The notes beneath the pieces are model-generated. The model was not told where the DNA came from. It made no database searches and was given only the letters and a program-made list of their open reading frames with translations. Shown one piece after another: positions 1 to 17,560 of a stretch of 17,560 nt of DNA (the stretch's first letter is position 1; the number at the start of each line of letters is the position of its first letter). The translations under genes were made by a program, and so were the position numbers. The stretch is from the NCBI GenBank assembly GCA_964508365.1, contig CAZDTP010000068.1, positions 1 to 17,560 on the forward strand. The letters run 5' to 3'. The stretch comes from an uncultured archaeon (GTDB lineage Archaea; Asgardarchaeota; Lokiarchaeia; Sigyniarchaeales; SOKP01).

Positions 1-383
1 GGTTTTTCTTTATTGAAACTATGATGCGAAAAAGAACTATGTTTATTCAATTTGATTTTGATATACTTTCTCGACAAATAATTAATTTTAATCAAGGTTC
101 AGGGCAATTAATAAATTAGTAATAATAAATAAAATTTAGATTATTCAATTTGCTTTCATTGTAAAATTTATTAATCATTCTCTTAGCTCTTTGATTAACA
201 TGTTCTTGTCGATTTTTGAATTTAAGTTATATTATAATTAAATTACTAAAAGACATATTAAAAAAAAAATTTTAAAATTAATCTCATTAAACTACTTATA
301 CAGTAAAACCAAAGATATAATGTATTTTTATTTATAGCGGTTTTCTGAATTAAATTGTTTTAATTAAGAATTATAACTTAAAA

Positions 384-388
384 GGTGA
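384..388 (+). promoter_or_regulatory. Shine-Dalgarno GGTGA for the MBL hydrolase
   Basis: GGTGA lies 10 nt upstream of the TTG start at 399; it is an archaeal-type anti-16S match. Confidence 0.6.
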
Positions 389-398
389 TGATAGTTAT

Positions 399-1280
399 TT
401 GGTAGTTCAAAAAGTATATCATTGTAATAATGAAATATTAGAATGGAAATGGTCTTCAGACAACGATTTAATGCCACAGCCTTTTTGGACTTCGACATTT
501 CTAATTGACGGGTTGTTAATTGACGCAGGTGCTCCAGGAGGGGTAAGTGATTTACGAGAATTTATCAAATCTCTTGATTCCGAGAACGTGGTAGAAAAGT
601 GTGTAATTACCCATAACCACGAAGATCATTGTGGGGGAGGTCGTATGCTTCAAGAAGAATTTAAGATTCCTGTATTTGCGAATAAATTAGCTATTTCATT
701 ATTGAGGAAAGAAAAAAAATATCCCGATTATCGTCAAATGACTTGGGGTGTAGAATACCACCCGTTTCAAGCGGAACTATTAAATGATTCAATTAGTTCT
801 AAGTCAGGAAAATACATTTTTAATATAATAGATACACCTGGACATGCTCCTGAACTTATTAGTTTAATTGAACGAAAACAACAGTGGGCTTTTATCACCG
901 ACGCAGTAATGCCAAAATATCAAATGATATTTGGGAAAGATACTGACATTCCTGAAGATATATCCCTTATATTTCAATCAATTAAAAAATTGTATGATTT
1001 CACAAAGGGAATGGACAATTTGCTTCTCTTTACTTCTGGTAAGGGCGTTTTTAAAGGTAGATCGTTTTTAAAAGAGAGAATGGATGAGATTAATTCACTA
1101 CATCTGAAAGCTCATGAATTTCAAAATGAAGCTAAACAAAACGGGCTTCTGGATAAACAACTTCTAAGGTATGTCTTAAAAAAAATGTTTAAAAGAGAGA
1201 ATTTTTTAGGCACACTTACTCGAGGAGGATTATCAAGTAAGAATTTAATATTGTCTTTACTCGAATGGCCCATGGAATAA
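399..1280 (+). CDS. Metallo-beta-lactamase-fold hydrolase (TTG start)
   Basis: LLIDAG strand, THNHEDH (HxHxDH; H72/H74/D76/H77), TPGH (H149) and FITD (D168). The final metal-ligand His position reads FTSGKG. Confidence 0.9.
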   Translation: MVVQKVYHCNNEILEWKWSSDNDLMPQPFWTSTFLIDGLLIDAGAPGGVSDLREFIKSLDSENVVEKCVITHNHEDHCGGGRMLQEEFKIPVFANKLAISLLRKEKKYPDYRQMTWGVEYHPFQAELLNDSISSKSGKYIFNIIDTPGHAPELISLIERKQQWAFITDAVMPKYQMIFGKDTDIPEDISLIFQSIKKLYDFTKGMDNLLLFTSGKGVFKGRSFLKERMDEINSLHLKAHEFQNEAKQNGLLDKQLLRYVLKKMFKRENFLGTLTRGGLSSKNLILSLLEWPME

Positions 1281-1300
1281 AAAGATTTTATTGAAAGTAT

Positions 1301-1363
1301 ATCTTTTTGACCCAAAATGGTAACTGAAGCTACTTCAAATACTCCGCCAAGGTTGAGGCATAA
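1301..1363 (-). pseudogene. Orphan 3' fragment of an SCP2/archaeal-type thiolase
   Basis: Minus-strand translation LCLNLGGVFEVASVTILGQKD aligns without gaps to the last 21 aa of the thiolase at 7656-8843 (LAHNLGGAFSVCSTTILGQRD): 14/21 aa and 39/63 nt identical by hand count. There is an in-frame stop 27 nt upstream (1390-1388), with no start codon or RBS. Confidence 0.75.
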
Positions 1364-1463
1364 AAAATAATATATATGGATATAATTTTAAATATTCACA
1401 CAGTATTGGGATGCAGGCTTGAAAACCAAAGAGTATTAAAATTTCCATATCTAAATTATTAAT

Positions 1464-1967
1464 GTGGAACGGAAATCAATCTTTTTAGCTATAGTGATAT
1501 TTGTATTTTTATGTTCTGAATTTACCCAGAATGTCTTTGGAAATGCTGTTGTGTTGGATTTACCTGAAAATCCCTTTATTACGGTCCCCCTGTTAATACT
1601 TATGTATTTTATAGGAGCAAGGGTAGAGTACGCTTATTTTAATTCAAAAGTTATTAAAAATAATAGATTTGAGAATGACTCGAGAAGCCATTATAGATTA
1701 TTTTTAAGAATAAATCTTGTGACCTTTCCATTAACACAAATCCTTGCTTATTTTTTCTATATATATTTCATGCTATTTTTTTGGTTTTATGTATTTCTCA
1801 TAGAGATTGGAGTTGTTTTCGTTGAATCGTATCTTTTAAGAATTGAACTACTAAAAGTAGTAGATGTTGATATATCGTCAAAATTAATGCTTAGAAGAAC
1901 TTGTTCTGCGAATATTATCTCTTTTCTCATTGGTTTCTTAGCTTATTTGCCCTTTCTCTTATTTTGA
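1464..1967 (+). CDS. Hypothetical multi-pass membrane protein (GTG start)
   Basis: 167 aa with about 4-5 hydrophobic segments (N-terminal, FITVPLLILMYFIG, LVTFPLTQILAYFFYIYFMLFFWFYVFLIEIGVVFVE, ANIISFLIGFLAYLPFLLF). No family recognised. Confidence 0.7.
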   Translation: MERKSIFLAIVIFVFLCSEFTQNVFGNAVVLDLPENPFITVPLLILMYFIGARVEYAYFNSKVIKNNRFENDSRSHYRLFLRINLVTFPLTQILAYFFYIYFMLFFWFYVFLIEIGVVFVESYLLRIELLKVVDVDISSKLMLRRTCSANIISFLIGFLAYLPFLLF

Positions 1968-1972
1968 ATAAA

Positions 1973-3388
1973 TTAACCAATTCTCTTCTTATTACTTCTT
2001 AATATTGATAATAATACGATTGGAGAAATTATACACGCAATACCTACAACGCTGAAGACAAAATAGTCGCGTATGTCCAAATCCCTTCTGGGCTCGGGAG
2101 GAGTACCCCCATTTACAGGATTTTTAACTAATATTGTGAATCTATGCTGGTCTCCCCAAACATTAGAATATTCACAATTGCAAATAAAATAGATATTATT
2201 ATCGAAATCTATATTCAGAGATCCTGGTTCTACATCAAAAAAACCACCCCAAATAATTCTTGAAAGAAATTCACCTGTATTACTAATTTTAACTAAATTA
2301 ATATTTCCTAACTCATTATTTTGGACGATGTAAACATTATTATATGAATCCTTAGCTAGAAAGGTTTGTAGATAAAAAGGTTGAGTAATATAATCGGAAA
2401 GTGAAAAGTTCCATTTTTGATCTAAATTTAAATCATAACATAATAGTAACATAGAATCCGGATTAAATACAAATAAATCATTTAAATACCACATTTCTGC
2501 AAAATAGGTGCTGAATTTTTCAATTAAAATCTCCTTGATTTGATTCCCATTACTATTTAATTTAAGAATATATCCTGTAGAATAATTCTTGCTTCCCATG
2601 ATAAATAAATTATCGTTAGAATCAACCAAAAATTTGTGATCGTAATTTTCTAAACCCATTTGCCACATAATAGCCCCTGAACCATTAATTTTAGCCAAGT
2701 GATATACAGAATTGTTCCTAAAATAAAGATACATATTATATCCGGAATCTTTTACGATATAAGGAGGTATAGAATAATAAGAATCGACTATAAATGAAGT
2801 GTTCCATAAGAATTGTCCAGTATTATTAAATTTCATTATAAATAATTTCTTAGGATAAGGATGTTGATCATATTGACCGACAATTAGCAGGGAATTATTT
2901 TCACCTAATACTAAAGAAACATCATGATTATGTAGCTCGAGATTAAATTCCTTCGAAAAAAGAATTGCCCCTGAAGAATTTACTTTTATAAGTGATATAT
3001 TATTTGAAGGATAATATTCATTTAAAACAAATAGATTGTTATCATTATCAAAGACATAAGAGATTCGGGAATTATCGCCTAATTCAATTGAAAGTTCCCA
3101 CTCTTTAATTCCGGATGTATTAAAATTCGATATATATAAGTATTCTTTAGTGTTATCCTCTAATTCCAGCGTACCGATAACATATAAAGACCCATTAATT
3201 AATTCGCAATAAGGCGGGTAAAACCATCCTCCTTCTTTCACGATTTTTGACCAAGAATCGGAATTTGATAACCCTAACGGGTAATCTTGATGATTATCTT
3301 CAAAATTTTGAAGAGAAATTCCTATATTAGCTAGCATAATGCTAATTAAAATAGATATAATGAGTCTTTTCCAAGTGATTTTTTTCAT
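1973..3388 (-). CDS. Type I membrane-anchored beta-propeller surface (glyco)protein
   Basis: N-terminal basic-plus-hydrophobic signal; about 7 repeats of the form K-h-N-x-x-G-x-x-x-W (SNFNTSGIKEW, KVNSSGAILF, KFNNTGQFLW, KINGSGAIMW, KLNSNGNQIK, CYDLNLDQKW, KISNTGEFLS); Pro-rich linker, C-terminal TM helix and basic tail RSNKKRIG; 11 N-x-S/T sequons. Confidence 0.8.
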   Translation of the reverse strand: MKKITWKRLIISILISIMLANIGISLQNFEDNHQDYPLGLSNSDSWSKIVKEGGWFYPPYCELINGSLYVIGTLELEDNTKEYLYISNFNTSGIKEWELSIELGDNSRISYVFDNDNNLFVLNEYYPSNNISLIKVNSSGAILFSKEFNLELHNHDVSLVLGENNSLLIVGQYDQHPYPKKLFIMKFNNTGQFLWNTSFIVDSYYSIPPYIVKDSGYNMYLYFRNNSVYHLAKINGSGAIMWQMGLENYDHKFLVDSNDNLFIMGSKNYSTGYILKLNSNGNQIKEILIEKFSTYFAEMWYLNDLFVFNPDSMLLLCYDLNLDQKWNFSLSDYITQPFYLQTFLAKDSYNNVYIVQNNELGNINLVKISNTGEFLSRIIWGGFFDVEPGSLNIDFDNNIYFICNCEYSNVWGDQHRFTILVKNPVNGGTPPEPRRDLDIRDYFVFSVVGIACIISPIVLLSILRSNKKRIG

Positions 3389-3539
3389 TAGAGATATATC
3401 TGCATTCTAGTCAATATTACTAATTTAATTTGTAACCATAAAATACTATCTGATTAGCAAGAAAGAAAAAAATTTATTTTAAAGGCCTTAAGAAATAAAG
3501 AATATATAGATGAATACTATGAAACATTTCGAAAATTCC

Positions 3540-3548
3540 AAAAAAAAA
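3540..3548 (-). terminator. Oligo-T terminator candidate (T9 on the minus strand)
   Basis: A9 run on + lies about 27 nt past the stop of the 3576-3914 gene; archaeal termination occurs at oligo-T tracts. Confidence 0.4.
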
Positions 3549-3575
3549 GAATGATTAATCCCTTATTTATCAAAG

Positions 3576-3914
3576 TTATTGAATTATATCCTTTAATATT
3601 TTTTCAATTTTTTTCAATTCTTCTGAATTAGGACTTAGAATACATGATTTCACGGCATTTGCTTCTTGTATTGTTATTACGCCAGACAGTTTCACTCTAT
3701 TTTTGATATGACTCGCCTTATTTGCTATGGCTTCTTTAATAGTTGACGCTATTTTATTGTATTGCTGTTGAGTAATTTTTTTTTTCACATGATCTCCTCC
3801 GTCGTAAATCCCACTTGAACTAAATTTGGGTTTGACGGGATTATATTCAATGCTGTTTTGTTCAATAATGTATTGGTTGCCGTTTCCATCGCTGTAATTA
3901 ATCATAATTTTCAA
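3576..3914 (-). CDS. Hypothetical protein, 112 aa (TTG start; alternative ATG at 3905)
   Basis: Open frame with protein-like composition, distinctive YSDGNGNQY and SSSGIYDGG motifs, and a GAGGT RBS at 3930-3926. Confidence 0.75.
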   Translation of the reverse strand: MKIMINYSDGNGNQYIIEQNSIEYNPVKPKFSSSGIYDGGDHVKKKITQQQYNKIASTIKEAIANKASHIKNRVKLSGVITIQEANAVKSCILSPNSEELKKIEKILKDIIQ

Positions 3915-4121
3915 CTCTTTTCCCTACCTCTATTTATTTACAATTTATTTTGTTTTTCTCAGCAACTTATAGATTAGAGAATAGCTTAGATTAAATTCTT
4001 GTGTATCAAAACAATATATAAAGCTTCTCATTAGGTTTACTAATAAAAATATATTTTTACCTATTCGATATACATTAATTCTTACATGATGATGATGGAT
4101 GGATTAATGAATTTCACTTTT

Positions 4122-5216
4122 TCAAGTTAAGAAGGGATAATCAGTATAACCTTTTTCACCAGGAGTGTAAAAGGTATGCTTATCCCATCGTGTTATAACC
4201 CCACTAAGCTCAAATCTTTTTGGGAGATCTGGATTAGAAATAAAAAGCTTTCCAAACGCTACGAGATCAGCTAGATTCTCTTGTAGAACTCTATTCCCTT
4301 TTTCTTGGGTAAATTCGTTATTTATCATTAAACACCCTTTATATAATGGCCTAAAATGTTCGGCGATATTAGGTTCGGCAAAGCGCACTTGAGTTACATC
4401 TGTGAACGGTTCGGATAGGTGTAAATATGCTAAGTCGTAATCGTTCAGCTTTTTTACTATATATTCGAATGTAGGGATAGTCTCTTCGTCAACTGTAATT
4501 CCAAATATTTCATGAAACGAGGGATTTAACCTCGCTCCAATACGATTCTCTGGTATTACTTCCTTCATCTCATCAATGACCTCGAATAGAAATTTGGCTC
4601 GGTTTTCAATAGACCCCCCATACTCGTCCGTTCTATTGTTAGAACATCTCGAGAAGAATTGATGGAATAAATACCCATTTGAGGAATGAATCTCAACGCC
4701 GTCAAATCCCGCTTTCATAGCATTACTAGCGGCATTCTTGAAATCTTGGATTGTCTGTTTGATGTCATCAAGAGTCATTGCCCTAGGAGTAACAGTATCC
4801 TTAAACCCATCGTGAGTGAAAGATTTTGATTTAGGGTTTATTGCAGATGGAGCCAGTGGCAGTTCGCCGTTGTGAAGATCGGGATGTGACATTCTTCCAA
4901 CATGCCACAATTGGATAAAGATTTTTCCTTCCCTTTTATGGACAGCGTCGGTGACTAACTTCCAACCATCGATTTGCGCCTCTGAATAGATACCGGGAGT
5001 GTTAATGTAACCGACAGCATCTTTCGAGACTTGAGAACCACAAGTGATTATCAACCCTGCAGAAGATCTCTGCTCATAATATTTAGCCTGAAGCTCAGTG
5101 GGGCGATTTTCTATATTATTAGCCCTATTACGAGTCATAGGAGCCATTACCATCCTATTTTTTAGGTGTAAATCCCCCATCTTTAGTTGTTTCAAAAGAG
5201 GTTGTACTCTAAACAT
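4122..5216 (-). CDS. Old Yellow Enzyme family NADH:flavin oxidoreductase / alkene reductase (classical NemA-like)
   Basis: KNRMVMAPMTR, IQLWHVGR, AGFDGVEIHSSNGYL (H177/N180/Y182), RTDEYGGSIENR, DLVAFGKLFISNPDL and C-terminal TFYTPGEKGYTDYP. Confidence 0.95.
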   Translation of the reverse strand: MFRVQPLLKQLKMGDLHLKNRMVMAPMTRNRANNIENRPTELQAKYYEQRSSAGLIITCGSQVSKDAVGYINTPGIYSEAQIDGWKLVTDAVHKREGKIFIQLWHVGRMSHPDLHNGELPLAPSAINPKSKSFTHDGFKDTVTPRAMTLDDIKQTIQDFKNAASNAMKAGFDGVEIHSSNGYLFHQFFSRCSNNRTDEYGGSIENRAKFLFEVIDEMKEVIPENRIGARLNPSFHEIFGITVDEETIPTFEYIVKKLNDYDLAYLHLSEPFTDVTQVRFAEPNIAEHFRPLYKGCLMINNEFTQEKGNRVLQENLADLVAFGKLFISNPDLPKRFELSGVITRWDKHTFYTPGEKGYTDYPFLT

Positions 5217-5332
5217 ATCCTTTCGCTTTGAATTGAATGCGTTTTTTTAATATTTTAATTTGTAGATACTATTTAACGCTATTCTGTATAATCTATAATA
5301 ACGAAAAATTCATAGAACAATCTAAACAAAAT

Positions 5333-5527
5333 TTAGTCTTTTAATTTTCTTTCGTAGCATTTACAGCAAAAAAATAGAATTTCAATATTGCGAACTTTAA
5401 ATTTTCCTAGATTATGAGGTGTTATCCAATTTTTAACAAACTCTTTTAATGTAAGATTAAAATGATTTTTCGCAAATTCAAACGTATTTGAAAAATATAT
5501 ATCTGTAAAAACTTCAATAGCCTTCAC
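5333..5527 (-). CDS. Possible small Cys-cluster protein (64 aa, GTG start)
   Basis: Non-overlapping ORF ending FFCCKCYERK. There is no partner CxxC upstream and an in-frame TGA lies just upstream, so it may be a relic or spurious. Confidence 0.35.
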   Translation of the reverse strand: MKAIEVFTDIYFSNTFEFAKNHFNLTLKEFVKNWITPHNLGKFKVRNIEILFFCCKCYERKLKD

Positions 5528-5592
5528 CTCTAATCATTAAATATAAAAGTGTGAAATTCAACATTAACAATTAGAATAGAAAGAAGTGAATT

Positions 5593-7434
5593 ATGCCAAA
5601 ATACCCAAATAAGGTTATGGAATTTGTTAAAAAGCTCCCTGAAGGGCATTCTGGATTAAAAAAGTTTATTAAAAAAAATTATCAAAAAATTGATTTTGAT
5701 AAATTAAAGCCTTTTGATCTAATAAAAGATGAAACAAAAGTAACTAAATTCTATTTGCAACTCATTGAAGAGATTCTCTCATCAAATCCAGAAGCTTTAG
5801 AATTGCTCAAGAATTTATCTGTTATAAATATAGAATTAGATACTAATATTGATAGAAAATCTGTTGAAACATCAGATAACTCCCCAAATATAAAGGAAAT
5901 CTTTAAAGTATTATTGGAAATAGGAATAATAAGAAAAAAAGTAGATAAAAAAGAGGTATACGAATTTTCATTAGACCACATTCAAGAAGTTTTAGAAGCT
6001 CAGGCTGATGAAAAGTGCCATGAGTATGCACTTAAATATTATGAAATAAAGACTCAAAAATTAAATGGTAATCTTCAAGATAATATTGAGGTTCTTTTTC
6101 ATAAAGTAAAATTAAATCCTACAGTTGATTTGGTTAATGAGTTTCTTACTATAGCAAATAGAATAGGTCAATTTGATTTTAGCCATGGAAGATTAATTGA
6201 TATTGCGTTAGGATTAATTGTACTTGAAGAAAAATATAGAGCACCAACTCTAGTCATGCTAGGAAATATCTTATCTATGATAGGAAATCCTGAGGATGCA
6301 GAGAGAATCTTTCTTAGCGCTATAGATATTTACAAAAATTTGGCAAAAAAGTATTATAGAATATATCTACCCTATATTGCTACGATTCAAAAAAATCTAG
6401 GGAAATTATATATAGATTTAAAACGGTTCGAAGAGGCAGAAAAGATATATAGTGATGCACTTAGTTCATATAGAGAGATACAACATCAGTACTATGATAT
6501 GTATAGACCTAAATTTGATTTAAAAGAGTATAACGTTCTAGAGAAGTCATACATCGATAATTTGGAGGCATATAATGAGTTATTAAGGCGAAAATACGAT
6601 GTATTTTTACCTTATGAGCCCTCAACTACGAGTGATTTTGGTAACTTATTAGAAGATATTAAAGATGGATCAATTGATTCTTTAGATAATTATAAAAAGT
6701 TGGCAAAAATGTTCTATGATATGTATTTAGTCGACATTGCTAAAATTCAGAGTAGTCTTGGAATTATCGATACTAAGTTAATGAAATTTGAAGAGGCTGA
6801 ACAGATGCACCTTGAAGCTTTAAAAATTAAAAGAAAGATTGCGGAAAACTATCCTGATCAGGTTTTACCAGAGTTAGCTCTAACCTTATTAGATCTAGGA
6901 GACTTATATGCTATTTTAAACAGATTTGAAGATGCAGAACCAATGTTTAATAAGGCCTTACAAATTTATAAAAAATTAGCGGAACAAAATCCAGAAGTAT
7001 ACATGCACAATGTTGCTATTATACAAAATTCTCTTGGAACTATTTATTCTAAATTACAGAAATTTGGAGACGCGGAACAAATGTACATTGATGCACTAAA
7101 AATCCTTGAAATTTTTGCAATAGAAGATCCCAAAACCTATATATACTATGTTGCTGATGTTCAGAATAACCTTGGGAATTTGTTTTTAACACAGATAAAT
7201 CTTGAACAAGCCGAGTATTATCTTAATAAAGCCATAAAGATAGATCCCACAAATAGTAATATATTATATAATCTTGCTTGTCTTGAATCACTGAAAAATA
7301 ATCAAACAAAAGCTTTAGACTTATTAAATAAAGTAATAGAGATCGATAAAGAATATATCGAAAAAGCACTATTAGATAAAAGATTTGATAATATTAGAGA
7401 CTTAAATGAGTTTAAAGAGTTAATTGGTAAATGA
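5593..7434 (+). CDS. Tetratricopeptide-like repeat protein with 46-aa repeats and a C-terminal YNLAC-type TPR cap
   Basis: LG(x)8FE(E/D)AE(x)4AL repeats start at aa 223, 269, 389, 435, 481 and 527 (46-aa period); it ends YNLACLES...ALDLLNKVIEID...DKRFDNIRDLNEFKELI. Confidence 0.9.
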   Translation: MPKYPNKVMEFVKKLPEGHSGLKKFIKKNYQKIDFDKLKPFDLIKDETKVTKFYLQLIEEILSSNPEALELLKNLSVINIELDTNIDRKSVETSDNSPNIKEIFKVLLEIGIIRKKVDKKEVYEFSLDHIQEVLEAQADEKCHEYALKYYEIKTQKLNGNLQDNIEVLFHKVKLNPTVDLVNEFLTIANRIGQFDFSHGRLIDIALGLIVLEEKYRAPTLVMLGNILSMIGNPEDAERIFLSAIDIYKNLAKKYYRIYLPYIATIQKNLGKLYIDLKRFEEAEKIYSDALSSYREIQHQYYDMYRPKFDLKEYNVLEKSYIDNLEAYNELLRRKYDVFLPYEPSTTSDFGNLLEDIKDGSIDSLDNYKKLAKMFYDMYLVDIAKIQSSLGIIDTKLMKFEEAEQMHLEALKIKRKIAENYPDQVLPELALTLLDLGDLYAILNRFEDAEPMFNKALQIYKKLAEQNPEVYMHNVAIIQNSLGTIYSKLQKFGDAEQMYIDALKILEIFAIEDPKTYIYYVADVQNNLGNLFLTQINLEQAEYYLNKAIKIDPTNSNILYNLACLESLKNNQTKALDLLNKVIEIDKEYIEKALLDKRFDNIRDLNEFKELIGK

Positions 7435-7628
7435 AAATTCCAATAACAATTTATATTCTACTTTAAAGCTAATTTCTCTTGAAAATATAGAGTTACTTAA
7501 AATGAAAGAGAAAGAAAAGAGGATTGAAGAGATCAAGAAAATCATATACTGCATCTGTAGTATTGGCACCTTTTAAAAACAAGTTAAAAAATATTTTGTC
7601 AATTTTTCACTAAATTTTTAAATTGATT

Positions 7629-7647
7629 AAAAAAAAAATAAAAAAAA
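7629..7647 (-). terminator. Oligo-T terminator of the thiolase operon (T8-A-T10 on the minus strand)
   Basis: Long A-tracts on + begin 8 nt beyond the thiolase stop at 7656. Confidence 0.6.
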
Positions 7648-7655
7648 GGTTAGAA

Positions 7656-8843
7656 TTAATCTCGTTGACCTAATATGGTCGTGGAACAAACGCTAAACGC
7701 ACCGCCGAGGTTATGAGCCAAACCGATCTTGGCATCAGGCACTTGTCTTCCTTCAGCACGTCCTTGAACTTGCTTGCAAATCTCCGTGAGCATTCGACAA
7801 CCGGTACTTCCAATCGGATGACCAAAACTTTTTAGCCCTCCAGATGGATTTACGGCTGTTTCTCCATCCCAATTGAATGTTCCTTTCTTAAGTTCTTCAG
7901 CTGCTTGACCTCTATCACAGAATTGTAAGTCTTGACAGTTTATGAGTTCTGTGATCGTAAAACAGTCATGAACTTCTGCGGCGTCAATTTCTTTTCTTGG
8001 ATCTGTGATTCCCGCTTCTTTATAAGCATAATTCGCTGCTTTTACAGTTGATGGGAATGCTGTAAAGTCTGCTCCGGGGCCACCTGGAGGTATGTACCAG
8101 GGAAAATTGGTGTGAGCCGAAATCGCATTGGCTTTCACCATAACGTAATCATCCGCATGAGCATAACTTTCTGCGAGTTCTGGTCTCGTAAGGATCAACG
8201 CAGCAGCTCCGTCTGACATAGCGCAGCAGTCGAATCTACCAAGGGGATCTGCAATCATAGGGGCATTCATCGCGGCTTCAATGGTAATTGGACTCCGAAA
8301 ATGTGCTTTTGGATGGTGAGAACCGTTTTCATGATTTTTTACGGCAACTCGAGCTAGATCTTCTTTAGTCCAGCCGAACTCGTGAAAACATCTAGTTGCT
8401 GCCATCGAAAACATTGCTGGTGCGGAAGGTGTTGGATACACTGGATGTCCAAATTGGGTAAAGCCAGGCAAACCACTACCTCCCTCGTCCATTAGCTTCT
8501 CCACACCACAGGCAAGAACAATATCATATGCGCCAGAGGCAATAGCAAAGGAAGCATTACGAAAGGCGTCCATCCCTGAAGCGCAATAATTTTCCACTCG
8601 AGTGGCAGGTTTACCATCCATTCTTAGGATATCTTCTACCATTGCACCTGATAATCCCGTAAAATAGTAAAATATCCCAATCCAGCTCGCATCAATCTCA
8701 TCCTTGGTGACTCCGGCGTCTTTTAAAGCGCTTTGGAACGCTTCAAAAAGCAGGTCGTATTGCGACTTGTCCCACCGTTCTCCATATTTTGTCATATCGC
8801 AACCAATAATCGCGACTTTGTCTTTAATACCATGTCTTACCAT
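7656..8843 (-). CDS. Acetyl-CoA acetyltransferase/thiolase, SCP2/archaeal type (395 aa; start corrected from 8891 to 8843)
   Basis: RVENYCASG (Cys87), KNH, DCCAMSDGAAA, EVHDCFT (His292), NPSGGLKSFGHPIGSTG (His342) and HNLGG. The ATG at 8843 follows GGAGGT by 7 nt and removes the overlap with the upstream gene. Confidence 0.95.
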   Translation of the reverse strand: MVRHGIKDKVAIIGCDMTKYGERWDKSQYDLLFEAFQSALKDAGVTKDEIDASWIGIFYYFTGLSGAMVEDILRMDGKPATRVENYCASGMDAFRNASFAIASGAYDIVLACGVEKLMDEGGSGLPGFTQFGHPVYPTPSAPAMFSMAATRCFHEFGWTKEDLARVAVKNHENGSHHPKAHFRSPITIEAAMNAPMIADPLGRFDCCAMSDGAAALILTRPELAESYAHADDYVMVKANAISAHTNFPWYIPPGGPGADFTAFPSTVKAANYAYKEAGITDPRKEIDAAEVHDCFTITELINCQDLQFCDRGQAAEELKKGTFNWDGETAVNPSGGLKSFGHPIGSTGCRMLTEICKQVQGRAEGRQVPDAKIGLAHNLGGAFSVCSTTILGQRD

Positions 8844-8850
8844 ATTTATT

Positions 8851-8856
8851 ACCTCC
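8851..8856 (-). promoter_or_regulatory. Shine-Dalgarno GGAGGT for the thiolase
   Basis: The minus strand reads ACT TAA A GGAGGT AATAAAT ATG: upstream stop, RBS, then start. Confidence 0.85.
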
Positions 8857-8857
8857 T

Positions 8858-10303
8858 TTAAGTTCTCCCCCTCACGGGTCGACATTTCCAATAATAGTTT
8901 TTAAATTCAGCACCTTCATGTTCTTTTCTGAAGGTCAACTCGACTCTCATCCCAATTTTGACGTTTTCTTCGGGGTTTTCAATTTCAGTCATATTGACGA
9001 GCACTCTACCACCACCATCGAGGTCTATCACGCATCGAGGGACAGGTGTGTTGAGATATGCTCCACCAACCAAATGATCAAGGGTATATGTAAAGAGTTC
9101 TCCTTCCTTTGCGAGTTTCACTCTTTCAAGTTGATCATCAGCCCTACAGACGGAACAAGCTCGTGAGAGGACTGGATATTGCACAGCTCCACAATTCTTG
9201 CATTTTAACCCATACCACTTATAAACAGAAGGAGTATCACGCCAGATTAGAACAGCTGAGCTCTTACGTGTATATCTATCCTTATTGAGTAATTCTTTAG
9301 ACTCAATGAACTTGGTGTAATTTTTTAGGAGGGTCATCGATTTTTGGTGACCGATAAAACCCATTCTTCCTTTGCCAATATCTCTAACACCATCTTTATC
9401 TCGAACTTGCATCAGAATTGCATCAGCTCCATCTCCAAAACCAGCCATGATGATCTTGGCATCTGGTTTAGGTCTTCGTAAGCTGGAAATGAGGAGCATG
9501 AAGGGCATTGGCGTCCCCATGTCACCTACTTGAAAGAATATGCTATTTTGAGCGACTCCTTGACCAAACTTCATTATTTTCGAGATTCTACTGTGCATTC
9601 GGGGGTTATTATAGTAATAAGCTGCAATTGCGATGTCTTCAGAAGGATTTAAATTATTGCGTTTCAAGATTTCAGACATTACTTTAGTAATGCTTTCCAC
9701 GTAAAACTTCGCGTCCATTTTGACTTCAAAAGTTCTGATAAACTCATCCTTATCCGCTCTTTTCCACGGTCCAGTCACATTCGCTGAGACTGAATAATAA
9801 TCATCAATCGAAATTGGGATATTTTCTTCATCCGCAACTAGTATAGCTGCAGCCCCATCTGCAAATCCATATTCCCACATAGTTGAGGGTTCAGGTTTTC
9901 TAGTATCAGCTGCAATTACCAAGATACTATTGATATCTTTGTTAGCCTTGATTGTATCAACAGCTCTAGTTAAAGCTGTTGTACCTGCTTTAGTAGAGTC
10001 CGTGAAATCTGCGGTAATGATGTCCTCTCTCATATCGAGTACGGTAGCGATTAATGACGCTGAATCTTTTTCGGTATAAACTTGTGTTGTGGAAGCAAAG
10101 AATATCCCATCAACTGTCTTTGGGTCAATTCCCGCCAAGCAATCAAGTCCTGCTTCTACGGACATTGTCAAGCTGTCCTCATCTTCCATCGCTACTGCTT
10201 TAGTCCCAGGAACAGTTGGGAAATCCCATGCTTTAGCGACAAGTTCTCTGGGCAGCATGTATTTAGGTAAATACGCACCATAACTTTTAATACCAATTGG
10301 CAT
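8858..10303 (-). CDS. HMG-CoA synthase-like (catalytically degenerate) domain fused to a DUF35 Zn-ribbon/OB-fold domain
   Basis: N-terminal GIKSYGAYLP, DEDSLTM, KAGT, ADGAAA and GFGDGADA fit the HMGS/KASIII fold. C-terminal C368xxC371...C383xxC386 followed by GELFTYT...GGRVLVNM...IGMRVELTFR...YYWK fits DUF35. The catalytic Cys position holds Thr104. Confidence 0.9.
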   Translation of the reverse strand: MPIGIKSYGAYLPKYMLPRELVAKAWDFPTVPGTKAVAMEDEDSLTMSVEAGLDCLAGIDPKTVDGIFFASTTQVYTEKDSASLIATVLDMREDIITADFTDSTKAGTTALTRAVDTIKANKDINSILVIAADTRKPEPSTMWEYGFADGAAAILVADEENIPISIDDYYSVSANVTGPWKRADKDEFIRTFEVKMDAKFYVESITKVMSEILKRNNLNPSEDIAIAAYYYNNPRMHSRISKIMKFGQGVAQNSIFFQVGDMGTPMPFMLLISSLRRPKPDAKIIMAGFGDGADAILMQVRDKDGVRDIGKGRMGFIGHQKSMTLLKNYTKFIESKELLNKDRYTRKSSAVLIWRDTPSVYKWYGLKCKNCGAVQYPVLSRACSVCRADDQLERVKLAKEGELFTYTLDHLVGGAYLNTPVPRCVIDLDGGGRVLVNMTEIENPEENVKIGMRVELTFRKEHEGAEFKNYYWKCRPVRGRT

Positions 10304-10314
10304 ATTAATTTTTT

Positions 10315-10352
10315 ACCTCTGTTATCTCTTATTTTTATTGTTTGGATATAAA
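10315..10352 (-). promoter_or_regulatory. Putative TATA box (TTTATAT, 10352-10346) and RBS (GAGGT, 10319-10315) for the pseudo-HMGS/thiolase operon
   Basis: The spacing predicts a TSS near 10323, just upstream of the RBS. The AT-rich background weakens the TATA call. Confidence 0.45.
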
Positions 10353-10467
10353 TAATTAGTTATATGATTCTCAATTTTTGAAATTAAATATATTTTGGTT
10401 TTTAATTTTGATGGTAAGACAATTTAGTAATTACATTCTATGAGGAAGAGGGTAAAAGTGCTATACT

Positions 10468-10489
10468 AAAAAGAAAAAGAGTCAAAAAA
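10468..10489 (-). terminator. Oligo-T terminator candidate after the GNAT gene
   Basis: The minus strand reads T6-GACTC-T5-C-T5 immediately after the TGA at 10491. Confidence 0.5.
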
Positions 10490-10490
10490 T

Positions 10491-10976
10491 TCAGTCGGTT
10501 TCAAATTTTTTCTCCAATACAGTTATTATTGGAATAAATCCTACTTTACCAAAAATATCGATAAGTTTTTTATCTCCTCTATACGCCATGTTGATACGCA
10601 CCGCTTCGCATCCCCATGATTTTAATATTTGTGTAGCCCGATCTGCTAAAATTTTTCCTACACCCTTGCCAATGAATTCTTTTTCAGTAGCCCAATTATT
10701 TAGATAGCCAATATATTGTCCTAAATTATTTTTAACCGCCTCTAGCATCCCCATTGAAGCGACCTGACCTGTTGATTTTAGTTCGGCAATTAAAGTTATT
10801 CTTTTCAAATTTGGTTTAAATTGTCTTAGACCAGATGTTTCTCGCCATTTAGATTCGACGAATCCAATATTAAACTTGCTTTGAAGTTCTTTTAAAATTT
10901 TTAAAGTAGCTTGGTAATCAGATGTTCTATAATTTCTAATTATAATATCGTCTTCTTTAATAATATCATCGGACAT
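10491..10976 (-). CDS. GNAT family N-acetyltransferase
   Basis: N-terminal IIIRNYRTSD, YLNNWATEKEFIGKGVGKILAD (motif A, acetyl-CoA pyrophosphate loop), GCEAVRINM and FGKVGF. Confidence 0.85.
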   Translation of the reverse strand: MSDDIIKEDDIIIRNYRTSDYQATLKILKELQSKFNIGFVESKWRETSGLRQFKPNLKRITLIAELKSTGQVASMGMLEAVKNNLGQYIGYLNNWATEKEFIGKGVGKILADRATQILKSWGCEAVRINMAYRGDKKLIDIFGKVGFIPIITVLEKKFETD

Positions 10977-11000
10977 ATTTTTCTACCAATTTGTTATATG

Positions 11001-12032
11001 CTATTTATTTTTTAAGAGGTTTAAATCAATTCTTTTTGATAATAACTTTTCATTGCTAACTTCGTCAATGATAAAGAATATGTACTCGTCAATATGAGGT
11101 ATGATAGGTGATATAAAAACTAGTTCTTCTTGTGGGAACCATTTATCTATAGTTTCGATCATAATCTCTTTTTCAAAATATTCTTTTAGATGATTAATTT
11201 TTACAATTATCCCCTTAACTTCATGTAGGGAATTATTTTGAACTAATATTTCCATTTCTTGACTGTCCTCTATTATATTGATCTTAAGTATTATAAAAGG
11301 CTTTTTGTCGATAAAATTAACCTCTCCTTGTTTATTGGGATCAAATAATTGGATATTCGAAAATGAACCTTTATATTCTTTAGTGTTGATATGTGAAACA
11401 TCAATCCCTCTAAACGCCAAGTAAGCAATTGCTTTTTGCATTCGTATAGATGTAGCGTCTGAATTTCTTATAACATCAGAAAAAAAAGTATTCGTGGTTT
11501 TTTCAATTGAATTTCTAAGTTGTTTTTTAATTGCTTGGCCATTATCTATGCGTTTTTGAATTTTAGGAGATTTAATTACTTCCTCTTTTAATATCTCAGA
11601 GTCAATTATTTCAAACAACTTGTCTTCATATTTATCTTTTACTTCTTGAGTCAAAATTCGAATAAGTTCATCCCCAAAAAGCTCAATTTTATTTGGTAAA
11701 GATACTACTATCACAATCGTTTCAGGAGTTTCCTCTTTGAGTCCTGATCTTCTTTTCTCTCTGTTAGATTTAGTTAAAAATTTCTTACCAAAGAAAGTAT
11801 AACCTTTAAATTCAAGATCTATATGATCTAAAGCATCTGATTCGTTTAAGCTTAAAAACCAGATAGGATGATATTTAATCGGACGCATAAATGCTTTGTC
11901 GTTCTTATATGTTTCAACGGGATATATTAACAAAGGCATATGTCCTTGAGCTTCATCAAAATATAGGACATAAACTACAGCTAATTCCTCAAAAGGATTT
12001 TTTTCCGATGGTGAGTCAAATAATTCAGCCAA
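11001..12032 (-). CDS. Putative longin/uDENN-like protein with a C-terminal Ig-like beta-sandwich (TTG start)
   Basis: aa 19-38 VVYVLYFDEAQGHMPLLIYP and aa 78-113 YTFFGKKF...KRRSG...TIVIVVSLP follow the uDENN/longin pattern; aa 245-343 show alternating beta-strands (EILVQNNSLHEVKGIIVKI...IDKWFPQEELVF). Fold assignment is by eye. Confidence 0.6.
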   Translation of the reverse strand: MAELFDSPSEKNPFEELAVVYVLYFDEAQGHMPLLIYPVETYKNDKAFMRPIKYHPIWFLSLNESDALDHIDLEFKGYTFFGKKFLTKSNREKRRSGLKEETPETIVIVVSLPNKIELFGDELIRILTQEVKDKYEDKLFEIIDSEILKEEVIKSPKIQKRIDNGQAIKKQLRNSIEKTTNTFFSDVIRNSDATSIRMQKAIAYLAFRGIDVSHINTKEYKGSFSNIQLFDPNKQGEVNFIDKKPFIILKINIIEDSQEMEILVQNNSLHEVKGIIVKINHLKEYFEKEIMIETIDKWFPQEELVFISPIIPHIDEYIFFIIDEVSNEKLLSKRIDLNLLKNK

Positions 12033-12123
12033 GATCGAACCCTTTCATTAGGTTTTTTTATTTAATATATTTAATTTATTTATTTAAATATTATAAATAG
12101 TATCATTTTTGATGTGAATTTTT

Positions 12124-13212
12124 ATGCAAATAACAGATATTAAAACATATGTTTTAAAAATGGATTTTAAGATTAAAATTGGAAGTATGCCACGATTCCA
12201 AGCAAGCGGTCTTTATACTAATCTTAAAACAGATGAAGGAATTGATGGATGGGCATTATCCCATTGGAATTTAAGTAATTTAGCTCAAAAACAATTCCTC
12301 GATGATGCACTGAAAAAACTAGTTTTAAATAAGGATCCTTTTATGGTTGAGGAAATCTTTCACGAAGTGTATCAAAACACTAATAGAATTATGTTTGGAA
12401 TACCTCAAGCTACTTCAGCTATACAGATTGCATGTTGGGATATAATAGGAAAAGCAACTAAGCAACCTATATATAAGTTGCTCGGTGGTCGAAAGAAAGA
12501 AGTTAAATGTTATGCTTCTATTCTACGGGGGTATAAAGCAAAACCAGCGGTTAAAACCGTTGAAAATGTTGTAAATCCTGAACTGGGAGGTTTTAAAGCG
12601 GTAAAATTGCGCATAGGGATGGGGATTGATCAAGACGCAGAAATTTTGAAGGAGGTAAGAAATGCTTTTCCTGATATTGACATTATGGTTGACGCAAATT
12701 CAGCCTATCAGTCTGTCAGAGAAGCTCTTAAAATTGCAGAAATATGTGATAAATATAATGTTACTTGGTTAGAAGAACCTATACCAACAGATAACCTGAA
12801 TGGATTAGCTAAGATAAAAGCAAAATCCCCCGTACAAATAGCTGGAGGTGAAAACGACATGGGTATCTTTCGATTTGAAGATATTCTCTCGCGAGATTGT
12901 TTTGATATAGTACAGCCAGATGTTACACGATGTGGTGGATTTTTACAATTGAAAAAGATAGATGCTATGGCGGAAGTGAAAGGAGTTCAATGCATACCTC
13001 ACATTTTTGGATTTGGACATATTTTACTAGCGAATCTCCATTTCATAATGGCTTCCCGATGTGAGTGGTGTGAATTCCCATTTTATCCTGAGGAATTCCA
13101 AATGCTTGAAGAACCTATTAAATGTGAGAAAGGCAAAGTCAAAGCAATTGATAAGCCGGGTCTGGGAGTAGAAATCGATAAAGAAATGTTCGCGAAAAAT
13201 GTCCTTAAATAA
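12124..13212 (+). CDS. Mandelate racemase/muconate lactonizing enzyme family (enolase superfamily, MR subgroup)
   Basis: IACWDIIGKATKQPIYKLLGG capping domain; K161-x-R163; metal ligands D190 (MVDAN), E217 (WLEEP) and E243 (GGEN); D266/H293 dyad; E317. Confidence 0.92.
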   Translation: MQITDIKTYVLKMDFKIKIGSMPRFQASGLYTNLKTDEGIDGWALSHWNLSNLAQKQFLDDALKKLVLNKDPFMVEEIFHEVYQNTNRIMFGIPQATSAIQIACWDIIGKATKQPIYKLLGGRKKEVKCYASILRGYKAKPAVKTVENVVNPELGGFKAVKLRIGMGIDQDAEILKEVRNAFPDIDIMVDANSAYQSVREALKIAEICDKYNVTWLEEPIPTDNLNGLAKIKAKSPVQIAGGENDMGIFRFEDILSRDCFDIVQPDVTRCGGFLQLKKIDAMAEVKGVQCIPHIFGFGHILLANLHFIMASRCEWCEFPFYPEEFQMLEEPIKCEKGKVKAIDKPGLGVEIDKEMFAKNVLK

Positions 13213-13223
13213 GGACAATTTGA

Positions 13224-13236
13224 TTTTTTTTTTTTT
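13224..13236 (+). terminator. T13 tract, terminator candidate for the enolase-superfamily gene
   Basis: 13 consecutive T, 11 nt after the TAA at 13212, in the 29-nt gap between convergent genes. Confidence 0.6.
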
Positions 13237-13241
13237 AAGTT

Positions 13242-14057
13242 TTATAATCTTTTTGCATAGAGCATATAAACGCCCATTGAAGAAAATCGACTATCTAGTC
13301 CTTTATTAACTTGAAATCCTTTATCTTCCAGCATTTCAGTTAAATTATTTAAAAGGTTCTCTCCTCCTTCAATATGTTCATGTACTTCCATCGCTATTTG
13401 TTGTATTTTATCCCAATCATGGTCCTTAATCCCTGCGAGTACTTGATATTCATAATTTTCAGCATCAATCTTCATTAAATTGATGGTATCAATATCATTT
13501 TCCTTAATTAAATCTGATAAAGGACATAGTTTACAATCTATTAATTCAGCTTTATAAAGATTTTTCAGTACAACCCTTACTACTTTTTTCCTTAGAAATT
13601 TCGGAACGATTTTTGCAATAGGCATCTCCTTACCTATGATTTCATTGTAATGTTCAACATATTGATTAACTTTTAAATCCCAATCAAATGGAATGATGGC
13701 AGAATCTGCACTTACTTTTGGATAATAATTAATTTTAGTATCCTTATTCGTTTCAGCTAATCCAATATTATAATTTTTTACATAAGCGGGTAAGTTTCTG
13801 AGGTTTTCTTCCAAAATTCCAAAGATCACAGGGACGGGCTCAAAGGTGTAAATCCTTAAATTTTTTGCTTGTGTGGTTATAAACCGGGAAAATAACCCGA
13901 TGTTTGCTCCAATGTCAAAAACTACATCCTTATCCTTTATTTGGATTCCGTGCCGAAGATATTCATTTTCAACATAAATTTCTTCATAGACATCGAGTGC
14001 TGTTAATTTATCTATGTAAGAAATAATGTCGCCATTTGGCAGTGTGAGCGTTTTCAT
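13242..14057 (-). CDS. FkbM family SAM-dependent methyltransferase (ATG 14057 preferred; in-frame TTG at 14063)
   Basis: VFDIGANIGLFS (SAM motif I), YTFEPVP, LMKIDAENYEYQVLAGI and DWDKIQQIAMEVH; AAGGGT lies 6 nt before the ATG at 14057. Confidence 0.92.
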   Translation of the reverse strand: MKTLTLPNGDIISYIDKLTALDVYEEIYVENEYLRHGIQIKDKDVVFDIGANIGLFSRFITTQAKNLRIYTFEPVPVIFGILEENLRNLPAYVKNYNIGLAETNKDTKINYYPKVSADSAIIPFDWDLKVNQYVEHYNEIIGKEMPIAKIVPKFLRKKVVRVVLKNLYKAELIDCKLCPLSDLIKENDIDTINLMKIDAENYEYQVLAGIKDHDWDKIQQIAMEVHEHIEGGENLLNNLTEMLEDKGFQVNKGLDSRFSSMGVYMLYAKRL

Positions 14058-14354
14058 ATTCAAACCCTTTTAATAAATTCTAAAAATAGATGCTTGATGA
14101 AAATATGCTTAATTAATAAATTTTAAATAAATCTTCTAACTATTTATTACTTTATTTATTATTATTCTCTTTTTTTTAGCATAAAAGGATAGATAATGAC
14201 TTTTTTTTAATCAATTAAGTTTTTTACGAGTAAAATGTTATTAACAAGCATAAATGTTTCACTTTAATTCAAGCAAATCCTTGATTGACTAATTTTATAA
14301 ATACATAGACTACTTAAAAAAGATTATTTTTACGATTTGGAGCGCTATTAACGC

Positions 14355-17300
14355 ATGAAATTTGTTAATAAACTAGAATTAATTTTTATCCCCTCATCCT
14401 ATTGGAATGAGCCCCTAAGTGGATTTAAATTAAGTTTTAAAGGACCCGATTTACCTGCAGATTCTAACTTCTTTATTTTATGGATTCCTTCAAATATTTC
14501 AGAAGAGTTCCTTTCGAAGCAAATAGCAGAAATCTTTCCAAGTATACCTGTTGAAAAACTTCTTAGTTGTAAAATAAACTTAGCAATTCCTCCATCAATA
14601 ACTATACATGATTCTCAACAAAAAATTTCACCAAATTATTATGAGATATCGTCATGCATTGGAAAGATCATACCTATTGGACCTGCTGTAAAGTTACTTT
14701 TCCAAATGGAAATTATAGATAATTTGGATCGTGGTATAACGCATTATAGCAATTCAATTAAGACATGGTCTTTTTTAACAAAAGTAGTGTTCGAATTATT
14801 GAATAAAGGGCAGTTCATTCCAAGCTTGGAAACCAACAAAAATAAAGAGTATACCGGTAAGTGGAAATTATTACTAAAATCTCAAAATGATAAAGATCGC
14901 CTTCAAACAATATTAAAAAGAGCATCTTGGTCTTCTTTTTGTATACCCGTCAATTTCATTCAAAGTAATGGAAGATATAAAACTAATGGATTATGGCATC
15001 CATCCTATTTATTTTCATTCTTTATAGACACTATTGGAGATTATCTTATACGATCGACGCTAAATAAAATGAAATTCCGTACTTTTAACGAATTTTACAG
15101 TAAAGAATTAAAAAAAGAAAGTAGCCCCGATTATAGACCAAGTTGGGATTATAAATTCCTTAAATCCCTCATTACGAAGGATTCGAATTTTACCATACAA
15201 TCATTTCACGAAACTATTTTACCAATTTTGATTAAAAATTGGACTCAATCTGCGAGAGGATTTACATTAAAACATGGTTTTGTATTCAATTTAGAGTTAA
15301 GATATCCAAAAACTCCAAAGAGTGATTGGCCGTTAGTTTTTTATGTTTCCTTTCAAGATGGAGCACAAAATATTCCTTTACACGATCTATGGGAAGAAAA
15401 AAACCAAAAGAAACTAGAAAATCTAAAAATGATTGAAAATAAAGGAGAATTTTTAGAGATAATTTTAAGAGCTTTTGGTACAGCTTCAAAAATATTCCCC
15501 CCGATAAAAAGAGCTTTATTAGAAAACCTTCAAGATGAAATTACGCTCACTTCATCTGAAGTTATTGATTATCTAAAATATCCAAAAGATTTATTAATAC
15601 AAAGTGGATTTAACGTCATTCTCCCGGAGGTCTTTAGAAGAGATGGAAAACAAAGGCTATCAGCTAAACTAATCATTCGTTCAAAGAGTAGTATTAAGAC
15701 AAAAGAAGGCGTTTTCCAAAGTTTGCCTTCAATTTTCGATGTTCAATCTATGCTTGATTTCAAATGGGAAGCAACAATCGAAGGAAAAAAGATTTCGGAT
15801 GAAGAGTTTAAAAAATTAATCAATTCAGAAGAATCTTTAATTAATATGGAGGGAAAATGGATTTTAGTAGATCAAGAATCAATAGCTGATTTTAAACAAT
15901 CAAAAATTCCTGATTTTGAAAATTATATGGATGTTCTTAAAGTTGGTTTACTCGGGAAATTACAGCTACAAGAAAACGGTTCTGAATACGATGTAATAAT
16001 CGAAGGGGATTTCAATGACATAATCAGTAAATTACAATCAGTAACGTCTTTTGAAGATATACCATGTCCAGCATCATTTAATGGTACCTTAAGAAATTAT
16101 CAACAAGAAGCTCTAACATGGATGGGAAACATGACAAAATTCAATTTTGGATTATGCTTAGCGGATGATATGGGTCTTGGAAAAACAATTCAGGTGATCG
16201 CATTTCTATGTTATCTTAAAAAAAATTATCCTGAAAAGCCAGGAAGCATAATTATTGTATGTCCGACATCAATTTTATTTAACTGGCATCGAGAAATAAA
16301 GAAGTTTGCTCCCGATTTAGAAGTAATGCTCCATTATGGACCCTCTCGGATTACAGATGCATCAGACATTCCAGAACTCCTTAAACCACACAAAATTATC
16401 CTTACATCTTATGGAACACTTAGAAATGATATTGATTTATTAGAATCCATTAATTTTAGTGGAATTGTCGTTGATGAAAGTCAAAATATAAAAAACTATG
16501 CTTCACATCAGACTAAAGCAATAAATAAACTTAAAGGACAATTTAAAATTTGTTTGAGTGGGACTCCAATTGAGAATCGCTTGCTCGAATTATGGTCACT
16601 TTTTAATTTCTTAAATATTGGTCTTTTAGGGAAGAGAAAGGAGTTTCAAAACAAATTTATCATCCCAATAGAGCGTTTTCAAAATCAAGATGTTATTGAG
16701 AAATTAAGATTAATTATCGCACCATTCATCTTGCGGCGTGTAAAATCTGATAAAACTGTTATTAAAGATCTACCCGATAAAAATGAAATGAAAATTATCA
16801 TCGATTTGACCGAAACGCAAATCAAATTATACAAAGAACTTGTAGAGGATACTCTGAAAGAAATTAATAATATTTCTTCAGATCTGAGAAAGAAAAGGGG
16901 AACAATCTTAGCTCTATTAGTTAAACTAAAACAGATTTGTAATCATCCTTCTCAATACCTGAAACTTGATATGGAAACATTAGAATTAGATAACAACTTA
17001 CAGGATTTCATAGCTCAATCACAAAAGCTAGAACGGTTGATTGAAATGACTGACGAAGTCCTTTTAAACGGAGAAAAGATCTTAATATTTACGCAATTTA
17101 CGCAAATGGGAGATATTCTAAAAAAAGTTCTTGAACAGTATTACAATTTTGAAATACTTTATTTCCACGGAGGGGTACAAGAAAGCAAAAGAAGGGAAAT
17201 TGTTGATCAGTTTCAATCAAGTGATTTAGAAAGTCCTCCAATTTTAGTTTTATCATTAAGAGCCGGAGGGACAGGTCTAAATCTTACTCAAGGAACAACG

Positions 17301-17552
17301 GTTATACATATCGATAGGTGGTGGAATCCAGCCGTAGAAGACCAAGCAACAGATAGAGCTTATCGAATTGGTCAAAAATCAGTTGTAAATGTATATAAAT
17401 TTATTACAAAAGGAACAATCGAAGAGAAAATCGACGATCTATTGGAAGAAAAGCGTGAATTAGCTGAAAAGATAGTAGCATCTACAGGAGAATCCTGGAT
17501 TTCAAATTTAGATGATGATAAATTAAGGAACTTGTTAAATTTAGGTGATTAA
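14355..17552 (+). CDS. SNF2/SWI2-family ATPase, prokaryotic type with a long N-terminal region and a DUF3670-like helicase-associated segment
   Basis: LADDMGLGKT (I), VCPTSILFNW (Ia), VVDESQNIKN (II), LSGTPIEN (III), LIFTQF (IV), LSLRAGGTGLNLT (V) and WWNPAVEDQATDRAYRIGQ (VI). Confidence 0.95.
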   Translation: MKFVNKLELIFIPSSYWNEPLSGFKLSFKGPDLPADSNFFILWIPSNISEEFLSKQIAEIFPSIPVEKLLSCKINLAIPPSITIHDSQQKISPNYYEISSCIGKIIPIGPAVKLLFQMEIIDNLDRGITHYSNSIKTWSFLTKVVFELLNKGQFIPSLETNKNKEYTGKWKLLLKSQNDKDRLQTILKRASWSSFCIPVNFIQSNGRYKTNGLWHPSYLFSFFIDTIGDYLIRSTLNKMKFRTFNEFYSKELKKESSPDYRPSWDYKFLKSLITKDSNFTIQSFHETILPILIKNWTQSARGFTLKHGFVFNLELRYPKTPKSDWPLVFYVSFQDGAQNIPLHDLWEEKNQKKLENLKMIENKGEFLEIILRAFGTASKIFPPIKRALLENLQDEITLTSSEVIDYLKYPKDLLIQSGFNVILPEVFRRDGKQRLSAKLIIRSKSSIKTKEGVFQSLPSIFDVQSMLDFKWEATIEGKKISDEEFKKLINSEESLINMEGKWILVDQESIADFKQSKIPDFENYMDVLKVGLLGKLQLQENGSEYDVIIEGDFNDIISKLQSVTSFEDIPCPASFNGTLRNYQQEALTWMGNMTKFNFGLCLADDMGLGKTIQVIAFLCYLKKNYPEKPGSIIIVCPTSILFNWHREIKKFAPDLEVMLHYGPSRITDASDIPELLKPHKIILTSYGTLRNDIDLLESINFSGIVVDESQNIKNYASHQTKAINKLKGQFKICLSGTPIENRLLELWSLFNFLNIGLLGKRKEFQNKFIIPIERFQNQDVIEKLRLIIAPFILRRVKSDKTVIKDLPDKNEMKIIIDLTETQIKLYKELVEDTLKEINNISSDLRKKRGTILALLVKLKQICNHPSQYLKLDMETLELDNNLQDFIAQSQKLERLIEMTDEVLLNGEKILIFTQFTQMGDILKKVLEQYYNFEILYFHGGVQESKRREIVDQFQSSDLESPPILVLSLRAGGTGLNLTQGTTVIHIDRWWNPAVEDQATDRAYRIGQKSVVNVYKFITKGTIEEKIDDLLEEKRELAEKIVASTGESWISNLDDDKLRNLLNLGD

Positions 17553-17560
17553 AAAAATGG
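17543..17560 (+). promoter_or_regulatory. RBS AGGTGAT inside the SNF2 3' end plus ATG at 17557: start of a coupled downstream gene cut by the window edge
   Basis: The sequence reads ttAGGTGAT TAA aaaa ATGg; the RBS ends 7 nt before the ATG. Confidence 0.6.

Follow-up and report, generated by a model that had tools for sequence, protein, structure and literature searches.

Proteins of one family represented in this window are commonly labelled 'hydroxymethylglutaryl-CoA synthase' (HMGS) in public sources, which raises the question of what such a protein does when it is encoded directly upstream of a thiolase. We analysed the gene pair within the window, that is, the whole stretch of 17,560 nucleotides, and find that the HMGS-like protein is not the mevalonate (lipid-pathway) HMGS of this archaeon. 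The label would wrongly credit the genome with a step of the mevalonate pathway, and the real HMGS here is a different gene. As discussed below, the two genes probably encode a single heteromeric thiolase with a non-catalytic partner, which would most likely act in thiolysis and form no HMG-CoA.

An HMGS-like protein without its catalytic tetrad, beside an intact thiolase

All features described here lie on the minus strand. The first gene (positions 8858–10303; ATG at 10303, stop at 8858–8860), defined by its open reading frame and translation, Pfam, NCBIfam and an AF2 model, encodes a protein of 481 amino acids. An HMGS-like thiolase-fold domain (amino acids 1–345; 9269–10303) is fused in it to a DUF35 module (amino acids 351–481; 8861–9253), which comprises a rubredoxin-like Zn ribbon (PF12172) and an OB fold (PF01796), both scoring above their cut-offs. 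The Zn-ribbon ligands C368, C371, C383 and C386 (nucleotides 9134–9223) are all present and invariant in the family. Read directly from the sequence, the stop codon TAA (8860–8858) is followed by AGGAGG (8857–8852), within an intergenic spacer of 14 nt (8844–8857), and then by the ATG (8843) of an SCP-x-type thiolase gene of 395 amino acids (7656–8843). This start is the one found in homologues; the list of open reading frames also held an alternative upstream TTG at 8891. A first-pass annotation had described the same fusion, with its four-Cys Zn ribbon, as tightly coupled to a thiolase gene (stop, RBS and ATG within 15 nt), and this description held in every part.

A T8-A-T10 run (7629–7647), 9 nt past the thiolase stop, resembles an archaeal oligo-T terminator and may function as one. 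TATA-like strings occur everywhere in this genome of about 30% GC and are therefore uninformative about a putative promoter of the pair. The neighbours of the pair in the window are TPR, GNAT, longin-like, MR/MLE and OYE genes, and no PKS or NRPS genes were found near it, either in the window or among the neighbours conserved across Asgard families.

Alignment of the HMGS-like domain with the archaeal HMGS chain 6ESQ_I, PhlA and intact Asgard HMGS confirmed the three catalytic replacements already proposed from the sequence, namely Glu (GSES) to T72 (ASTT), Cys (EFACKAGT) to T104 (TDSTKAGT) and His (FHQPN) to Y230 (YYYNN), and added a fourth that had been overlooked, Asn (GNT) to D261 (GDM). 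The scores of the fusion for HMGS equivalogs fell below cut-off (PRK04262, 164 versus 244 bits; TIGR00748, 100 versus 353 bits). In an AF2 single-chain model of the fusion (pLDDT 89.7, pTM 0.91), the HMGS-like domain was matched by Foldseek to 6ESQ_I with a TM-score of 0.91 and an rmsd of 1.9 Å, and to PhlA and MucA with a TM-score of 0.88 each; by sequence, the DUF35 part matched the DUF35 chain 6ESQ_E at 1.8e-10.

The loss of the tetrad is a property of the family. Neither Glu72 nor Cys104 was retained in any of 134 representatives of its 50%-identity clusters, and the family alignment contained no invariant Cys or His in the N-terminal domain. Among 107 close homologues, T72 was invariant and position 104 was occupied by Leu (78), Thr (29) or Ile (1). 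Over 136 sequences, this nucleophile position was Leu in 95 and otherwise varied (L/T/V/P/F/I), with T72 present in 116, S103 in 113 and K or R at position 105 in 130; D99 and E78 were invariant in a 30-sequence family alignment. Estimates of dN/dS were 0.05–0.10 for the dead HMGS-like domain, 0.05–0.13 for DUF35 and 0.02–0.06 for the thiolase. The dead domain is kept by strong purifying selection and is not decaying.

The thiolase passed PRK06157 (507 versus a cut-off of 403 bits) and, compared with solved chains, matched 6ESQ_A at 5e-64, BbsB (7PXP_C) at 4e-45 and PhlC at 1e-26. The residues earlier described as intact, C87, HDCF (292–295) and GHP (341–343), proved invariant in 30 family members, and H171 and N173 are also in place.

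An intact HMGS elsewhere in the genome, which the first-pass annotation had named as a point to check, was found on contig C13 and is 544 amino acids long. The complete, single-contig genome of a relative (G038) likewise carries, besides the dead pair, a canonical HMGS gene with E-C-H-N in place, after which come genes for a thiolase and DUF35, and two further genomes (G006 and G007) also combine a canonical HMGS with the dead pair. We read the dead pair in archaea as an old, selectively maintained paralogue beside a working mevalonate complex. One relative has the mirror image, a live HMGS adjoining a dead thiolase, and this lends support to the view that what is conserved is the architecture rather than both activities.

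Distribution and inheritance of the pair

The thiolase gene lay immediately downstream of the fusion in 50 of 60 family loci. Across 300 genomes of the phylum, strong matches to the fusion and the thiolase orthologue shared the same seven families, and the other 23 families had neither. In f1, the fusion was present in 53 and the thiolase in 51 of 68 genomes; the pair was counted in 2/6 genomes of f2, 1/1 of f3, 1/1 of f4, 5/5 of f10, 1/1 of f11 and 6/6 of f21. Five genomes that are 98–100% complete and have no fusion also had no orthologous thiolase, and genomes of the same genus without the pair, again 98–100% complete, still carried other thiolases. The pair is strictly co-inherited, and it is dispensable.

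Within Asgard, the tree of the fusion follows kinship; its outgroup held only two truly canonical HMGS rows, as the L119 and L120 rows are also dead, being unfused HMGS-like genes by alignment. Extreme conservation across classes, suggested by 72–94% identical matches named Thor-, Heimdall- and Odinarchaeota, was dropped after a genome-based tally, in which matches to the fusion above 58% identity fell almost all within the window's own family and those in other families at 38–51%.

The pair has a GC content of 41–45.5%, compared with 31.8% for the genome, which puts it in the top 1% of long ORFs; the genuine HMGS of this genome is likewise GC3-rich. Horizontal transfer is a candidate source of the high GC, but the Asgard tree follows kinship and the real HMGS shares the GC3 enrichment, and an effect of expression or of amino-acid constraint is no less likely. 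RNA-library contigs from four studies lie on both genes, some at 100% identity, with none in the flanks and none bridging the gene junction. They give a weak hint that the pair is expressed, and DNA carry-over is possible.

The dead-HMGS/DUF35 family is very abundant: one bacterial member was matched by at least 7,000 clusters of proteins grouped at 90% identity. Variovorax, Rhodococcus, Azoarcus and Sphingobium have homologues that share these dead motifs at 31.5–34% identity. Similar fusions had previously been placed in anaerobic bacteria; bacterial members do exist, but they are not restricted to anaerobes. A search from a Pseudomonadota member returned no named Pseudomonas homologue among its best 120 matches.

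Proposed function and alternative readings

We hypothesize that the 395-amino-acid SCP-x-type subunit carries all of the chemistry, with Cys87 as the acyl-accepting nucleophile and with His342 of GHP, the HDCF motif and the KNH motif completing the thiolase site. The 481-amino-acid partner would be non-catalytic, an HMGS fold with all catalytic residues replaced and covalently linked to a DUF35 connector. By analogy with the archaeal thiolase/HMGS/DUF35 complex, PhlABC and MucABC, it is expected to hold the thiolase in an oligomer and, where the two subunits meet, to form the opposite wall of the CoA-binding chamber. MucB shows no activity when its partners are absent, and the same paper credits the archaeal thiolase/HMGS complex with a 'fused CoA-binding site' (PMC12960953). 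The reversible reaction would be 3-oxoacyl-CoA + CoA ↔ acyl-CoA + acetyl-CoA, most likely running towards thiolysis in a beta-oxidation-like breakdown route, because no HMGS step pulls condensation forward; HMG-CoA would be made by the separate intact HMGS. That the two proteins bind each other, in which direction they work and on which substrate is what we infer.

These proposals develop those of the first-pass annotation. Its view that the pair is unable to make HMG-CoA is supported by the family-wide loss of the tetrad and by the intact HMGS elsewhere, and that loss, together with the strong purifying selection on the dead domain, also favours its suggestion, from sequence, that the pseudo-enzyme may act as a scaffold for an intact thiolase. 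Across the family, genomic context points to catabolism. Of 80 family loci, 34 had genes for ACAD, enoyl-CoA hydratase, family III CoA-transferase, SDR or 3-hydroxyacyl-CoA dehydrogenase within 6 kb, and annotated operons of Variovorax, Rhodococcus and Azoarcus likewise contain beta-oxidation-type genes. The archaeon's own genome gave 14 ACAD, 21 ECH and 8 HCDH matches. No beta-oxidation neighbour was conserved across Asgard families, in which the pair alone is conserved, and none there indicates a substrate or a direction.

The same enzyme could in principle run in the Claisen direction, as a biosynthetic condensing enzyme that provides acetoacetyl-CoA for the separate HMGS or starts a fatty-acid or reverse beta-oxidation route that is CoA-based and independent of ACP, its DUF35 recruiting a reductase and a dehydratase. 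Thiolases are reversible, and the KT/DUF35 complex of Sulfolobus acidocaldarius assembles with ketoacyl-CoA reductase and dehydratase (bioRxiv 10.1101/2024.07.05.601840); multiple KT/DUF35 pairs occurred in 67% of the Asgard genomes screened in that study, with a mean of 3.8 per genome. The GC and GC3 values of the pair, outliers like those of the real HMGS, may mean high expression. However, the pair cannot be the sole source of acetoacetyl-CoA, because the complete same-genus genomes without it keep other thiolases. Family-wide neighbours are moreover catabolic (ACAD, CoA-transferase, ligase and ring dioxygenase), and Asgard genomes show no conserved reductase or dehydratase gene next to the pair. 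We consider a biosynthetic role unlikely on balance, although the Pseudomonas fluorescens assay discussed below could hardly have detected the thermodynamically unfavourable condensation and so is no bar to such a role when coupled to a reductase. The narrower proposal assigns to the vertically inherited promethearchaeial pair the condensing step of such a CoA-based, ACP-independent pathway, for fatty acids or in reverse beta-oxidation, with the dead HMGS/DUF35 protein docking reductase and dehydratase; we give it little credence. If true, it would make the pair an Asgard counterpart of the Sulfolobus fatty-acid synthase complex and have implications for the 'lipid divide' in the emergence of eukaryotes.

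Two further alternatives assign the HMGS-like domain, or the complex as a whole, a different role. The remodelled pocket may be more than a scaffold, binding a metabolite or acyl part for substrate selection or allostery, or supporting a cysteine-independent reaction. Its replacements are conserved rather than random, and the domain's dN/dS is as low as that of a working enzyme; judged from the alignments, the highly conserved pocket residues T72, S103, K/R105, D99 and E78 could reflect ligand binding rather than pure scaffolding. Against this stand the variable, mostly Leu, nucleophile position and the domain's lack of any conserved Cys or His, and also the precedent of PhlA and MucA, which have no tetrad and contribute no catalytic residue to their complexes, in which the pocket belongs to PhlC and MucB. 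We regard a pocket function as improbable. The pair might instead be a Friedel-Crafts C-acyltransferase resembling PhlABC or MucABC, transferring acetyl from acetyl-CoA onto an acceptor other than CoA, for example a phenol. The closest solved chains to the fusion by sequence are indeed PhlA proteins (9SKH_A, 1e-20; 5M3K_A, 2e-19), and the HMGS tetrad is lost alike in both, including Asn to Asp. Yet HDCF is present in every family member, and loss of HDxF is what marks PhlC and MucB (PMC12960953), so that the difference from PhlC that the first-pass annotation had noted is real. The thiolase itself is also much nearer to the archaeal thiolase than to PhlC (5e-64 versus 1e-26), and the surroundings hold no PKS or NRPS genes. 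We think acyl transfer of this kind extremely improbable. The first-pass annotation had held Friedel-Crafts acylation to be no likelier than thiolysis, and the retained HDxF and the beta-oxidation genes near family members support that judgement. Our preferred reading remains a thiolase with a non-catalytic partner.

Comparison with known systems

All three folds of the pair are shared with the acetoacetyl-CoA thiolase/HMGS/DUF35 complex of Methanothermococcus thermolithotrophicus (6ESQ/6ET9). DUF35 is separate there and fused here; the HMGS Glu, Cys, His and Asn are replaced here and equivalog scores lie below cut-off, and the pair would be unable to channel acetoacetyl-CoA into HMG-CoA. PhlABC of P. 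protegens and MucABC of S. macacae likewise combine a non-catalytic HMGS-like subunit, DUF35 and a thiolase-fold catalytic subunit, but they are encoded by three separate genes in secondary-metabolite clusters, in contrast to two genes and no cluster here, and their catalytic subunits have no HDxF, which is invariant in the pair's family. An SCP-x-type thiolase that has HDCF and relies on a DUF35 partner is also found in the benzoylsuccinyl-CoA thiolase BbsAB of Geobacter metallireducens, the S. acidocaldarius KT/DUF35 complex and ChsH2-Ltp2. BbsA, however, is DUF35 alone, without an HMGS-like domain, the bbs operon context is absent here, and the pair scored far below the BbsA and BbsB equivalog cut-offs (34 versus 250 and 161 versus 750 bits).

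The closest parallel is PfACAT/HMGS-DUF35 of Pseudomonas fluorescens, which in the published assay split acetoacetyl-CoA without producing HMG-CoA (Liao et al., Nat Commun 2026, PMC12960953); this result supersedes the earlier statement that such fusions lack a characterised function. In both systems the HMGS-like domain has lost its E-C-H-N tetrad and is joined to DUF35 in one protein, the adjacent thiolase has Cys, HDxF and GHx (catalytic His 294 there and 292 here), and PKS or NRPS neighbours are absent. The pair described here differs in being archaeal (Promethearchaeota), an isolated two-gene unit, and in coexisting with an intact HMGS. Liao et al. describe about 1,000 'minimal' bacterial HMGS-ACAT-DUF35 loci and interpret the complex in bacteria as an intermediate in evolution that the MEP pathway had set free (PMC12960953). 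That argument is inapplicable here because the archaeon depends on mevalonate, and the Asgard data show that thiolase complexes with a dead HMGS did not arise merely as a side effect of the MEP pathway in bacteria. By architecture and motifs, it is well supported that the pair is a new archaeal member of the design already described and assayed in P. fluorescens.

Architecture and fold of the gene pair

The fusion (481 aa, window 8858–10303) and, downstream of it, the thiolase (395 aa, window 7656–8843) were read as ORFs on the minus strand; the 14-nt spacer between them contains AGGAGG, and a T8-A-T10 run lies just 3′ of the thiolase stop, both read from the sequence. DUF35 OB and Zn-ribbon domains scored above Pfam cut-offs in the fusion, its N-terminal 310 residues reached 164 bits against the archaeal HMGS equivalog PRK04262 (below the threshold of 244), and the thiolase passed PRK06157 (507 bits; cut-off, 403). 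By sequence, the solved chains nearest to the fusion were PhlA (1e-20), the HMGS chain 6ESQ_I of the Methanothermococcus thermolithotrophicus thiolase/HMGS/DUF35 complex (3.5e-17), MucA (8.5e-17) and the 6ESQ DUF35 (1.8e-10), while the 6ESQ thiolase was nearest to the thiolase (5e-64). Modelled with AlphaFold2 (pLDDT 89.7, pTM 0.91), the fusion superposed on 6ESQ_I with a TM of 0.91 and an rmsd of 1.9 Å, and on PhlA and MucA with a TM of 0.88. The tight stop–RBS–ATG coupling claimed in the first-pass annotation is borne out by the spacer, and the structural comparison with archaeal HMGS and PhlA that it proposed finds the HMGS fold shared.

The pair (window 7656–10303) has 41–45.5% GC against 31.8% for the genome, beyond the 99th percentile of long ORFs, with a GC3 of 0.35 (mean, 0.256); high GC is shared by the intact HMGS gene on contig C13 (described below) and the OYE gene at window 4122–5216. 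Expression, amino-acid constraint or transfer may be the cause. RNA evidence consisted of contigs only. A 21-residue stretch, LCLNLGGVFEVASVTILGQKD (window 1301–1363, minus), lies 6.3 kb downstream on the thiolase strand, shares 67% identity with the thiolase C-terminus (final 21 residues) and may be a relic of a thiolase 3′ end; the statistics are marginal (genome-wide tblastn E-value just 0.086) and no stop codon follows.

A dead HMGS-like domain inherited with a live thiolase

The HMGS catalytic tetrad is E82, C114, H238 and N270 (Liao et al., Nat Commun 2026, PMC12960953). Aligned with 6ESQ_I and with intact HMGS genes of Asgard relatives, the fusion has T72, T104, Y230 and D261 at these positions, confirming the claimed replacement of Glu, Cys and His and extending it to Asn. 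The loss recurs in homologue sets and is not a quirk of a single sequence: T72 and the YYY triplet are nearly constant in 107 close homologues, in which position 104 is Leu (78), Thr (29) or Ile (1), and neither Glu72 nor Cys104 occurs in any of 134 representatives of 50%-identity clusters. A compensating nucleophile in the HMGS-like domain is unlikely, because no Cys or His is invariant in the family alignment of this N-domain. The other two modules were correctly described as intact, the four Zn cysteines being practically invariant in the 134 representatives and the thiolase C87, H171, HDCF (292–295) and GHP (341–343) being kept in 30/30 aligned family members. For unsaturated pairs, dN/dS was 0.05–0.10 in the HMGS-like domain, 0.05–0.13 in DUF35 and 0.02–0.06 in the thiolase; the dead domain is under purifying selection and functional.

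In 50 of 60 family loci containing both genes, the thiolase lies directly downstream of the fusion. Among 300 genomes of the phylum, the fusion (a full-length fused match at ≥39% identity) and the thiolase orthologue (E ≤ 1e-120) occurred in the same seven families and neither was found in the other 23; the fusion was present in 53/68 and the thiolase in 51/68 genomes of f1, with 2/6 in f2, 1/1 in f3, 1/1 in f4, 5/5 in f10, 1/1 in f11 and 6/6 in f21, and the few mismatches fell mostly at contig ends. Both genes were absent from five genomes that are 98–100% complete, including two of the genus to which the window belongs. The pair is therefore one unit, inherited and lost together, and is dispensable. 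Some relatives carry a second thiolase copy, 73–79% identical to that of the window (L039:7452–8639 and 8698–9873, G240:C47, G273:C151, G207:C6, G144:C4 and C6, and others), and in some (L039, G240) the extra copy follows the first in tandem. A second fusion gene was not detected in these genomes, and the two isozymes may share one scaffold.

The very large fused family comprises 334 clusters at 50% identity (E ≤ 1e-30), and a bacterial member matched >7,000 clusters at 90% identity. Beyond Asgard archaea, it occurs in Bathyarchaeia, Ca. Alkanophaga and Methanomassiliicoccales; in bacteria, mostly in Dehalococcoidia and other Chloroflexota, but also in Thermodesulfobacteriota, Binatia, Actinomycetes and others, and on large plasmids of the cultured degraders Sphingobium, Rhodococcus, Variovorax and Azoarcus. 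A quick LG+G4 tree separated the family (support 100) from an outgroup of four unfused Asgard HMGS-like rows, of which just two are catalytically intact. One clade (support 99) took in 15 of the 16 Asgard rows, and its branching tracks genome kinship and so fits vertical descent; the remaining row clustered with Bathyarchaeota, Alkanophaga and Dehalococcoidia.

Coexistence with intact HMGS

A separate intact HMGS, which the first-pass annotation advised looking for, was found in the window's genome (4.07 Mb, 100% complete). This 544-aa protein, the sole intact HMGS there, is encoded on C13 (L002:631–2265, minus), matches Pfam HMG_CoA_synt_N and _C, and carries Glu (GTETITY), Cys (NACAGGT) and candidate His (YTFHAP) motifs. 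It has an extra C-terminal region of ~150 aa with Cys-rich motifs, and its gene has no neighbouring thiolase; in two related families (G162, G237), homologues at 50–57% identity stand in for the archaeal-type HMGS. The dead pair and a canonical HMGS (GSES, EFACKAGT, FHQPN, GNTYS) occur together in relatives from other families. With an intact HMGS present in its own genome and in relatives, the fusion is not the HMGS of the lipid pathway. The window's genome also holds ~9 SCP-x thiolase paralogues and seven DUF35 genes.

Three forms are found in the single-contig genome G038: a canonical HMGS followed by thiolase and DUF35 genes, a cluster of an unfused dead HMGS-like gene with DUF35 and thiolase genes, and the fused dead pair. 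Six unfused HMGS-like genes were seen in Asgard genomes (G038:C1:1222895–1223905, G007:C30, G237:C150 and C105, L119 in G012 and L120 in G028), with Glu, His and Asn replaced in all and Cys in five; each has as neighbours a free-standing DUF35 gene and a thiolase keeping Cys, HDCF and GHP. Such clusters represent a second, three-gene form of the dead-HMGS/live-thiolase design. At L117:4442–5602 (plus; genome G001 of 1.4 Mb, from another family), a canonical intact HMGS precedes a thiolase in which the Cys position reads Glu (RIETGESSG) and HDxF reads FDSY, which looks like a mirror image, with a dead thiolase beside a live HMGS.

Probable activity and relation to known complexes

Across Asgard families, nothing but the pair itself is conserved at the locus. 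By our own ORF calls in the 80 loci closest to the query, 34 had at least one β-oxidation-type gene within 6 kb (acyl-CoA dehydrogenase, 17; enoyl-CoA hydratase, 13; family III CoA-transferase, 11; SDR, 9; 3-hydroxyacyl-CoA dehydrogenase, 5). Annotated operons place the pair between SDR–MaoC and acyl-CoA dehydrogenase–CoA-transferase genes in Variovorax, between CoA ligase–ring-dioxygenase α and β and enoyl-CoA hydratase–acyl-CoA dehydrogenase genes in Rhodococcus, and between MarR and CoA-transferase genes in Azoarcus; all three fusions have the dead triad and all three thiolases are live. The Rhodococcus locus (L142; R. qingshengii plasmid pdjl-6-4, 3103–9558) has an order resembling that of the ibuprofen ipf cluster (ligase, dioxygenase, SCP-x thiolase, DUF35), and there are hints, by analogy, that this branch may remove an acyl-CoA side chain from aromatic acids. 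With 14 acyl-CoA dehydrogenase, 21 enoyl-CoA hydratase and 8 3-hydroxyacyl-CoA dehydrogenase matches, the window's genome is rich in β-oxidation-like routes.

DUF35 links the thiolase and HMGS dimers of the archaeal complex, whose CoA-binding chamber is shared at the thiolase–HMGS interface; PhlABC and MucABC retain this chamber despite dead HMGS-like subunits, and MucB without its partners is inactive (PMC12960953). We infer that the fusion would be the structural half of an obligate heteromer, supplying assembly and the CoA chamber, while thiolase Cys87 would carry out reversible thiolysis or Claisen condensation. Thiolysis in a β-oxidation-like route is favoured, since no exergonic HMGS step pulls condensation forward, the bacterial gene context is catabolic, and the Pseudomonas fluorescens complex, which shares the design, cleaved acetoacetyl-CoA and synthesized neither that compound nor HMG-CoA (PMC12960953). 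A biosynthetic role, with the pair coupled to a reductase, has a precedent in the Sulfolobus KT/DUF35 fatty-acid synthase (bioRxiv 10.1101/2024.07.05.601840) but is improbable beside thiolysis.

The pair differs from the mevalonate complex in missing the tetrad, and from PhlABC/MucABC in keeping HDxF and having no PKS or NRPS cluster; its scores against the BbsAB equivalogs are far below cut-off, and BbsA itself has no HMGS-like domain. Every design feature compared matches PfACAT/HMGS-DUF35, the P. fluorescens type as described in its publication, and on these features the pair is assigned to that already known design. What is new here is that the two genes are strictly co-inherited, that they coexist with an intact HMGS of either type, that Asgard genomes also hold unfused dead clusters, and that dN/dS figures show purifying selection; together, these results argue against the published view of the dead complex as a bacterial ‘evolutionary intermediate’ enabled by the MEP pathway (PMC12960953).
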